Shown in pieces: positions 1 to 64,000 of a DNA stretch of 64,000 nucleotides. Origin of the DNA: a virus; IMG/VR virus record IMGVR_UViG_3300046714_000544, positions 5,169 to 69,168 of that record; one strand, 5' to 3'. The notes under the pieces are model-generated. The model was not told where the DNA came from, ran no database searches, and saw only the letters and a list, made by a program, of their open reading frames with translations. Made by a program: the position numbers and the translations under genes. Every line of letters starts with the position of its first letter. Within the stretch, counting starts at the first letter, position 1.

Positions 1-491
1 TGACTGGTCCGACGGCCTCTGTCTCTGGTGCCCTCTCCTACCCGATTCTGGAGAGCGCGTGGCAGTCGGTGGTCATTGGCCCCGAGAAGCCTGACCTGAT
101 GATCACGAGCAACCTCGGTTTCTCGTACATCAAGATGGTCTTCCAGCCGCAGCAGAGGTTTGAGGAAGTGGATCCGGATTACGGCTTCACTACGCAGAAG
201 TTGAATGGGACGAAGATTGTGGCGAGCAACTACACTCCTGGAACGCGAACGGCCACCACGGCGGATACGAAGGTTGGCTACACTGCGGTTTCCTCGGGTG
301 AGACGCTCTGGTTCTTGAACACGAAGAAGTTCAAGTTCTACATCTCCACGGATCCTCTCTTCTCCTTCGGCTTCACTGGCTTTAAGGTTGCGCAGGATAG
401 TTTGACTCTCGCGGGTCAGTATATGTTTGCGGGTACGTTTACCTGTCAGGCACCTCGCTACAGCCGATACCTGTTTGCGATCACTGGCTAA
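1..491 (+). CDS. Major capsid protein, C-terminal part (5' truncated by window)
   Basis: Frame is open from the window start. The C-terminus KPDLMIT..QPQQRF..NG..IVA..Y.PG..LWFLNT..FGFTGFK..AGQY..TCQAPR resembles HK97-fold capsid P-domains and is followed by decoration-like genes. Confidence 0.8.
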   Translation, partial: TGPTASVSGALSYPILESAWQSVVIGPEKPDLMITSNLGFSYIKMVFQPQQRFEEVDPDYGFTTQKLNGTKIVASNYTPGTRTATTADTKVGYTAVSSGETLWFLNTKKFKFYISTDPLFSFGFTGFKVAQDSLTLAGQYMFAGTFTCQAPRYSRYLFAITG

Positions 492-516
492 GTTTAGCTA
501 AGGAAAGGATTTAAAA

Positions 517-1110
517 ATGAGCGGAACTCTTAATCTTCAGGCCCAGTATATTCAGACTGGGGATCCGACTACGGTCAACACGGCAGCGGCGGATGTTTAC
601 GCCCTTGGTTCGTTGGGACACGTAGCGGCTATTCAGAATAGCACCTTGTTTAGCCCGGGGCTCTCCCCGCGTATTTATCAGTTCATTCAGCGGAGTGCGA
701 CTGATACTACGACCAAGGCGGTTGGACAGGTTGCTTATTGGAAGGACCTTGATAACTACGTTGTGACCTCGACGGCCGCGGATGCCTTCTCTGCAACGTT
801 GGGCATCTGTGCTGGCTTCTTCCCCTCTGCCTCGCTTGTGGCTGGTAACTATGGCTACATTCAGGTGGGCGGGCAGGGTCCGGTTCTGGTCGCCGGTTCG
901 CCGACTGCCGCACCCGCGATTGGCAGCTTGCTCTTCGTCCCGGCCACCTTGGTGGATTCGTCTGTGGACAGTGCTGACAACTTCGCTGACGTGGCTGCGG
1001 TGACAAATGCGGGTTATCCGGTGGCTCAGGCGCTCTCTGTGAAGAATGCCGGCTCTATCGGTACTAACGTGGTTGAGGCTCTTCTGTTTCCTCCTCGTCA
1101 CAGCTGGTAA
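517..1110 (+). CDS. Capsid decoration/cement-like structural protein
   Basis: Immediately after the MCP; AAGGA SD; Ala/Gly/Val/Thr-rich with a GNYGYIQVGG motif typical of capsid cement proteins. Confidence 0.6.
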   Translation: MSGTLNLQAQYIQTGDPTTVNTAAADVYALGSLGHVAAIQNSTLFSPGLSPRIYQFIQRSATDTTTKAVGQVAYWKDLDNYVVTSTAADAFSATLGICAGFFPSASLVAGNYGYIQVGGQGPVLVAGSPTAAPAIGSLLFVPATLVDSSVDSADNFADVAAVTNAGYPVAQALSVKNAGSIGTNVVEALLFPPRHSW

Positions 1111-1121
1111 GGGGGTCTTAG

Positions 1122-1655
1122 ATGACTGTCACTACTGCTCTCTCGGATTTGGACAGGGATGTGACGTCCCGGCGTATTCATAGGGGGAAGTTGACGCTGA
1201 CCTCCACCTACGTGACTGGTGGTATTCCAGTCACGCCTGAGTTGTTTGGTCTTCATCGGATGGACGGTCTCACACTGGATACAGTGGGCGGCATGCTTCT
1301 GGTGTATGATAAGACCAACGCGAAGGTGGTCGCCTACGTCGCGGCCGGTTCCGTAACAGCGCCGACCTTCACGGGCTCGGCTCTCGCGACTCACCGACAT
1401 GTGTTGCACTTCCAGACCTCAGCGGCTGCCAACGCGGTAACTGCTGCGGCCAACCAGTTGAGGACAGCTGCGGCGGCTTTCGACGTTGCCGGTGTTGCTA
1501 ACTCCGCTGGTGAAGGTGGTGTGGTGGATGTGACCGCGGGTACGCCTGCTGGTACGAACAGCGTGCCGGTCTTCTCCAGCACTGGTGCTGCTGAGTTGGC
1601 TGGTGGTACGTCTCTGACAACGACGGTTACTTACTTCACCGCTGTTGGTGTGTAG
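1122..1655 (+). CDS. Virion structural protein
   Basis: YVTGG motif and APTFTGSALATH / AGTPAGTN segments seen in virion proteins; lies in the head operon. Confidence 0.55.
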   Translation: MTVTTALSDLDRDVTSRRIHRGKLTLTSTYVTGGIPVTPELFGLHRMDGLTLDTVGGMLLVYDKTNAKVVAYVAAGSVTAPTFTGSALATHRHVLHFQTSAAANAVTAAANQLRTAAAAFDVAGVANSAGEGGVVDVTAGTPAGTNSVPVFSSTGAAELAGGTSLTTTVTYFTAVGV

Positions 1656-1660
1656 TTTTG

Positions 1661-1688
1661 TGGGGGAGAGCAATCTCCCCCATCTTTT
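1661..1688 (+). terminator. Putative intrinsic terminator after the capsid genes
   Basis: TGGGGGAGA-GCAA-TCTCCCCCA stem-loop followed by TCTTTT. Confidence 0.6.
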
Positions 1689-1699
1689 GAAGGAGTAGG

Positions 1700-2641
1700 A
1701 TGGCCAGCGATAGGACTTTCGAGTCGTGTTGGAAAGAGTTGCTGGTTTACTACCCGGAGTTGCCTCCTCCGCTAGCGCAGAGGTGGGTGAATACGTCTTA
1801 CCACGAGGCTCTGGATAACCTGGAGTGGAGTGGGAGTAGGGGGTATGGGGAGTTTAGGCTGCCGGCGCAGACCCTCACAGGTCTGGCATCAGCAACCCTC
1901 AATAGTGCATCGGTGGTTGGAAGTGGAACGGCGTGGACATCGGCCCTTGTTGGTCAGCAGTTTTACCAGAATGGCACCGCACCCTTCTACACCATCATCT
2001 CTGTGGAGAGCCCGACGGCGTTGACTCTTGATAGGGTGTGGGGTATGGCCTCCACGGTGAGTGCGGCGTATGTAATTCAGTTGATCTACGTGGTGTGCCC
2101 GGCGGATTTTACCCACTTCGACAGTGTGGTGGATATACAGAATCGGTGGCGGATTCATACATTCCTACCGCAGGAGTGGCTTGATAGGGTGGATGCGGCG
2201 AGGGTTTATGCTGGGGCGCCTGTTTGGGTCATGGCAGCTGCGACACCTTCACCAGTGACGGCGACACTCGACAGACCGCGGTTCGAGGTATGGCCTAGGG
2301 GGACAGGGGATGTGACATATCCATTCACCTACAGCAAGCAGCTACCGGCGATGAGTGCGGCGACGGACCGGCCGATTTACCCGATTAGGGGTGATATGGT
2401 CGTTGAGGGAGCGTTGGCACGACTGGCCCTGTACAAGGGTACGAAGGATGCGCCGAACCCGTACGCGGATGGGAATAACTATAAGATCCACCGAGCGCAG
2501 TTTATCGCCAGGGTGGAGCAGATGAAGAACATCGACGAGGGTGTGAGGCAGACGCGGATTTGGTACGAGGATGATAGGAATGGTTGGCCATGGGCGCCGA
2601 TCGATAGCAAGTTTATACAGACGCATCTGTTTCCCCTATAA
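1700..2641 (+). CDS. Head-tail adaptor-like protein with internal beta-rich insertion
   Basis: AGGAG SD; N-terminal helices (RWVNTSYHEAL), central VVGSGTAWTS module, C-terminal FEVWP..YPFTY..MVVEGALARL adaptor-like pattern. Confidence 0.55.
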   Translation: MASDRTFESCWKELLVYYPELPPPLAQRWVNTSYHEALDNLEWSGSRGYGEFRLPAQTLTGLASATLNSASVVGSGTAWTSALVGQQFYQNGTAPFYTIISVESPTALTLDRVWGMASTVSAAYVIQLIYVVCPADFTHFDSVVDIQNRWRIHTFLPQEWLDRVDAARVYAGAPVWVMAAATPSPVTATLDRPRFEVWPRGTGDVTYPFTYSKQLPAMSAATDRPIYPIRGDMVVEGALARLALYKGTKDAPNPYADGNNYKIHRAQFIARVEQMKNIDEGVRQTRIWYEDDRNGWPWAPIDSKFIQTHLFPL

Positions 2642-2650
2642 GGAGGGAAG

Positions 2651-2827
2651 ATGAGCAAGCCGATTGACACGAGCGTGCCGGATTTGGAAAAGATTGGGAA
2701 GGCCCTGAAGCCTGCTGAGGGTGGGAAGAGAGTCCAGGGCGATATGGGTGACCTGAGTGGGGTGAATGGATGGGATTTTGCGGATGTGGACTCTACTCTC
2801 CTGGATGCTGCGAAGGAGCTGAGCTAA
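2651..2827 (+). CDS. Small hypothetical protein (58 aa, MSKPIDTSVPDLEK...)
   Basis: AGGAGGG SD plus ATG; fills the gap between neighbours; below the ORF-track cutoff. Confidence 0.6.
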   Translation: MSKPIDTSVPDLEKIGKALKPAEGGKRVQGDMGDLSGVNGWDFADVDSTLLDAAKELS

Positions 2828-2828
2828 G

Positions 2829-3143
2829 GTGGCCGCCACCAAGTTTGGTCAGGCATCGGTGACGACAGCCACAAGTCTGTCCACTATCTTGGGGATTACG
2901 GCCCTGACGGCGGCGGAGAGACGGTGTAAGGCGGTGACGATTTCGATGGACCCAGCTTCGACGAATATTGTCTATGTTGGGCCCTCGACGGTTACGAGCG
3001 TTCCGGCAAATGCGGGTAATGTGGTGACTCAGTTTCAGGCGAAGGTGATCTCAGGGTATCAGGATAATTCTGTCTTCCTTGACGAGATCTACGTGGCGGC
3101 TACCGTTGGAGCGACTAACGTCTTCGTGACAGCGGTCTTCTAA
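2829..3143 (+). CDS. Small beta-rich virion protein
   Basis: In the structural operon; A.TNIVYVGPSTVT motif. Confidence 0.55.
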   Translation: MAATKFGQASVTTATSLSTILGITALTAAERRCKAVTISMDPASTNIVYVGPSTVTSVPANAGNVVTQFQAKVISGYQDNSVFLDEIYVAATVGATNVFVTAVF

Positions 3144-3145
3144 GA

Positions 3146-3829
3146 GTGGCAGCCTATCAACTCACGACGATCGCGTCCATCATCACCCGGCTAGGGCAGC
3201 GGACGGATGGGATGGATACAAACGTCTTCTGGGTTGAGCAGGAGAAGCTGGATGCCATCAATGAGGCGTTGAGGGTGTGGCAGTGTTTGGTGGGGCAGTT
3301 TGAACAGCTGTTCAAGCAGAGCGCCTCGCCTGCACAGACGAATAGTTTCTTTCCGGTCCCGCGGCAATTTGCATCCATTACCCGGGTGCTTTACAACGGA
3401 AATCAGTTGACGCTTCTGTCGTTGAATGAGCTTGATAATGGCTATCCGGATTGGGTGAATACGCAGGGGACGCCGCTTTATTGGGCGCCGGTTGGGGCAA
3501 GCAACATCGCCCTGTATCCGTATCCTGTTGGTGGGGAGTTGACCTTCTACGGTTATCGTGATCTGCTGAAGCTGGGGCCGATGGATTACATCATCATCGG
3601 TAATGAGGAGCTGACGCGGGTGTTGGAGTATGCGGAGCATTACCTATCCTTCAAGGAGGGGATGACGGAGATGCAGGCCTCCTCGGACGCGCTAGATAAG
3701 ATGGCAGCTGCGGCGGCTTACAAGAATGGGCGGATTAAACAGACAGAGTATTTCAAACACTACGCCGGACTTGATAGGGAGAATACGCAGAGACCTATGG
3801 CAGCAGAGCAGGGAGTGGGGATTCGGTGA
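3146..3829 (+). CDS. Head-tail adaptor / tail tubular A-like protein
   Basis: FW..QEKLDAINEALRVW, GTPLYW, ALYPYP, LEYAEHYLSFKEG pattern. Confidence 0.6.
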   Translation: MAAYQLTTIASIITRLGQRTDGMDTNVFWVEQEKLDAINEALRVWQCLVGQFEQLFKQSASPAQTNSFFPVPRQFASITRVLYNGNQLTLLSLNELDNGYPDWVNTQGTPLYWAPVGASNIALYPYPVGGELTFYGYRDLLKLGPMDYIIIGNEELTRVLEYAEHYLSFKEGMTEMQASSDALDKMAAAAAYKNGRIKQTEYFKHYAGLDRENTQRPMAAEQGVGIR

Positions 3830-4170
3830 GACTGAACTTCATCGAGCCGGATATCTATGTGTATACGATCACGGAGCTTGACCCGGCGACGGGGACACCG
3901 AAGACCCGCGAAATTCCCGCATTCACCTGCGGCCACTGCACGACGATTGTGGGAGTTAGGTTTGACAGGGTGCGCCCCCGGACGCGCTGTATGTACTGTA
4001 GGAAGTTGTTGTGTGAGGTGAACGAGTTGTGCATGGCTGGCTGTACCCCCCTTCATTCCATGGCGAAGGATCGGTTTGAAACGAAGGGGCCATGGACGCA
4101 GTTTTTGGATCCAATTATGAAAGGTGCCACGACCTTGGAAGAGGCGCAGGCAGGAGGTTTGAATGGCTAA
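3826..4170 (+). CDS. Cys-rich (zinc-binding) hypothetical protein
   Basis: CGHC, CMYC and CEVNELC motifs; GTGA overlap with the upstream stop. Confidence 0.55.
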   Translation: MRLNFIEPDIYVYTITELDPATGTPKTREIPAFTCGHCTTIVGVRFDRVRPRTRCMYCRKLLCEVNELCMAGCTPLHSMAKDRFETKGPWTQFLDPIMKGATTLEEAQAGGLNG

Positions 4171-4633
4171 CTATTCGTCCACGATCAACGGGCAGGCACT
4201 TTCGGTCACCCTTGACACTATGACTATTATCACCACGGCTACGGGTCAGGGCTCGGCGGTTGCGCTGAAGGAACTGTACCTGAGTGGTGAGTCGAGCGCC
4301 AGCGCTTATAACAGGGTGGTGCTGAACCGGCCCGGCTCGGTTGGAGTGACGCCTGTTGTGGTTGCGGTCACGAAGTTGCATCCCGCGTCGGTTACGCCGC
4401 TCTTCACGGTGGCGAGCAATGTGGGTGGTAACGCGTGGACCACGAACCCGGTTATCAGTGCGACCGACATTTTGATCCCTGGGTTGAACACCTTTGCGGG
4501 GCAGATGCATTGGTACGCCTTGCCGGGGTGTGAGGTCATTGTGGGTACTCAGGGTGCGGTTGCGAACCTCTCCCTCAGGAGCCGATCGGGCACGAGCACG
4601 ATCAGCGGGCACATGATCATCGAGGAATACTAA
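4163..4633 (+). CDS. Virion structural protein
   Basis: GGAGG SD; beta-rich Thr/Val/Ser protein. Confidence 0.55.
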   Translation: MANYSSTINGQALSVTLDTMTIITTATGQGSAVALKELYLSGESSASAYNRVVLNRPGSVGVTPVVVAVTKLHPASVTPLFTVASNVGGNAWTTNPVISATDILIPGLNTFAGQMHWYALPGCEVIVGTQGAVANLSLRSRSGTSTISGHMIIEEY

Positions 4634-4656
4634 CTCCTCTAAATAGAAGGAGTTAG

Positions 4657-5136
4657 ATGTCCACCTTCATCATCTCCGTAGAGAAGGTCTCCCCTCTCCA
4701 GATACAGATCGGCACGCCGTCAACGTGCGCTGTGGAGGTGAGGGGTTGGTCTGCCTGGGCGGAAGCTTCGGTGGGCTCGACGAGTCATCCTCACTTCTAT
4801 CGCCCGTCGATTCCGGGCACAGCGCGGTTGTCGGCTGAGTCGAATAGGGTGGGGTCGCTGAACCAGCCGGGCAGGTATAGTCAGTGCCAGGTGATCAGCT
4901 CCTTCTCTACCAACCCATCCTACCCCGATGTCATCCCGATGAGGACTAATCTGCCCTTTCGGCTCACGGTGGATTTCCCGCCCAAGCAGGGGATCATCAT
5001 CCTCCCGGATAGTTATGGGTGTTTGTATGCAAAGACGGACTTCATCGGGCAGAGTGCGACGAAGGCAGCTCAGACAGGGAGCGCGACGCCGGGTGGGTTT
5101 CTTTGGAATGCGTCTGTCATCTGGGAGGAGTTGTAA
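4657..5136 (+). CDS. Virion structural protein (possible paralog of 4163-4633)
   Basis: AAGGAG SD; similar size and C-terminus (IWEEL vs IIEEY). Confidence 0.5.
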   Translation: MSTFIISVEKVSPLQIQIGTPSTCAVEVRGWSAWAEASVGSTSHPHFYRPSIPGTARLSAESNRVGSLNQPGRYSQCQVISSFSTNPSYPDVIPMRTNLPFRLTVDFPPKQGIIILPDSYGCLYAKTDFIGQSATKAAQTGSATPGGFLWNASVIWEEL

Positions 5137-6294
5137 GTGATTAGGCCAATCCTCTCCCGTAACTTCGCCTTTATCAGTAAGCATACGATCAGCGGCACGT
5201 CGCCGGCTGCTGACGATATGAGCAAGTATCCACGCTTCTTCCGCTCCTCCTATGACATTGTTGATAACTGGAAAATCATGCCGCCAGTTGCGGCGATCTA
5301 TGTTGAGCCCCTCATCAGCATGCCGGCGGTTAGGCAGTATACGGAGGAGGGGTTTGTTGGGGTCAGCGTAAGGAAGAGGCAGAATGCGAAGGTGGGGCGG
5401 ATCCTCGCCTCCCTTGTGCCCCTGCCGAATGTGACTAGGTTGTTGACACCGGACCCGAACCTTGTGCCGACCTTCTACGCAAGATCCTCGCAGGCGTTCC
5501 CGTACGCTGCACTGCTGGCAAGAAGGCAGCAGGTGAAGAAGCAGCGGATGGCGGCTATGTATGTGGAAAGTCAGGCGCAGATTGGGCGAGTGCAGACACT
5601 ACCCTTCACTGTCTATAATGCCACGGTTGGGGAGATCCTTTCGGAGATCCAACGGCACCTGCTTGAGCCGATTGTGGATGGCGGGAAGACCTGGCAGCTT
5701 TGGAGTAAGGTGGAGGTTTGGAACTATCTCCGAGAGCGGTGTTCGAGGTTCTTGATCGACACGGGTGTGGTGACGGATATTGGGACCTTCCCCGTGGCGA
5801 ATGGGGTGAGTGATGTGGACCTGGATGCGACGCTTGCAGAACTTCGTTCAGTGTGGGTGAGTGGGAGTGGGGGGAATAGGGCGCTGACGTCGCAGGATTT
5901 CTGGATGCTTGACAATGGGCTGCCTGGGTGGGAGTCGCTGAATTCCCCACCGGCCTATTACATTGAGGATCCGGTGAGCCCGCTTTCGATCACCCTTGTG
6001 CCGACCCCGTCCATTGCGGAGACTGGGACGTACTCGTATGTGAAGAGCACGCCGCTTGATTCGCCCTCCGGGAGTGTGACGGATAGCAACGGCCTCTTCA
6101 CATTGGAGGGGTTCTTCCTACGTCTGCCGGCAATTTTCTCCTGGGCGGTGAAGTATGGGACGATGGCGGATATGTTGGCGAAGGAAGGGGAGGCTAATGA
6201 TCCACAGAGGGCGTCTTACTGCGAGCAGAGGTATCAGGAGGGGGTTGAATTGGCAAGGTTGATGGTGGGGACGGTTTCAGGGGGGCAACGATAA
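5137..6294 (+). CDS. Adaptor-like tail protein with N-terminal extension
   Basis: C-terminal half resembles 3146-3829 (WS..EVWNYL, LDNGLPGWE, LVPTP, VKYGTMADMLAKEGE). Confidence 0.55.
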   Translation: MIRPILSRNFAFISKHTISGTSPAADDMSKYPRFFRSSYDIVDNWKIMPPVAAIYVEPLISMPAVRQYTEEGFVGVSVRKRQNAKVGRILASLVPLPNVTRLLTPDPNLVPTFYARSSQAFPYAALLARRQQVKKQRMAAMYVESQAQIGRVQTLPFTVYNATVGEILSEIQRHLLEPIVDGGKTWQLWSKVEVWNYLRERCSRFLIDTGVVTDIGTFPVANGVSDVDLDATLAELRSVWVSGSGGNRALTSQDFWMLDNGLPGWESLNSPPAYYIEDPVSPLSITLVPTPSIAETGTYSYVKSTPLDSPSGSVTDSNGLFTLEGFFLRLPAIFSWAVKYGTMADMLAKEGEANDPQRASYCEQRYQEGVELARLMVGTVSGGQR

Positions 6295-6295
6295 A

Positions 6296-7204
6296 ATGGC
6301 TTCTAAGACTATCACACCGAATGATGTTTTTGCTGTGGCTATTCCTGTTGATTCTGTTGATCAAACTGGCTGGATCTCTGCTCTTACATTTGGCGGAAGC
6401 ACCAATGCTGAATGTGTTGTGGCCCCTGGAGATGGGAAGTATTTCTCTCTCCCTACTTGGGTTGTAGATGAAATAGCGGAATCTGGCACGCCAGTTACTC
6501 CTACTTTTGCAGCTGACCCCACAATCCCTAAGGATGCTGTCATTGTTGCTGGGCATGTTACATTCAGATACGCTAAAACCTATATTGACCCAGGCGACAC
6601 TCCTTTCAATGATGGTAGCTTTTATTGGGGTGAGGGCATTGATAGGATTCTATTTCCAGAGCCGCCCACTTATGTAACCAGGGGAGAGGAGCCTGTAGAG
6701 GCTAATTGGCAAGAGTATAACTTAGATCTGGTTAACTTTAGTGCTGCTCAACAGATTCAGATGGGGCGAGGGTTTCAGGCCCTTGACAGGGGGTATCTAG
6801 ATTGGATATCCTTCTTTATCAGCTTTCCTCTCACAGCCCCAACCATTGGCACTATAACCTTCCCAGATCGCTTTACCGATAGGGTGAATGTCAAGTGTCC
6901 GCTCACTGTGGGAGGAGTTACTAGCACCTACCCAGTCTCCTACTACTTTGAGTGGACGGAGCAGAATCCAACTGGGGGCGCCTTAGTGGTTACCCACTTG
7001 GGCTCGACAACTGTTCTAGCAGGGGATGGCTCTGGGGAGCCCCTTGGGCTAGTAAATGTCACTACGACTATCCCAGAAGATAGCACTACCCTTCCAGCTA
7101 GCAAAACAATCTGGGTACGTCTTATTGCCTACAATGCAGATGGGGCGATTACTGGAGCTTGGACGCAGACCTCTACCCTAGCAAATGATGAGATAACGAT
7201 CTGA
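6296..7204 (+). CDS. Putative tail appendage / receptor-binding protein
   Basis: Beta-rich with an FN3-like C-terminus (WVRLIAYNADG); visibly lower GC than the flanks. Confidence 0.45.
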   Translation: MASKTITPNDVFAVAIPVDSVDQTGWISALTFGGSTNAECVVAPGDGKYFSLPTWVVDEIAESGTPVTPTFAADPTIPKDAVIVAGHVTFRYAKTYIDPGDTPFNDGSFYWGEGIDRILFPEPPTYVTRGEEPVEANWQEYNLDLVNFSAAQQIQMGRGFQALDRGYLDWISFFISFPLTAPTIGTITFPDRFTDRVNVKCPLTVGGVTSTYPVSYYFEWTEQNPTGGALVVTHLGSTTVLAGDGSGEPLGLVNVTTTIPEDSTTLPASKTIWVRLIAYNADGAITGAWTQTSTLANDEITI

Positions 7205-7205
7205 G

Positions 7206-9539
7206 ATGAGCGACTACCAGAACAAGACCACCCAATTCGTTAACCTGGGGATGAACCTCAGGGACGCGCCTGATAAGCTCCAGCAGGGCCAGTGGCGGAG
7301 GCTTGTCAACATCAGGAGTAATGAGGAGGGGTCTATAACGGCCAGGCCGGGAAGGCAGCAGATCTTACCCGCCACCGGCACTCCTGTCAACACCCTCTTC
7401 AAACTCGATCAGCAGATTATCAGGAGCACAGGGACGTCCGTTGATCGTAATGGCACTGCTTACCCCTCCACCTGGTGGGCTGGGCCGAAGAGCTGGGTGA
7501 AGGCACGTTCCACGGAGGGCGAGGAGAAGTGGGCCTTCGTTGCCGACCCAACCAATCTCCGCATGGTCCACGCGGATGGGACGGACTTTAAGTGGGGGAT
7601 TACTGCGCCCTCCCTCGCGGCAACTTTTGGAAGCAGCGGAACCGGTCCTCTCGATAGCAGCGTTGCGGGCGCGACGGTTTATGACTGGAGATTCACATGG
7701 TACAACAGTCGGACAGGGGCTGAGAGTAATCCATCCCCTACGGCAGATGGTGTAGCTTGTGTGGCGACGAATGCCTCGATTACTGTGCAGAGTAGTTCCG
7801 ATCCCCAGGTCGATAAGATCGGCATCTATCGAAGGGGTGGGACACTGACGGCTGCGGCGAACAGTTGGCGGCGGGTGGGGCTGGTGCTCAATGGTGGGAT
7901 TGACCCTATCACCAATCGGCCGCGAGCAATCACCTTCATTGACAACAACTCCGACAGCAGCATCTCCCTCGCGCAGGAGATGAAGCTGGATAACGACGTC
8001 CCTTTCACCTCGGTGGATAGTGCGGGGGATATTTTGAGGGAAGCCCCGGTGCCGTACATCTGGGGGCCCTTCCTTGGCCTCTTCATCTTCGCAACGGGGG
8101 ATCCCAACAGACCGGGGTATGTTTACTGGACGAATCCCTCCCGGCCGACGTCGGCGAACCTGGAGAACAAAATCTCCGTCACCGCACCGGATGAGCCGCT
8201 GATGGGGGGTTTCATCTACAACGATCTCGCCTACTGCTTCAGCCGGGAGAACTTCTACGCCCTGGATTATAACGGCTCAGGTGCGGCGGTTGCCTTCTCT
8301 GCCCGGAAGCTGCCGATCGGCCGAGGGGCCTCGGGTCCCTGGTGTGTCGCCGGCAATGGCCCGACTGTCTTCTTCCTCTCGAAGGATAACATCTACGAGA
8401 GTGATATGCAGAGCTACGCAAAACCGATGACGGAGGATAATATCCGGCCACTCCTTAACCCTAATGCGACGACCGTGGCGGATGAGATTCAGGGGATTCC
8501 GCCCGTCAACTACGGCGACTTCACAGTCGTGCCCCCGTCGCTTCAGGATCCAACCAGTCCGATCAACAGCATCCGGCTGGTCTTCGGTGGGCAGTTCCTT
8601 CATCTGCACTACCTCGCCGCGGATGGGGTGACGAATGTGCACCTGGAGAATCATCTCCCTTACAACCGCTGGAGTGTTTGTGAAACCGGTCCGGTGGAGG
8701 AGACGCTGACATACTATGATGGCCAACAGCCAGGGGATACTCTCCTCATTGGTACGGATGATGGAAGGGTGGCGCTGGAGGCCAATAGTTATGGGCTCGT
8801 CAACACCCTTGACTATGGAGTGAATGAGATTCAGTGCAGGGCACGCACGGGAAGTGATGACTTTGGTGCACCACAAACGTTGAAGGAAGTCGGCAACATC
8901 ATTGTTGATGCGAATGTGAATGGTGCTCACATCCCTGTGGCTGATGGTGGGGGGAACGGCGTTGTGGTACAGATGTTCTACAACACAGAGAACTCGACTG
9001 GGACAGCTATGCAAATCAATGGGGTGGGGAGGCAGAAGTTCCCTCTCTCCCTCGCCCCCAGCAGCACTCTAGAGCAGTACTGCTACTCGGCGGCTTTTGA
9101 GTTCCGGTGGAATGGGAAGGCTACCATTTACCAGGCGGAGACACTCTGGAGGATGGATGAGGAGTTGTTGACGCACTGGGAGTTCCCGCCAACGACCCAT
9201 GGGCTGAAGGGATGGCAACACCTTCGGGATATGTACATCACCCTACGCTCGACTGGGAATACGTTTCTTAGGGTGGTGGTGGATGGGGTTAACTACTACC
9301 CACAGGTTCCGGGAGTTACGGGTATCAATGTGAACGGTCTGATTCTCTCCACAGGTGGGGAGAAGACTAAGATCCATCTCTACATGCCGCCCGTGAAGGG
9401 GAAGGTCTTCCAGTACTACCTAGACGGTGGGCCCTTCCGCCTCTACGGGGAGGACTGTGAGGTGTATGTGAAGGAGTTCAATACGGGGAATAGCTATCAC
9501 CCGGTCGCGCCATTTACCCAGCAAGGTGGGGGTAGTTAA
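7206..9539 (+). CDS. Tail nozzle / tubular protein B-like protein
   Basis: 777 aa; N-terminal GMNLRDAPD..NIR..GSITARPG is typical of podovirus nozzle (stabilization) proteins; TGAESNPSP insert. Confidence 0.65.
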   Translation: MSDYQNKTTQFVNLGMNLRDAPDKLQQGQWRRLVNIRSNEEGSITARPGRQQILPATGTPVNTLFKLDQQIIRSTGTSVDRNGTAYPSTWWAGPKSWVKARSTEGEEKWAFVADPTNLRMVHADGTDFKWGITAPSLAATFGSSGTGPLDSSVAGATVYDWRFTWYNSRTGAESNPSPTADGVACVATNASITVQSSSDPQVDKIGIYRRGGTLTAAANSWRRVGLVLNGGIDPITNRPRAITFIDNNSDSSISLAQEMKLDNDVPFTSVDSAGDILREAPVPYIWGPFLGLFIFATGDPNRPGYVYWTNPSRPTSANLENKISVTAPDEPLMGGFIYNDLAYCFSRENFYALDYNGSGAAVAFSARKLPIGRGASGPWCVAGNGPTVFFLSKDNIYESDMQSYAKPMTEDNIRPLLNPNATTVADEIQGIPPVNYGDFTVVPPSLQDPTSPINSIRLVFGGQFLHLHYLAADGVTNVHLENHLPYNRWSVCETGPVEETLTYYDGQQPGDTLLIGTDDGRVALEANSYGLVNTLDYGVNEIQCRARTGSDDFGAPQTLKEVGNIIVDANVNGAHIPVADGGGNGVVVQMFYNTENSTGTAMQINGVGRQKFPLSLAPSSTLEQYCYSAAFEFRWNGKATIYQAETLWRMDEELLTHWEFPPTTHGLKGWQHLRDMYITLRSTGNTFLRVVVDGVNYYPQVPGVTGINVNGLILSTGGEKTKIHLYMPPVKGKVFQYYLDGGPFRLYGEDCEVYVKEFNTGNSYHPVAPFTQQGGGS

Positions 9540-10204
9540 TGACAGGACGGGCAGATAACACAATTCGTCAGGTCAGCACTCTTCAAGCGGTTGACATCCC
9601 AGAACTGAATAGGATCCTTAGGAAGATTCAGGGAGATGTGTCTAAGTTGGAGGGAAGGCTGGGGCAGGCGCAGTTGCGGGATTCTCTCAACATCCTTCCT
9701 CCCCCTGTCGACCCAGCAGCAGCTACTCAAGACTCCTCCACCCTCTTCCACTCCATCACTGAGGGGAAGCTGCGGGCCTCGGAAAGTAGGAGTGGGTATG
9801 GGGATGTCCTAAATGTGGTGGGCGCTTGGTCCTCTAGCAATATCGTCACTCCTGCGCCAGCCACCATGACCTTTAGTTCGGAGATAGTGAGTGATGCCTC
9901 AACCTTCCTATGGAACGGCTCTACCCAGGTAGCTTTAATGCGCCCGGGAGTTTATGTCTTCTTCTACAGAGGAACGGTAACTCCTGACGCAGGGGCTATT
10001 AGGGTGCTGCTGCATATCGGAGCTAGCACTTTCAGAAATCAGTACACCGGAGCTGGGGGTAATGTTACCTTAGCTGAGAGCATAACCTATGTCAACACTT
10101 CCACTACTCCTGTTGCGGTTAGCCTGGAGTTGACTATCGGTACAAGTCTCGGGAGTGCTAACCTCGAATTACCTACAATGCTTACCATTGTAAAGGTGCG
10201 CTAG
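9539..10204 (+). CDS. Tail-associated protein (coiled coil plus C1q/beta-sandwich-like domain)
   Basis: N-terminal helix ELNRILRKIQ; C-terminal PGVYVFFYRG beta domain. Confidence 0.45.
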   Translation: MTGRADNTIRQVSTLQAVDIPELNRILRKIQGDVSKLEGRLGQAQLRDSLNILPPPVDPAAATQDSSTLFHSITEGKLRASESRSGYGDVLNVVGAWSSSNIVTPAPATMTFSSEIVSDASTFLWNGSTQVALMRPGVYVFFYRGTVTPDAGAIRVLLHIGASTFRNQYTGAGGNVTLAESITYVNTSTTPVAVSLELTIGTSLGSANLELPTMLTIVKVR

Positions 10205-10216
10205 ATGTGGTATAAT
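10188..10216 (+). promoter_or_regulatory. sigma70-type promoter (TTGTAA-17-TATAAT, extended -10)
   Basis: TTGTAA 10188-10193, 17-nt spacer, TGG-TATAAT ending at 10216, upstream of the ejection genes. Confidence 0.6.
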
Positions 10217-10247
10217 AGTAGTGGACTTTTTTTGAAGGAGACCCCTT

Positions 10248-11777
10248 ATGCCAGCTGACGCACGCGACCCTCTCTCTCGACAGAACCCTGCCGCTTCGGG
10301 CGGGAATCCTGCAATCAGGAACCCATACGGCGGCCTGCTGCAGATCCCAACTGGAAGCACGAATGCTTATGGGCTGTCGAATATGGACTACTCTGGGCAG
10401 GCGGCGCAGGCGATTGGGAGGGCGAGGGATACTCTGAGAGATGTGGAGCAGAAGAAGAATACGCGCTACCCGACTGGCTCCCTGATTCCTGGAATGTCGG
10501 GTTTTGGGGATATGAGGAGCACTCTCCCGGACCGGTCACCTGATGAGACCCTGGGGAATAACAATACAGGGGGTGGGGCGGAGGATCTTGGGAGGGCGGA
10601 TCGGCAGAATGCCGGGCAGCCTGAGGTGGATGGGTTTGGAAATCCGGTCCCCCCGCCTCCTACGGGTAACGTCTCTTCAATGCCTTCGACCACTGGGCAG
10701 GGGATGCCGCAGGGCGGGGAGAATGGCGGACCGGCGACGCTTTCTGGGATGAACACGGGTGCGCCCGCCACTGGTGGGGATATCTCCTACCAGCAGGACC
10801 CGGAGATGAAGGCGCAGTTTATGGAGGTCATCGACCTGTTGAAGCAGCAGGGTATGGGGGATCTTCAGGCACAGAAGGCCGCGCTTGATTGGTATCAGAA
10901 GCAGCATGGGCAGGCTGATGAGGACAGAACAAGGATGATGGATTGGGCGAACTCTGTGTTGGGCACGGGCTCTTATGCTGGCAAGTCCTTCGATCCCAAT
11001 AACCCCGCTGCCTTTGCAGGAATCGCTGCAGATGTAAATGGTCTTGGGCAAGATCTGGAAGAACGTAAGAGAATGATTGATGAAAGTTCTCTTGATCCTG
11101 CTACCAAGATGCGGCTTAAGGCGGAAGCTGAAGGAGAGACTTATTCTAAGAAAGCTAAGACTCGCCAAGATCAAATCGGCGCAGCACGACAATACATCGC
11201 CCATGATCAGGACGCAGCCAGGGCAGTCCAGCAAGCGCCCCAGACCGGCGGCGCAGGACAAGCTGCTGGCGCGGCTAATGCAAACCTTGGGATGCAGCTG
11301 AACGCGGATATTGCCGCGGGTGGGCAGACCCTACAACGAAATCAGTTCAACAGCGAGCTGGAGTATCGGAAGGCCCTCGATGCTTACAATCAGCAGCGTC
11401 AGGCTAGCAGGGATGCGGTCAGCGACAGTCAATGGGACAGGGACTATCAGCTTCGGGTGGATGCGGCGAAAAGGGCGGCGCAGGGAGGGAAGACCAATTT
11501 TTTGTCTACCCTGGGCGGCCTGCTTGGGAAGCTGGGTGGGGGTGGAGGTGGGGGTGGAAGCACCCTCGGCAACATGTTCTCCAACTCTGGCAGCAGCACC
11601 TCAGCCAGTTCCTCTCAGCTTGACCCCTCTAAGCCTGGACAGCAGGGAGATTTCCTCAATGAGGATGGCGGATATAATCCTGGAAACCGCAATGGGGATG
11701 AGAGTTACTACAATCCCAGCAGCCCCTTCAGTACGCCGAATGGTGGAACTGCTCGACCTGGCGATCCGTGGTGGTAG
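10248..11777 (+). CDS. Internal virion / DNA ejection protein
   Basis: Gly/Gln/Ala-rich low-complexity helical protein after the tail genes; AAGGAG SD. Confidence 0.55.
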   Translation: MPADARDPLSRQNPAASGGNPAIRNPYGGLLQIPTGSTNAYGLSNMDYSGQAAQAIGRARDTLRDVEQKKNTRYPTGSLIPGMSGFGDMRSTLPDRSPDETLGNNNTGGGAEDLGRADRQNAGQPEVDGFGNPVPPPPTGNVSSMPSTTGQGMPQGGENGGPATLSGMNTGAPATGGDISYQQDPEMKAQFMEVIDLLKQQGMGDLQAQKAALDWYQKQHGQADEDRTRMMDWANSVLGTGSYAGKSFDPNNPAAFAGIAADVNGLGQDLEERKRMIDESSLDPATKMRLKAEAEGETYSKKAKTRQDQIGAARQYIAHDQDAARAVQQAPQTGGAGQAAGAANANLGMQLNADIAAGGQTLQRNQFNSELEYRKALDAYNQQRQASRDAVSDSQWDRDYQLRVDAAKRAAQGGKTNFLSTLGGLLGKLGGGGGGGGSTLGNMFSNSGSSTSASSSQLDPSKPGQQGDFLNEDGGYNPGNRNGDESYYNPSSPFSTPNGGTARPGDPWW

Positions 11778-11784
11778 GAGGTAG

Positions 11785-12918
11785 ATGATGCATGGCTTTG
11801 GACTTCTCGCGCAGATTTTGAAGAGTGGTGGAACGCCTCCGCCGATGGGGGAGGCTCCTCCAGAGGGGACTCTCTCCACGCCGCCTCCTAATCCTGGAAG
11901 GGCAACGGGTGATACAGAACAGAGCGTCAGTGCGCCTCCGCCTGATACGGATCGGCCGGATGTGGGGGGTATTGGGGAACAGCCGTATGGGGGGCATGAT
12001 CGGGCAGGATGGGCCGACATACTGCCCACTGGGCTGGCCGGTATTGCTTCCATGATTGCGGAGAAGCATTCGAATCATGGCCAGGGTGGTAGTTTGTCCG
12101 AGGGCCTGGCTCAGTTGTCGAAGGGTTATGGGGATGAGCGGATGAACCAGATTACCTCTGCGACGAAGGAGAAGCATGACCAGGAGCTGGCTCTGATTCA
12201 GGATGCGCATAAGGCTTGGCAGGAGGTCCACGGGATGGACATCGCCGGCATGCCTGATGGGGTTAGGAAGAAGGTCGCGGAGCTGAACACGGTGTATAAT
12301 CAGGCGCTTCAGGATGGGAAGATTTCGCCCAAGGAGGCCCTTGAGATCTCCGCGTATGCTGGGATGGTGAAGAGGGCTGTGGGCGCTGGGAAGGAACAGC
12401 AGACGGCCGGCAGGGAAGCTGAGGCTTCGGTTAGCAAGGTGGGGGCGGATTTTGCCGGCAGGGCTGAGCAGCAGCGGCTGGCTGGGGCAGAAGACCCGCA
12501 GGCAGCTGCGGCGGGTGGCCTGAAGTATGACCTTGAGAAGCCCATCCGGGATCAGAAGTTGAAGGAGAAGGCCCTTAGCGATAAGGTGGATATTGCCAAC
12601 ATTCGCGCGAAGGCTTCCTTGGCGAGGATTAAGAAGGTGACGGATGGGATGGACCCGAAGAGGGGTGATCAGATCTTCCGCACCTACATGTCGGCGATTG
12701 GGAGGGCGATGAAGGATGATGATCCTGAGACCGCGGTGAGTAGGGTGGAGGATGCCTTCACGGCGCAGTATGGGGCTACGTCGCCCACTGGTCACGGGGC
12801 CGCGCCTTGGATGCGTCGGACAGAACCGCCTCCGGGTGGTGGGTATGATCCGAAGAGTGGCGTCCCCTTCGCCCCGCCAATTCAACTCGCCCCAGGGATT
12901 ACGGCCACTAGGAGATAG
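11785..12918 (+). CDS. Internal virion / DNA ejection protein
   Basis: AGGAGG SD; helical and Ala/Gly-rich; second of three large genes. Confidence 0.55.
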   Translation: MMHGFGLLAQILKSGGTPPPMGEAPPEGTLSTPPPNPGRATGDTEQSVSAPPPDTDRPDVGGIGEQPYGGHDRAGWADILPTGLAGIASMIAEKHSNHGQGGSLSEGLAQLSKGYGDERMNQITSATKEKHDQELALIQDAHKAWQEVHGMDIAGMPDGVRKKVAELNTVYNQALQDGKISPKEALEISAYAGMVKRAVGAGKEQQTAGREAEASVSKVGADFAGRAEQQRLAGAEDPQAAAAGGLKYDLEKPIRDQKLKEKALSDKVDIANIRAKASLARIKKVTDGMDPKRGDQIFRTYMSAIGRAMKDDDPETAVSRVEDAFTAQYGATSPTGHGAAPWMRRTEPPPGGGYDPKSGVPFAPPIQLAPGITATRR

Positions 12919-12920
12919 GA

Positions 12921-15900
12921 TTGCCAAAGTATTCGCTCAACGTCTTTGGCACTAACTACGACATCGACTCAGATAGGGATCTGAGTGATGATGAGTTGCG
13001 GACGCATGCTCAGTCGTTGATGGGCAAGCAGGACTCGATCAGTAAGCCTCCCACACCTTCCACGGATAATGGCTATGATGCCTCCACCGGACTGCTTCCT
13101 GGTTGGTTGAAGGAGGGGGCATCGAAGGTGATGGGGACTATCGGTCTGCCTGCACGCGCAGGATCGATGGCGGTTGATGTGGCTTCTGCGGAGGCACAGA
13201 GGGCGGCAGCACAAGAGCCGCGCGAAATTTCCTCCGATGAGAAGGATGCCCGGATGGTGCGGGCGCTTCGGTCGAATGCTGTTCCTGGAGCGGATATCAT
13301 GGACCAACCAGCGCAGGATCCCTCGCAGCCGGTGCGGATGGGAACTGAGACGGTGGTTGAGCCTGGCGCGAATCTGATCACGGGAGAGGGTGTTCATACT
13401 CCTGGGATGGGCGCGCAGAGCTTGAAGGGGCTGCAGGATATTGGGAATCTGCAGATCAATGGGCTCTCGGTTGAGCCAGATGCCTCGGCAGCGCAGACGG
13501 TTGGGGAGCGGAAGGCGGCTAATAAGAAGCTGTTCGAGGGTGCGGGAACTCTAGGTCGTGTGGGCAAGTTTGCAACCAGTGGCGCGGAGATTGCCACCGG
13601 AATGGCCCTTGATCCTGCGGTGGCTATGTTGGGGCCACTTGGAGAAGCCTCACAGAGTTCTCTCATGGCGAAGAGGGTGTTCACTGGGCTGCAGCGAACC
13701 ATGCAGGCAGGGATGGGTGTGGATTCGGTTGAGGGGCTCCATGACTACTGGGCCGCGGGGAATAAGTATGGGTGGAACAGTCCTCAGGCTGACGACGTTG
13801 GTGCCCAGGTGCTTACCAACATCGGCTCGATTTTGGGCCTTGAGGTTGCGGGGCATTTGGGGAAAAAGGCGGCGGAGGCTGGGAAAGCATCCGACACCAT
13901 CCAGCCCTTCGATCATGAGTTCCCGGAGCCGACAGCGCCTGCGATTGAGGAGCACTTCGGCAGTGGGGAAGCGGCGAAGCCGGAACTACTGGATTATACT
14001 GGCACAGCTCCAGAAGATCGTCAGCATGCCCCGAAGGACTTTGACACCGACTTCACCCCACCGCCGGTAAGGCCGGAGGGGCTTGAGGCGCAGCTCCAGG
14101 CGAAGAAGGAGGCGTTGAAGGGGAAGCCTATTGATGAGTTGCTTCCACCTATTGCCCCAGAGGCCGCACCTTCCTCCAACATCCGCTCGCCCAGGGAACA
14201 GTCTCTTGTTGATCAGGTCAACGAACGCCTTGACTATGAGGGCCTGGAGAAGGGGACGCCGGAGAGGCTTGCGCGGGGGAAGGAGATGCTGGCAGAGGGG
14301 GGCCTGCGAAAGGGGCCTAGGGCGGAGATGCTGGCGGAGAATGTGAGGGAGGAAGCTCCCAGGGAAGAGCCCATGGAGGTTGTCCATGAAGATGAACTGA
14401 CTCCTCCATCAGCAATCAGGGAGTATAGGGGAGAGATCAATGAGGGGGCTAATAATGCTCCCGAGGCATCCGTTGCCCATCTGAACCGCGTCCTCCAGAG
14501 TGATACTGGAAGGAAGGTTTACGATGCTCTAGAGGGGGCGGTGGGGATGCTGGATCCCGCTCTTGTCACTGGACCTGGGAAGGCGCAGGCTGGGGAGTTC
14601 GGCGGAATGGGCGCGGATTTTGCCGACACTAACAGCCGCATTCATGGCTTTAGCCAGAACGAACGCTCGCATGTTGACATAGCTTCCATCGCCGCCGAGG
14701 CAGTGCACAAGGGAGGTATTGAAGCTGAGGATAATGGGGCGGACCGAGGACAGGCGACTGTAGATTATTTTGTGAACAAGCTCTTGGATAACTATGTCCA
14801 TGAGTTTACCCATGGGCGTACTGGGGCACGGCATAATAATATGCCGTATGGTGAAAGTGGAATGACTCATAATGAGGCGTTCCATGAATTGTTTGACGCG
14901 ATGAAGGATAAGACATCGGAGCAGCGCCGGTTGCTTGAGACGCAGCTTAAGAAGCAGATTAACCTAGATGATGTGCTTCAGCTTAAGCGGATGGAGCAGG
15001 TGTTTCATTCAGAGGCATCAAGAGAACAGCGGGGTAATGGTGTTGATGCTAATGCTATGGTGGAAACGAATAAGGCTAGCGAGCCGCCAGAGTGGAAGCA
15101 GCTTGATCTGGATGAGCTGAGGGAGAAGAATAATAGGGAGGAAGGCTCCACACCTCTCTTCCACGCCCTGGCGCGGAACCTGATCGAGGGTGGCCGGGAG
15201 GTTGTGCGCAATCCTGGCGGCGCCCTAAAGCAAGTCGCGCGGACCAGTGAGCAGCTGTATCAGGCGGCCCTTGCGGGCGGCTTCCGGACGGCGGAGAGGA
15301 ACGTGGTCGCGGCCTCGGCGGAGGGTGGGTTGATGGCGATGGCCGACGGCCTTCAGGCGATCCGCCACACTCTCACAGGGAATAAGGAGATGGCCGGAGA
15401 ACATACGGCCAAGTTGCAGCAGAGGGTGAAGAATATTGCATCAGGGCATCTGTTGACATCATTGGCCGATACGATGGGGATGATGGTGGGGAAGGAGTTG
15501 CCTGGGAGGGTCGCGGGGGATAACCGCACCCTTGAAGCCATGGGCAGTGATCTTGTGCCCACCGACCTCCACGAACGTTTCCGCCACCTGATGGCATCGG
15601 ATGTGCAGACGGCGACGGGATCCCGACAGCTGACGAAGACGGAAGCAACGGGTCGGTTCATGATGATCTTCAATGAGCTTCAAGAGAGGTCTGCACGGCT
15701 GGGCGTTATGAAGGTGGAGCTGGCCCCGGTGATGAAGAAGTTTGCGGCGAAGGATTACAATGATCTGTGGCAGAAGGCGCAGGATGACCCGATCGCGAGG
15801 GTGGAGATTGGGGATGCCCTGGCAAAGGCGGAGACGGCCGCGCTTGAACGGACGAAGGGACTCGGCCCATCTGGGACGAAGTATGGTCAACAGCCTTACG

Positions 15901-17474
15901 GTTCCACAGCCCAGGGGGAGATTGCCAGGAAGGCAACAGCCTTCCTCAACAGCATCCCAGGCGTGAAGATCGTCACCCCCTTCACCAACTACACTATTAA
16001 CAACTTCATCGTGAACTTGTTGGAGAAGAACCCGATCACCGCCAACCTCACCGAGCGGGGGAATAAGGGGATTATGAATGCGTATGAGGGGGATATTCAG
16101 GGGTTGAAGGGTAGTATCGGTGACCTCCGTACCATTAGGAAGCAACGCCTGGATCTTGAAAAGCAAGCGCGGGATCAGTACAAGACCCTAGACGACTCCA
16201 TCCAGCTGAAGTTGCAGAATGCCGTACCGGGACAGAAGGGAAAAATCCGCTCCCAGGGGTTCAAGGATCTGCGCGATCTGAAGCAGCAGTGGGAGCAGAA
16301 GATTCAGCCCCTCCGGCAGAAGGAATACGCCAAGCAGTCGGATGTTGTCGGGCTTAGGAATAAGACGGAGAAGATGCAGTCGGGCGGGGTATACTCTGGC
16401 AGTTACAGGGCTGCCCTCACAACCACTGGGCCGTTGCTTATTGGCCTGGGGATGCTTGCTCGAATGCGCCGCGGGGAGGATGGCCTTGATGCTCTCCAAA
16501 CCCCTGGTGAGAAGGATGAGAAGGGGAATAAGCGGGTCAGGAACCTTAGCAGCCTGGTGGGGGGTGCGTCTCCCTACCTGATGGTCGGAGACTACCTGGC
16601 ACGGACGTACCTCCTGAAGAGTGACTACTACAACGGCCGTACCGGGAAGAAGGCCCTTGAGAGTGTGCAAGGTGGTGGGGCGGGACGGCCTGGGCCGGGG
16701 GACATCGTGGCCGCTGCTGGGGAGGGCGACCAGAAGTTTGCCGATGTGGTGAGGAAGTGGGCGAGTGGTGTGGGCGCCGGTTTTGGCAAGATGGCCTGGT
16801 TGGGGGACGTTCTTGATGCGGCTCGGGAGAGCCAGCTTGGGAAGAAGCAGACCGGCAAGCGGCCTGACCTGACGCGGACGCCCTCGAAGGAAGGTGTCCT
16901 ACTGCAACCGTTGAAGAGGGGCCTGGAGAGTAAGGTCGCGCCTGAGAAGGTTCAGGATGCTTACGACTCCAGCAGCGGGGAGAAGAGGGAGATCCCGGCC
17001 TTCTGGGATACCGTCCTTCATCTGGGTGCCTCGGAGCAGAAGTTGTCCCCCCTCAGTCAGTTCGTTCAGCGCCACCCTGATATCAGTCCCGCGGCGGTTT
17101 TCATGAAGCAGGCAGGCGTCCCGGAGTGGGATGATGCACGATACAAGGTGTTCCGGGAGCGGCTGGAGAAGGAAGTCGTCCCGGTTATCGAGGATGAGTC
17201 AATGCCGGATAACGTGAAGAAGCAGTTTGTTCAAACCCGCATCCGTAATATCATCACGAACGCTGGGGCAGAAGCCAAGAGATCTCTTCCGCCGACGCTG
17301 GTCCCTGAATCAGTTCGCGCGCAGACAGAGAAGAAGGTTCAGGGAGAACAAGTGCGCCGGGAGAATCGTAAGCTATTCCGCGCCCCCAAGCATAGTGGAG
17401 GGCTGAAGAAGAGGGAAGAGAAGAAGTTTGAGAAGGCACTTTCCGAAAGTACGACAGAAGGGGATCATTCTTAA
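12921..17474 (+). CDS. Large ejection/polyvalent virion protein with HExxH metallopeptidase motif
   Basis: 1517 aa; last structural gene; contains YVHEFTH...HNEAF. Confidence 0.6.
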   Translation: MPKYSLNVFGTNYDIDSDRDLSDDELRTHAQSLMGKQDSISKPPTPSTDNGYDASTGLLPGWLKEGASKVMGTIGLPARAGSMAVDVASAEAQRAAAQEPREISSDEKDARMVRALRSNAVPGADIMDQPAQDPSQPVRMGTETVVEPGANLITGEGVHTPGMGAQSLKGLQDIGNLQINGLSVEPDASAAQTVGERKAANKKLFEGAGTLGRVGKFATSGAEIATGMALDPAVAMLGPLGEASQSSLMAKRVFTGLQRTMQAGMGVDSVEGLHDYWAAGNKYGWNSPQADDVGAQVLTNIGSILGLEVAGHLGKKAAEAGKASDTIQPFDHEFPEPTAPAIEEHFGSGEAAKPELLDYTGTAPEDRQHAPKDFDTDFTPPPVRPEGLEAQLQAKKEALKGKPIDELLPPIAPEAAPSSNIRSPREQSLVDQVNERLDYEGLEKGTPERLARGKEMLAEGGLRKGPRAEMLAENVREEAPREEPMEVVHEDELTPPSAIREYRGEINEGANNAPEASVAHLNRVLQSDTGRKVYDALEGAVGMLDPALVTGPGKAQAGEFGGMGADFADTNSRIHGFSQNERSHVDIASIAAEAVHKGGIEAEDNGADRGQATVDYFVNKLLDNYVHEFTHGRTGARHNNMPYGESGMTHNEAFHELFDAMKDKTSEQRRLLETQLKKQINLDDVLQLKRMEQVFHSEASREQRGNGVDANAMVETNKASEPPEWKQLDLDELREKNNREEGSTPLFHALARNLIEGGREVVRNPGGALKQVARTSEQLYQAALAGGFRTAERNVVAASAEGGLMAMADGLQAIRHTLTGNKEMAGEHTAKLQQRVKNIASGHLLTSLADTMGMMVGKELPGRVAGDNRTLEAMGSDLVPTDLHERFRHLMASDVQTATGSRQLTKTEATGRFMMIFNELQERSARLGVMKVELAPVMKKFAAKDYNDLWQKAQDDPIARVEIGDALAKAETAALERTKGLGPSGTKYGQQPYGSTAQGEIARKATAFLNSIPGVKIVTPFTNYTINNFIVNLLEKNPITANLTERGNKGIMNAYEGDIQGLKGSIGDLRTIRKQRLDLEKQARDQYKTLDDSIQLKLQNAVPGQKGKIRSQGFKDLRDLKQQWEQKIQPLRQKEYAKQSDVVGLRNKTEKMQSGGVYSGSYRAALTTTGPLLIGLGMLARMRRGEDGLDALQTPGEKDEKGNKRVRNLSSLVGGASPYLMVGDYLARTYLLKSDYYNGRTGKKALESVQGGGAGRPGPGDIVAAAGEGDQKFADVVRKWASGVGAGFGKMAWLGDVLDAARESQLGKKQTGKRPDLTRTPSKEGVLLQPLKRGLESKVAPEKVQDAYDSSSGEKREIPAFWDTVLHLGASEQKLSPLSQFVQRHPDISPAAVFMKQAGVPEWDDARYKVFRERLEKEVVPVIEDESMPDNVKKQFVQTRIRNIITNAGAEAKRSLPPTLVPESVRAQTEKKVQGEQVRRENRKLFRAPKHSGGLKKREEKKFEKALSESTTEGDHS

Positions 17475-17859
17475 AGTAGTTGTCCCAGACGCCGGGCATG
17501 ATGTGCTTCCTGGCGACGGTGTTGACAGCATCTAGCCAGGAGTTGCGAACAACCGCGCCGTAGGTTCCTGGGACGTACTGATCAGCGGCGACAACAGGAA
17601 CACCGTTGAAAGTAACCGTATCCCAGCTTTCACTGGTGATACCTGAAAGATAGCGCTGAAAACGGGGCTGGCTGGTTGTGATGGTGGTGGAGAAGTCGTA
17701 ATGGCCTATGGGCTCATTAGCTGCCCCCATGTCCCATTCATCAGCCCAGTCACCGTTGTCCCCAAACCACCCCGCCGGCTTTTCTTCCCCACACTCGCAC
17801 CAGTTGTATTTGTCGTAGGCGTGGGTGTGGGGTTGCCAGGATTCTTCAGGTTCGCTCAT
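17254..17859 (-). CDS. Hypothetical protein containing major-capsid-like segments
   Basis: GGAGA SD plus ATG; QPRFQRY..WDTVTFNGVPVVAADQYVPGT aligns with this phage's MCP; 3' end overlaps the large virion gene antisense. Confidence 0.6.
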   Translation of the reverse strand: MSEPEESWQPHTHAYDKYNWCECGEEKPAGWFGDNGDWADEWDMGAANEPIGHYDFSTTITTSQPRFQRYLSGITSESWDTVTFNGVPVVAADQYVPGTYGAVVRNSWLDAVNTVARKHIMPGVWDNYFKNDPLLSYFRKVPSQTSSLPSSSALHYAWGRGIAYDSPGALVLPEPSSLSARELIQGPASAEEISWLLPQRS

Positions 17860-18006
17860 TCAACTTCTCTCCACAGAATGGGCAGTAGACAATCGGTACC
17901 TCGTTCTCCTCATCACAACTTCTGATGGTCCCATCCTCTAGAATGGTCGGCACACAGGCGTAGCTAACGGCTGCGTGAAACACTTCCAACCCCTCGCACG
18001 TGTGCC

Positions 18007-19158
18007 CTAGAACTTCCACTTCTCCAACCCTCCCATCGTAGGCCCTATCTTAGCCTCCACCTCAATCGACATCCCACCCAACTCCTCCCATCGTCGTTCC
18101 ATCGACTCCCGCATCATTTGAAGAATCCGCCGCTCCTCTCCAATACGCACCTGAGCAGTGATACTATCATGCGTGGGAATAAGCAGACTGAACGTCGTCC
18201 CTTCCTCAGGATGCCCACCGAGATCTACTAGGATCGTGCGCAACATTGCCGCCCCGGTTGACTGGGGCAAGAATGCCAGGCACTCCGATGCCTCCCTTGA
18301 CGGCGCCCCCTCCTTGTCGAGGACATTGAAAAAGCTGAGAGAGAAGCCGAAGGGTGTAGTAAGCCTCCCCTGGGTGTGCGCCTGCATCATTGTCGTGTTT
18401 TGCCATTGGACTATCTTCGGAAAGGCCCGTTCGATGACGGACCTGATTTCCTTTGTCTCCTTCACTGACTTGCCAAGGGTGCGCGCCATGTTGTATAACC
18501 CCTGGCGGTAGTTGAATGCGTTGTTGGCGATCTTTACTATTTTGTATTCGGTGGGGTAGCCGCCTTTAAGTCCATCGAGGTAAAGTCCCAGTGCTTTATC
18601 ATCCATTCCCAAGTCAGCGGGGCGGCCAAGGTAATGTGATAATACGAAGGCATGGGAACCCAACTTCGCGACTCGGATGTAGTCGGGGTCGTTGGCGAAG
18701 AATCCCACAAGCGTCGGCTCAATTGCTCTCCAGTCTAGTTCAACTAGGTGATATCCGGGATCAGGGAGGAAGGAGCTGCGGATGATTGCAGCTGCCTCTT
18801 CCATGATTTCGGAGCCGCGACCCTGCGGCAGGTTCATGAGGTTTGGCCGCTTGGCAGCAAGCCGGCCGGTTTTGACGGTCGTATAGAGGGGATGGATCTT
18901 TCCGTCCAGCCCTACCATCGCCTCCCCTAGGTAGCTCTTCGCCTGCTTGTAATGGCGGGCATCGAGGGTTAGGCCAAGGACTGCATCATCGAAGAACTTG
19001 CTGATGGACTCATTGTTGCTGGTCGGCTTCTTCGTGGTGCGATGGAGGGGGATCTTGTATCCCTTCCACTTCATGTAGTCGAGGACTTGCTTTGGGGAGA
19101 GGGGGCTGAAGGGCTCCGCGCGTGCCCACAACAGTTGTTCTTCTAGAGGGATCTCGAT
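18007..19158 (-). CDS. Family A DNA polymerase, polymerase (C-terminal) half
   Basis: TGRLAAKRPNLMNLP, motif A ELDWRAIE, motif B KIANNAFNY, motif C PTHDSI; probable ATC start 7 nt after GGAGG. Confidence 0.9.
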   Translation of the reverse strand: MEIPLEEQLLWARAEPFSPLSPKQVLDYMKWKGYKIPLHRTTKKPTSNNESISKFFDDAVLGLTLDARHYKQAKSYLGEAMVGLDGKIHPLYTTVKTGRLAAKRPNLMNLPQGRGSEIMEEAAAIIRSSFLPDPGYHLVELDWRAIEPTLVGFFANDPDYIRVAKLGSHAFVLSHYLGRPADLGMDDKALGLYLDGLKGGYPTEYKIVKIANNAFNYRQGLYNMARTLGKSVKETKEIRSVIERAFPKIVQWQNTTMMQAHTQGRLTTPFGFSLSFFNVLDKEGAPSREASECLAFLPQSTGAAMLRTILVDLGGHPEEGTTFSLLIPTHDSITAQVRIGEERRILQMMRESMERRWEELGGMSIEVEAKIGPTMGGLEKWKF

Positions 19159-19361
19159 CGATATTCCTCCATAACTTCCTGCGTAATATCGGTAGTGTCA
19201 AAGTCGTTGTCGGAGCTAGGCACATGATGAACTACATCCCAGATGGAGCCCTCATGATCCAGTATCTTCAGCCAACTCAGCACGTCTCGCCTAAGCCAGA
19301 TGCGCACCTGAACATCATCCCCAGAGACGCAGCTCATTGATAGGATCCAGCATTCTCTCAT
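19143..19361 (-). CDS. Hypothetical microprotein inside the split polymerase locus
   Basis: GGAGG SD plus ATG; 72 aa. Confidence 0.55.
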   Translation of the reverse strand: MRECWILSMSCVSGDDVQVRIWLRRDVLSWLKILDHEGSIWDVVHHVPSSDNDFDTTDITQEVMEEYRSRSL

Positions 19362-19532
19362 CTAGTCCTCCCAAAAATGATCATCCCAATGCTCCTTACA
19401 CCTAGCACACCAATCCCCACCCCAGCCGAAGAGCCACCTTAAACGGTCGCTCTTGAATTCTCCATCACCCTCTGGGCATATGCGGGCATCGGTAGGAGTG
19501 TACTCGTCGTAGTCATCGGACTCCAACATCAT
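19362..19532 (-). CDS. Hypothetical acidic Trp/Cys microprotein (56 aa)
   Basis: MMLESDDYDEYTPTDARICPEG...CARCKEHWDDHFWED; GAGG SD; ATGA overlap with the upstream ORF. Confidence 0.5.
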   Translation of the reverse strand: MMLESDDYDEYTPTDARICPEGDGEFKSDRLRWLFGWGGDWCARCKEHWDDHFWED

Positions 19533-19726
19533 TGCACCTCTCTAAGAATGTTAACCTCAACCTGCTCACCTAGGAACCGCTCCCAGCATCCGTCACACCC
19601 GAAGTGGAGTTCCCTGGCAAGGCGACTGACTTTCGTCTGGTCTTCCCACGGGAGGATGTAGAGGTAGGCCCGGGTTGCGGGTTCTCCACACCAGGCGCAT
19701 CCCTCTTCTTCCTCTTCTTGGGCGAT
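19529..19726 (-). CDS. Zinc-finger microprotein overlapping the polymerase N-half tail (start uncertain)
   Basis: CAWC...CDGC motif in an alternate frame. Confidence 0.4.
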   Translation of the reverse strand: MAQEEEEEGCAWCGEPATRAYLYILPWEDQTKVSRLARELHFGCDGCWERFLGEQVEVNILREVQ

Positions 19727-21306
19727 GCTGGCTTCTCTAAGCTGAGCCCGAAGCTCGATTGCTGGGTCAACTGCTGGAGGAGGAGATACGCCTGCGCCTG
19801 GCCCCTTGTCCTCACCTTTCCCAGCAACTGCCCCTCCGTGCCTATAGCGTACCACGTTTGGAGCGGCACGGGGACTAGCTGCCTCACCTGGACCATCTTC
19901 CCCTCCTCCCACTTCCCCTCTTTCCGCAACTTCTCCTCTGACGATTTGAACACCTTAACCTTTCTGCACCCCAGTGGGGCGATGTGTTGTAGTTCAGCGA
20001 TGCATCGTTCCATCTCTTGAAGGAAGTGGTCGAAGCCTTTCTTCCTGATGTCTCTGTCGGTCCGTACCCCGCGGTTGCTCATCCGGTCTAGGATGATCCG
20101 GAGTTGGATGTACTGCTTGTCGAAGGACTCCCAACGGCCCTGCTTCTCCAAACCCGCCCTACCGTAGTTGAAACAGCGCAGGAGGACATCGGAGTCCGCG
20201 GCGTTATACCAAGCCGGGTTCGTCCCACTCTCATCCTTCCAGTAGTGCATGTCTGGTGTGGCGAAGGTGGCGATGTACTTCAGGCCAGCCGGCCAGGACG
20301 GTTCGAAGTGATGCCAGACGTCCATGTTGTCAACGATCGGGCCGCCGAAGACGACTCCGGCATTCAACAGCCGGGGGCAGTCGAAGTGCTGGTTGTGAAC
20401 TAGCTTCCACCCCGGCAACCCCAGCAGCTGTTTGCACAGGGTGATGTAGGGCTCTGTCCACGGGACGCTGATGGCCTGGAAGGGCTTGAAGGAGAAGGAG
20501 ATCCGTAGGATGGTGTAGGAGGGATCATTCTCAACAACATCCTCCTCATCATCCATCCCGGCCTCGATGTCGCCATCCTTCTCATTGCGTGCGCTGTATG
20601 GCGTCTCGATATCGAAGGCGAGGGGTGGGTAGCCTGCGGCCGCGTACTCTGCAATGAACCGTGCCAGGGCCTGTGGTGGCGGGTCGCACTGGTAGAACTT
20701 TGCCGCTTGGATCTTGCCAAGTCGGGCCACCGCCAGGGCCTTCATCAGGTCATGCTGCCAGACCCGGGTCAGGTGCCAGTTGCCCCGCTGGATGTAGGAG
20801 GGATGGTAGGTGGGGAGGACCAGGCCGTAGGGGCTGTCATACACATACCCGCGGCGTTTTTCAATCCCCCAATGGCCGGTGAACCACCTCATCGGTGTGT
20901 TCCCGAGCGGCATGATGACGCGGGGCTTGACCTGATTAAGAAGCTCGGTCAGATAGGGAGAGCAATTCCTAATCGCGTCATGCTCGAATGGTTGCTTGGA
21001 GAGCTTGTTGTCTGGTGGCCGGCAGCGGAGGACGTTGCTGATCAGGAAGTCATCCCTCTTCAGGGGGAGGTTGTTAACCGGGTCCATTTGCCGGGTGATC
21101 ATGCGATCCAACGTCTGTCCCGCTTGGCCGACAAAGGGGCGACGGGTGGGGACAGGTCCTTGCTGTCTCGCCTCATCCTCCCCAAGGGCCTCGCCGACCA
21201 TCATCACGCCGTGCTTTAGGAGACCGCTAGAAACAACGTACCCGCTACCAATGTGGGCTAGCGGGCAAGGGGCGCAGCGGTCGGGTTTGTTGCTAGGTAG
21301 GGCTAC
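19570..21306 (-). CDS. DNA polymerase N-half: uracil-DNA glycosylase-like (family 4) plus 3'-5' exonuclease domains
   Basis: CAPCPL, VGEALG..E, PFVGQAG, NVLRCRPP, PTYHPS (UDG-4); FDIET, HNQHFD, YNAADS (Exo I-III); RMSNRGV thumb start. The conserved CxxC lies upstream of the ORF-track start, implying a GTA start at 21306. Confidence 0.85.
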   Translation of the reverse strand, partial: VALPSNKPDRCAPCPLAHIGSGYVVSSGLLKHGVMMVGEALGEDEARQQGPVPTRRPFVGQAGQTLDRMITRQMDPVNNLPLKRDDFLISNVLRCRPPDNKLSKQPFEHDAIRNCSPYLTELLNQVKPRVIMPLGNTPMRWFTGHWGIEKRRGYVYDSPYGLVLPTYHPSYIQRGNWHLTRVWQHDLMKALAVARLGKIQAAKFYQCDPPPQALARFIAEYAAAGYPPLAFDIETPYSARNEKDGDIEAGMDDEEDVVENDPSYTILRISFSFKPFQAISVPWTEPYITLCKQLLGLPGWKLVHNQHFDCPRLLNAGVVFGGPIVDNMDVWHHFEPSWPAGLKYIATFATPDMHYWKDESGTNPAWYNAADSDVLLRCFNYGRAGLEKQGRWESFDKQYIQLRIILDRMSNRGVRTDRDIRKKGFDHFLQEMERCIAELQHIAPLGCRKVKVFKSSEEKLRKEGKWEEGKMVQVRQLVPVPLQTWYAIGTEGQLLGKVRTRGQAQAYLLLQQLTQQSSFGLSLEKPASPKKRKKRDAPGVENPQPGPTSTSSRGKTRRKSVALPGNSTSGVTDAGSGS

Positions 21307-21655
21307 TGTCTGACCTTCCCTTCTGTGGAAAAATGCCGACGGCGAACTGGAAGTTGCAACGAGGACAGCGCATGTCTAGATGCTTCTCGCTGGTCCAAAG
21401 AGGACAAGGCCGATCTCCGTTCCTGGTGCTCTCCCAATGCCCCTCACAGAAGGGGGCCTGGTAACATGGGATATAGTCAATGTTCCAACCCAAGAAGCCG
21501 CGCAGTTTGTTTTCTTTGCAGGGGCGCCTGAAGCTATCGTAATGAGGGCGGGTGCCCGGGCAAACGCTCATAACTTGCAGGCTACTGTTCAACATCCTAC
21601 ATTGCGGACATTCACTACCGGCATAGTAGAGAGACTTCTCAGTCTCCATCATCAC
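21293..21655 (-). CDS. Cys-rich hypothetical protein
   Basis: CPQC...CPRC motifs; overlapping-gene context. Confidence 0.5.
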   Translation of the reverse strand: MMMETEKSLYYAGSECPQCRMLNSSLQVMSVCPGTRPHYDSFRRPCKENKLRGFLGWNIDYIPCYQAPFCEGHWESTRNGDRPCPLWTSEKHLDMRCPRCNFQFAVGIFPQKGRSDSSPT

Positions 21656-21873
21656 GAAGTCACCCTAAACAACTGCGGCTTATCGCGCCCCTGATAACGA
21701 ATGACGGCGACCTTGAGGTCAAAGTACTTGAAAGCCCCATCACGAATTAGCTTCGCTGTCCGCTCAGAGACGGCATCGCTATGGAAGAGAAAGTAGTACA
21801 TCCCTCCCTCCTCCACGTGAGCAATGTCGCCCTGCTTAAAGAGGTCCGCAACTTCAGTCGCCGTCAGTGACAA
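21652..21873 (-). CDS. Hypothetical protein
   Basis: Tightly packed minus-strand operon. Confidence 0.5.
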   Translation of the reverse strand: MSLTATEVADLFKQGDIAHVEEGGMYYFLFHSDAVSERTAKLIRDGAFKYFDLKVAVIRYQGRDKPQLFRVTS

Positions 21874-22105
21874 TTACACTCTCCTCCTCTTTTTCTTCGA
21901 TGATCTTCACCGCCGCCAGATTCCCCGGCAAAACCACCGTCCCATCCGGTAGCCGAGCACCGAGCAACCGCCAACCATTAACCACCTTGTCCACCTCATC
22001 GAACTTCACTCCCTCCGCGACGATTGTATCGATGCCGTTGACATGGGCGCAGAAGTGGAGGTGGCATGTGAAGGTGGGCTGACCGACGATGGGGATCTCA
22101 CTCAT
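21854..22105 (-). CDS. Hypothetical protein
   Basis: SD plus ATGA overlap. Confidence 0.55.
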   Translation of the reverse strand: MSEIPIVGQPTFTCHLHFCAHVNGIDTIVAEGVKFDEVDKVVNGWRLLGARLPDGTVVLPGNLAAVKIIEEKEEESVIVTDGD

Positions 22106-22317
22106 CCCTTCCCCTCCAACACCTTCAACCGCTCCTCATGATCCTTCCAAACGCGGTTCCAGTTGGACGCCTGGAGCTTTATATCTTGGGAGACTACCGC
22201 CATGGCGACATCAACCATCTCCTGAAAGGTCGGAGTCTTGACGACGACAGGTGCGCAGTTGTACTTACAGGTCTGCCCATCGGGGACCTGCTCACCGCAG
22301 TATTTGCACTCGGTCAC
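22102..22317 (-). CDS. Hypothetical protein
   Basis: GTGA overlap; CKYC motif. Confidence 0.5.
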   Translation of the reverse strand: MTECKYCGEQVPDGQTCKYNCAPVVVKTPTFQEMVDVAMAVVSQDIKLQASNWNRVWKDHEERLKVLEGKG

Positions 22318-22718
22318 AGGAGGCCCTCCTCAGCGAGCAGGTAGTTAAGCTCCCCCAGAGTCGCTCTAGCAACCCGCACTGCTTTCTCTTCTATCTCTGG
22401 GTCATCTCTGTCTTGACCACTCAGATACTCTTGCCCTTCCCGCGTAGAGATATCGAACTGCTCTCCGGTTTGAAACTCATACACACCTCCGGGGCAAGAG
22501 GCCATGAACTGCCTTCCCGAGGCTTTATCCTGATAGACCCATTGAAACACAAAGGCATAAGTCTCTACGCCGACCTTTAGCCCAGTATACCAAGGAACAT
22601 TTGTCACGAACCCATTACTAGCTTCCGGTACATTCTTCATGATGACATCATCAAGGTGATCCTTGAAGTTGGGGTAATGCCCACAAGTAGGGCACACTTC
22701 TCCATTCTGATAACTCAT
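22314..22718 (-). CDS. Hypothetical protein
   Basis: ATGA overlap; CPTC motif. Confidence 0.5.
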   Translation of the reverse strand: MSYQNGEVCPTCGHYPNFKDHLDDVIMKNVPEASNGFVTNVPWYTGLKVGVETYAFVFQWVYQDKASGRQFMASCPGGVYEFQTGEQFDISTREGQEYLSGQDRDDPEIEEKAVRVARATLGELNYLLAEEGLL

Positions 22719-23452
22719 CCCTTAAACGCCTTCCTTTCCCGGTCCCACTTGCCGCAACTTGTACAGAAGATCCTCCTATACTTCAACTCGCCCACAATGG
22801 ACGTGCCTCGGTATTGAATATGCCCGCCACAAACGCGGCAGGTTGCCTTGTCATATGCCCTGGGGTGGGCATTATCAAACGGCCGCAGGCGTAGGTATAG
22901 CTGCTCCAGGGTCTGCACGTCCTGTTCGCAATACTTCGCCATCGCTCGAAGGGAAGCAACATCGCCCGCGAGCACCCGCATCCACCAACCCGGCCACTCG
23001 TCCCGAGTCTTCATATGCTTCTGCTCGGTCAGCCCAAGCGTCAGTGCCAGGTTCTGCAGTCTGTTGCTGGTGAAGTTCGCCACGCTGCTGGCAATGAACT
23101 TCGTATCCCGCATCTTCGTCATGGGGATAGGTGGGAGGTTGTTGATGAGAAGGCGCCCTTGAAAGAACCGGCGATCGAACACGGACCCGTAATGGGCAAC
23201 CGTGATATCCGCCTCGTTAAGAAGCTTGGATGCCGCCTTCAGGAGCTGCTTATCATCGACAACATACTTACGACGTTGACCCGGCAGGCCGCCGAAATCT
23301 TCGAGGGTCATGGAGTGGGCCTTCTTTTCCCCCAGCCACTTCCAACCGAAAACCGCCAGCGACCCCAGGTCACTCCTCAGGGCGTTGACCCCGATGGTCT
23401 CCACGTCCCAGATCAGGACCTTGGGTGCTGTTTCCACACTATCAATCTTCAG
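22715..23452 (-). CDS. RNase H-like (DEDD) exonuclease with C-terminal zinc ribbon
   Basis: LIWDVET, AHYGSVFD, YCEQDV; CRVC..CTSC; probable CTG start 7 nt after GGAGG. Confidence 0.8.
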   Translation of the reverse strand: MKIDSVETAPKVLIWDVETIGVNALRSDLGSLAVFGWKWLGEKKAHSMTLEDFGGLPGQRRKYVVDDKQLLKAASKLLNEADITVAHYGSVFDRRFFQGRLLINNLPPIPMTKMRDTKFIASSVANFTSNRLQNLALTLGLTEQKHMKTRDEWPGWWMRVLAGDVASLRAMAKYCEQDVQTLEQLYLRLRPFDNAHPRAYDKATCRVCGGHIQYRGTSIVGELKYRRIFCTSCGKWDRERKAFKG

Positions 23453-23766
23453 GCGTCCACCTCCAGAAGCGACGATGTTTAGCCATCGCTATGTCAACAG
23501 GAATAGGATCATCCCTATCCTGGTCACTCAGGAAACAACTTGGGCAGAGGCGCCCTCGGCCTTCCTCTGACTCAAAGTCGTCCCCGCACTCGCGGCATCT
23601 CTTAGTAGGCATGCCAGGTCCGCTGAAGAATAAACTCCACGATGTAGGGCAGAAAGGTGATTAGAATCCCGGCCATTGAGATCCACGCCCACCAATCTTC
23701 CAGCCACGGCTTGCCGTTTACAACATGATAGAATCTCAAGGGTTGTTATCCCTCCTCTCACCTCTC

Positions 23767-23794
23767 ATCATACTCCTTTTGGTGAGGGAGTCAA
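23767..23794 (-). promoter_or_regulatory. sigma70-type promoter (TTGACT-16-TATGAT)
   Basis: Consensus-like hexamers in an intergenic gap. Confidence 0.5.
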
Positions 23795-24432
23795 GCGATT
23801 TCCTTCTGGGCGAAGTTCTTCTCCAGGAAGGCCTTAGCAGACAGGCCGCTCTTTTCCCAATCACTCACCGCACCCAGAAACCCCTCCATTGACTGCACCA
23901 CAAGGACATTCTCCAACTCTGTCTCGTAGGAGAAGTTCCAGGAGCGTTCCTGGAGGCAGACAAGGGCCTCTGGATTCATCGCCGCGATCTCCTCGATGTT
24001 CTCATCGAAGTCATCCAGGTAGGCGTCCATCTTAATCTTCCCCTTCGACTCGTCGGCGGAGAGGATGTGGATGTTGTGGGCGGGGATGGCGGGGAGCCAT
24101 TGATGTAGCCACAGCTTTCGATCATTGATACAACTCTCCGGCACCTTGGTGATGATGTGGATCTCAGGGGCGCTTGGGATGTCTAGGAGATTTTGGAGCG
24201 GCTCCATGTTCTCCGGATAGCAGGCCATGTCCTGGAAGACGCCGTACTTGACAACAAGCTCATCCCAGAACTCCTTCCACCTTTCCTCCCCCACCATGTG
24301 TTCAACGTAGGTCCAGGAAGGCGGATTGGCGGGGACGTTGATGCCGTAGTGGTCGAGAAAGACCCTGCGGACCTTGGTGCCGTAGTTGCTTAGGACGCCA
24401 TCGCAGTCGATGCCCAGACGAAGCTTACTCAT
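23791..24432 (-). CDS. HAD-family 5'(3')-deoxyribonucleotidase
   Basis: GIDCDGVL motif I, IIT, K..I..DAYLDD motif IV. Confidence 0.8.
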   Translation of the reverse strand: MSKLRLGIDCDGVLSNYGTKVRRVFLDHYGINVPANPPSWTYVEHMVGEERWKEFWDELVVKYGVFQDMACYPENMEPLQNLLDIPSAPEIHIITKVPESCINDRKLWLHQWLPAIPAHNIHILSADESKGKIKMDAYLDDFDENIEEIAAMNPEALVCLQERSWNFSYETELENVLVVQSMEGFLGAVSDWEKSGLSAKAFLEKNFAQKEIA

Positions 24433-24779
24433 CCCTTCATCCTATCGTCAGTTCCCAAACCGAGTCTCTCGAATTCCATGAGGGTGTTGAGGTGGAAGAC
24501 GGCGTGTGCCAGATGGTGGTAGGAACTTTCAGCGTCCACTGAAGTACCTCCCTCGAAGGCAGATAGATGTCGATGGAGGGCATCCAGACTGAGCCGCCAA
24601 GGATAACCCTTGCGCCAGTTGTCGGCCGCGTACTTCTGTGCGCCATACCCATACACCTTGGCCACTTCGAGGCGTGGCCACCAAGGAACCAAGGAAAAGC
24701 GCGCGATCTTAACACCCTTCTCTCCACCTGTAACGGGGTCAACAAACCTAACTTCTTCTAAATGTGCCGCTGTTGTCAG
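24429..24779 (-). CDS. dATP/dGTP diphosphohydrolase-like protein (DUF5664-type)
   Basis: TGGEKGVKIARFSLVP, YGAQKYAADNWRKG, ALHRHL, D.ES..HHLAHA; the conserved N-terminus requires a CTG start at 24779. Confidence 0.8.
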   Translation of the reverse strand: MTTAAHLEEVRFVDPVTGGEKGVKIARFSLVPWWPRLEVAKVYGYGAQKYAADNWRKGYPWRLSLDALHRHLSAFEGGTSVDAESSYHHLAHAVFHLNTLMEFERLGLGTDDRMKG

Positions 24780-25120
24780 TGTGTAGCCTCCCTCTTCTGC
24801 GCCTTGATAAGGTCATATTCAACATGGCCGTGTGGAGGTGCGCCCTCCAGCAGCACGTCATAGCCCAGAAATCCAAGCCGCGCCTGAAGTGCAGCAACCA
24901 CCTTGCCCGGATTCGAAAGGCTGACAGTGCGGAAGTCGAACGCATATCCAGCCGCATGGTAGCCATTCTCCTCAAAGGTCCCCAGGCGAGTGATGGAGGT
25001 GATGATGCAATCCTTCCCCTCCTGCTCGGCGATGACTTCGGAGGCGACTGTCATGGCAAGCAATGTCTCCGCCTTCAGGAGGCGGGCGGTCTTAATCTGC
25101 TCATCAAATCGTAGACTCAT
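24776..25120 (-). CDS. M15-like zinc peptidase (putative endolysin)
   Basis: ITS...YHAAGYAFDFR...HGHVEYD zinc-ligand pattern. Confidence 0.65.
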   Translation of the reverse strand: MSLRFDEQIKTARLLKAETLLAMTVASEVIAEQEGKDCIITSITRLGTFEENGYHAAGYAFDFRTVSLSNPGKVVAALQARLGFLGYDVLLEGAPPHGHVEYDLIKAQKREATH

Positions 25121-25222
25121 TCCCCCTTCTCCACTTCGATGAAGTCGCAGAATTCGCAAATCCAGGCGCTCTCCTCCGGGCACCAGGAGAAGACGGGCTC
25201 GGCACAGGCGGGGCAGAGACGA

Positions 25223-25423
25223 CTATACTGCTTCGACATAACCAATCCCCAACTTATCCGCCAGCTTTCTCAACAGCTCTCCATCTTCCGTAGCCCGCAA
25301 CTCGTCCGGCCCAATGAGGGAGCCTAGGAGCAACCGTTGCTGCTCCGCTGTTGCATCTCCTCGGGCGAGGATATCGAACATCTCTAGGGGGGTATCCGCG
25401 GCGGCAATTTCAGCCCATTCCAT
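25223..25423 (-). CDS. Hypothetical protein
   Basis: ORF in a packed operon. Confidence 0.45.
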   Translation of the reverse strand: MEWAEIAAADTPLEMFDILARGDATAEQQRLLLGSLIGPDELRATEDGELLRKLADKLGIGYVEAV

Positions 25424-25525
25424 TAGGATGCCCTCTGCGCTCTCTCAACCGCCGCCTGCTTCAACCCCTCGCGCACGACCTTCTGGAGCCGCTGAAGCTC
25501 CACTTCACGATCCTTCTCACTCTTC

Positions 25526-25738
25526 TTACTCATCCTTCTCTCCCTTCCTCTCTGGCAACTTGATGCCAAGACCTACCGCGATTGCTGTCTGTGTGGAGAC
25601 CATCTCCTCAAGCATCTTCTCATACTGTCGGGTGAGGCGCTTGTTGTCGAAGTACAGGGTGACGGCGGCGATGACGGAAAGGATCTCAACCGCCGTGAGC
25701 CCAAGGGACCTAAGTAGTTGAACTGTTGATGGATCCAC
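25526..25738 (-). CDS. Putative holin-like membrane protein
   Basis: One hydrophobic segment (LGLTAVEILSVIAAVTLYF) plus a charged tail; near the peptidase. Confidence 0.45.
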   Translation of the reverse strand: MDPSTVQLLRSLGLTAVEILSVIAAVTLYFDNKRLTRQYEKMLEEMVSTQTAIAVGLGIKLPERKGEKDE

Positions 25739-26003
25739 GCTTTCTCCTCTTTCTCTTCTCAATTTTGATGGCCACGATGCAGCCTAAGGGATAGATGCAG
25801 AAGCCACTCTGGCTGCTGTCATCATCGATAGTTGTGGTGGTGACAATCACTGGGACGCCCTTATCCTCCTTCTGCTCCCAGAAAAGTCCATAGGAGGTGC
25901 GGCGGGCGAGGGTTGCTGTGTTAGGATCGGCGACGCTGTTTTCATAGATGTCCACCCAATCGATAGAGATGAGATCACCTCTCATCAACTCCGGTAGGCT
26001 CAA
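25710..26003 (-). CDS. Hypothetical protein
   Basis: LISIDWVD...SYG...IYPLGCIVAI is a recurring phage family pattern. Confidence 0.55.
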   Translation of the reverse strand: MSLPELMRGDLISIDWVDIYENSVADPNTATLARRTSYGLFWEQKEDKGVPVIVTTTTIDDDSSQSGFCIYPLGCIVAIKIEKRKRRKRGSINSSTT

Positions 26004-26515
26004 TCCCCCACCATCACAATCTCTGCCTCGGCCCTAAGCATCTTCTTCCCCTGCCTCAATTCAGCAACCACTAGCCAATTCGCCCCGGGAACAACGCGGC
26101 GGTTGGGGTTATGGGTCCAGACGATATCCCTCGGCGGCGCCTTTCCATCCAGCCACTCATCCCACGGTGCACAGTCACTCTCCTCCTTCGCGTAGTAGGC
26201 CCGCTCGCCTAGATTGAATCCGACCTTGGGGTAGATAGCCCACTCGATGGAGGGGCAGTACATCTCCGCGGATGGGTTGAGGAGGCGGAGGGTTATGTGA
26301 ACTGGTGTCGGCATCGCCGCCATCCGAGGGCTGACAATGAGGACCGCCTCGGGTTGCTTGACCTTGTCCATCTTCACCTCCCAACACTCATCGCAGACGT
26401 CGTAGAGGTGAGGTTCCCCTTTCTCCTCCGGCCAAATCATCGGTTCCCCCTTCGGCCAGATCATCATCATAAGCATGACGACAACCATCCGCCCTAGGAA
26501 GTCAAGGAGCCACAT
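26000..26515 (-). CDS. Hypothetical membrane-anchored/exported protein
   Basis: Hydrophobic N-terminus and Ig-like C-terminal region. Confidence 0.45.
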   Translation of the reverse strand: MWLLDFLGRMVVVMLMMMIWPKGEPMIWPEEKGEPHLYDVCDECWEVKMDKVKQPEAVLIVSPRMAAMPTPVHITLRLLNPSAEMYCPSIEWAIYPKVGFNLGERAYYAKEESDCAPWDEWLDGKAPPRDIVWTHNPNRRVVPGANWLVVAELRQGKKMLRAEAEIVMVGD

Positions 26516-27479
26516 GAACGATCTCCCCCAGGAGCTTCAGTGCTCGCTGGTTGTCGGCCTCAGACCAATTCCCCGAGCGCCACATGTGGAAGGGGCGACC
26601 TGTTGCCCAACCTTCCCTCGCTAGGGCTGCCCACGTATCCACCGACATATCCTCAAACTCGTTAACTTGACAAGGGCGGCCAACTGAAGCACAGGGCTCA
26701 CGCTGATGGTAGCTGTCAAAAGAACAAGAAGGACATAGTCCGGGATCCCCACTATTGGTGCCAATAAGCTGGCCACCGCCAGAAGCGCGAACAATCCGCA
26801 CAATACCCTCTTCCCATGCTTGGGAGGAACCGCATACGCCCGTCTCATTACCTACCTGCCAGATGACGTTGGGATAGCGCCCGAGCGTGGAAACCGCTTT
26901 GTATACCCATTCCTCCACAACATTGGTAGGCTGGGACCGAAAGAGGTCACAATCGTAGTCAACTCCGTTGGGATTGTTGGCACCGGCCCACGGAGAGAAC
27001 TGCTCACGGTAGTCATTCTTGAGGCTCCATCCATCGACGAGGTCGACTTCGACATAGACACCTTTCTCCTGTGCATAGGAGATGAGGGAGGAAACGCGGT
27101 TCCAATATTCTTCATCCCATTCGGCGAGGTTGTACCTGCCGCCCCTCTTGATATATGGGTGAGTGTGATCATGGTAGATGTCCGGGCCGAGGCGGAGGTG
27201 AGTCCAATTAGCCCCCGCGGCTGCCAATTCGTCCACCGTGCCGGTGTCGAAAAGGGGCCAGCCGTGCTCATCCACGCCGTCCGAACAGCAGATGATGCTG
27301 CCTAGGATGGGCGGGACGAAGCGGTCTCCGGAGGTACGGAGGGGAGTGGTGATCCTAGCTGAGGGGGGTGGGGGGCTAGGACTAGGGCCTGGATCAACAG
27401 GTCCCGTGGGCAGGTGCGGTAAGCCCTTACAGGCCAACCAGATAGCGACAACGACGAGGGGCCACAGCTTCTTCAGCAT
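26502..27479 (-). CDS. Lipoprotein with glycoside-hydrolase-like TIM barrel (GH5-clan-like)
   Basis: Signal peptide with WLAC lipobox, Pro-rich linker, GANWTHLR, AQEKGVYVEVDL, NVIWQVGNE, SYH, VNE. Confidence 0.65.
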   Translation of the reverse strand: MLKKLWPLVVVAIWLACKGLPHLPTGPVDPGPSPSPPPPSARITTPLRTSGDRFVPPILGSIICCSDGVDEHGWPLFDTGTVDELAAAGANWTHLRLGPDIYHDHTHPYIKRGGRYNLAEWDEEYWNRVSSLISYAQEKGVYVEVDLVDGWSLKNDYREQFSPWAGANNPNGVDYDCDLFRSQPTNVVEEWVYKAVSTLGRYPNVIWQVGNETGVCGSSQAWEEGIVRIVRASGGGQLIGTNSGDPGLCPSCSFDSYHQREPCASVGRPCQVNEFEDMSVDTWAALAREGWATGRPFHMWRSGNWSEADNQRALKLLGEIVHVAP

Positions 27480-27509
27480 AATAGGCGGGACCTCCAAGGC
27501 CCGTCACCC

Positions 27510-27538
27510 ATTATACCATTTAGACGGGAATTATGCCA
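27510..27538 (-). promoter_or_regulatory. Extended -10 promoter (TGGTATAAT) upstream of the lipoprotein
   Basis: TGG-TATAAT directly upstream of a GGAGG SD. Confidence 0.55.
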
Positions 27539-27780
27539 TCCCTAATATCAATGGTGATGGCTACCAGGAGTTCCCGGAGGAACTGAATCTCCGGATCGCT
27601 CACAGTGCCAATCACCTCCTGTGCCTCGATGTCTTTCAAGAAGCCCCTGATTAGTCCCTTGATCGCTGCCTCCTGCCCCCGCCAGAATGCCGGATGCGCC
27701 GCATCCGTCCCATCCCAGAAGAGGTTGTCTACAGCGGTGTAATCAAGATCCGCATCATACCCCTGTTTATCCTCAGCCAC
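27520..27780 (-). CDS. Hypothetical protein (DGTDAAHPAFWRG motif)
   Basis: Recurrent small phage-protein motif. Confidence 0.55.
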   Translation of the reverse strand: MAEDKQGYDADLDYTAVDNLFWDGTDAAHPAFWRGQEAAIKGLIRGFLKDIEAQEVIGTVSDPEIQFLRELLVAITIDIRDGIIPV

Positions 27781-28012
27781 AGAACTCCTCGCACTTCTGG
27801 TTGCTGCAATGGCGGCGCATCAGGGAGAAGCACTTGGAGCAGTTGATTGATTCACCAACCGCTGCTCGAAGATCTGCAATCATAAGGAGAAGCATCTCCT
27901 CTGCCTCCACGAATAGTGCGGCGCTGGGGTCGGTTCCAAGAATCAACGCAACTCTTTGGGCATAGGTCAACGGTGCGCCTTTTGCCATCTGTTCAAAACC
28001 CTCCCAACTCAC
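27773..28012 (-). CDS. Hypothetical protein
   Basis: GTGA overlap. Confidence 0.45.
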   Translation of the reverse strand: MSWEGFEQMAKGAPLTYAQRVALILGTDPSAALFVEAEEMLLLMIADLRAAVGESINCSKCFSLMRRHCSNQKCEEFCG

Positions 28013-28593
28013 AACCGGAACCCCAGCTTCTGCGCCTCAAGGACGCTCTCCGCAAGCCCCATTGCATCATCGAGGGCATTGTGTGTATGCGGCGTTGTCG
28101 CCATCTTACTCAGGTGTGGGAAGGACTTCGCCTTCCGGTAAACGGTGCCCACATCCGTCAGTTCATGAGCCATCGACGCGCCGTCAATGCACCCCTGTCG
28201 CCACGCCGTGTAACGTTCCTGGACGTTGATCCCCTGGAAACCGAATGGGTTGTTCCCACAGAAGCGCGAGAGGTAGTAGGCAATGTGCATCCAATCGAAG
28301 CCGGATGTGTCACTCACTAGGCGGAGGTCGTGGGGGGCGATTCCCTTCAGCCATGCATGGAAAGCAGGGAGGGCTTCCTCAGGAGGGGGGTGCCCCGCTG
28401 CCATCTCAGGAGTGAACCCGTGAATCTTGATCGTCTCCTTCTCCCAGCTGCCTTCAGGGAGCGGCTTTACCGTGGTGTAGAAGGTCCGCCCCAAGCCGGG
28501 CTCAATAACAACCGCGCCGATTGAGAGGAGGGAGTGGAAGGGTGGGGAGAGAAAGCCGCCGGTTGCTTCCACATCGACGGAGATGAGGGTCAT
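28009..28593 (-). CDS. DEDD 3'-5' exoribonuclease (Rv2179c-like)
   Basis: ISVDVEATG, LLSIGAV, GFDW, NPFGF, HNALDDA. Confidence 0.85.
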   Translation of the reverse strand: MTLISVDVEATGGFLSPPFHSLLSIGAVVIEPGLGRTFYTTVKPLPEGSWEKETIKIHGFTPEMAAGHPPPEEALPAFHAWLKGIAPHDLRLVSDTSGFDWMHIAYYLSRFCGNNPFGFQGINVQERYTAWRQGCIDGASMAHELTDVGTVYRKAKSFPHLSKMATTPHTHNALDDAMGLAESVLEAQKLGFRL

Positions 28594-28907
28594 CGCCGAA
28601 CGCTCTGATCCTTCCTCACCGTCGCCAGGTTTCCCATCGCGAGGCAGACCTCACCGACGGCATCATCGAGGTTATCGAAGGCCATCTCCTTCCCACCGAA
28701 GGATTCAAAGGCCGTCCAGCTCTTCGAGAGGCGTAGAATGCTAGAGAGCATCCGTTCCTTCGCCTGACTGTATGTACTATCCGCCTTCTCTGTTACGACG
28801 AACTCAAAAATCTCCGGCCGCATCGGCAACAACCTCTCTCTTTCAATAACCATGCTGAATTGATCTTCGATGCTTAGCGTAGCAACTCCCGAACCTTTAA
28901 CAAACAT
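28590..28907 (-). CDS. Hypothetical protein
   Basis: ORF in a packed operon. Confidence 0.5.
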   Translation of the reverse strand: MFVKGSGVATLSIEDQFSMVIERERLLPMRPEIFEFVVTEKADSTYSQAKERMLSSILRLSKSWTAFESFGGKEMAFDNLDDAVGEVCLAMGNLATVRKDQSVRR

Positions 28908-29302
28908 TCCTCCAGCCGGAGACCGGCCTCGCGCATTTTGAAGTTGACGGCATACTGATCTCCCGCCTTATGCGCATCATTCGCCTCCCGAAGGAGGTTG
29001 GCGCCGTTGACAGCGTCTCCCCACAAGGAGGCCAGTAGCAAGGTCCGCTCGTCAATTACTGCTGTACCCACTCATCCTCACTGTTCAGGGTCCAGTCGGT
29101 AAGGCACCAGCGGCAACGCTTGTTCCACTTGACAATCGTGCGCTTCCAATGGATGTTGTGGACGCAGAGCCAGTCTTTGATCTTGGGACAGATGTTCTCA
29201 AGGAAGACTATAACCAAGGTAATGTTTCCAAGAGCACTGGTTAGGATGACCCAGGCTGCTAGTAAGCCTATGAGAAAGTTGTGCACGAAACTCCCTTCTG
29301 TT

Positions 29303-29332
29303 GAAAAGAAAAGGGGACCCGAAGGCCCCCTC
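29303..29332 (-). terminator. Intrinsic terminator
   Basis: Minus strand GGGGGCC-TTCG-GGTCCCC-TTTTCTTTT downstream of the SSB-like gene. Confidence 0.75.
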
Positions 29333-29384
29333 TTCCACGACATCGCCTAACCTGAGGCCGCCCTTGAGCGGCTTCCCTTAGCTG

Positions 29385-30032
29385 TTAGGCAGACTTCTTG
29401 AAATACGAGACAACCGCCTTCGCCTCGTACAGGACGCCATTCTTCTCCACCGTCTCGCTGTACAGCGGCGTGCCATCCTCCGCCGTGCCCACCTGGAAGT
29501 CGGCCTTCTTCAAACCGCCATTCGCCCACTTACCAGTCGACGCGTCCTTGCGGCTCTTGTCGTTCCAGTTGATGACCACCACAACCGGCGTGGAAAGGGA
29601 CTCCTGCACCCACTGGATCGCCTTCTGGAGATCCATGTTCTTGGTGTCGAAGCCGAACGCCGAGAGGTAGGAGGCCACCGAGGTGGACTGCTTCGGCTGG
29701 CCCGTTGCCGGGTTGATGAGCGGTTGACCCGTCTCATAGTCGGTGAGGGTGAAGGGGATCGTGGTGACCTTCTTATCCAGGAAGCGGGTCTGGAGGGTCT
29801 TCTGACTCTCCTGATCCACAAGCCCCGAGGCGAACGAGATGACGAACTCGTAGTGTCCCGCCGCGGCGCCTTCCTTGATCTGCTTCGCCTTCACAGTGCG
29901 GTTGAGGGACAAGTACTCACCCGGAGGGGTGACGCGGAAGCCGGACGTTTCTGCAGCGACCATGCCTCCCGGAATCTCTTCGCCCTGTCCGCCAATCCCA
30001 CTGATGTCCGTATAATCGTCGTAGTTAGCTAT
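29385..30032 (-). CDS. Putative ssDNA-binding protein (DUF669-like OB fold)
   Basis: PPGEY motif; strong codon bias; own terminator; AAGGAG SD with an in-frame ATA start at 30032. Confidence 0.55.
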   Translation of the reverse strand: MANYDDYTDISGIGGQGEEIPGGMVAAETSGFRVTPPGEYLSLNRTVKAKQIKEGAAAGHYEFVISFASGLVDQESQKTLQTRFLDKKVTTIPFTLTDYETGQPLINPATGQPKQSTSVASYLSAFGFDTKNMDLQKAIQWVQESLSTPVVVVINWNDKSRKDASTGKWANGGLKKADFQVGTAEDGTPLYSETVEKNGVLYEAKAVVSYFKKSA

Positions 30033-30271
30033 TTTAAGGCTCCTTTTGTTTTTGGTTTAGTTGTTTACTGGTTTACTTACTGATCTTGATCGGACCCTTG
30101 GGGGCAAGCACCTTGACCCTAGGGGGGAGCGACTTTGCGGTCTTCTTCATCACTTTCCTTTCTTCGAATCCTTGATATACTTCTCCAACCTTGTCGACTG
30201 CTTCCCGACGTTCACCTTATTCCCGCCCACTGTTTTCAGCTTGGGCAGGAGGGGCTTTTCTTTTCCGAAGG

Positions 30272-30577
30272 TCACGCGGCCACCTTCTTTCTAAGAGTGA
30301 AAGGCCGCAGGAGAATACCGGGCGCCGGAAACTCCACACCCTTCTTCTTCAAGAAGCTGATCTGCTTCCTCTCCGCATAGTTAGGCTTACCTACTGTGAG
30401 CAGATAAGTTTCGCCGCGTGCATTCTTTCGCTCCGGCTTGCCAGCGTAACTCTTCCTGGTAAACTTTACAGTCAGGTTGTCCGCCAAATACTTGGTACCC
30501 TGACGAGAATCCGTACTGAGAACTCTCTCATACAAGTCCACGATCGCCTTCCGTACACCTGCATTGATTGCGTTCAC
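30272..30577 (-). CDS. Basic hypothetical protein
   Basis: TVGKPNYAER motif; GTGA overlap. Confidence 0.5.
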   Translation of the reverse strand: MNAINAGVRKAIVDLYERVLSTDSRQGTKYLADNLTVKFTRKSYAGKPERKNARGETYLLTVGKPNYAERKQISFLKKKGVEFPAPGILLRPFTLRKKVAA

Positions 30578-30653
30578 TTCGCCCTCAACCTTCGCTTCGG
30601 ATCCTTCGAAAGCGCCTGCTTTCGATAGCCAGGATTGTCATTCTTCGTTTGCT

Positions 30654-30896
30654 TCAATCAACCTCCTCAATCCAGGTCGCCAGACTTCTCAGGCTCTCTG
30701 GAGTAAATGTCATCGCCCCATTGGGAATCCCCTCAGGTACATACATGCGGGCGAATTTCATGTTACCCAAGTGCATCCTCTCGAAGGAGATTCCAGTGAT
30801 CAGTTCAGTGTCAGGCCCAAGCTTCATCGCCTCACCTACGCCAACTGGCCCATTGTAGGTGCTGTAGATGAATGGGATCTCCTGGGTGTCAGTCAC
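30654..30896 (-). CDS. Hypothetical protein
   Basis: ORF in a packed operon. Confidence 0.45.
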   Translation of the reverse strand: MTDTQEIPFIYSTYNGPVGVGEAMKLGPDTELITGISFERMHLGNMKFARMYVPEGIPNGAMTFTPESLRSLATWIEEVD

Positions 30897-31203
30897 TCTT
30901 CCCAGTCACCGGTTTCGACCCAGGCTTCCGGGTCGCGTTAAAAATCTTCGCGGCTGATGTCTTGGCCTCTTTCAACGACTCGCCCTTCTTCACCAGGCTG
31001 TCCCTGATGCCTTCATACCTCTTAGGCAGCTTCCTGATCCTCCTCTTCAAAAGGCCCGTTCACCCACACCCGAGCGTGAAGGACTCTGTTCCTGTCATAA
31101 TGCGCCTTCTTCGTTCCCATGTCAAGTAGAAACATCTTGCTGAATGGTTTTTCCTCGATCTCCACATTGAGGTGCAGGGGGTAGGGGATGGGCCAGGGGT
31201 TGC

Positions 31204-31470
31204 TCACTTCGCACTCTTCAACTGCACAACCAGACCGTAGTTAAGTGTATGTGGTTTAGTCCAACTAGGAGGATAAATCCTAGGATGAGCTTCCTTAGTG
31301 AAATAGTCTCCATCGCACACCCCCACACAATTCCCTTTTGGATCTACTTGAGTAGGGCCGCAGCCTTCGCACAAAACCTCAGCAGCGAGGCCCTTGTTCC
31401 ATTCTTCAACAGTTGTTAATCCCACGAAATCGTCAAACTCCGGGATACATTGCTTGCAATGGTCGCTCAA
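31204..31470 (-). CDS. Cys-rich hypothetical protein
   Basis: CKQC..CEGCGPTQVD..GNC motif. Confidence 0.55.
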   Translation of the reverse strand: MSDHCKQCIPEFDDFVGLTTVEEWNKGLAAEVLCEGCGPTQVDPKGNCVGVCDGDYFTKEAHPRIYPPSWTKPHTLNYGLVVQLKSAK

Positions 31471-32642
31471 CCCTTCACACTCAGCAGCGGCCGCAGCTTC
31501 GCCACCACAGACACCAAATCCATCTGCTGCCTCATGACCACATCAATCGACTTAAAGGCCATAGGATGCTCACCCAGCATTCTCTCATCCTTCCTACAAT
31601 CAACCCCATCTGTTGCCTTCCTGAAGTCGTCGAGGGAGTAAAACTTCGCCGCCCCCTCCCTACTGATCCGCCGTCCAACTCCTGCCGCCGCACTGTGAAA
31701 CGCCCCCGTTGCCCCCTTACCACAAACAATATAAGTGGGCTTCCCCAAACCGCCGGGGATGACTCCAAGATCTCCCTTCCCTGCACGAATGGCCCCCCTT
31801 CGGAGAACGAAGACATGCTCGTTAAAGTGCCGCTCCCAGGAGACGAAGTTGTGAGGACTGTCCACAACCGTCCGCCACTTCGGCTGGAAAGGGAAGAAGG
31901 ACTCGACGATGTCCTTCACAACCTCCATGATGTTCTCCCGGTTCCAGGCTGCGTAGTCCTGGGTCCACTGGACGGCATCACGGCACGCCTGCATCTCACT
32001 GCTCCCCGAGAGGAAGGAGGCAAATTCGGGCGGGATGTGCTCGTTGTGTGGGAGCAACCGCGCCGCTGCAGTGTGGAAGGTGGAAAGAGTCTTGCCGATG
32101 TCCCGGCTCCCTGCCTGGACAACCACCCAGAGGTTCTGTCCCTCATCCTCGCATAGTTCGATGAAGTGGCCGCCGGCACCGAGGGTGCCAACCTGCCGCT
32201 GGGCACTGGCCAGGACCCGGATATCCGCCCCCTTGAGGTTGACAAAGAGGCCCCACTTCGGCCATCGACCGAGGCGGTCGATTGGCTCCGTGAATTGGAG
32301 CGTCCCCACCGGGATGCTGCTCTCGATGGCCGTCCTTAGTTCACTCACCAGGGCACTGGTGAGATCGGTGCTCTTCATCCCCAGGGTCGCGGCACGGACC
32401 CCGCACCCGATGTCATGCCCTAGGAGAGAGGGGATCAACGTCCGCCTCGTCGCCACCACCGTCCCGACCGGGCACCCAATCCCCTCCGTCGCATTTGGGA
32501 GGACGACGAGATGTTGGTAGATGTCAGGGGCGACGGAGAGTTCCTTCAGCCGCCCCCAAACTGCCTTCCCCACCTCAATCTGCGTCGCCCAATGGTGGAT
32601 CGGTACTTCCCGTCCTGTCCCGTAAGTCACCGCACTCATCAT
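31467..32642 (-). CDS. rtcB: RtcB-family RNA ligase homolog, catalytically degenerate
   Basis: DIGCG, GTLGAGGHFIE, GSR, HNF, RRGA, IPGGLG, GRRISR, P.AFK, LRPLLSVKG; the SHGAGR motif is replaced by AAGVGR. Confidence 0.9.
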   Translation of the reverse strand: MMSAVTYGTGREVPIHHWATQIEVGKAVWGRLKELSVAPDIYQHLVVLPNATEGIGCPVGTVVATRRTLIPSLLGHDIGCGVRAATLGMKSTDLTSALVSELRTAIESSIPVGTLQFTEPIDRLGRWPKWGLFVNLKGADIRVLASAQRQVGTLGAGGHFIELCEDEGQNLWVVVQAGSRDIGKTLSTFHTAAARLLPHNEHIPPEFASFLSGSSEMQACRDAVQWTQDYAAWNRENIMEVVKDIVESFFPFQPKWRTVVDSPHNFVSWERHFNEHVFVLRRGAIRAGKGDLGVIPGGLGKPTYIVCGKGATGAFHSAAAGVGRRISREGAAKFYSLDDFRKATDGVDCRKDERMLGEHPMAFKSIDVVMRQQMDLVSVVAKLRPLLSVKG

Positions 32643-32799
32643 CCGACTCCCTTTTAGGGTTGTTCTTTTAACTCTTTCAACAAAACCACAAGGTGGCGCT
32701 TGCATAGAAACAATGCGTCATTCAACGACACCACACACCAGTTGTAACAACTGTCGCATCTCTGCATTCCGCGTTCCATAGGGAACGCTACTGAGTACC

Positions 32800-33843
32800 T
32801 CATGCGAGTAGAGCTGCCTTCGCCTTCACCCGTGCTTCGTCCATCTTCTGGAAAAACGTCGTCGCCACTCCGCCTACTTCTGGGAAGTCAAGGACCTTTG
32901 GAAACTCTCCTCCCCTTGGAGCGGAACACTTCGCGAAGAACCCGTACGGCTTGCAGTCTGCCGGGAAGTGCGGCGCGACATACAACTTCCTGTCAACAAT
33001 CTCTATCCCCTGCCCATCCTTCACGGACTGCTTATTGGCATCCAGTCGAGGGACAAGGTCAGTGTGTATGACATCTGTGAACCAGGGCAGGCATCGCTCA
33101 AGCAAAGCTTTCCCAGGAAACGCCGGCCCATATGCGGGCTTTCCGTCGTCATCGACTCCGCGAAGTTCCAGAGCGGTCCAGAGCACAATGGGCACCGGAA
33201 TTGTATGTGTATTAGCGACCTGGATCGCGGCGTAGTTCTGAGCATCCCCATAATGTTGCTTGCCCAGACCAGCAATCGTGAAATCGCCATCCTTAACCTG
33301 CCTGCCCCCACCGGAGTCGATAAGACGTAGCCGGTTGAGCATAAGCTGTCCGAAAGATGTGGCTCCCTCGAAAACATAAGCTCCTACCTCATCAAACCCA
33401 TTAGCCGCCTCCGTCACCTTCTCCAACCGGACCCCCTGTGCGAAGGGAATCCCACACGCCTGACACTTCACTACCTGCGCTTGGCCGATGGAACCACTAT
33501 CCCCCTTACAGGAGGGGCAGGGTTTCCAAACCTTCGTCGGCGCGAGTAGTGGACTATCCGGCTCCGCAACATTGGCGGGCCAGTGGCCCTTCGTTGCCAT
33601 GTTGAGGTTGTGGAAGATGGATGCCTCGGGGAAGGAGTCGATGGCCCAGACGCTGACGATCCCCTCGTCCATTAGCGGTTGGTACGCCTTCTCTCCTCCC
33701 CCGTCGGCGGTTACCACCCGGGTCTTTTTCCCGTACTTCTTCCAAACGTAGGCGGCAACGTCGGCCGCGAACGAGGACTTACCGACTCCCCCCTTCCCGT
33801 AGTTCAGGATTTTGTGGATCGGCTTCAGACACAATAGGGCTAT
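32800..33843 (-). CDS. AAA_24/Sak4-like P-loop ATPase with zinc-finger insert
   Basis: YGKGGVGKSS Walker A; YVFEGATS; YGP..PGK; CPSC..CQAC insert; possible ATA start at 33843. Confidence 0.75.
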   Translation of the reverse strand: MALLCLKPIHKILNYGKGGVGKSSFAADVAAYVWKKYGKKTRVVTADGGGEKAYQPLMDEGIVSVWAIDSFPEASIFHNLNMATKGHWPANVAEPDSPLLAPTKVWKPCPSCKGDSGSIGQAQVVKCQACGIPFAQGVRLEKVTEAANGFDEVGAYVFEGATSFGQLMLNRLRLIDSGGGRQVKDGDFTIAGLGKQHYGDAQNYAAIQVANTHTIPVPIVLWTALELRGVDDDGKPAYGPAFPGKALLERCLPWFTDVIHTDLVPRLDANKQSVKDGQGIEIVDRKLYVAPHFPADCKPYGFFAKCSAPRGGEFPKVLDFPEVGGVATTFFQKMDEARVKAKAALLA

Positions 33844-33960
33844 TAGGCACCTTCCTCTCTTTTAGGTATATTGTTGCTAGCTCCCAAGTACATATTGAAC
33901 AGTCTTCTACATCCAGCCACGGACACGGATTGGCGTCACAAGCGGCACATCCGGGGCACT

Positions 33961-34341
33961 TCATTGGCTGTCCGTGGTCATGTTTGGCAACCAGCCCGCG
34001 AATGGAATGTGGGTTGCAGGAACCCCTGCCGCCTTGATTTCCTCCACCATCTTCTTCGCTGCCGGCCCATTGTATGAGTGTACTACGACACAGTGTTTGA
34101 TGCAAGAAGGATTTGCGGCGATGTACCGGGCAACTGCGCCGCCGTGGTTTTCCAACTCGTAAGCAACGTAGTGCTCCCCACCGAGGTCGTGATCGAGGGA
34201 GGCGATGTCGAAGGGGCCGTGGACCTTCAGTGCGTTGATGGCCAGTGTGGCGGTGTCTACACAGAAAACATCCGCGCCTCCTGTGTTCTTCAGGAAGTGT
34301 TCGGTGCGATTGTTATCATCGTCGAGGAAGAGGATCTTCAC
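33961..34341 (-). CDS. Cyclic-phosphate-processing receiver-domain protein
   Basis: KILFLDDD..R, ASLDHDLG, G..VA, VVHSYN. Confidence 0.75.
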   Translation of the reverse strand: MKILFLDDDNNRTEHFLKNTGGADVFCVDTATLAINALKVHGPFDIASLDHDLGGEHYVAYELENHGGAVARYIAANPSCIKHCVVVHSYNGPAAKKMVEEIKAAGVPATHIPFAGWLPNMTTDSQ

Positions 34342-35366
34342 GCTGCCACCAGTTCCGGAAAATTGGCCGCCGTCAACCACTTCATCGGGCGGATCCAGGG
34401 ATCGAAGGGCGAGGCATTCTCGCACGTCTTCACGATATCGATCTCATAGGGAGTGTAGTTGGAGGAGGAGGAGTAATGACGGTTGCCTGATCCCCCCATC
34501 CCATTGCTATGAACCCCCCACATCGCCTCATACTGCGCCGCCTCATCGTCATCTGCCTGCATGGCGTCCGCGACCTTGTCGAGGATCGAGGCGACCATCT
34601 CCTTGTCCATCTTGATCATCGAGGTATCATCATACCGCGACCCGAAGATGAAGCACTTCATGCAATTAACGACCGTTGGATCTTCATCATCGATGATCAG
34701 CCGCGTGCCACAGTGCGAGGGGCAAGTCTTCCCCGCCCGATCGTTCGGATTGTACACGCTGACCTTGCTCGACTGTTTCACCTCGGGGGTGCTGTAGAGG
34801 ACCTTCCCATCCGAATCCCGATAGAGGAACCTCGCCACCTTCGAATCACACCCCACACACCAAAGCTGCGCCTCGGGGTCGTCGATGGATTGGATGAGGG
34901 ACGCGCCCTTACACCCCCCACAAGTCTCCCCGATTCGGTCAACCTTCTCCACCTTCTTCGAGGCATAGAAGCTACCTAGGGGCTTCCCTGTGTATGGGTT
35001 CAACTTACAAGCAGCACACTCAAGGACAAGAGAATCGCGGCCCTTCAACAAGACCCCAGCATCCCCGACGCAATGCGGGCACATCTCCCCTTCTTGATAC
35101 AAAGCCTTCTTCTCCTTCTTCCTCATCACCGGCTCAGACGTCACAGGATCCCTGAAACACTTGTAGCACATCAACTGCCCGTTGACCTTCGTCAGAGAGC
35201 CGTGGATGCACAGGGGGCAGTGCTCTCCTAGCTCATAGGCCGGTTTGCCGAGTTGAAAAACATCCCCGCACTCCTCACAACAAAGCTCCTCGACCCCATC
35301 CGCATTCTTCCAACTGACCAGGGTCCGGTAACGGGAACAGCTAGGACAATCCGACCCCACTGTCAA
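34338..35366 (-). CDS. Multi-zinc-ribbon repeat protein
   Basis: At least five G.xCPxC...L.CxxC repeats. Confidence 0.6.
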   Translation of the reverse strand: MTVGSDCPSCSRYRTLVSWKNADGVEELCCEECGDVFQLGKPAYELGEHCPLCIHGSLTKVNGQLMCYKCFRDPVTSEPVMRKKEKKALYQEGEMCPHCVGDAGVLLKGRDSLVLECAACKLNPYTGKPLGSFYASKKVEKVDRIGETCGGCKGASLIQSIDDPEAQLWCVGCDSKVARFLYRDSDGKVLYSTPEVKQSSKVSVYNPNDRAGKTCPSHCGTRLIIDDEDPTVVNCMKCFIFGSRYDDTSMIKMDKEMVASILDKVADAMQADDDEAAQYEAMWGVHSNGMGGSGNRHYSSSSNYTPYEIDIVKTCENASPFDPWIRPMKWLTAANFPELVAA

Positions 35367-36405
35367 CCGCTCCTCGCGTCCGCCTTTCTTTGCGCTCACT
35401 TAGTTTCCCATCCTTTAACATCTCCTCAACCGTCGTTCGTTCGAAACAGATGTCCTCGAAGGGACACCAGGGGCAGGTCTTCTTGGTTATGCGTTGGGTG
35501 AAAAAATCGAGGCGGTCCTCTTCCGGGACGTCGGGGGAGAGGATGTTCTCAATCTCCGTCTCCCTTCTGACGAGCGTCTTCAACCACTTCTCAACCATCG
35601 CCTCGCTGATGGTGATGGGGGAGGAACGGCGGAAGGGGACGTCGATGACGGCTAGGAAGGCAGGATTAGCAAGCCATTCGCTGATCGACATGACGTCGGG
35701 GATGAAGAGCTTCTCCCACCCCGCCGTGTATCCGGCCTTGAGAACGCCGGCCTTGGAACGGTAGGCATAAAGGAGGGGCGTTGTAAAAAAGCCATTCCTC
35801 CGCTCCCCCTTATAGAAGCCCTCAACAACAATGCCCGCAACATCTTCCCGCACATCATCCTGAACCGCGACCCCTTCCGTGATCATCTGGATATCGTAGA
35901 ACCAGTCCCGCTGATCCCACTCCTTGCACGTCTTGTGGTTGAACACCCAGATCGCGCCATTGCTCCTCTCCCTTACAACGACATCCGCACGGGCGTAGAG
36001 GATGACGTTGGAGGAGAGGGGAACCTTGATCTCCCGCTCGACTGTTAGGACTTCATAGGTGGAGAGGAATAGGGGGAGCCGGTGCATTCCCCATCCCATG
36101 ACAAAGGCCTCGACAAGGAAGCCGCCCTCTCGTACCTGAGAAGAGAGGAGAGGATTTGTGCCGAGGTCAAGGGAGGAGGTGGATTGTTCCCACTCCTTCT
36201 GTGCCTCTCTAACAGCCTCATCCACAGTTGACCCAAGGAGAAGACTCTCGATCCCCTTATGGACACCGATGCCGATCGCGGCCTCAATCCAGTACGGCCC
36301 CTTCTGTGTCCCCTCAAGCCCCATCCCTCCCCACTCCGAGGTGTAGTAGAACTGCCTCGGGCAACTGTTGTACGTCTCGTAACCGCTTCTGCTGATTACC
36401 CTTAT
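35341..36405 (-). CDS. PD-(D/E)XK (Cas4/RecB-like) exonuclease
   Basis: ISRSGYETYNSCPRQFYY, GIGVHKGIE, E.E, ADVVV, NHKT, CPWCPFEDIC; the N-terminal motif needs an ATA start at 36405. Confidence 0.85.
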   Translation of the reverse strand: MRVISRSGYETYNSCPRQFYYTSEWGGMGLEGTQKGPYWIEAAIGIGVHKGIESLLLGSTVDEAVREAQKEWEQSTSSLDLGTNPLLSSQVREGGFLVEAFVMGWGMHRLPLFLSTYEVLTVEREIKVPLSSNVILYARADVVVRERSNGAIWVFNHKTCKEWDQRDWFYDIQMITEGVAVQDDVREDVAGIVVEGFYKGERRNGFFTTPLLYAYRSKAGVLKAGYTAGWEKLFIPDVMSISEWLANPAFLAVIDVPFRRSSPITISEAMVEKWLKTLVRRETEIENILSPDVPEEDRLDFFTQRITKKTCPWCPFEDICFERTTVEEMLKDGKLSERKERRTRGAVDSGVGLS

Positions 36406-36641
36406 TCCAGGACCTCCTTCTTAAAGAAGGCAACCGCCTCCTCGAAAGTGTGAAATGGGAAGATGCCGGGGATCTCCCCCGCCATGACCTTATCCCAAAA
36501 CTCATGGCACTCCGTATCCCCCAGCCATGGTTCAACGTACTCGTGGCCAATCTGGACAATCCAAAGACCGCCAGAGTAGGCTCCAGTGTAGCGATCCAGG
36601 CTGATCGAGGCTGGATAGTGCCTAGGCCGATCCCTCTTCAC
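36402..36641 (-). CDS. Hypothetical protein
   Basis: DRYTGAYSGG motif; AAGGAGG SD. Confidence 0.55.
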   Translation of the reverse strand: MKRDRPRHYPASISLDRYTGAYSGGLWIVQIGHEYVEPWLGDTECHEFWDKVMAGEIPGIFPFHTFEEAVAFFKKEVLE

Positions 36642-37082
36642 TTCGCCTCCTTCTTAACATCCGTTAGGTTGACCGGGATGACGATATTCCCCGAATCCGG
36701 GTCACTGTAGACAGCCTGGAGGATGAACTGCTGACGGAGGTAGAGGAACTTATCATCCTTCCCCTTCACCTCCAGCAACTCACTCAACGTCTCATCCGCC
36801 TCATTGATATTCCGGAAGATGTGCATGTAGTTCCCATCATCACTGAAGGGATACCACTGATCGGACTTGCTGTCATACTTCACATACAACACCCAACCCT
36901 CGCAGATCAATTCGTCCTCATCTCCCTCATCACTGTCAAGCGGCTCCGTAATCACGTTCACCTTCTTCTCCTCCTTCAGGCGCGGATGCTGGTAGCTGTG
37001 CACGCACCTATCATCCCCTGTCATGTTACTGTGATGGTTGATCCAACCACTACACCCGGGCACACCGCACGGGTCGCCCCAC

Positions 37083-38057
37083 TCACTCTTCCCCACCAGC
37101 CACCTCATCAGTCGGCATATCACTTTTCCCATCGTCTCTCCCCAACCAATGGGAGGTGCCGGGGAAGAAGCCGCTTTCGATTGCGAGACGCCTCCGCTTG
37201 GCGGTGCTTTCGGAGACCCCCAACTTTTTTCCCACTTCCGCGTCAATCTCCTTCTTCGTTGCGCCATCAAGGGAACCCATCATTAGGTACGTCGTTAGGA
37301 ACTCGTCGTACAGGGGACTGGTTAGGGTGTAGCCATCGCGTCGATCCAATAGGAGAGGCAGTGGGCGGTAAAGGGCGCTGGCCTGGCTCTTGGTGTGGTA
37401 CAGCCGAATTGACTGATACGTTTGGGGGTTCCACGCGGCATCCCGAAACCGCTCCAACTTAAGCCCAACCTGCGCGTCATTGACCCAGGCTTGGGATCCG
37501 GAATGCCCCTCTGTTCTAGGGTTCGACATCCCCTTCTGTGTCGGCGCCTTCCTAGGGTGATGGATGACCACAAGCGCCGTATCCGGAAACATCTGCTGCA
37601 GCCGCCCGTAAACAATCTTCGGCGCCTTCGAGTCCTTGTCATCAAGGTCATGGATCTTCCTAAGGGTGTTGATGAAGACAACATCCGGGCGGGTGACCTC
37701 CCGCAACGACAGGAGTTCTTGTGCGTCCGTCCCCGAGAGGCTGTCGAGTGAGAGGGGAGAGGAAAAGTTGAAGAAGACATCCTCCGGCGGATTTGGCTCA
37801 ACCCGGAGCCTTTCAGCCGCCACCCTCTCCGGACTGTCCACGTCAAGGTAGAGCACCCTCCCCTTCTCCGTGGGAAGGCCGAAAAAGGAGGTCCCGGTCG
37901 CGATAGCCTTCGCCATGCACCAGGTTGCGGGCGACTTGCCGGTCGAGGTGGAGCCGTAGAGGAAGACAATCCCGGCCCTGGGGATGTATGGTTCGATGAG
38001 GAATGGCTGCTTCTCATATACCTTCTCCCTGATGTCGCTCCATTTAATTAGGGTCAT
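37083..38057 (-). CDS. RepA/AAA_25-type replicative helicase with C-terminal HTH
   Basis: GSTSTGKS, VLYLDVD, DVVFINT, IHHPRK, HSGSQAW; AEVGKKLGVSESTAKR HTH. Confidence 0.8.
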   Translation of the reverse strand: MTLIKWSDIREKVYEKQPFLIEPYIPRAGIVFLYGSTSTGKSPATWCMAKAIATGTSFFGLPTEKGRVLYLDVDSPERVAAERLRVEPNPPEDVFFNFSSPLSLDSLSGTDAQELLSLREVTRPDVVFINTLRKIHDLDDKDSKAPKIVYGRLQQMFPDTALVVIHHPRKAPTQKGMSNPRTEGHSGSQAWVNDAQVGLKLERFRDAAWNPQTYQSIRLYHTKSQASALYRPLPLLLDRRDGYTLTSPLYDEFLTTYLMMGSLDGATKKEIDAEVGKKLGVSESTAKRRRLAIESGFFPGTSHWLGRDDGKSDMPTDEVAGGEE

Positions 38058-38418
38058 CTTCCTCCAGGACAGACGGCGAAAATGGAGCTGGCATAGTGGA
38101 AGTGTACCATGGATTCTCTGTTTCAGGAGGAGTGAAGACAGGCTCGCCCTCCCCAACGGTTGAGTAGCCGAGGAAGGTATACTTCCTCGCCTTCTTCTCC
38201 ATCAGGTGGAGTTGATCCTTGGTTAGGATCCCATACTGTGGGGAGTAGACGTAACCCAAACTCTCCAGCTGCGCCAGGCACTTCTTCAACGTGCCGCAGA
38301 GGATGATGACGATGTCGAACAAGCCGGTTCCGAAGGGGATGTTAAAGGCGCTCCAGTAGTTCCCCATAGCCGCCTGCATCTTCTGCCGGAGACGGATCTT
38401 GTCATTTGTCGTAATCAC
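38044..38418 (-). CDS. Hypothetical protein
   Basis: ORF in a packed operon. Confidence 0.5.
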   Translation of the reverse strand: MITTNDKIRLRQKMQAAMGNYWSAFNIPFGTGLFDIVIILCGTLKKCLAQLESLGYVYSPQYGILTKDQLHLMEKKARKYTFLGYSTVGEGEPVFTPPETENPWYTSTMPAPFSPSVLEEDDPN

Positions 38419-38621
38419 AACCACACCACCTTGGTTCGGCCCTCATGGCCGTGGATCTCATCCACCTGTTTGATGTTGTCGTAGATGTTTGTTGATGGGG
38501 TGGAGGTGAGCCATTCAATGGCGACACGGCCGTTGGAAAACTCGACCCCCTCCGCGACCGTCCCTGTTCCGCTCACACCATGGACATCCTCCGCCCGGTG
38601 GAGTTCAAACAACCTCATCAT
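38415..38621 (-). CDS. Conserved small phage protein (DVHGVSGTGTVAEGVEF..G...HGHEG)
   Basis: Recognisable recurring phage motif. Confidence 0.7.
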   Translation of the reverse strand: MMRLFELHRAEDVHGVSGTGTVAEGVEFSNGRVAIEWLTSTPSTNIYDNIKQVDEIHGHEGRTKVVWL

Positions 38622-38647
38622 CGATGGACCGCCCCGCAGGAACAGCA

Positions 38648-38676
38648 ACGATACTCCGTCGGGGCCTTTTTGTCAA
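38648..38676 (-). promoter_or_regulatory. sigma70-type promoter (TTGACA-17-TATCGT)
   Basis: Perfect -35 and 17-nt spacer, upstream of the replication operon. Confidence 0.65.
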
Positions 38677-38754
38677 GGGGCTTTGTGAGGTTGCCCCAGG
38701 ACTGGGCGAGGAAGGTGGGGCAAAACCCCACGCGCATCTTCGGCGCTTTCTCGT

Positions 38755-39102
38755 TCATCCCGCCATCTCCAATTGATCCGTCGCTATCACCGAATCCCAG
38801 GCTTGCTGGTAGGCTGTCTGTTCCTCGGGGGTCAACTGCTGCCCGGCATTAATCGTTGCCCAAGCCGGCACCTCTGTCGTCACCACATCCCCCTCCCCCT
38901 CCTGTGAATCATCGAAGTTGATGTAATACTTCCCCTCCTGAAGTCCAAGGATCGCGGCCTTTTCGGCCGGGAGGAAGATCGGCTCGATGACCGTCTCCCT
39001 CTCATCACAGGAATCGAGGAGGTTTTGAATAGCCTTCCTCATCTCCTTCGACTGCCGGTGGTAGTCAATAACAAACGCCTCCTCCACACGGAGGTCAATC
39101 AC
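38755..39102 (-). CDS. Hypothetical protein
   Basis: SD plus GTG. Confidence 0.5.
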   Translation of the reverse strand: MIDLRVEEAFVIDYHRQSKEMRKAIQNLLDSCDERETVIEPIFLPAEKAAILGLQEGKYYINFDDSQEGEGDVVTTEVPAWATINAGQQLTPEEQTAYQQAWDSVIATDQLEMAG

Positions 39103-39231
39103 TCTCGTTCTCCTCTCTCAACAACTGGGCAATGGACTTGCGTCCGCCCTTTTCTTCTTTCACAGGTGGTCGAGGTTCGTGCTTGGTTTTCCAAGGCGGC
39201 CGATCTCGGGCCTCCTTCTCTGTCCGACCCA

Positions 39232-39552
39232 TCAAGCGACCTTCGGTTCCTCAAACAACTTCACCCTCCGCTCCACCGGCTGACCCTGGCACCCATTACA
39301 CTTACACCGGATGAACTGAGAGACAACGAACTTCTGCTTCTCCCAGATCTTCCAGAGGTTGAACGAGAGCGCCTTCGAGCAGCCCTTGCAGTTGAGGGTC
39401 CAGGGGTCGGCGGTCTGAATGGCGGCCGTCTTTGCTAGCGCCTGCGTCTTCTCCTCATTCAGCCCACTGAGGTGATCCTTGATCGTGAAGAGTTCCCTCT
39501 TCATCGAAATCTTGCACTCGGGGCAGGTGACCTTGACGGATGCGTTGATCAC
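39232..39552 (-). CDS. Zinc-binding hypothetical protein
   Basis: CPEC, CKGC and CNGC motifs. Confidence 0.5.
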   Translation of the reverse strand: MINASVKVTCPECKISMKRELFTIKDHLSGLNEEKTQALAKTAAIQTADPWTLNCKGCSKALSFNLWKIWEKQKFVVSQFIRCKCNGCQGQPVERRVKLFEEPKVA

Positions 39553-40271
39553 GCAGCGACCGCCTGAGGACTGCTGAGGCCCAGCAAAATCCTCAACTGT
39601 TCCCCATACTTCTTCAACACACCACTGTCTTCGGGGAGTGCCGGACGGCGGTTAACCTCACCGACAACCCACTTCCCATCCTCAAGCAACCAGAGATCAA
39701 CGGCACAAGCGGTCAACCCGAGAACCTCCGCCGCTTTCTTGGCCATCTCGCGGCCCTTCTTACTGAAACCAACCGTCGCCCCAGCGTCGTAGTAGATCCC
39801 CCAGCCCGCATCCCACGACCTGATCCACGGATGCGGCTTGTCATTCCTGGGCTTCTTATGCCCCACCTTGACCGACATGCCGTTGATCACGTGAACCCGG
39901 AATTCACGGACGACATTGAGCTTCTTCGTCCAGAAGGCCGGGTTCTTGGTACCGTGCAGGAGGTCCTTCCCCTCCTGATGGTTCGCCGTCCGCCCCAACC
40001 AACCGGTCACCGCCGTGTTGTTGAAGGGAGGTACCACTATACCCTTTTCCGCGAGAAGAGTCAACTCCTGAATCTTGCTGCCGACGAGGGAGCTGTTCAC
40101 AACGACGACACCGGCCGGGGCCTTGAAGTAGGAACCCCAGCAGAGCACCGTATCCCCCTTCTTCCACCCACTGAGGGGAGCTGCTTTCCTGAGGCGGCGC
40201 GCCCCCAACTCCTTTACCAACTGCCGGGCGCTGTCACTCGCTGCCGGGCAATGAACAAAAAGTCTAGCCAT
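39549..40271 (-). CDS. ATP-grasp peptide ligase (phiEco32-like)
   Basis: REFRVHV, WIRSWDAGW, AVD, EVNRRPAL. Confidence 0.75.
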   Translation of the reverse strand: MARLFVHCPAASDSARQLVKELGARRLRKAAPLSGWKKGDTVLCWGSYFKAPAGVVVVNSSLVGSKIQELTLLAEKGIVVPPFNNTAVTGWLGRTANHQEGKDLLHGTKNPAFWTKKLNVVREFRVHVINGMSVKVGHKKPRNDKPHPWIRSWDAGWGIYYDAGATVGFSKKGREMAKKAAEVLGLTACAVDLWLLEDGKWVVGEVNRRPALPEDSGVLKKYGEQLRILLGLSSPQAVAA

Positions 40272-40752
40272 TTGTCGGTCCTCCTCCTGTCGTCATCGTG
40301 GTCCACAAATCGTTCAAACCCTGGGTGGAGAATTGTTGAAGGCCGTTGGCGGCAATGCTGCTGCCGAAACCGGCAGCTGTCCCCATTCCGTACAAGGCCG
40401 CCTTCTTCAACTTCTTCTTCGCCATCTCGTCGTACATGAGATCCCCCTTCGTCTTCAGCGGAGCCACCTCCACCTCATACCGCACCTCATGGATGTCGGC
40501 GAAAAGGAGCGCGGCGAGGTAGAGGTGAAGCGGGTAGGCCATCCCCTCCACAGTCACCGTGGGCGGACCGAGCGGTGTCACTGCCCCACCCCTGGGCACC
40601 CCGGGGATCTTCACCGCTGGCAGATCCCTGATCCCGATCCCCTCCACCTTCTCGGCGAGGGCTTCCATGGCCGGCTCACCCACGGTGTAGATATGGAGAG
40701 CCTGCTCCATCGCCTTACCGGCCAACCGCCCCAACTTCACAAGGTCAAGCAA
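40264..40752 (-). CDS. Hypothetical protein
   Basis: ORF in a packed operon. Confidence 0.45.
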   Translation of the reverse strand: MLDLVKLGRLAGKAMEQALHIYTVGEPAMEALAEKVEGIGIRDLPAVKIPGVPRGGAVTPLGPPTVTVEGMAYPLHLYLAALLFADIHEVRYEVEVAPLKTKGDLMYDEMAKKKLKKAALYGMGTAAGFGSSIAANGLQQFSTQGLNDLWTTMTTGGGPTNG

Positions 40753-41033
40753 ACCAACACCCCCCTTCCTGCTCTCTGTTCATGACCTAAACTTCCAGCC
40801 ATACTGCGTGCCACTATGTACATCAGCCTCTTGTTGCGTTGCAAGTCCCAAGACTGTACTAAGATGAGCAACTAACTCTGGCAGCCAATGAGAAGAAAAA
40901 CGCGCCTTCTCGAACCAATTCTCGTCATCCTCGGACTCGATAACAACCATGATATGAGGATCCCCCTTACCTCGTGGGCACAGGGATACTCTAAACTGTT
41001 GGCCACCGACAGTGGTGATCTCAGTGATCTCGG

Positions 41034-41855
41034 TCACGACTGCACCCTCACCCCGCTCAGCTGCAACCGGTTGTTCATATGCGACACAAGGTTGGCAATC
41101 TCAACCTCCGACATCATCCCCTCCTCAGTCCCAGCAGTCTGAGGGCCACTGGTCCCTTGGGTCGATGAAGAGATGACCTTCACTTGTGGCGACGTCGGTG
41201 CTTTTGGGCCCGGCAAAAAGCCCACCGGCTCCTTCTTCGAAGCCGCCTCCACTATCCTGTAGCTGGTGTTGGAAGCGATGAAGCCCTTGTCGGTAATCCA
41301 GTCACCCCAGTAGGCCGTGCCGTCCATGTTCAACACCACGACCCTCTTGATATCCCCGATGCAGGTCAGGTAGCCCAGGCCGAAATTTCCGGCGAGGAAG
41401 GCCAGGAACCGCGTGTCCGACCAATGGCTGTTGGGCATCTTCAATGCCCCCTTCGCCGCGCGGGCCACCTCGATCGCCTCCTGTCGCCATGACGTGAAGG
41501 TCCCATTATGCATCAAGACCCCATCCTTGCACACCCCGGACAGATCCAGGGACGCCTTACCGTCCAGGGGGAAGGGGTGGGTGAGGGCAGCATTCGCGGC
41601 TCCCACCGAAGCGGCGCGGAAGTGGATCAAGAGGGGGAAACAGCTCCTCCCCTCCTTCGTCCGGAGCTTCAAGTCCTCAATCCAATCGAGGAGGCCCTTC
41701 CTCCCATCCTTCCCCTCAAGAGCGAGCCCCTTCTCCCACCGGATGCCCTCCTTCGTCGTCCAGGCAATCCCGGCGCCGTCATCATGAATCCGCTCACTCT
41801 CCCGCAGTTCGGCCAGGGAGGGGAGGGCGTAGTAGCACGCGAATGCGACGCACAT
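41034..41855 (-). CDS. Class II glutamine amidotransferase
   Basis: N-terminal MC, DGAG, HFRAASVG, HPF, MHNG, SDT. Confidence 0.85.
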   Translation of the reverse strand: MCVAFACYYALPSLAELRESERIHDDGAGIAWTTKEGIRWEKGLALEGKDGRKGLLDWIEDLKLRTKEGRSCFPLLIHFRAASVGAANAALTHPFPLDGKASLDLSGVCKDGVLMHNGTFTSWRQEAIEVARAAKGALKMPNSHWSDTRFLAFLAGNFGLGYLTCIGDIKRVVVLNMDGTAYWGDWITDKGFIASNTSYRIVEAASKKEPVGFLPGPKAPTSPQVKVISSSTQGTSGPQTAGTEEGMMSEVEIANLVSHMNNRLQLSGVRVQS

Positions 41856-42565
41856 TACCTGCTCACCTCTCCCACAGTCACAACCCTCTCCATCACCTTC
41901 TCCTTCCCCGTACTGTACAGGGAGATGTAGTCATTGAACGTCTTCTTCGTCTCCACGAGGGCACTCAGGGCCTTCGCCTTCTCCGTGAACGTCGGGAACA
42001 ACCGCACCTCCACCGTGCTATGGAGGCCATGAGGATAATTAATGACAGTCCTCCTTGGCGCCCCCGCATTGCTGTTCTTCTTCTTCACCCCCACCTGCTG
42101 ACGGGGGGTAAACTTCCGCAGGGCAAACCTGTTCTTCCCCTCCAGCCGATATCTGAAGAGGCTGTTCTCCGGCACCTCCTTCGCCCCCCAGAGATGCATC
42201 CTTCTGAGGAAGAAGTTGAAAAACTTCGCGCTCATCACATCCTCATAGAAGAGGGCGGATGGGAAGGAGAGGTGGAAGTGAATCCCGGCGCTCTTCTCCT
42301 GATTAGTCCCCACCTGCGTCGGCGCGGGAACGTCGAGGGGGTAGTGGGCAAGCAGCCACTTCTCATCCTCCCCCTCTGCGCTCAACGGAGGGGAAACAAC
42401 CTCCCCCCAGTGCTGCTTCTGGGGATGGTACCCCTCAGGCGCGGGAACGCTGACGTCCTCACTGTACAGGACATCCTCGAAGAGGGTATCCCTCCACCCG
42501 CCCTCCAGCTCGATGCCGATCTGGGAGAGGTTGGGGTAGGTTGCTTTACCTTGGGTTGCTTCCAT
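41855..42565 (-). CDS. Amidoligase (COOH-NH2 ligase) family protein
   Basis: IGIELEG, D.SV, EVVSPP, AGIHFHLS, TVEVRLF. Confidence 0.8.
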   Translation of the reverse strand: MEATQGKATYPNLSQIGIELEGGWRDTLFEDVLYSEDVSVPAPEGYHPQKQHWGEVVSPPLSAEGEDEKWLLAHYPLDVPAPTQVGTNQEKSAGIHFHLSFPSALFYEDVMSAKFFNFFLRRMHLWGAKEVPENSLFRYRLEGKNRFALRKFTPRQQVGVKKKNSNAGAPRRTVINYPHGLHSTVEVRLFPTFTEKAKALSALVETKKTFNDYISLYSTGKEKVMERVVTVGEVSR

Positions 42566-42566
42566 A

Positions 42567-43064
42567 TCAGGCCGCGTCCCACTTCTTCACCCGGATCTCC
42601 ATGTTCTTTGAGGGCGGGTGGATCACGTTGTTGAAGAGGCAACAAACCGCCCTCTCAGCCGCGTGCATGTAGGCATCCCGCATGGTGTTGTTCGAGGGGC
42701 CGAAGAGCATCTCCACGCCGGCCGCGCTACCGATCCCAACAAGCGTCAGGGGCGCGATGTTGAAAGACCCGCCCTGCTCCAGATATCCCTCATCATAATC
42801 GATGAAGAACCTTTCCTCCTCCCCACCGTATTCGAGGATGGACGGGAGGGGGACGGGGTAGTGCAACTTCCCAGTGACGGTCTTCATCGTAGAATGCCCC
42901 GCGCGCTCCATGGAACTGATCAGGAACGGTTCAATGACCTCGCTCCGCATCCAGACCAAGGTCCCCTTCCCATTCGACGTCAGGCGCACATGGATCAGCT
43001 TGCTCGTCGCGTCCGGCATTCCTTCCCTCCCCTCACTTCTCACAACTTCAATGTCCAACATCAC
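42567..43064 (-). CDS. Hypothetical protein in the amidoligase cluster
   Basis: ORF between ligase genes. Confidence 0.5.
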   Translation of the reverse strand: MMLDIEVVRSEGREGMPDATSKLIHVRLTSNGKGTLVWMRSEVIEPFLISSMERAGHSTMKTVTGKLHYPVPLPSILEYGGEEERFFIDYDEGYLEQGGSFNIAPLTLVGIGSAAGVEMLFGPSNNTMRDAYMHAAERAVCCLFNNVIHPPSKNMEIRVKKWDAA

Positions 43065-43455
43065 TCACTCCAATCGACTTGTTGAATGTCCGGATTTTTC
43101 AGCAACTGTTCCGCCACTTCCACCGGAACCATCCCGGTGGACATCTTATGCTTCCCAGCCCGGATCCGCAACCAGAGCCTGTTCCCCAGTTCCAGGAACT
43201 TGTTCCAGCAGGTCTGGCAGAGGTCGAGGGTTTTGCGGTTGGTGAGGCTGACGGGTTTCCCCGGCCCCTCACCGAAGGCGAAGATGTACTCTCCCGTTGA
43301 CCCCCCGCAGATCAGGCACTTCGCTCCCGGGATGTTGCAGGAGACGACAATCTCATACTCCCTGGTGATGATGGAGTCGTTCATGTCCAGATATTCCCCG
43401 TCGTGGACGGGTTCCCTGGCTACCCGGAAGACCTTCTTATGTCGATGCTTTCCCA

Positions 43456-44574
43456 TCATGCCGCCTTCCTTAGGGGGACCTTCTTCTGCGCGCCCTCGAA
43501 CATGGCCTCTCGATCCATCGAGACGTTGAAGTTGGCCCATCCGTAGTAGAAGGGGGTGATGCCGTTGAAGTTACCCGGGATCTGCCGGTGCCCCTGATAC
43601 AGCACCTCATCACCCCTCTTATCCAGCCAGGTGCGGAGGCGGGACAGCTTGGCGAGATCAACGCCCATATTCCTGTATGGGCTACTGGTGATTAGGCAGG
43701 CCTCGATGAACTTCTCGGCCGCCACCCGATCCCCCTCCTGGATGGCGTTCGCCGCACTCTCAGCCCTGGCTTCCCAGGACTTGAGGACAGCGGGTTCCCA
43801 GCTGGCCGGAAGATCCATGACCGCACGCCCGAGACCGTACAGGAGGGAGACAACCGGTTCCGCAACAAAGGCCCTCGCGGACGGTGTCCGGTATTCCAGG
43901 CCCCAGAAGCCAGTCCCGTAGTTCTGGAGGCGGAACTCCCCGGCCTTCCCATAATGGAGGCGCCGCTGCTTCTCCAGCAGATCCCCATGGAGGTACGTAT
44001 GCGTCACCCCCACGAAGCAGTCCATCAACTTCGTCAGTTGGCAGACCTCGGCGCGCACCTTGTACAACTCGTCCCCAGACTCCAGGCGGGCGAAGACCGC
44101 CTTACCAACAGGACCGAATGGGTAGTTCTTATTCCCGATGCAGAAGTGCATATGCCCACCCACATGACGGAAGGGGTAGGTCCGTGCATCGACATGGATG
44201 TCGATCGGGGCGCCGCCATGGTAGGCGGAAAAGGCGGGCTCACAGCCGAAGGACTGAAGGTCCATAGGACCCTCGGTGATATCCTTCAGATCAATGAGAA
44301 CAGTGGGGGTTGCGATGAGCTTAGCGACCTGACCCCTTGCCTTCAGGGCCAGCATCGCCTCGTTCATGTATCCAACGAGACGCTCGCGGCAATCCTGCGG
44401 GCGGGGCGCGAACTCAACCGCATACCCATCCCGATAGATATGCCAGTTGGGGGGCTCGGAAGCCTTATCCCTGAGCGGGGAGGTCTTGTGAGGAACGTCT
44501 AGGGCGTGCGCCGGACGTACACGCCCATCTTTGTCAGCGGTGAAAAATTCCGGATCGGCACCAATGAGGATCAT
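43456..44574 (-). CDS. phiEco32-like COOH-NH2 ligase type 2
   Basis: IGADPEFF, DGYAVEF, FGCEP, GGHMHF, RRLHYGKAGEFR, EYRTPS. Confidence 0.85.
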   Translation of the reverse strand: MILIGADPEFFTADKDGRVRPAHALDVPHKTSPLRDKASEPPNWHIYRDGYAVEFAPRPQDCRERLVGYMNEAMLALKARGQVAKLIATPTVLIDLKDITEGPMDLQSFGCEPAFSAYHGGAPIDIHVDARTYPFRHVGGHMHFCIGNKNYPFGPVGKAVFARLESGDELYKVRAEVCQLTKLMDCFVGVTHTYLHGDLLEKQRRLHYGKAGEFRLQNYGTGFWGLEYRTPSARAFVAEPVVSLLYGLGRAVMDLPASWEPAVLKSWEARAESAANAIQEGDRVAAEKFIEACLITSSPYRNMGVDLAKLSRLRTWLDKRGDEVLYQGHRQIPGNFNGITPFYYGWANFNVSMDREAMFEGAQKKVPLRKAA

Positions 44575-44577
44575 CCT

Positions 44578-44916
44578 CTAGGAAATCGGCCTCCCCACAT
44601 CACAGTTAGAGAGGAAGCAGTTCGCGATGTGGGTTCGGAACTCCTTCATATCAGCACCAGGGAACGTTTCAAGCAGCCTTTGGAAGGCTACCTTTCTGCC
44701 TACCTTCTTGTCAAAGTTGTCGTTCAGGGAGCACACACTCGATGCCTCGCCTAGGGTCTCCCATTGCGCGCCGGGTCCTTTTGGAGAGGAAGGAATGCGA
44801 CGTGCCAAGGTCGCGGTCACCGTTCTCCTCTTTGCGGGGAACCCGAACGGCTCCTCCGTTGCAGGGCTGTAGAAGAACCGGAGTCCATACTCGTATCCGT
44901 TCAGTTCGAAACGCAT
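44578..44916 (-). CDS. Conserved hypothetical phage protein
   Basis: CSLNDNFDKKVGRKVAFQR motif. Confidence 0.6.
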   Translation of the reverse strand: MRFELNGYEYGLRFFYSPATEEPFGFPAKRRTVTATLARRIPSSPKGPGAQWETLGEASSVCSLNDNFDKKVGRKVAFQRLLETFPGADMKEFRTHIANCFLSNCDVGRPIS

Positions 44917-45348
44917 GTTGCTTCCTTTTCTTGACGGAGGCCGTAGCCTCCATTACCTTCCGTGCGAGCCAAAACGACCTCTTTCCTGCCTGCCTGGTAC
45001 GATCACTAAGGCGCTGCCATTTCCCTGCGTGGGAACGGATTAGCTGTTTCAACTAGGTGAACACGATATCCCATGCTTCGGCGGCGTAGACCAACTCTCG
45101 GGCCATATTGCGCATTGCGCGACTTTCCCCCCAATAATGGGTGCGGGCAGCTTCCTCCCTTGCTTTTCTGGCCAGGCGACGTAGATGAACGCTAGCGTCC
45201 TTCCAAATTTCCTCTACATCTGGTTCTGACATGTCAGACCTCATCCTTGCTGACCCGGATGAACTTCCCGCAATCGGGGCAGGAGACCTTCCGATAGAAG
45301 GTCACGCCCTTCGACAACCACCGCACCTCGACGATGGTCGAAGCCTCC

Positions 45349-45693
45349 CTATGTGGAAGGAGGCCGAGTGAACAGCTCAGTGACCTCAACCACTTCACGG
45401 CGCTGTCTCCCCCATTTGACCGCCTCCTGGTGCGTTTCGAAGAAGATGTCGATATGCCCCTTGACCTTCGACCCCGTGTCTTCACACTTGACAACGCCCC
45501 TTCCCCTGATCCAGAACACCTTGCCGAGCCAACCGACCGGACACGCGGCCGTCCAGCTTGGCGCCGCGTACAATCCTGACGTCGTAAGGCCATTCAGGTG
45601 CGCCCATTTGCCGCAGCAGATAGCGCATGGGCAGTAGCCAGTAGTCCATAGGAGGAGGCTGAGGGTCAGCAGATGTTTCCACGCCTGCCTCAC
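45349..45693 (-). CDS. 3D-domain (cell-wall lytic transglycosylase-like) protein
   Basis: Signal peptide; TGYCPCAICCGKW, TTSG, EDTGSKVKGHIDIF, A.KWGR. Confidence 0.8.
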   Translation of the reverse strand: MRQAWKHLLTLSLLLWTTGYCPCAICCGKWAHLNGLTTSGLYAAPSWTAACPVGWLGKVFWIRGRGVVKCEDTGSKVKGHIDIFFETHQEAVKWGRQRREVVEVTELFTRPPST

Positions 45694-46022
45694 CAGCTAT
45701 CCTCATCCGCCGCCTTCTTGTTCGCAGGGACATTCTTCCACCAGATGATCGCGTGGGTGCAGTCCGGGGATTGCAGGGACGCTCGGCGGCGGCGGCGTCC
45801 GACCCGCTTAAACCCCAGCTTCTCCAACTTCGCGGCCAGCGCATCGTCCTGCGTGCGGTCAAGGGTGACTGCTTGGATGGTGGTGATATCGTCACGGATG
45901 TCGTACTTGGTGGTTGAAGAGGGACGGGCCTTGATTGCGGCCTTCAAGGACTCCAGGGTGTCGTTGGGGGAGCACCTCAGATCAGCCATGAAACACGCCC
46001 GCATCCCGTCAAGACTAGGCAT
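45690..46022 (-). CDS. Hypothetical protein (GNAT-like C-terminal motif)
   Basis: LEKLGFKRV motif; resembles its neighbour. Confidence 0.45.
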   Translation of the reverse strand: MPSLDGMRACFMADLRCSPNDTLESLKAAIKARPSSTTKYDIRDDITTIQAVTLDRTQDDALAAKLEKLGFKRVGRRRRRASLQSPDCTHAIIWWKNVPANKKAADEDSW

Positions 46023-46356
46023 GGCCCTTTCCCTTCTTGAACCAGAGGGACAACGTCCCCTTCTCCATCGTGCGGGGGAAGGTGGTGAGCTTCTTGAACC
46101 CTGCCTTCTTCACCAACGGGATCAACGAGCGTTCCTCGGGGGTGAGGATGATGATGCTGCTTTGTTTGGCGCTGGACGCGGCCAGCAACCGTGTGATGCT
46201 CTCTTTGAGGGTGTATTGACCACTATCCCTCCAACTCTCATCAACGATCACGTCAGTGGAAGCCTCTACCCCTATCTGCTGCAGGGCGCAGCACTCGATG
46301 GTACGCTCCACACTGATGTAAACACTTCTCACCCTCTTCACTTCTTCTCCTTCCAA
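46015..46356 (-). CDS. Hypothetical protein (GNAT-like C-terminal motif)
   Basis: VKKAGFKKL..LSLWFK. Confidence 0.45.
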   Translation of the reverse strand: MEGEEVKRVRSVYISVERTIECCALQQIGVEASTDVIVDESWRDSGQYTLKESITRLLAASSAKQSSIIILTPEERSLIPLVKKAGFKKLTTFPRTMEKGTLSLWFKKGKGHA

Positions 46357-46697
46357 TCCCCGGAGGGGATTAACTCCTCATGCGCCAGATTGAGGGCGGC
46401 TTGTTGGAGGCGGTAAACCCAAGCGGTTGTTTCATCCTCTAGGGTGACAACCACCCGTTCATTGAGGCCCCTCGCCGTGCCCTCATAGGCATCCAGGTGG
46501 GGGAAATAGTCGCTCGCGACCTCCATCAACCACCCCTTGACAACACCCTTTCCTGGGACGATTCCGGGGAACCACCCGAGGGAGAAGAGATCATGACCAG
46601 GAAGCAGCGCCGGGCGCACTTCCTTGAGGCCAAACCTCCCCGCCTGAGAGCTGGCCACATCGGGCCGGAGTGTGCCGAAGACGAATAGGCGTTCCAT
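46338..46697 (-). CDS. Gamma-glutamylcyclotransferase (AIG2-like)
   Basis: LFVFGTLR, FPG, VKG, LDAYEG, AWVY, IPSGDW. Confidence 0.85.
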   Translation of the reverse strand: MERLFVFGTLRPDVASSQAGRFGLKEVRPALLPGHDLFSLGWFPGIVPGKGVVKGWLMEVASDYFPHLDAYEGTARGLNERVVVTLEDETTAWVYRLQQAALNLAHEELIPSGDWKEKK

Positions 46698-47102
46698 CAG
46701 CATCCTCCCCGGCACTTGTGCGCCAGATGCCCACCCGGGCACATGACCGGGAGGATGGTTGGGGTCTTGGTCGCAGGGGGTTCACAGCGCCCCCGCACCT
46801 GTCCCTGCCCTGGGCCATTGACGTCATGGCTGTACTTCCTCTGACGGCCGCAGTGGCAACGGACGTTCTTCTTCACCTTGACTCCATATCCACACAGACA
46901 TTTCCCTTGTCGTCCGTGTACACAGAAAGAACCTCCAGGTCCGTCGTCGGCCCCGTGCAGAAAGTGATGGTTGGATTCTTCCTCAATTTCCGCATATCGT
47001 GATTGTCGGGGTGGAGCCAGCTTAGGAATTCTTTCAACTTCAACTTCTTCATCTCACTCTCCCAGACCAGGCACCTGCGAGGGGTGTTGGTCTACTTTTT
47101 CG

Positions 47103-47205
47103 CCAAAACAGCTTGATCCACGGATGTCGTTGACTGCTTAGGGTTTGCGGCTCTTGGATGGGGCGGATCAACCCCTCTTAAGATAAGAAGGTGCTGAGCT
47201 GCGCT
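47103..47205 (+). repeat. Copy of a ~100-bp dispersed element (also at 59339-59445 and inverted at 59625-59725)
   Basis: CCAAAACAGCTTGATC is identical to 59339-59354; GGGCGGATCAACCCCT is identical to the reverse complement of 59656-59671. Confidence 0.75.
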
Positions 47206-47981
47206 CTAGGGAGCGCGCTAGCACTCAGAACCGCGCTTTTTTACTGAATGATTACAACTACGCGGCTGAATAGCTTTGGTCGACACAGGCTACAGAACTC
47301 GACATGGGAAAACCCATCCGCAGCTAGCCACCCTTGTTTCCACTGATGGCCTAGGATGTCGTGGGCAATCCTGTTGAGCCGTTCGAGGGGGCTTAACACG
47401 GGCGCGGGCCTGGAAGTAATGTGTCAGCCAGGGCTCTACTAGCAGTAGAAATCTGCCCAGCTTCCAACTCTGTTTCTCTCCCAGGACCAATCACCCAACC
47501 GCCGGGAACCTGAGAGGCGACCTTCTTATACGCCTCCACCTCATCCTCTCCGGAAGCCGTTGCCCACCCCTTTTGCCCTGTCTGTCCCCAACCAAAGTCG
47601 CCGCTTTTGCAATCGAGACGGAAGATGTAGGTGTTCATTTGCTCTCCTTTTAGGCCGCCCCCACCTCAGGCAACCGTTCATCAGTCCGCTGCCCGAAACC
47701 CGGGAGGAACAACTTATCCACCGCCTTCCGACAGAAGGGGCAGTCGATGGTCCTTTGCTGGAGGAGGGAACCGCAGGAGGGGCAGTCCTTGAAACCGCGG
47801 CGATGGAGGGAACCAACCGTCGTCTCTCTAAGCATACTCCAAACCTCCTCGGAGAAACCATGCCTCGAAGATTAGGCTGAGGTGGCCGAGATCCAACGCT
47901 CGGCGGCCAGGCCCTAGGTTCCGCCATCCCCAAAGCGGCTCGTGATAGCGGACAAAGGTGAGGGTGAAGAGGTCTGTGCGC

Positions 47982-48614
47982 TCAGTCATCGTCGTCATCC
48001 TCATCATCCTCCTCCCACTCCTCCGGGTTGATCAACTTGTCGATCCCACAGATGGTGTCCTCAGCCTCCAAGGCGCGCTTCTTGAAGTAGGTGTGGAGCT
48101 TCTTCTCATTCTTGAGTTCATCTTCCAACCGGCCAGAGGTAGTAGTTCGGTAAAACCGATTCTGCTTCTGCAACTCTTCCATATCCGCTAGATAGAGGAC
48201 AGTTCTGGCCTCGACATGCTCCAGATCGGCCTTCAACCGCGCGACCTCTTTCTCCGCCTTCTCCAGCTTGAGGCCTTGGGCGGCGACGAAGTCGGTGTGC
48301 CCCTGGCAGTTCTTGACGGCATCCTTCTTGAACTGTTCGAACTCGGCCTCCAGCTGCTTGCACCGGGAGCGGAAGCGTTCCCTCTCAGCAACGATGGCGA
48401 CCTTCGCATCCACCACTTGACAGAGGGCGGTCCTCATGCTCTCCACCTGAGCCCGCTCGACCGCCAACAGCTCCTTCCACTCATGCTCCGAGGTGATCTT
48501 GTATTGGGCAAAGGCCAGGTCATGCTTGAGGAACATGTCTCGCCAAGTAGGAGCATTTCCATCCAGGAGCAGTGCCCGCTTCCTAGCCCTCTCGAAGGCG
48601 AAAGAGGCGCTCAT
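47982..48614 (-). CDS. Coiled-coil protein with acidic tail
   Basis: Heptad-rich; ends EEDDEDDDD. Confidence 0.55.
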   Translation of the reverse strand: MSASFAFERARKRALLLDGNAPTWRDMFLKHDLAFAQYKITSEHEWKELLAVERAQVESMRTALCQVVDAKVAIVAERERFRSRCKQLEAEFEQFKKDAVKNCQGHTDFVAAQGLKLEKAEKEVARLKADLEHVEARTVLYLADMEELQKQNRFYRTTTSGRLEDELKNEKKLHTYFKKRALEAEDTICGIDKLINPEEWEEDDEDDDDD

Positions 48615-48813
48615 GGCACAACCTCGCCACCTGAGAGGACAAATTCTACCACCGCCTTCACATCTACCCCCGCAGCGAATTGGAGGGGCTCGGCGCTCAA
48701 AGCCGCGGCGATCGGGTTCCACCCACTTGTCCTGCCTCCACCAAAGCAGGGGAAATGTTGACCTACCTCGGCGACAATGAAGTCAAGGGCTCCTTTGTCA
48801 AGTCCTTTGATGG

Positions 48814-49077
48814 TCATGACGTCGCCCCGTAGCCCTCAGCCTTGGCGCGACGTGCCTTCGCTGCCTCCAACCTCTTACCCTCCAACCTTCCAACTCCGAC
48901 GGCGAGGGAGAAGGGTATTAGGGCGATGATTGAAAGAGGCCAGAATATGATGCCCACGACTAGGAAGGGATCAGGGCCAGAGTAATCCTTAAACCCCCAC
49001 CAGTCGTGCGCCCAACTGAGACCGAAGCTGAGGGAAAGGACTAGGATGTAGGTTAGGGTGATTGTTAGGGTCAGCAA
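48814..49077 (-). CDS. Small membrane protein
   Basis: Two hydrophobic segments; IIFWPL motif. Confidence 0.55.
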   Translation of the reverse strand: MLTLTITLTYILVLSLSFGLSWAHDWWGFKDYSGPDPFLVVGIIFWPLSIIALIPFSLAVGVGRLEGKRLEAAKARRAKAEGYGATS

Positions 49078-49224
49078 TTAATCTTCCTCCTCCTCAAACG
49101 GATCAGGGTCGACGGTGTACAGGTCATCCACGTCGTCAACCAGGAGGAGATCATCATCCCCATCGTCATTCCCCTCGTAGAAGTCCTCGCACATCGAACA
49201 ATCACAGTTGAGACACGGCATCAT
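49078..49224 (-). CDS. Highly acidic microprotein (48 aa)
   Basis: MMPCLNCDCSMCEDFYEGNDDGDDDLLLVDDVDDLYTVDPDPFEEEED; GAGGGGG SD. Confidence 0.55.
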   Translation of the reverse strand: MMPCLNCDCSMCEDFYEGNDDGDDDLLLVDDVDDLYTVDPDPFEEEED

Positions 49225-49381
49225 TCACCCCCCTCTTCGGAAAGTAACTCCAGGCCCCAAAGCAGCGCCGCCACTGCAACCCCAATCCCCAGGACCGTGA
49301 CCCAAAGGACATCCGCCCCCATCCCGAAGAAGATGAGGAGAACGGCGATGTAGGCCAGGCCATCGGCCTTCTTTGTCGATT

Positions 49382-49636
49382 TCATATCAACTCCCACACA
49401 GACAACTTCGCGTCGATCTCGCGGATATCGGAGGCGGCGTCCTGAACACCGTGCCAGTCGCCCACGGACAGCTTGGACTTGAGGTACTCGACCAAGATGT
49501 GCTTCTCCGCGAGTAACTCTGCCGACTTATCAGACTTCCGCACCTTGTGGCGGTGCTGGAGGTCTAGTTGTTTGTAGTCTTCTTCATCCATCAGACTGGC
49601 AGTCTCCAAAGCGTCGTCCCGGGGAGCTGCTTCCAC
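49382..49636 (-). CDS. Hypothetical protein (DWHGVQDAASDIREI motif)
   Basis: Recurrent small phage-protein motif. Confidence 0.55.
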   Translation of the reverse strand: MEAAPRDDALETASLMDEEDYKQLDLQHRHKVRKSDKSAELLAEKHILVEYLKSKLSVGDWHGVQDAASDIREIDAKLSVWELI

Positions 49637-50034
49637 CCCACCTTCTCCAGGATGTGGTGCTGCTTGACGTTCGAGGGGGCGACGCGACAGATGACCTCAG
49701 GAGTGTATTCCTTCGGATACTCATCCAGACGTCGGTATTCCTGAAACCCTTGCGCCCTGAGGTCAGCCAGGCACTTTCCTACCCCCTTGTCGATACAGTC
49801 CCAGTTAACATAGGCACCGGAGACCACGAAAAGGGCCGCAGTGTAGCCAATCTCCCAACCAGCGAACGAGAGGCCGTGTTTGTATTTGGGAGAGCGGACC
49901 TGGAACTGCCAAACCTGCTGCTGCTCGTACTTATGAACGATGTCGAGTTCGGCGTCCTTCAGAAGATCCGGGCACCGTTCCTTCTTCCGCCTCTCCCACA
50001 GCCCAAGGATTACGTTACCGATGTCGAGACTCAT
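49591..50034 (-). CDS. GNAT-fold-like protein
   Basis: KGVGK..L, RVAPSN...ILEKVGW resemble GNAT motifs A/B. Confidence 0.5.
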   Translation of the reverse strand: MSLDIGNVILGLWERRKKERCPDLLKDAELDIVHKYEQQQVWQFQVRSPKYKHGLSFAGWEIGYTAALFVVSGAYVNWDCIDKGVGKCLADLRAQGFQEYRRLDEYPKEYTPEVICRVAPSNVKQHHILEKVGWKQLPGTTLWRLPV

Positions 50035-50533
50035 GACTTCTCCCCCCTGGTCAACAACACCGACGTTGACGACAACAACCGCCGGCCCCTCGCGCGGACT
50101 GCTTCCACATGACGGTCCATCGCGGTCTTGGAAGAGGGGAAGATCAGCAGTTTCCCCCTCTTCACCGCATCCTCCTTCGCAGGAGGGCAATCGGGCACAT
50201 GCATCCCCACGCTGATCTCCTCCAGGGTGCGGAGAGGGAGTCGGCAGGCGGCGGCTAGGCAGTATTCCATTTCCTCCATCTCCATCCCTTGAACTCGATG
50301 TTCATGAAGGGAAGATGAATGCGCAGTCCCCCCAGATAAGCCAGCCCGATTGTGCAGTCGCCCAGGTCGATGGTGAAGTTGACCCGCCGGCCGATCCAGC
50401 ACCAGTAAGGTAGCATGATCTTCTCCTCCCCACCTCTTATGGGTGTAGCAAAAGTCCGGCATCTCCCAAGGTGTGAAGTCTCCGTAGATGCACTTACACC
50501 TTGGGTTGGGCTGTTTACCGCAGCACCAGCAGA

Positions 50534-50917
50534 CTATGGAAGCAACTTCACAAGAGGAATCCCATTCGCGCCCGATGGGATGTAGATCTGGGTGTGATTC
50601 GGGCTCCCCGCCATCTTCTCCTGCGCGATGATCGCCTCGTGCTGGAGGTACTGATCCGTCAGGGTTGCGTTGATGATGTGCTGGGCGGCACTGATTCCCT
50701 CCGCCTCCTGCACCCTGATGGCGGCCTTCTGCTTCTCCACCTGGATCAGCTGCTCGGATTGCTTGATCTTGATCTCGTTGATCAGGACCTGATTGTTGGC
50801 GTTCTCCCGATCCTGGTAGCGGCTGTAGGAGGGGATGCCGAATGCAAGGCCACCGACGAGGACAATGATGGCCAGGACGATGAGAGTGATTGCCGGAGCG
50901 GCGCTCTCGTCCCTCAT
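50534..50917 (-). CDS. SPFH/band-7-related membrane protein
   Basis: N-terminal TM; RVQEAEGI..AQHII..TLT..YLQ..IYIPSGANGIPL. Confidence 0.65.
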   Translation of the reverse strand: MRDESAAPAITLIVLAIIVLVGGLAFGIPSYSRYQDRENANNQVLINEIKIKQSEQLIQVEKQKAAIRVQEAEGISAAQHIINATLTDQYLQHEAIIAQEKMAGSPNHTQIYIPSGANGIPLVKLLP

Positions 50918-51411
50918 GCCGCGAGCGCTTCTTTCACCAGGACCTCATACTTCGCATCCTCGGGATCGGATGGGTCGAAGGCCGAGGGCATATTCACCGT
51001 CTGGCCTGCACGAGCAAAACGGCGGAAGCCCTTCGTCTCCGGGAAGGGGTACTTCTCCAGGAACTTGACCGCCTGGTCCCACACCCGATCATTCGCCGTA
51101 TCGATCATGATGCTCCGGAGTTCCTTGAGGTAGAAGATTGGGGAGCCGGCCACGTCCGGGCAGCAGTAGCCCACGACCTTCCCGCTCGCCTTCATCTCCG
51201 CGAGCAGCTTGAGGGGGTCGACGTTGAGGACGCCGGCGAGGCCGTGCAGGGTCCAACGACGAGGCCGGCCTTTCTTGCCCGGCAACCCTCCACCGCTCGC
51301 GTAGGCGGCGGGGTTGAAGCAGCGCATCAGCTTCTCCCAACCGGGGATGGAGGACTTCTTCGACTTGGTGATGGTTCCGGCGACCGGCTTCTTCTTCTTC
51401 AACAGCGACAT
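50914..51411 (-). CDS. Hypothetical protein (possible HTH)
   Basis: WTLHGLAGVLNVDP; strong codon bias. Confidence 0.5.
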   Translation of the reverse strand: MSLLKKKKPVAGTITKSKKSSIPGWEKLMRCFNPAAYASGGGLPGKKGRPRRWTLHGLAGVLNVDPLKLLAEMKASGKVVGYCCPDVAGSPIFYLKELRSIMIDTANDRVWDQAVKFLEKYPFPETKGFRRFARAGQTVNMPSAFDPSDPEDAKYEVLVKEALAA

Positions 51412-52165
51412 TACTTGATCTCCCGATAGGTGGGCACGAGTGGAGGCAACTCGGGGCGTTGTGCCGAAACAACCCCGACGAGGGCGTAGATATAGATGGG
51501 TGTGGGATCTGTGTACACAGTGTTCTTGAGCTGTCTGCTGAGGGTATCCTTAGCAAGATTAACTGTTGTCGGTACATCCACGGCATGGCCGACAACCTGG
51601 CCATATTGGATCGCCACCCCGGTGTTGGTCACAGCGTCACCACCTCCACCCGGAAGCGGCTCTCGTGCTGCTGTTTGTGTTGGAGCACAAACTCCGAAAC
51701 TGTGCTGCATGCCGTGGTAGGTGATTTTACCGTCTCCCCTGAGTTCGGGGTGTTTCCCACAGGCGCAACCCTGCAATACCGATGACACCCGATCTCCACC
51801 TTTCTCTCCCCCTCGCTCAACGATTGCCAACGATCGGCGTCGGGGAGTTCACCCCTAAACCGCACCTGGTCATGCTCCCACTTCTTACACAGCGAACAGT
51901 AGGCGAAGTGGGACAACCCGCCGACGAGGTGATGGAAAAGGGTCACGATCGCCCTTCTCGGTGCTTTCTGATGTGACTGACTCAATTGGACTTCCCCTCT
52001 GGGGGAGTAGAAAGGGGCAGAAGGGTTGCTCTCCCTCTGCCCCATGAAATACAGTCCGATATGGGGTCCATCAGGGAAACTAAGGCCGCATCCTCTGAAA
52101 TCCTACTGATCGAAACGACTGTTTCCAGGGAGCGCCCCTGGTGGCGTTGCGGCAAAGCCGCGGGT

Positions 52166-52576
52166 TTACTTAAGCTGCTTGATCCACTCGCTGTAGGAGT
52201 CGGCCACCTTCTCCCAGTCCTGGCACGCCTCGGGCCAGCTGCCGGTGCCCTTCGGTTGGAGGGTGAAGTACCCTCCTGGACCACCGAAGTTCAGCCAAGC
52301 CCTCTGAAAGATGTCCACTGCATGCAGGGCAAGGGAGCAGACACCGGTCGGCTTGTGCCGCCAGACCTCGCCGTACTTGGGCAGGTCGGTGATCTTCTCG
52401 ACCACAAAGCAGGGGTAGGGAGCGTCCCAGCCGTACTCAACAACCTTCACCTCAGTTGGTTCGGCGATTTTCGGGTACTCCCAGCGTAGTGTGTTCTCCC
52501 CTCGTTTTGGGTACCGGTAGGCGACCAACCTCCATCCCTCCGGCACCTCGATCTCGACGGTCAGGGATTGCTTCAC
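52166..52576 (-). CDS. Hypothetical protein
   Basis: IEVPEGWRLVAYR.P..GE motif. Confidence 0.55.
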   Translation of the reverse strand: MKQSLTVEIEVPEGWRLVAYRYPKRGENTLRWEYPKIAEPTEVKVVEYGWDAPYPCFVVEKITDLPKYGEVWRHKPTGVCSLALHAVDIFQRAWLNFGGPGGYFTLQPKGTGSWPEACQDWEKVADSYSEWIKQLK

Positions 52577-53538
52577 TTCTTCATCTCCAATTTTGCGAGG
52601 ATGCCGAACAGAAGGCCCCAGGCGACAAAATCGCGCGGGGCCTTGGGATCGAGTGAGGCGATGAGGCAGAGGATGCTAATGACGTAGTAGGCGATCCCCA
52701 TCATGCCGCCACCCTCTGCTCTTCCCCGCTCTTGATGTAGGCGAAGAAGATGGACACCAGGCGGCCACCGTCCTTCTGCCTCTTCACCCTCTCGTACATC
52801 GTGGCCGTGAGGGGCTTGTCGTCCCCATCCTCCGTGTTGCTGACGACGGGTATGGCCTTTGGTTGCTTCATCTCAATCCTCCTTGTAGAGGAGAAGGAGG
52901 TCCGCCCTCACCTTCTCCTGAATTCCCGCGATCATCCTCACCGTTTCCGGCCCGTGGTGTTGGCTGTCGTGCCCGCAAAACTTCACCCGCATCAGCTGCT
53001 TGATGGCCTGGTCGGCGTTTCTCACCAGCAGTTCTCCGAGGGTGGCTCGTCTGCGCCGCCAGATGAGAAACATAGCTACGCGTCCATCCAGGCCAAGAGG
53101 TAGCCAATGATGCAGATGATCAGGGCAATGGTGCTTACAACAAGGAAGAGGGCGGCGAAGAATACAAGCATGCTCATGCCATCCTCCTGCCCTCGTACCG
53201 TGGCCGAGGTGTGGTAGTACCAGGGGACCCAGAGCCACCAGAGGAACAGAAGGATGGCTCCTAAGGACGGGAACACCACCAATCTCTTAGACTGTCGTGT
53301 CATCGAAAGTCTCCTATCATGGACGTCAAGTTGACATTGAGGGGGAAGTGTGCTAGCAGGAACAGCTAAAAAGGAGTAGCGATGGCCCCACTGCGACACT
53401 TGCAATCAGCCCTTGACCTTCTCCCAATGCCCCGACATCTCTCCCCAGACAGGCTTGATGAAGCGTTGACGAGGGCGGTTCTGCTTCCTCTCCAACCAGT
53501 GGAGCCGTGCCAGGGCGATGTTGGCCGCTCTCTGGCTC

Positions 53539-53925
53539 TCAGTCTTCGCGTTCATGATCTCTCCCCCTCAAAGATGCAGCTTGCTTTCTCAGGTGAAAGA
53601 TGCTGCATGGGTTACAACCAAGCACACCCCTGAGGCGTCCCCAAAGGCGGCAGTGTTCGTACAACCCCCCGAAATCGCCAGTGAGTCGTGTGAAGTCGGC
53701 AATCCCCGCCATCCTCCCCGCGATCCACAGGCAGATGAGTGTCCTCTCCCTTGTACCTATAAGGCTCTTATCATCCAGGAACCTGTTGAACGCTGGTGCG
53801 TAGATGCGGAGAAGGCGGAGCTGCCATTCGTAGCGAGAGGGGAAGGGCTTCTCTCCCTCACCTCTAGCGACGGCCTGGAATTCATGATACGCATTCCCGA
53901 GGTGGCGGAGGACAAGGTTTTTCAG
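53539..53925 (-). CDS. Hypothetical protein (128 aa) with CTG start, missed by the ORF track
   Basis: GAGGGGG SD; CTGA overlap with the upstream stop; the open frame MKNLVLRHLGNAYHEF... fills the gap exactly. Confidence 0.5.
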   Translation of the reverse strand: MKNLVLRHLGNAYHEFQAVARGEGEKPFPSRYEWQLRLLRIYAPAFNRFLDDKSLIGTRERTLICLWIAGRMAGIADFTRLTGDFGGLYEHCRLWGRLRGVLGCNPCSIFHLRKQAASLRGRDHERED

Positions 53926-54630
53926 CGTTCCCCCTCAATAGGCCGTCCCCGTGCGTCCTCATACGCCTTCCTCGCCGCCCGGGTTAGCGGGCTGGACATC
54001 CCATACTTCTTCCCAAGACGAATATACTCATCCCGTAACCTGTCGGTCTCCGTGGAGGCGAGCTTGAAATCGCGCGGGCTCATTGAGAGCCAGGCTGGGG
54101 GCTTGTGAGCGAAACCGCCTGAGGGCATCTCAACCTCCTATCGAACCAATGTAGAAGACCGGCGGGTAGACTTCCTTGAGCGCAAAGAGGAGGGTGCCGA
54201 CCTTCTCGCCAGGTCGTATTAGGCCAAAAGAGGCGCGGCCATTCCCGAACTCATCATAGAGTCTCTCCTCAGTCCACTCTGGATGCCCTATGAGGATGGC
54301 CATGATTTGCCAGCTGACTTTCTGCTCTATCACCTGCACTCCCAGCAAGGCTTCGACTTCAGGCAACAGGGTTGCAACTCCGGGCCGGAGAGGGTCATGT
54401 AGTTGATGGAGGATTCTTCCTTGAACTTCCTCACAGCTTCCCACCCGGCGGATAGCTGTCTATTGAGGGCGGATAGCTTTATCCGTTCCTGAAGCGAGAG
54501 CTTCGGAAGGTGGATGACGTCTGGCGCCATAATGTGTACCCCCTAAGACAACCTGTGTGGAACCGTCTCCGGTAGCGGACGGAGAAAACAATCGCCCACG
54601 GCTTGTGGCACCTGTGACAAAAACGCGGCG

Positions 54631-54885
54631 CTAGATCTCGTCGAACGGGTAGACATCCTTCACCCTCTCGTTGAAGAAGGCGGACGGGTCCTCCGTACTG
54701 GCCAGACCAATCGCAACATCCTCCGGCACATCGTAGTAGCAATACGACCTCCCGGAACGGAAGTCGATGTGAAGGTTGCCCTTCACCCAACCACTGGCGT
54801 CGTCACCCTCGGCGATGAAGAAGACCGTGTGCAGGTTGCTACTGTTGAGGGTGACTGGCCCTAGTTCGAAAATCTCCGCGGTCAT
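54631..54885 (-). CDS. KTSC-domain protein
   Basis: SSNL...LHIDFRSGRSYCYYDVP......L.S...S.FFNERVKDVY. Confidence 0.75.
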   Translation of the reverse strand: MTAEIFELGPVTLNSSNLHTVFFIAEGDDASGWVKGNLHIDFRSGRSYCYYDVPEDVAIGLASTEDPSAFFNERVKDVYPFDEI

Positions 54886-55320
54886 CGTCCACTCACTAGA
54901 TCGCCGATCAGGCCGCCGAAGTTGTTATCCAGGACCGCGATCGCGAGATAGAGAAGTCCGGCGGCGGTGAGGACTGCTAGGGTGAACCTTACGAATCTTT
55001 TCATCACTTCACCTCATCAACGCACAGAGTTGTGTTCTGGTCTGGTCTCAGGGACTGCTTGGCATCGTCCAATTCCCAAAGCGGCTGGTTACGACACGTA
55101 TAGCAGAGCGCGTTTGATGTTGCAGCCGTATCCTTGCCCGCGCAACCCTTGCACGATACTCGCCCATCCTTCAGCCTCTCCACCTCCGCCTGTAGTTCGG
55201 CGTTCTTGGCCAGCAACTCCGGGATGACGACAGAGGGGCAGGTGCTACCACAGGTAGCGTGCGGGTGACGTTGCTTGCATCCCTCCGCCGCCTCCCTCGC
55301 CCTCTCCGCTAGCGGCCTCA

Positions 55321-55698
55321 TCACTCAATGCTCCCGAAGATGGCGATCCTCCACGCCTCCTCGACGGTCAACCGCACCTGGGCCTCAGTGTCGCCGATGA
55401 TGACGGTGGCATCTTGGCCGGGGATGAGGAATTCCTCTCCGAGTCTGCGGGCGAGGAAGGCTTGGATCTCCCAAAAAGCGATTGGTTCGATGGTGAAGAG
55501 GTGGAGGGCGCTGGCGAGGGCCTCCTCAGCATCACATAATCGACATTTCTGCCCAGGTAGGGTGATCGGATCGCACCACAGGGGCCTGTTGTTCTCCGAG
55601 AGCCAGGAGGGCGGGAGGATCCGCGCGGCTTCCAGCAACATCTCCAACCCACCGCCTATGCGGCTGTCGTTGGCTGGTCCGACGAAATGTCGCGCCAT
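55321..55698 (-). CDS. Hypothetical protein
   Basis: AGGAG SD plus ATG directly after the ncRNA region. Confidence 0.5.
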   Translation of the reverse strand: MARHFVGPANDSRIGGGLEMLLEAARILPPSWLSENNRPLWCDPITLPGQKCRLCDAEEALASALHLFTIEPIAFWEIQAFLARRLGEEFLIPGQDATVIIGDTEAQVRLTVEEAWRIAIFGSIE

Positions 55699-55714
55699 CT
55701 GTTTCTCCTAGAGA

Positions 55715-56670
55715 AAGGCGTGCGGCCACCTGGCTGCCACCCCAGGATCACAGGCTCCCATAGCCTGGGTAATCGGCGCTTATACTATGGCCACGTTGGT
55801 TTGAAAGCAAGGAACAGGGTTACCCTCTTCGCTGCTTTCATATGAGAGGAGAGGGGAAGGCCGGTTCGCAAGGCCGGCATCCGAGCAGAGGGCTAAATGG
55901 GGTTTGCCCATGGCCATCCTCGTGCATTGAGGCAAATATGCTACTTCCCCCCGGACGACCCTAACGAACGTCGGAAAGAGGGCTGAGAGGATGATCCTCA
56001 GCGTTTAACACCTGGAGCATGCATCCAGTCGGGGCTATCTCCCCAACCTCTTCCCTTTACTACCTTAATCCACTATTGTGCACCACGCGACACCTCCGGG
56101 ACAGAAATCGGCCAATCGTCGGGCTTCGTTTAACCCACACCGAGTGGGCCTATACAGCCGCACGAGTTATAAGCTCGTCGCTGTTAGCTGGAGTCTTTAC
56201 ACCCGCGGCTCCCGGTGCCAGTGTGGGTACGCGCCTGGCTCGCGGTTAGCTTCTCGACACCCACTGTGAGCTAACAGACCTCCTGTTTCGCTTAGGTAGA
56301 ACGCGCTAACGACCCCAGACAGACTAGGGAGGTTTAACAAGCCTTCCCCTTCTTCACACGAAGATCACTCCGTGTTACGCTAGCACTTCGAAGATCACCT
56401 GCGGGCGATCCGTGCCCCATCCGCCGGTCTGTCAGCGGCGTAGAGTTGTTTTACCTCGGAAGAACGAGACAGCCGCAGTCACGACCTACGCGGCGCGCGC
56501 CTGATCAGCGTAGTGGGCTAAGCACCATGCCAATCCGGGACCTCCCCGCCTCGCGGTTAGGGGATGTCTCTCAAAATGGGGGCACGCCTGAAGGCAGTCC
56601 GGGCTCATCCTTGCAGATGAAGCAATCGGCCTCTCGCCTTCTATCGTAGGACGTGCGGCTGCGCTATAGC
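55715..56670 (-). ncRNA. Putative large structured non-coding RNA (~950 nt)
   Basis: No convincing minus-strand ORF in an otherwise packed arm; many hairpins and a long-range helix; G-U pairs mostly favour the minus strand. Confidence 0.55.
55721..55794 (-). ncRNA. tRNA-like cloverleaf (degenerate, TGG at the anticodon position)
   Basis: GTGGCCA/TGGCCGC acceptor, GTA/TAC D-stem, CAGGC-TATGGGA-GCCTG arm, CCTGG-GGTGGCAG-CCAGG T-arm; 74 nt; non-canonical loops. Confidence 0.6.
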
Positions 56671-57345
56671 TTCAGCCCCGTAGGCCGATGAGTTCGTTGT
56701 GCTCCTTGACCAAAAGGCGCGCAACATCTTCGGAGAGTCCCCCTACAACGATGCCGTGGGATTTCTGGCCATAGATCCAGTAGCCGTAGCCCAAAGCCTC
56801 ACAGTACCACATTTCCCGGGCCAAGGATTCACTCATGGCTTCTCCATAGCTGGTTAAAAAATGCGGCAGTTGGTGTAGACGAAACCCGAGTACACCGTTT
56901 GCCAACGCCAGAACGCTTGAAAGCCAGGTGCCCCATCGAAGACAATGATGTCTCCGTTATCGAAGACGTGAGCCATGGCTTCTCCTTGTAAGTTGTTGAT
57001 GGGGAAGGACTTAGACGGCTTCCTTACGCGCAATCTTCTCCGCGTCGTAAGCCCTATTGAACTGCCATTCCGCCCACTCCTGCAGAGAGAGGTAGAAGGA
57101 TGAGGGCAAGCGCTCGCCGCTGAGAGTCCAGTTGAAAAACTCATCCAGACACTTTCTGAAATCGTCCTTCGTAATCCTTGGATCGGGCATGAGCGGATAC
57201 CTCCGAGCGCCGTCCGTTTGGCGCGGAAATGGCAAAAGATCCGACAGCCTTGCGGCTTCGGATCCTTGAACGTCGGTAGACTGTTCGTGTCAGTCTATCT
57301 CAACCTATCCAGTCCCCTAAGTACTCTCACGCTTGACCGGCCGTC

Positions 57346-58347
57346 CTAGGCCGCTTGCTCCGTTGCTTCCGGCATGCCATCGTCCGTTGCCTGCGCCGCC
57401 GCCGCTGCTTCGTCGCCCGGAACGGGAGTGCTGTCCGTCTTGGGCGCGTCTTCCGTCTTCTTCTTGGCCGTCTTCTTCATCTCCGCGATCACGACAAGGG
57501 CCGTTGCGACGCCTTGCTTGGCACATTGCGGGCAAATCGGCCGTCCCATGAGGATGTTGCCCTCGGGGTCCGTCACGGCCATGATGCTGTCGGCTGAGGT
57601 AAGGCCGGTCGCCGTCTCGCTACTTGTGAGGATCTTGAGGTGCTTCTTGTAGGCGTCGTTCTCAGGGTCCGTCACGTGACCTGCGCAACCAACTGTGACT
57701 CGCTGATTGCCCTTGCCGTGGAAACCCACGCGCAAGGCGTTCATGTCAAAGTCCGGCGCTCCGATGCCGGCCATCGCGTTCCACAAGTCGGCGTATATCG
57801 TGCGTCCAGAATCGGCGGAGTAGACGTTGCTCGCGTTTTCGACCTTGGACAATCCGTGCTCTTTGGCCGATTCGGGCAACGCCTTGATCGCGTCCTTGCT
57901 CTCGCCGGCCGCGATGCGGAGTGCGGCGTGCGCCAAGGTTGCGAACCATCGCATCGGATCATTCCCGAGTACGACGGGGTTGACCTTGATGACGCGAGCG
58001 CCGTTGAACGTGAGGCCAAGCCCTTTCGCGTCGGGGCTTTCGGACGCGGTGCCGTTCGGTGGAATGAAGTAACCGCGCGGCTTGAACGTAACCTCTTTCG
58101 TCGTCGCGTCGGCCACCTTGGTTCCGTCCTGATACGCATACTTGACCGACGTTGCGCTCAGGTCAGGCGCCAGGATGACGGCTACCTTGCCGATGTTAAC
58201 GCCCAGTGTTGCGATGACGGCTTTCAGGGTGTCTTCGGCGTACAACTGAACGTCCGCGATGGTTTGCACCGCATACGTTCCCATCTTCTTGAGTTTGGCC
58301 GGGAGCGTCTTCGTCGGCCTCTCGACCGTCGTTGTTTGGTTCGTCAT
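57346..58347 (-). CDS. First early gene; degenerate SprT-like protein with zinc ribbon
   Basis: IKVNP..L...WFATLAHAALR (HExxH position degenerate); C-terminal VGC...ICPQC; strongly biased codons. Confidence 0.5.
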   Translation of the reverse strand: MTNQTTTVERPTKTLPAKLKKMGTYAVQTIADVQLYAEDTLKAVIATLGVNIGKVAVILAPDLSATSVKYAYQDGTKVADATTKEVTFKPRGYFIPPNGTASESPDAKGLGLTFNGARVIKVNPVVLGNDPMRWFATLAHAALRIAAGESKDAIKALPESAKEHGLSKVENASNVYSADSGRTIYADLWNAMAGIGAPDFDMNALRVGFHGKGNQRVTVGCAGHVTDPENDAYKKHLKILTSSETATGLTSADSIMAVTDPEGNILMGRPICPQCAKQGVATALVVIAEMKKTAKKKTEDAPKTDSTPVPGDEAAAAAQATDDGMPEATEQAA

Positions 58348-58742
58348 GTCTCTCTCGCTTCTGCCCCGTAGGGCCGTCTGTACAGAAAACCCCGTAACTT
58401 GTTGACAATCCCGGAATTGGGAAAGTCAATCAGTTACAGCCGTTCGTCCGTAAGTCGTTGAATCGAGAGTACTTAGGGGATGACGGACACTCCGTTGGCC
58501 GGCGCGAAACCGGTGCGCGAGTGGACGTCTGGATAGGTTGAGAAAGAGCGACACCTTTCCACGCGCTAGGCTTAAAACCGGTGGACCCCCGGCGGGCGCT
58601 AGACACGTGCGGCCGGTATACTGGCCAGAGCACGGGAGCGATGCTACATCTAGGTAGAAGATACGCCCCGAGGGCCGTCCTGTCCAGTCCCGATAGGCAA
58701 CATAGTGCACAATCGAACATGAAACGTTTTCATGGATAGGGC

Positions 58743-59210
58743 TGGCATGATTATTGCAGGTGATGTAAAAAGATGTGAAAGGGTTCGCCTTTCATTCGCC
58801 CCACTTGGCATGACAATTGATATGCCAACCATTGGCACATTCCTTGCTACCCTGCAATCGGCGTGCCACGGGAAAAAATGCCGGCACTCAAAGGGCGTGC
58901 CAGGGAAATTTGCCCGATTTGCTGGCACGAGAAAGTGAGAGCAAGAACCGTGCCAGAAATGGTGCAGGATGTTGCACTTCGTTAACAAACTTTTACAACC
59001 GTTGGCTGGCACGATTGTTGCTAGGATGTAAAAAGATGTTAACTGATCAGCACTTACAGCCCATGGGCAAGAAGCGTGCCAACTGCTGGCATGAAGATTG
59101 CTAGCATGCAAAAGAGGTGCCACCCCGCGCCTGCAATAGGTGTGCCAGCGGTAAGTCCTTTAGAATGAGTAGCTTACCTCGTTGGTTGGTTGTCTGCAAG
59201 GGTCGTGCCA
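58743..59210. promoter_or_regulatory. Array of sigma54 (RpoN) -24/-12 consensus sites in both orientations
   Basis: Ten TGGCAY-N5-TTGC matches (4 on +, 6 on -) plus 3-4 near matches. Confidence 0.85.
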
Positions 59211-59338
59211 ACTTTGTAGGGGGTTAGGGGGTGAGTGAAGGCAATTTTATTTTTCAAATTCTGGGGAATGGCCCCAAAAACCAATCCCTGTAAGTTGTTG
59301 AAAACCGCGAAATTTCGACTTTCAAAAAGGCCAAAATC

Positions 59339-59725
59339 CCAAAACAGCTTGATCTGTGGAAGTTGTTGAAAACAAAGGAGTTGCGGCGGCCAAAGGCCGC
59401 GGGTCAACCCTATATAGTATATATTGCTCTGACCTGACCTGAGGTAGAACAGCCAAGGGGGACTAAGCGCGGGGCGGTTTTTCTGCCCCAGAGACGTTGA
59501 GAGGTTCCCCCTAGAGCAGCTTAGGTGGTCGTTCGGGTGCGCTACCTCGGGCTGCTCCCAATGCAGCCGTGTAGGCCTATAACAGATAGGTCATATGTTG
59601 TTGTCCCAGAGGTTTTAGGCCTCTGTTAGATCAGGTCAGCTTAAATGATATTAATAGGGGTTGATCCGCCCGGTTTTCGGGTGGTAGCAACCCATGGAAT
59701 CAACAACTTAGACAGATCAAGGGGG
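59339..59725. repeat. Imperfect ~100-bp inverted repeat with AT-rich cores and IHF-like sites (possible origin or packaging site)
   Basis: CTTGATCTGT..AAGTTGTTGA..GG(G/A)TCAACCC.TAT..CTGACCTGA at 59348-59438 and inverted at 59630-59721; AATCAACAACTTA at 59698-59710. Confidence 0.7.
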
Positions 59726-59762
59726 GTGCGGCTTTTTGATGGGAACAAAATCCACCAGCAAC

Positions 59763-59792
59763 TTGATTAGAATCAGTGAAATGTGCTATAAT
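59763..59792 (+). promoter_or_regulatory. sigma70-type promoter for the terminase operon (TTGATT-18-TATAAT, TGn extension)
   Basis: TGC-TATAAT upstream of the first rightward gene. Confidence 0.55.
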
Positions 59793-59835
59793 ATGTGCAG
59801 TAAGTGGCCCCGATGGGGGCGGAAAGGTGGCTTGA

Positions 59836-60087
59836 TTGCTCGGTTTTGGTGATGGGACGGCGTTGGACAGGATCGCAGATGCTCTAGAAGACCTCGTAAA
59901 GCTCCAAATTGCCTCTCAGGGCGGTTCTGCGAGGGTAGGACGGCTGAAGACCCTACAGATGGATGAAAACAGCCCTGAGGAGCCCTCAGTGAGCTACACA
60001 GACGACGCTGCGGACGTCAAAAGGGAGGCACTTGAGGACGAACAGCGCCTTTTGAAGCTCTATGGAGGCCGCCGTGGGGGTCGTTGA
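59836..60087 (+). CDS. Hypothetical protein
   Basis: LDRIADALE motif; AAGGTGG SD. Confidence 0.55.
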   Translation: MLGFGDGTALDRIADALEDLVKLQIASQGGSARVGRLKTLQMDENSPEEPSVSYTDDAADVKREALEDEQRLLKLYGGRRGGR

Positions 60088-60913
60088 ACGAGGTTCGATC
60101 GTGACGAAGGACGTGGTTAAGAGGAAATTGGCGATCAAGGCCCTGAAAGAGGCCGGGGTACCCATCCCAGATGAGCTAAAGGAGAGGATTATACATAGGG
60201 TGAAAAGTCCGATAGGGACGTTGACGGTCAGGGAGGGTGCTGGGGTGGTCAGGTCACCCGCTCTGTCCATCTTGAAGCAGTTCGAGAAGAACATCGAGGG
60301 GCAGACCCCGGTGGCGGATGCGATGGCGGTGTCCGAGGTTGCGGGAGAGCGTCTATCCGGTCCAGAGAAGGCCCTTATCCACGCCCTGACCCAAACAAGG
60401 CGGGGGAAGTCAGTCCAGCTAGCGCGCCATATCGCCGAGCAGGGGGTCAACCCGGTCCGGGTCTTCGACCTGTACAGCAAGGGGGTGCTTTATATGAAGA
60501 AGGCCGAGGCTCTTCAAGCCGCCGCGGAGCAGATGCCCCAGGTTATGAAGAATCTCCTCGGTCATGCCGCCTCGGAGGCGGGGGATGTGTGCTCCCTTTG
60601 CGTAGGGACGGGGGAGGTGGCCCGTTCCGCGACCTGTGAGACCGCCCCGGCGAAGCAAGTCCCCTGTCCATCCTGCGAGGGGGCTGGGAAGCGCCTAGAG
60701 CCGTCCAAGCTGAAGCAATTCGCCATCGACAAGCTCCTGGAGGTTACCGATCTGTCGAAGAAGGGCGGAGGGGTGACGGTCAACCAGCAAACCAACGTCG
60801 TCAACACCCCAGCCAACGGTGCGGGTATCCTGGAGAAGATGCGGAAGGCTGCGGATGAGGTGTTGTATCAGAAGAAAGAAGACGTCGTCGAGGCGGAAGT
60901 TGTATCATCCTAA
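60062..60913 (+). CDS. Putative terminase small subunit with CxxCxGxG zinc finger
   Basis: Directly upstream of and overlapping TerL; CSLCVGTG..CPSCEGAG; C-terminal VNQQTNV...VEAEVV. Confidence 0.55.
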   Translation: MEAAVGVVERGSIVTKDVVKRKLAIKALKEAGVPIPDELKERIIHRVKSPIGTLTVREGAGVVRSPALSILKQFEKNIEGQTPVADAMAVSEVAGERLSGPEKALIHALTQTRRGKSVQLARHIAEQGVNPVRVFDLYSKGVLYMKKAEALQAAAEQMPQVMKNLLGHAASEAGDVCSLCVGTGEVARSATCETAPAKQVPCPSCEGAGKRLEPSKLKQFAIDKLLEVTDLSKKGGGVTVNQQTNVVNTPANGAGILEKMRKAADEVLYQKKEDVVEAEVVSS

Positions 60914-62978
60914 GGTTATTGCCGATTCGGTCACAAAGATGGAGCGCGCCCTGGGCCTTGACCTGAGGAGCTACTCCTTCAGCGAGGTGGAGGGGTTCGA
61001 GCATCGGCTCCGGGAGGTTACTTGGGAGCCGGGGCTGGATACCGTCCTAGCGACCCAGCCGGAGGATGTGCAGGCCTACATCCTCAACGAACTCGCCCTC
61101 TCTCAGTGCGACTGGAGATACTGGAGTGAGCGTTACTGTAAGATCAGCAACGATGCCGGCGTGATTGTGCCGGTCCGGCTCTGGCCCAGCCAGGAGAAGG
61201 TCTTTGAGCTTGTCCAGCAACAGGAACTCAAGGCTTTCATCGACTGGCAGGATGGGGCGAAGTTGTCCATGCAGGCAAAGATTTGGATCATCATTGCAAA
61301 GGCGCGGCAGCTGGGGTTGACGGTTATTGGGGAGGATCTTGTTGCCCACCTCACCCTTCTCTTCAGCAACACCCGCTCCATTATCGCCTCGGATGACATC
61401 CGGACCAACAGCCCCAAGCTATACCGGGTCTTCAACATGATGTACAACAACATGCCCAAGTGGATGCAGCCACCCTGCACGGCGAATGTGAAAGCCGTCA
61501 ACATGCACTTCGGGGCGATTGAGAGTGACCTGGTCGTCAGTGGTGGGAATCAGAAGAACACCATGGGCCAGGGCATGACCATCGATGCGGTTCACTTGAC
61601 GGAGATGTCAACGTGGCGGGATGACGTTGCCCGGGGTATTGAGGAGGACCTCAAACCGGCCTTCAAAAGTAGCAAGAAACACCACTCCATCTTCATCATT
61701 GAGAGCACTGGTAAGGGGGGTAAGGGGAACTACTTCTATGATCAGTGGGACGCATGTGTGAAGGGGGTGGGACATCTCGCGCCCATCTTCATAGGCTGGC
61801 ACTCCTGCCCGGAGAAGTATGAACGGCGGGATGATGGGATTGTTATCGGGGATGATGTGCTGTCCCTCGCGCGGAGGTTGAAGGAGGAGCAGAACGTCAC
61901 CCTGACGAAGGAGCAGCTCTGCTGGTACCAGTTTGAGAAGCGGGCGGCTGAAGCTACGGGGGATCTGCAGATCTTCCTCCAGGAGTACCCCAGCAGCGCG
62001 GAGGAGGCATTCCAGTTCGGCCTGCGGAGTGTCTTCCCAATTGAGGTCCGCAATAAGATTCGCAATGAGGTTAGACGCCCGCTGGCGGTCTATGACATCA
62101 ACTGGGCAGCGCGGAGGTTGAAGGTTGAGCCGATGGGCGACCGATCCCCTATAGAGTATCAGCAACAGGGCCGCGGGTTGGATGTAGATGAATGGCTCAA
62201 TAGCGCGGACGATTCGAAGGCGGATAACCGGTTGATCATCTGGGAGATGCCGAAGAGGGGATATGTCTACACGGTAGGCATGGACGTCTCCTATGGGCAT
62301 GATGGGATGGACAATAGTGCGATCCAGGTTGTCAGGGTGGGGAATAGGTGGGCAGAGGATGAGCAGGTGGCGGAATGGAGTGGGAACCGGAACCCGGCGG
62401 AGTTGGACATCCCTGCCTGGATTATGGGCAACCTCTACGTCGATGCCTACGAGGGCGTGCCGGCGAAGATGGCGATTGAGACTAACGAGGGAAGTCCGGG
62501 GATCCTGGTACAGACGAAGTTGCTGGAGCGGGGGTACGGGAACTTCTATGTCACCCGTCGGCGGGACCGGATTGGCGGGGGGTACACGAAGTCGATTGGC
62601 TGGCACACGAACGTTTCCACCCGAGAGCCCCTCATCCATATGGGCGTGGATGCGGTTAAGAAGGGGATCCTCACCCTCAACAGCACCGGGACGTTGAAGG
62701 AGATGGACACCTTCGTCGTAACTATGACGACAGAGGGGAAGAGGAAGATTGAGCACGCACCTCGTTACCATGATGACCGCCTGATCGCCCTCTTCATCGC
62801 CTATAGTGCGGCCCATGATGGAGATACGTCGGTGGTGGCGGATGAGCGGGCGCGGTTTTACGAGAGGATGAAGCAGCCGACTGAGAAGAAGGTGCGGCAG
62901 TATCAGCTCCTCCCCGTCAGCGCGGAGCAGGTGAACGAGATGTGGGAGCAGAGTATGGACAATTATGGTGGACTTTAA
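60900..62978 (+). CDS. terL: Terminase large subunit
   Basis: LWPSQ, KARQLGLT Walker A, VHLTE Walker B, IIESTGKG, QEYPSS.EEAF, GMDVSYG..DNS, HDDRLIA; likely TTG start at 60900. Confidence 0.92.
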   Translation: MYHPKVIADSVTKMERALGLDLRSYSFSEVEGFEHRLREVTWEPGLDTVLATQPEDVQAYILNELALSQCDWRYWSERYCKISNDAGVIVPVRLWPSQEKVFELVQQQELKAFIDWQDGAKLSMQAKIWIIIAKARQLGLTVIGEDLVAHLTLLFSNTRSIIASDDIRTNSPKLYRVFNMMYNNMPKWMQPPCTANVKAVNMHFGAIESDLVVSGGNQKNTMGQGMTIDAVHLTEMSTWRDDVARGIEEDLKPAFKSSKKHHSIFIIESTGKGGKGNYFYDQWDACVKGVGHLAPIFIGWHSCPEKYERRDDGIVIGDDVLSLARRLKEEQNVTLTKEQLCWYQFEKRAAEATGDLQIFLQEYPSSAEEAFQFGLRSVFPIEVRNKIRNEVRRPLAVYDINWAARRLKVEPMGDRSPIEYQQQGRGLDVDEWLNSADDSKADNRLIIWEMPKRGYVYTVGMDVSYGHDGMDNSAIQVVRVGNRWAEDEQVAEWSGNRNPAELDIPAWIMGNLYVDAYEGVPAKMAIETNEGSPGILVQTKLLERGYGNFYVTRRRDRIGGGYTKSIGWHTNVSTREPLIHMGVDAVKKGILTLNSTGTLKEMDTFVVTMTTEGKRKIEHAPRYHDDRLIALFIAYSAAHDGDTSVVADERARFYERMKQPTEKKVRQYQLLPVSAEQVNEMWEQSMDNYGGL

Positions 62979-62997
62979 CAAACAGTTGTGGTATAAT
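62969..62997 (+). promoter_or_regulatory. sigma70-type promoter (TGGACT-17-TATAAT, extended -10)
   Basis: TGG-TATAAT, the same form as the promoter at 10208-10216. Confidence 0.55.
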
Positions 62998-63017
62998 AGA
63001 AGGGCAAAGGAGGTACG

Positions 63018-63395
63018 GTGATCATCAATCAGCAGATGTCGGATGAGTTGTACGCGGCTTGTGTGGAGGACAATCCACAGAACTGGTGGAAGGGGATCCT
63101 GAATAAGCTGACGAGGTTTAAGGGGATCAGGCATGGGGAACGGATTGTGCTCTTCCGGGGGGAAGATATGCAGACCCTGGAGAAGCTGTATGGTAAGCCG
63201 ATTGAAGACCTCCCGGCCTTTAACAAGTGGCTGGAGCATCTGAAGAGTGTGCCGGTGGGGGAGATTCCGATTGTCCTTAAAGAGGGGCAGAGGAAGATCA
63301 TCCAAGGCGAGGCGAATCACTACAAAATCCCCTTCGATGTTGTTGCTAAGCGGAAGACGGAGATGGCGCTGGATCAGTTCTTGGGGAACTACTAA
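63018..63395 (+). CDS. Hypothetical protein
   Basis: AAGGAGG SD plus GTG. Confidence 0.6.
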   Translation: MIINQQMSDELYAACVEDNPQNWWKGILNKLTRFKGIRHGERIVLFRGEDMQTLEKLYGKPIEDLPAFNKWLEHLKSVPVGEIPIVLKEGQRKIIQGEANHYKIPFDVVAKRKTEMALDQFLGNY

Positions 63396-63397
63396 GG

Positions 63398-63778
63398 GTG
63401 CCCATCTATCAGTACAGCTGCACGAAGGGGGCGCATGAGTTTGAGGGATACGCCGCCTTGACAACCAGCCCTAACCCGCCTTGCCTTGAATGCGGGGAGG
63501 AGACTGAGAAGGTTTGGAAGCTGGGCACTGGGCATCATGGATCAATGATCTACCCCTACGTCACCTATCACATCAACGGTAAGCGGATCGAGATTCAAAA
63601 CAGCCGCCACCTTTCGCAAATCGAGAAGCGTTACAACGTCCGTCTTCGGGATGATAAGAGTTATGCCGACGAGGCGCCGGTTTCAGGTAAGGGCGTCGCG
63701 CCATCCAAGGAAGCCGTTGAACGGGGTAGGCAGATGATGCGAGACATCATGGCCTCTGTCCCCAGGGAGAGAAGGTAA
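63398..63778 (+). CDS. FmdB-like zinc-ribbon protein
   Basis: MPIYQYSC...HEFE...CLECG. Confidence 0.7.
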   Translation: MPIYQYSCTKGAHEFEGYAALTTSPNPPCLECGEETEKVWKLGTGHHGSMIYPYVTYHINGKRIEIQNSRHLSQIEKRYNVRLRDDKSYADEAPVSGKGVAPSKEAVERGRQMMRDIMASVPRERR

Positions 63779-63885
63779 TGGGTTTTCTTAAGGGTCTTCT
63801 GAAGGTGCTTGGGAAGTTGACCGATGTGCTGATCAAGGGTCGCCAGGCTGGGCTCTTCAATGAGAAGCAAGGGCCGCCTAAGTAA
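63778..63885 (+). CDS. Cationic amphipathic micropeptide (35 aa)
   Basis: MGFLKGLLKVLGKLTDVLIKGRQAGLFNEKQGPPK; TAATG overlap with the upstream stop. Confidence 0.55.
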   Translation: MGFLKGLLKVLGKLTDVLIKGRQAGLFNEKQGPPK

Positions 63886-64000
63886 GTGACTGATTTGAGA
63901 AAGCTAGCCGGGAGCCACGGAAAGAGCGCTAGGGAGTTGATCGATCTGGGGGAGAAGAGTGGCTGGATTTCCACTGTCCTCCTCCTCTCCATATACACCC

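What the first reader, a model, noticed from the sequence alone, without database searches (positions are those of the whole stretch)
58743..59210. Dense bidirectional array of sigma54 (-24/-12) sites: a candidate phage RpoN-holoenzyme sponge or landing pad
Seen: in about 470 bp of the divergent non-coding region there are 10 matches to TGGCAY-N5-TTGC. On the + strand: 58743 TGGCATGATTATTGCA, 58833 TGGCACATTCCTTGCT, 59007 TGGCACGATTGTTGCT, 59087 TGGCATGAAGATTGCT. On the - strand: 58853-68 TGGCACGCCGATTGCA, 58940-55 TGGCACGGTTCTTGCT, 59066-81 TGGCACGCTTCTTGCC, 59107-22 TGGCACCTCTTTTGCA, 59132-47 TGGCACACCTATTGCA, 59195-210 TGGCACGACCCTTGCA. Near matches occur at 58806 (both strands), 58887-902 and 58923. 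The spacers differ in every copy while the GG/GC positions and spacing are kept, which points to selection for the motif rather than tandem duplication. At equal base frequencies the chance expectation is about 0.002 sites. Two + sites are followed by the same GATGTAAAAAGATGT. Known: sigma54-RNAP binds such sites as stable closed complexes that cannot fire without an AAA+ enhancer-binding protein, and I recognise no such protein in this window. Inference: the array could titrate host sigma54/RNAP (damping nitrogen, motility or phage-shock regulons), shield or pull in the first-injected DNA end, or gate early versus late transcription by host state.
Basis: partly seen in the sequence, partly recalled or inferred. 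Interest (0 to 1): 0.92.

Follow-up and report, generated by a model that had tools for sequence, protein, structure and literature searches.

The report
Sigma-54 docking-site array in phage
An uncultured soil phage packs thirteen textbook docking sites for the bacterial sigma-54 RNA polymerase into the gene-free control region between its two gene arms, and similar site clusters next to a G-rich box recur in many unrelated phages, pointing to a little-studied way in which phages use a host transcription factor.

Summary
All 10 exact TGGCAY-N5-TTGC sites of the 69-kb phage genome lie in 58743-59210. Shuffles expect 0.24. Three one-mismatch sites lie among them.

The sites also show the flanking preferences I recall for sigma-54 promoters. 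Relatives keep the GG/GC positions at orthologous sites while the spacers change.

The array enlarges a family module: a face-to-face site pair, an IHF-like site, then a conserved GGTTGTCC / G-rich box / T-run. Three relatives' contigs start at that element, so it may be a genome end.

Face-to-face pairs occur in at least 120 viral stretches, against 1 for a reversed control. They are often followed by a G-box, in phages sharing almost no proteins with this one. That favours a host factor over a phage protein.

No activator or sigma-54 gene was detected in the phage. The host is unknown and no RNA data exist.

Best reading (0.5): host sigma-54 holoenzyme sites acting as enhancer-dependent promoters into both arms. 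A non-transcribing sponge or landing pad remains open (0.25).

Earlier notes of this scan describe similar arrays on other DNA. My literature searches found only the phage YuA precedent.

The parts
58743..58758 (+). sigma-54-type site TGGCATGATTATTGCA, followed by GATGTAAAAAGATGT
58806..58827 (.). two overlapping one-mismatch sites (58806-58820 +, 58813-58827 -), -12 element TTGA/TTGT
58833..58868 (.). face-to-face pair: 58833-58848 (+) and 58853-58868 (-), 20-nt offset
58888..58902 (-). one-mismatch site TGGCACGCCCTTTGA
58940..58955 (-). sigma-54-type site TGGCACGGTTCTTGCT
59007..59022 (+). sigma-54-type site TGGCACGATTGTTGCT, followed by GATGTAAAAAGATGT
59066..59081 (-). sigma-54-type site TGGCACGCTTCTTGCC, back-to-back with 59087
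59087..59122 (.). conserved face-to-face pair: 59087-59102 (+) and 59107-59122 (-); aligns with pairs in L089, L091, L013, L107, L109
59132..59147 (-). sigma-54-type site, orthologous to L089 1484-1499
59149..59186 (.). conserved block GTAAGTCCTTTAGAATGAGTAGCTTACC; an IHF-like site sits here in relatives (perfect WATCAANNNNTTR in L089 and L109; two mismatches by eye in the window)
59187..59193 (.). GGTTGTC motif; homologous position at which the contigs of three relatives (L011, L016, L108) start: probable genome terminus or repeat boundary
59195..59210 (-). rightmost sigma-54-type site, 8 nt from the G-box; orthologous to L089 1548-1563; L172-type arrays of other phages end the same way, with a minus-strand site starting 25-26 nt before their G-box
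59219..59258 (+). G-box GGGGGTTAGGGGG followed by a T-run; conserved in 13 of 24 family loci examined
59284..59736 (.). inverted pair of ~100-bp elements with AT-rich boxes and lineage-specific repeats; folds far better than shuffles
59763..59792 (+). sigma-70-like promoter TTGATT-18-TATAAT with TG, just before the first rightward gene
58348..58742 (.). left part of the gene-free region, with three IHF-like sites (58395, 58424, 58451) and a block conserved with L089

Best explanation
The 470-bp segment is a cluster of 10 exact and 3 one-mismatch recognition sites for the host's sigma-54 (RpoN) RNA polymerase holoenzyme. The sites face both ways. They lie in the 1.49-kb gene-free control region between the leftward DNA-metabolism arm and the rightward packaging and structural arm of a 69-kb uncultured soil phage.

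The cluster is an amplified version of a module conserved in this phage family. The module is a face-to-face pair of sites, then an IHF-like bend site, then a conserved GGTTGTCC / G-box / T-run element that may mark the genome end.

Inferred mechanism: host sigma-54 holoenzyme docks on these sites as closed complexes. A host enhancer-binding ATPase, helped by IHF-type bending, then fires them as promoters leftwards and rightwards on the circular or concatemeric genome. Phage transcription would thus be tied to a host signalling state. The extra copies would raise capture of the scarce holoenzyme.

Shown here: the motif, its enrichment, its conservation and its context. Inferred only: binding, firing and the identity of the activator.
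For: 1. Core motif. All 10 genomic matches lie in 470 bp, against 0.24 expected. Outside the array, one-mismatch matches are at chance level.

2. Flanks. They fit the extended sigma-54 consensus as I recall it: Y before TGG in 8 of 10 sites (read), G after TGGCAY in 7 of 10, and W after TTGC in 9 of 10. The core consensus TGGCAC-N5-7-TTGCT is quoted in PMC12316311 (passages).

3. Conservation in relatives with 38-49% TerL identity.
- L089 has 5 exact sites against 0.06 expected.
- L091 has 5 sites within 218 bp.
- L013, L107 and L109 keep a pair at the homologous place.
- Of 9 family loci that cover at least 150 nt left of the G-box, 6 have sites.
- Orthologous sites keep GG/GC while the spacers change.

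4. Contrast with phage-specific repeats. The repeats next to the array differ from lineage to lineage, while the sigma-54 motif does not.

5. Spread beyond the family.
- The face-to-face pair occurs in at least 120 viral stretches, against 1 for a reversed control.
- The central gap varies from 3 to 8 nt, so the halves look like independent sites.
- 314 half-sites show the same flank preferences.
- Only 3 of 112 proteins of this phage hit any of 231 such loci.

6. IHF-like sites. The gene-free region holds 7 of the window's 22 matches with up to 1 mismatch. Perfect matches lie between the pair and the G-box in L089, L107 and L109.

7. Precedent. Phage YuA is reported to depend on sigma-70 and sigma-54 for transcription (passage in PMC10914365 citing Ceyssens 2008).
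Against: - The host is unknown, so the presence of rpoN is untested.
- No RNA run holds the sequence.
- No enhancer-binding protein domain is found in the phage, and no upstream activator site was identified.
- The nearest genes are about 500 nt (leftward) and about 650-1100 nt (rightward) from the sites.
- A good sigma-70-like promoter already sits just before the rightward operon.
- Sites 20-25 bp apart should not be occupiable together.
- Outer sites mostly face inward (window, L089, L091), so transcripts would cross the array head-on.
- The conserved G-box shows that non-sigma-54 elements are also kept across lineages. Motif constancy alone therefore does not prove a host factor.
- Three of 9 informative relatives (L009, L093, L110) lack the sites.
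Confidence: 0.5

Rival explanations
1. Non-transcribing docking array. Host sigma-54, alone or as holoenzyme, binds the sites but is never fired. The array then acts as a sink for sigma-54 that damps sigma-54-dependent host responses, or as a stable protein cap or landing pad beside the genome end or packaging site.
For: - Site density is too high for simultaneous promoter use, with offsets of 17-36 bp.
- Orientations are mixed, and sites are far from genes.
- No activator is detectable.
- Most E. coli sigma-54 sites are bound by transcriptionally inactive holoenzyme (PMC4591121, passages).
- Three relatives' contigs start 21-24 nt before the G-box. This would put the array in the last ~450 bp of a linear genome.
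- Arrays of 4-11 sites lie directly upstream of a G-box in 22 distinct other viral contigs.
Against: - Several relatives keep only one pair, which is a poor sink.
- The conserved IHF-like site upstream of the minus-strand site fits the promoter layout as I recall it.
- In the other lineage with the G-box 16-mer, contigs do not pile up at the box: only 3 of 116 have under 100 nt upstream.
- Contigs of four soil runs read straight across the putative end.
- No measurement of binding or titration exists.
Confidence: 0.25
2. The motif is bound by a phage-encoded protein and only resembles the sigma-54 consensus. Candidates are a small terminase or cos accessory factor, a replication initiator, or a repressor.
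For: - The array sits 1.7-2.2 kb upstream of the large terminase gene, beside a probable terminus and iteron-like repeats. As I recall it, lambda's cos region has a similar layout, with terminase-binding repeats in both orientations plus IHF sites.
- Paired, palindrome-like copies could suit a dimeric binder.
- Most phage proteins here have no known function.
- The G-box is conserved in the same way as the sites.
Against: - The match to sigma-54 covers all 11 core positions plus flanks.
- The central gap of pairs varies from 3 to 8 nt.
- Single unpaired sites keep the full two-part motif.
- The motif is constant across phages in which only 3 of this phage's 112 proteins have any match near the module, whereas neighbouring repeats differ by lineage.
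- The genes left of the array are unrelated among relatives.
- No sigma-54 DNA-binding domain is encoded.
Confidence: 0.15
3. Origin-of-replication accessory. Sigma-54 polymerase docking or transcription beside iterons and an AT-rich box activates or times replication initiation.
For: - The cumulative GC skew has its minimum at 56-58 kb.
- Lineage-specific iterons and AT-rich boxes flank the module.
- In two unrelated contigs (L153, L163) four TGTGGATAAC repeats lie between the pairs and the G-box. I recall these as DnaA-box-like.
Against: - The skew switch coincides with the change of gene strand, so it may only reflect transcription.
- There is no DnaA-box cluster in this gene-free region.
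- No initiator protein was identified.
Confidence: 0.1

Closest known systems
Sigma-54-dependent promoters of Pseudomonas phage YuA (Ceyssens et al. 2008, seen only as cited in PMC10914365; further details from recall)
   Same: A phage without an activator gene of its own uses the host's sigma-54 -24/-12 promoter type.
   Different: As I recall, YuA has a few single promoters in front of structural and lysis genes. Here there are 13 closely packed sites in both orientations in one gene-free region, far from genes, tied to a G-box and a probable genome end. No protein similarity to YuA was looked for directly. The nearest cultured TerL hits are Tunturiibacter phages at 24.7% identity.
Bacterial enhancer-dependent sigma-54 promoters with IHF-assisted looping (layout recalled from the nifH, Pu and glnHp2 type)
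   Same: The GG/GC core, its spacing and its flanks. An IHF-like site lies upstream of the conserved minus-strand site. The polymerase is expected to sit as a closed complex.
   Different: No activator sites or activator gene were identified. Sites overlap face-to-face. Copy number is far higher than at any bacterial promoter region I know of.
Silent sigma-54 binding sites of E. coli (ChIP-seq, PMC4591121)
   Same: Perfect-looking sites bound without firing, many far from gene starts.
   Different: The E. coli sites are scattered single sites. Here they form a dense conserved array in a phage control region.
Lambda cos region (cosQ-cosN-cosB with R sites and IHF sites; recalled)
   Same: A repeated motif in both orientations plus IHF-like sites, next to the terminase genes and a probable terminus.
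   Different: The motif equals the sigma-54 consensus and is shared by phages with different terminases. It lies on the side of the terminus away from the terminase genes.

Membership tests
sigma-54 (-24/-12) promoter / binding site | GG and GC dinucleotides exactly one helical turn apart within TGGCAC-N5-TTGC | tested here: met
   10 exact and 3 one-mismatch sites. Consensus quoted in PMC12316311.
sigma-54 (-24/-12) promoter / binding site | Extended preferences: pyrimidine before TGG, G/purine after TGGCAC, A/T after TTGC (consensus recalled, not from a call) | tested here: met
   Window: Y in 8 of 10 (read), G in 7 of 10, W in 9 of 10. 314 viral half-sites: Y 76%, R 97%, W 86%.
sigma-54 (-24/-12) promoter / binding site | Physical binding by sigma-54 holoenzyme | not testable with these tools
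   Needs gel shift, footprint or ChIP.
sigma-54 (-24/-12) promoter / binding site | Host encodes rpoN | not testable with these tools
   The host is unknown. No close prophage relative was found in 185,579 species genomes. Relatives cannot be drawn for a virus record.
enhancer-dependent promoter (functional) | Cognate AAA+ enhancer-binding activator and its upstream sites | tested here: not met
   No PF00158 match in six frames at E<=1 and none among 90 ORFs. No activator sites were identified. A host activator remains possible.
enhancer-dependent promoter (functional) | IHF-type bend site between activator sites and promoter | tested here: inconclusive
   7 of the window's 22 IHF-like matches (up to 1 mismatch) lie in the gene-free region. 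Perfect matches occur at the homologous place in L089, L107 and L109. The strict consensus gives 1 match against 0.75 expected in the window.
enhancer-dependent promoter (functional) | Transcript starting about 12 nt downstream and a gene served | not testable with these tools
   No RNA run is listed. Nearest genes are 500-1100 nt away.
cos-type packaging region | Defined genome terminus next to the terminase genes | tested here: inconclusive
   Contigs of 3 distinct relatives start at GGTTGTCC, 21-24 nt before the G-box. This genome assembled as a circle with a 127-nt overlap, and soil contigs read across the site.
cos-type packaging region | Repeats bound by the phage's small terminase | not testable with these tools
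   The candidate 283-aa CXXC protein has no informative fold match.

The most novel reading that the evidence does not exclude
Many uncultured phages, this one included, carry a dedicated cis-module: arrays of sigma-54 docking sites abutting a G-rich box, here beside the genome end. In this reading the module is not an ordinary promoter. It would be a platform that captures host sigma-54 polymerase as stable closed complexes. That could sequester sigma-54 and silence sigma-54-dependent host responses. It could also cap, anchor or organise the phage DNA end or origin.
Probability: 0.25. Interest if true: 0.9.

Novelty: new variant of a known kind. Interest (0 to 1): 0.7.

Why it matters
Sigma-54 is the one bacterial sigma factor that parks polymerase on DNA until an ATPase fires it. 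Apart from a few promoters in phage YuA, my searches found nothing on its use by phages.

The work here finds a conserved and repeatedly amplified sigma-54 site module in phages that share almost no proteins around it. That suggests a general phage strategy. Phages may couple their programme to host signalling through enhancer-binding proteins, or they may exploit the unusually stable closed complex for a non-transcriptional purpose.

The idea is directly testable. Sigma-54 recognition is conserved, so the 470-bp fragment can be tested with holoenzyme from a model bacterium even though the host is unknown.

Tried and rejected
Searches for relatives and host
- Close relatives by single-protein search in viral contigs: none found.
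- DNA similarity of the gene-free region to 50,697 deposited phages: none.
- Prophage relatives in species genomes: only distant hits at 23-27% identity, so no host could be assigned.

RNA and population data
- Rfam: nothing at gathering score. Only one weak chance-level hit in the gene-free region.
- tRNA scan: none.
- RNA evidence: no RNA holder is listed.
- Population variation: the array is identical in contigs of four soil or rhizosphere runs, so there are no informative polymorphisms. Holes in that cover prove nothing.

Coding potential and neighbouring genes
- The 96-aa ORF at 58430-58720 looks spurious by composition, and no minus-strand ORF of 70 aa or more lies in the matching region of L089.
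- Genes left of the array are not homologous among relatives, so they are unlikely partners of the array.
- The conserved 283-aa CXXC protein upstream of TerL gave only zinc-finger-level matches. Its model has mean pLDDT 68.8 and no Foldseek match at E<=0.001. Its role stays open.

Other motif tests
- A pattern joining TTGTCC, G-box and T-run found only known family contigs plus 5 stretches (L263-L265, L268, L269) that I judged unrelated.
- DnaA-box cluster in the gene-free region: none.
- Enrichment of pairs at contig ends in general: by hand count, 3 of 31 full-length contigs have the pair within 100 nt of an end. That is too weak to claim.
- The left part of the gene-free region as RNA folds only slightly better than shuffles, z = -2.0.
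- T7-like pulling of the DNA by transcription: rejected as the main idea because site orientations are mixed.

Papers
- Supplements were not consulted.
- Ceyssens 2008 itself was not read.

Full report
**Setting**

The window is bases 5169-69168 of a 69,168-bp virus record whose ends overlap by an exact 127 nt. That is an assembly circle, so the physical ends are unknown.

- Rightward genes include a large terminase (PHROG terminase hits) and structural genes.
- A roughly 40-kb leftward arm carries a family A polymerase with a UDG domain, an RtcB homologue, a helicase-like AAA_25 protein and many unknown genes.
- The finding lies in the gene-free region between the leftward gene 57346-58347 and the first rightward gene at about 59836.

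**The observation**

- TGGCAY-N5-TTGC occurs 10 times in the window and in the whole genome, always within 58743-59210. Shuffles expect 0.24, and 0 of 100 reach 10. A backwards control pattern gives 0.
- With one mismatch allowed, 13 of 21 matches are in the array. The other 8 equal the chance expectation of 7.15.
- Beyond the core, the base before TGG is a pyrimidine in 8 of 10 sites (read). The base after TGGCAY is G in 7 of 10, and the base after TTGC is A/T in 9 of 10. These match the extended sigma-54 consensus as I recall it. The core consensus is quoted in PMC12316311.

**What the phage lacks**

No enhancer-binding AAA+ domain (PF00158) and no sigma-54 DNA-binding domain (PF04552) are found in six frames at E<=1. 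Pfam on 90 ORFs gives 22 families. None is a sigma factor, RNA polymerase, activator or helix-turn-helix regulator. A divergent activator cannot be excluded. A 2026 preprint describes a phage AAA+ protein that resembles such activators only in structure.

**Relatives**

The TerL search gave 58 homologues. An alignment of 30 of them retrieved family loci from viral contigs and metagenome contigs. I scored sites as at least 10 of 11 core positions with GG and GC required.

- 70 non-family loci have 41 such sites in 920,802 nt, or 0.045 per kb.
- L089 (49% TerL identity) has 5 exact sites in 236 bp, 1.5-1.7 kb upstream of TerL, against 0.06 expected.
- L091 has 5 sites in 218 bp.
- L013 has a pair plus weaker sites. 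L107 and L109 have one face-to-face pair each. L097 and L116 have a single perfect site.
- Fifteen other loci have no such site upstream of TerL. Four of these (L011, L016, L108, L102) hold little or no sequence left of the G-box.
- Of the 9 loci that cover at least 150 nt left of the G-box, 6 have sites. L009, L093 and L110 do not.
- Pairwise alignment with L089 shows that the sites at 59087, 59132 and 59195 are orthologous to L089 1441, 1484 and 1548. GG/GC are kept and the spacers differ.
- A six-way alignment shows a conserved face-to-face pair followed by a CTTTAGAATCA...CTTA block. That block is a perfect IHF consensus in L089 and L109. L107 has a perfect match nearby on the other strand.

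**A probable terminus**

A conserved GGTTGTCC, then about 15 nt, then GGGGG(T)TAGGGGG, then a T-run lies 1.5-2.9 kb upstream of TerL in 13 of 24 family loci examined. Nine loci had no hit, and two regex hits looked unrelated.

The contigs of three distinct relatives (L011, L016, L108; no shared 40-mers) begin at that motif, 21-24 nt before the G-box. This suggests a physical genome end or a terminal-repeat boundary. In the window it would fall at about 59187-59193, 2-8 nt from the rightmost site. The rest of the array would then occupy the last ~450 bp of the other end.

Against this, the genome assembled as a circle, and contigs of four soil runs read across the place.

**Beyond the family**

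- Central gaps are 4 nt (61 cases), 7 (33), 5 (26), 6 (19), 3 (18) and 8 (4).
- 314 non-identical half-sites show Y 76% before TGG, purine 97% after TGGCAY and A/T 86% after TTGC.
- In 54 of the 120 loci a GGGG-N1-4-GGGG box lies within 250 nt. The rate at random positions in the same loci is 9%. By my count of the rows, about 44 of the 54 have the box on the same side of the pair.
- Conversely, of 116 stretches holding a G-box 16-mer, 40 have at least one sigma-54-like site in the 400 nt upstream, and only 3 have one downstream.
- 22 distinct such arrays have 4-11 sites, in alternating pairs with a period of about 46-47 nt. In 14 of the 22 the last site is a minus-strand site 25-26 nt before the box. 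The window has 24 nt.
- These phages are not recognisable relatives. TerL hits 1 of 120 loci. Only 3 of 112 window proteins hit any of 231 loci, 1.87 Mb in all. The loci cover only some kilobases around the module.

**Interpretation**

Four observations make host sigma-54 the most economical binder:
- the motif equals the sigma-54 consensus in core and flanks;
- it stays constant where neighbouring repeats differ by lineage;
- pair gaps vary;
- it recurs in phages that share almost no proteins with this one around the module.

Whether the sites fire is open.

For promoters:
- the YuA precedent;
- the conserved IHF-like site upstream of the minus-strand member of the pair;
- enrichment of IHF-like sites in the gene-free region, 7 of 22.

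Against promoters, or for a docking platform:
- no activator is visible;
- sites are packed at 17-36 bp offsets;
- outer sites face inward;
- genes are 500-1100 nt away;
- a sigma-70-like promoter lies directly before the rightward operon;
- sigma-54 sites are commonly silent in E. coli.

The phage-protein rival is weakened but not excluded. The G-box is conserved in the same way as the sites, and I compared only the flanks of those loci.

**Literature**

Five searches and passages of five papers gave the YuA precedent and a putative sigma-54-like protein in a Pectobacterium phage. They gave no description of sigma-54 site arrays or decoys in phages. Subscription papers and supplements were not visible to me.

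Earlier notes of this scan describe similar arrays on other DNA. I re-tested the claim that pairs are widespread and the 26-nt back-to-back spacing.

Noticed in passing
window 59187-59260; L011, L016, L108 starts: A conserved GGTTGTCC / G-box (GGGGGTTAGGGGG) / T-run element. Three distinct relatives' contigs begin at it, suggesting a genome terminus or terminal-repeat boundary. Several versions have four G-runs and so could form a G-quadruplex.
   Followed up: partly
window 59211-59835 (and 47103-47205): An inverted pair of ~100-bp elements makes this stretch fold far better than shuffles (z = -10). AT-rich TATATAGTATATA-like boxes flanked by repeats look like an origin or a packaging site.
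   Followed up: partly
L091 3200-3770; L013 1370-1490; L089 1680-1860: Each relative has its own repeated motif between the G-box and the rightward promoter, for example CGGTTCC(C/G)G in L091 and GGAACCTGTCC in L013. These look like binding sites of lineage-specific phage proteins.
   Followed up: partly
window 59763-59792: A near-consensus extended -10 sigma-70-type promoter (TTGATT-18-TATAAT with TG) lies just upstream of the first rightward gene. Similar TTGACA promoters sit at the same place in L010 and L013.
   Followed up: no
window 56988-59301: TCAANNNNTTAC occurs 5 times against 0.7 expected (a post hoc pattern), always in or near the gene-free region. It overlaps the IHF-like sites.
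   Followed up: partly
window 60062-60913: A conserved 283-aa protein with a DnaJ-type CXXCXGXG zinc finger lies directly upstream of TerL in 16 relatives' loci. It has only weak Q-antiterminator-like hits and no fold match. It could be a small terminase or a regulator.
   Followed up: partly
L153 and L163 (unrelated viral contigs): Four TGTGGATAAC repeats lie between the sigma-54 pairs and the G-box. I recall these as DnaA-box-like, which hints at an origin function for the module in some phages.
   Followed up: no
L018 3582-3662: Two perfect sigma-54-type sites, convergent and 65 nt apart, flank the TerL stop codon of a relative.
   Followed up: no
window 31467-32705: The phage encodes an RtcB homologue. 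In Salmonella the host rtcBA operon is sigma-54/RtcR-dependent and is influenced by prophage genes (PMC9879122, abstract only). A link to the array is speculative.
   Followed up: no
L172, L184, L248, L292 and others: Very regular arrays of 9-11 sigma-54-like sites in other viral contigs: alternating pairs with a 46-47 nt period, ending 25 nt before GGGGGAGGGGGTTGAC.
   Followed up: partly
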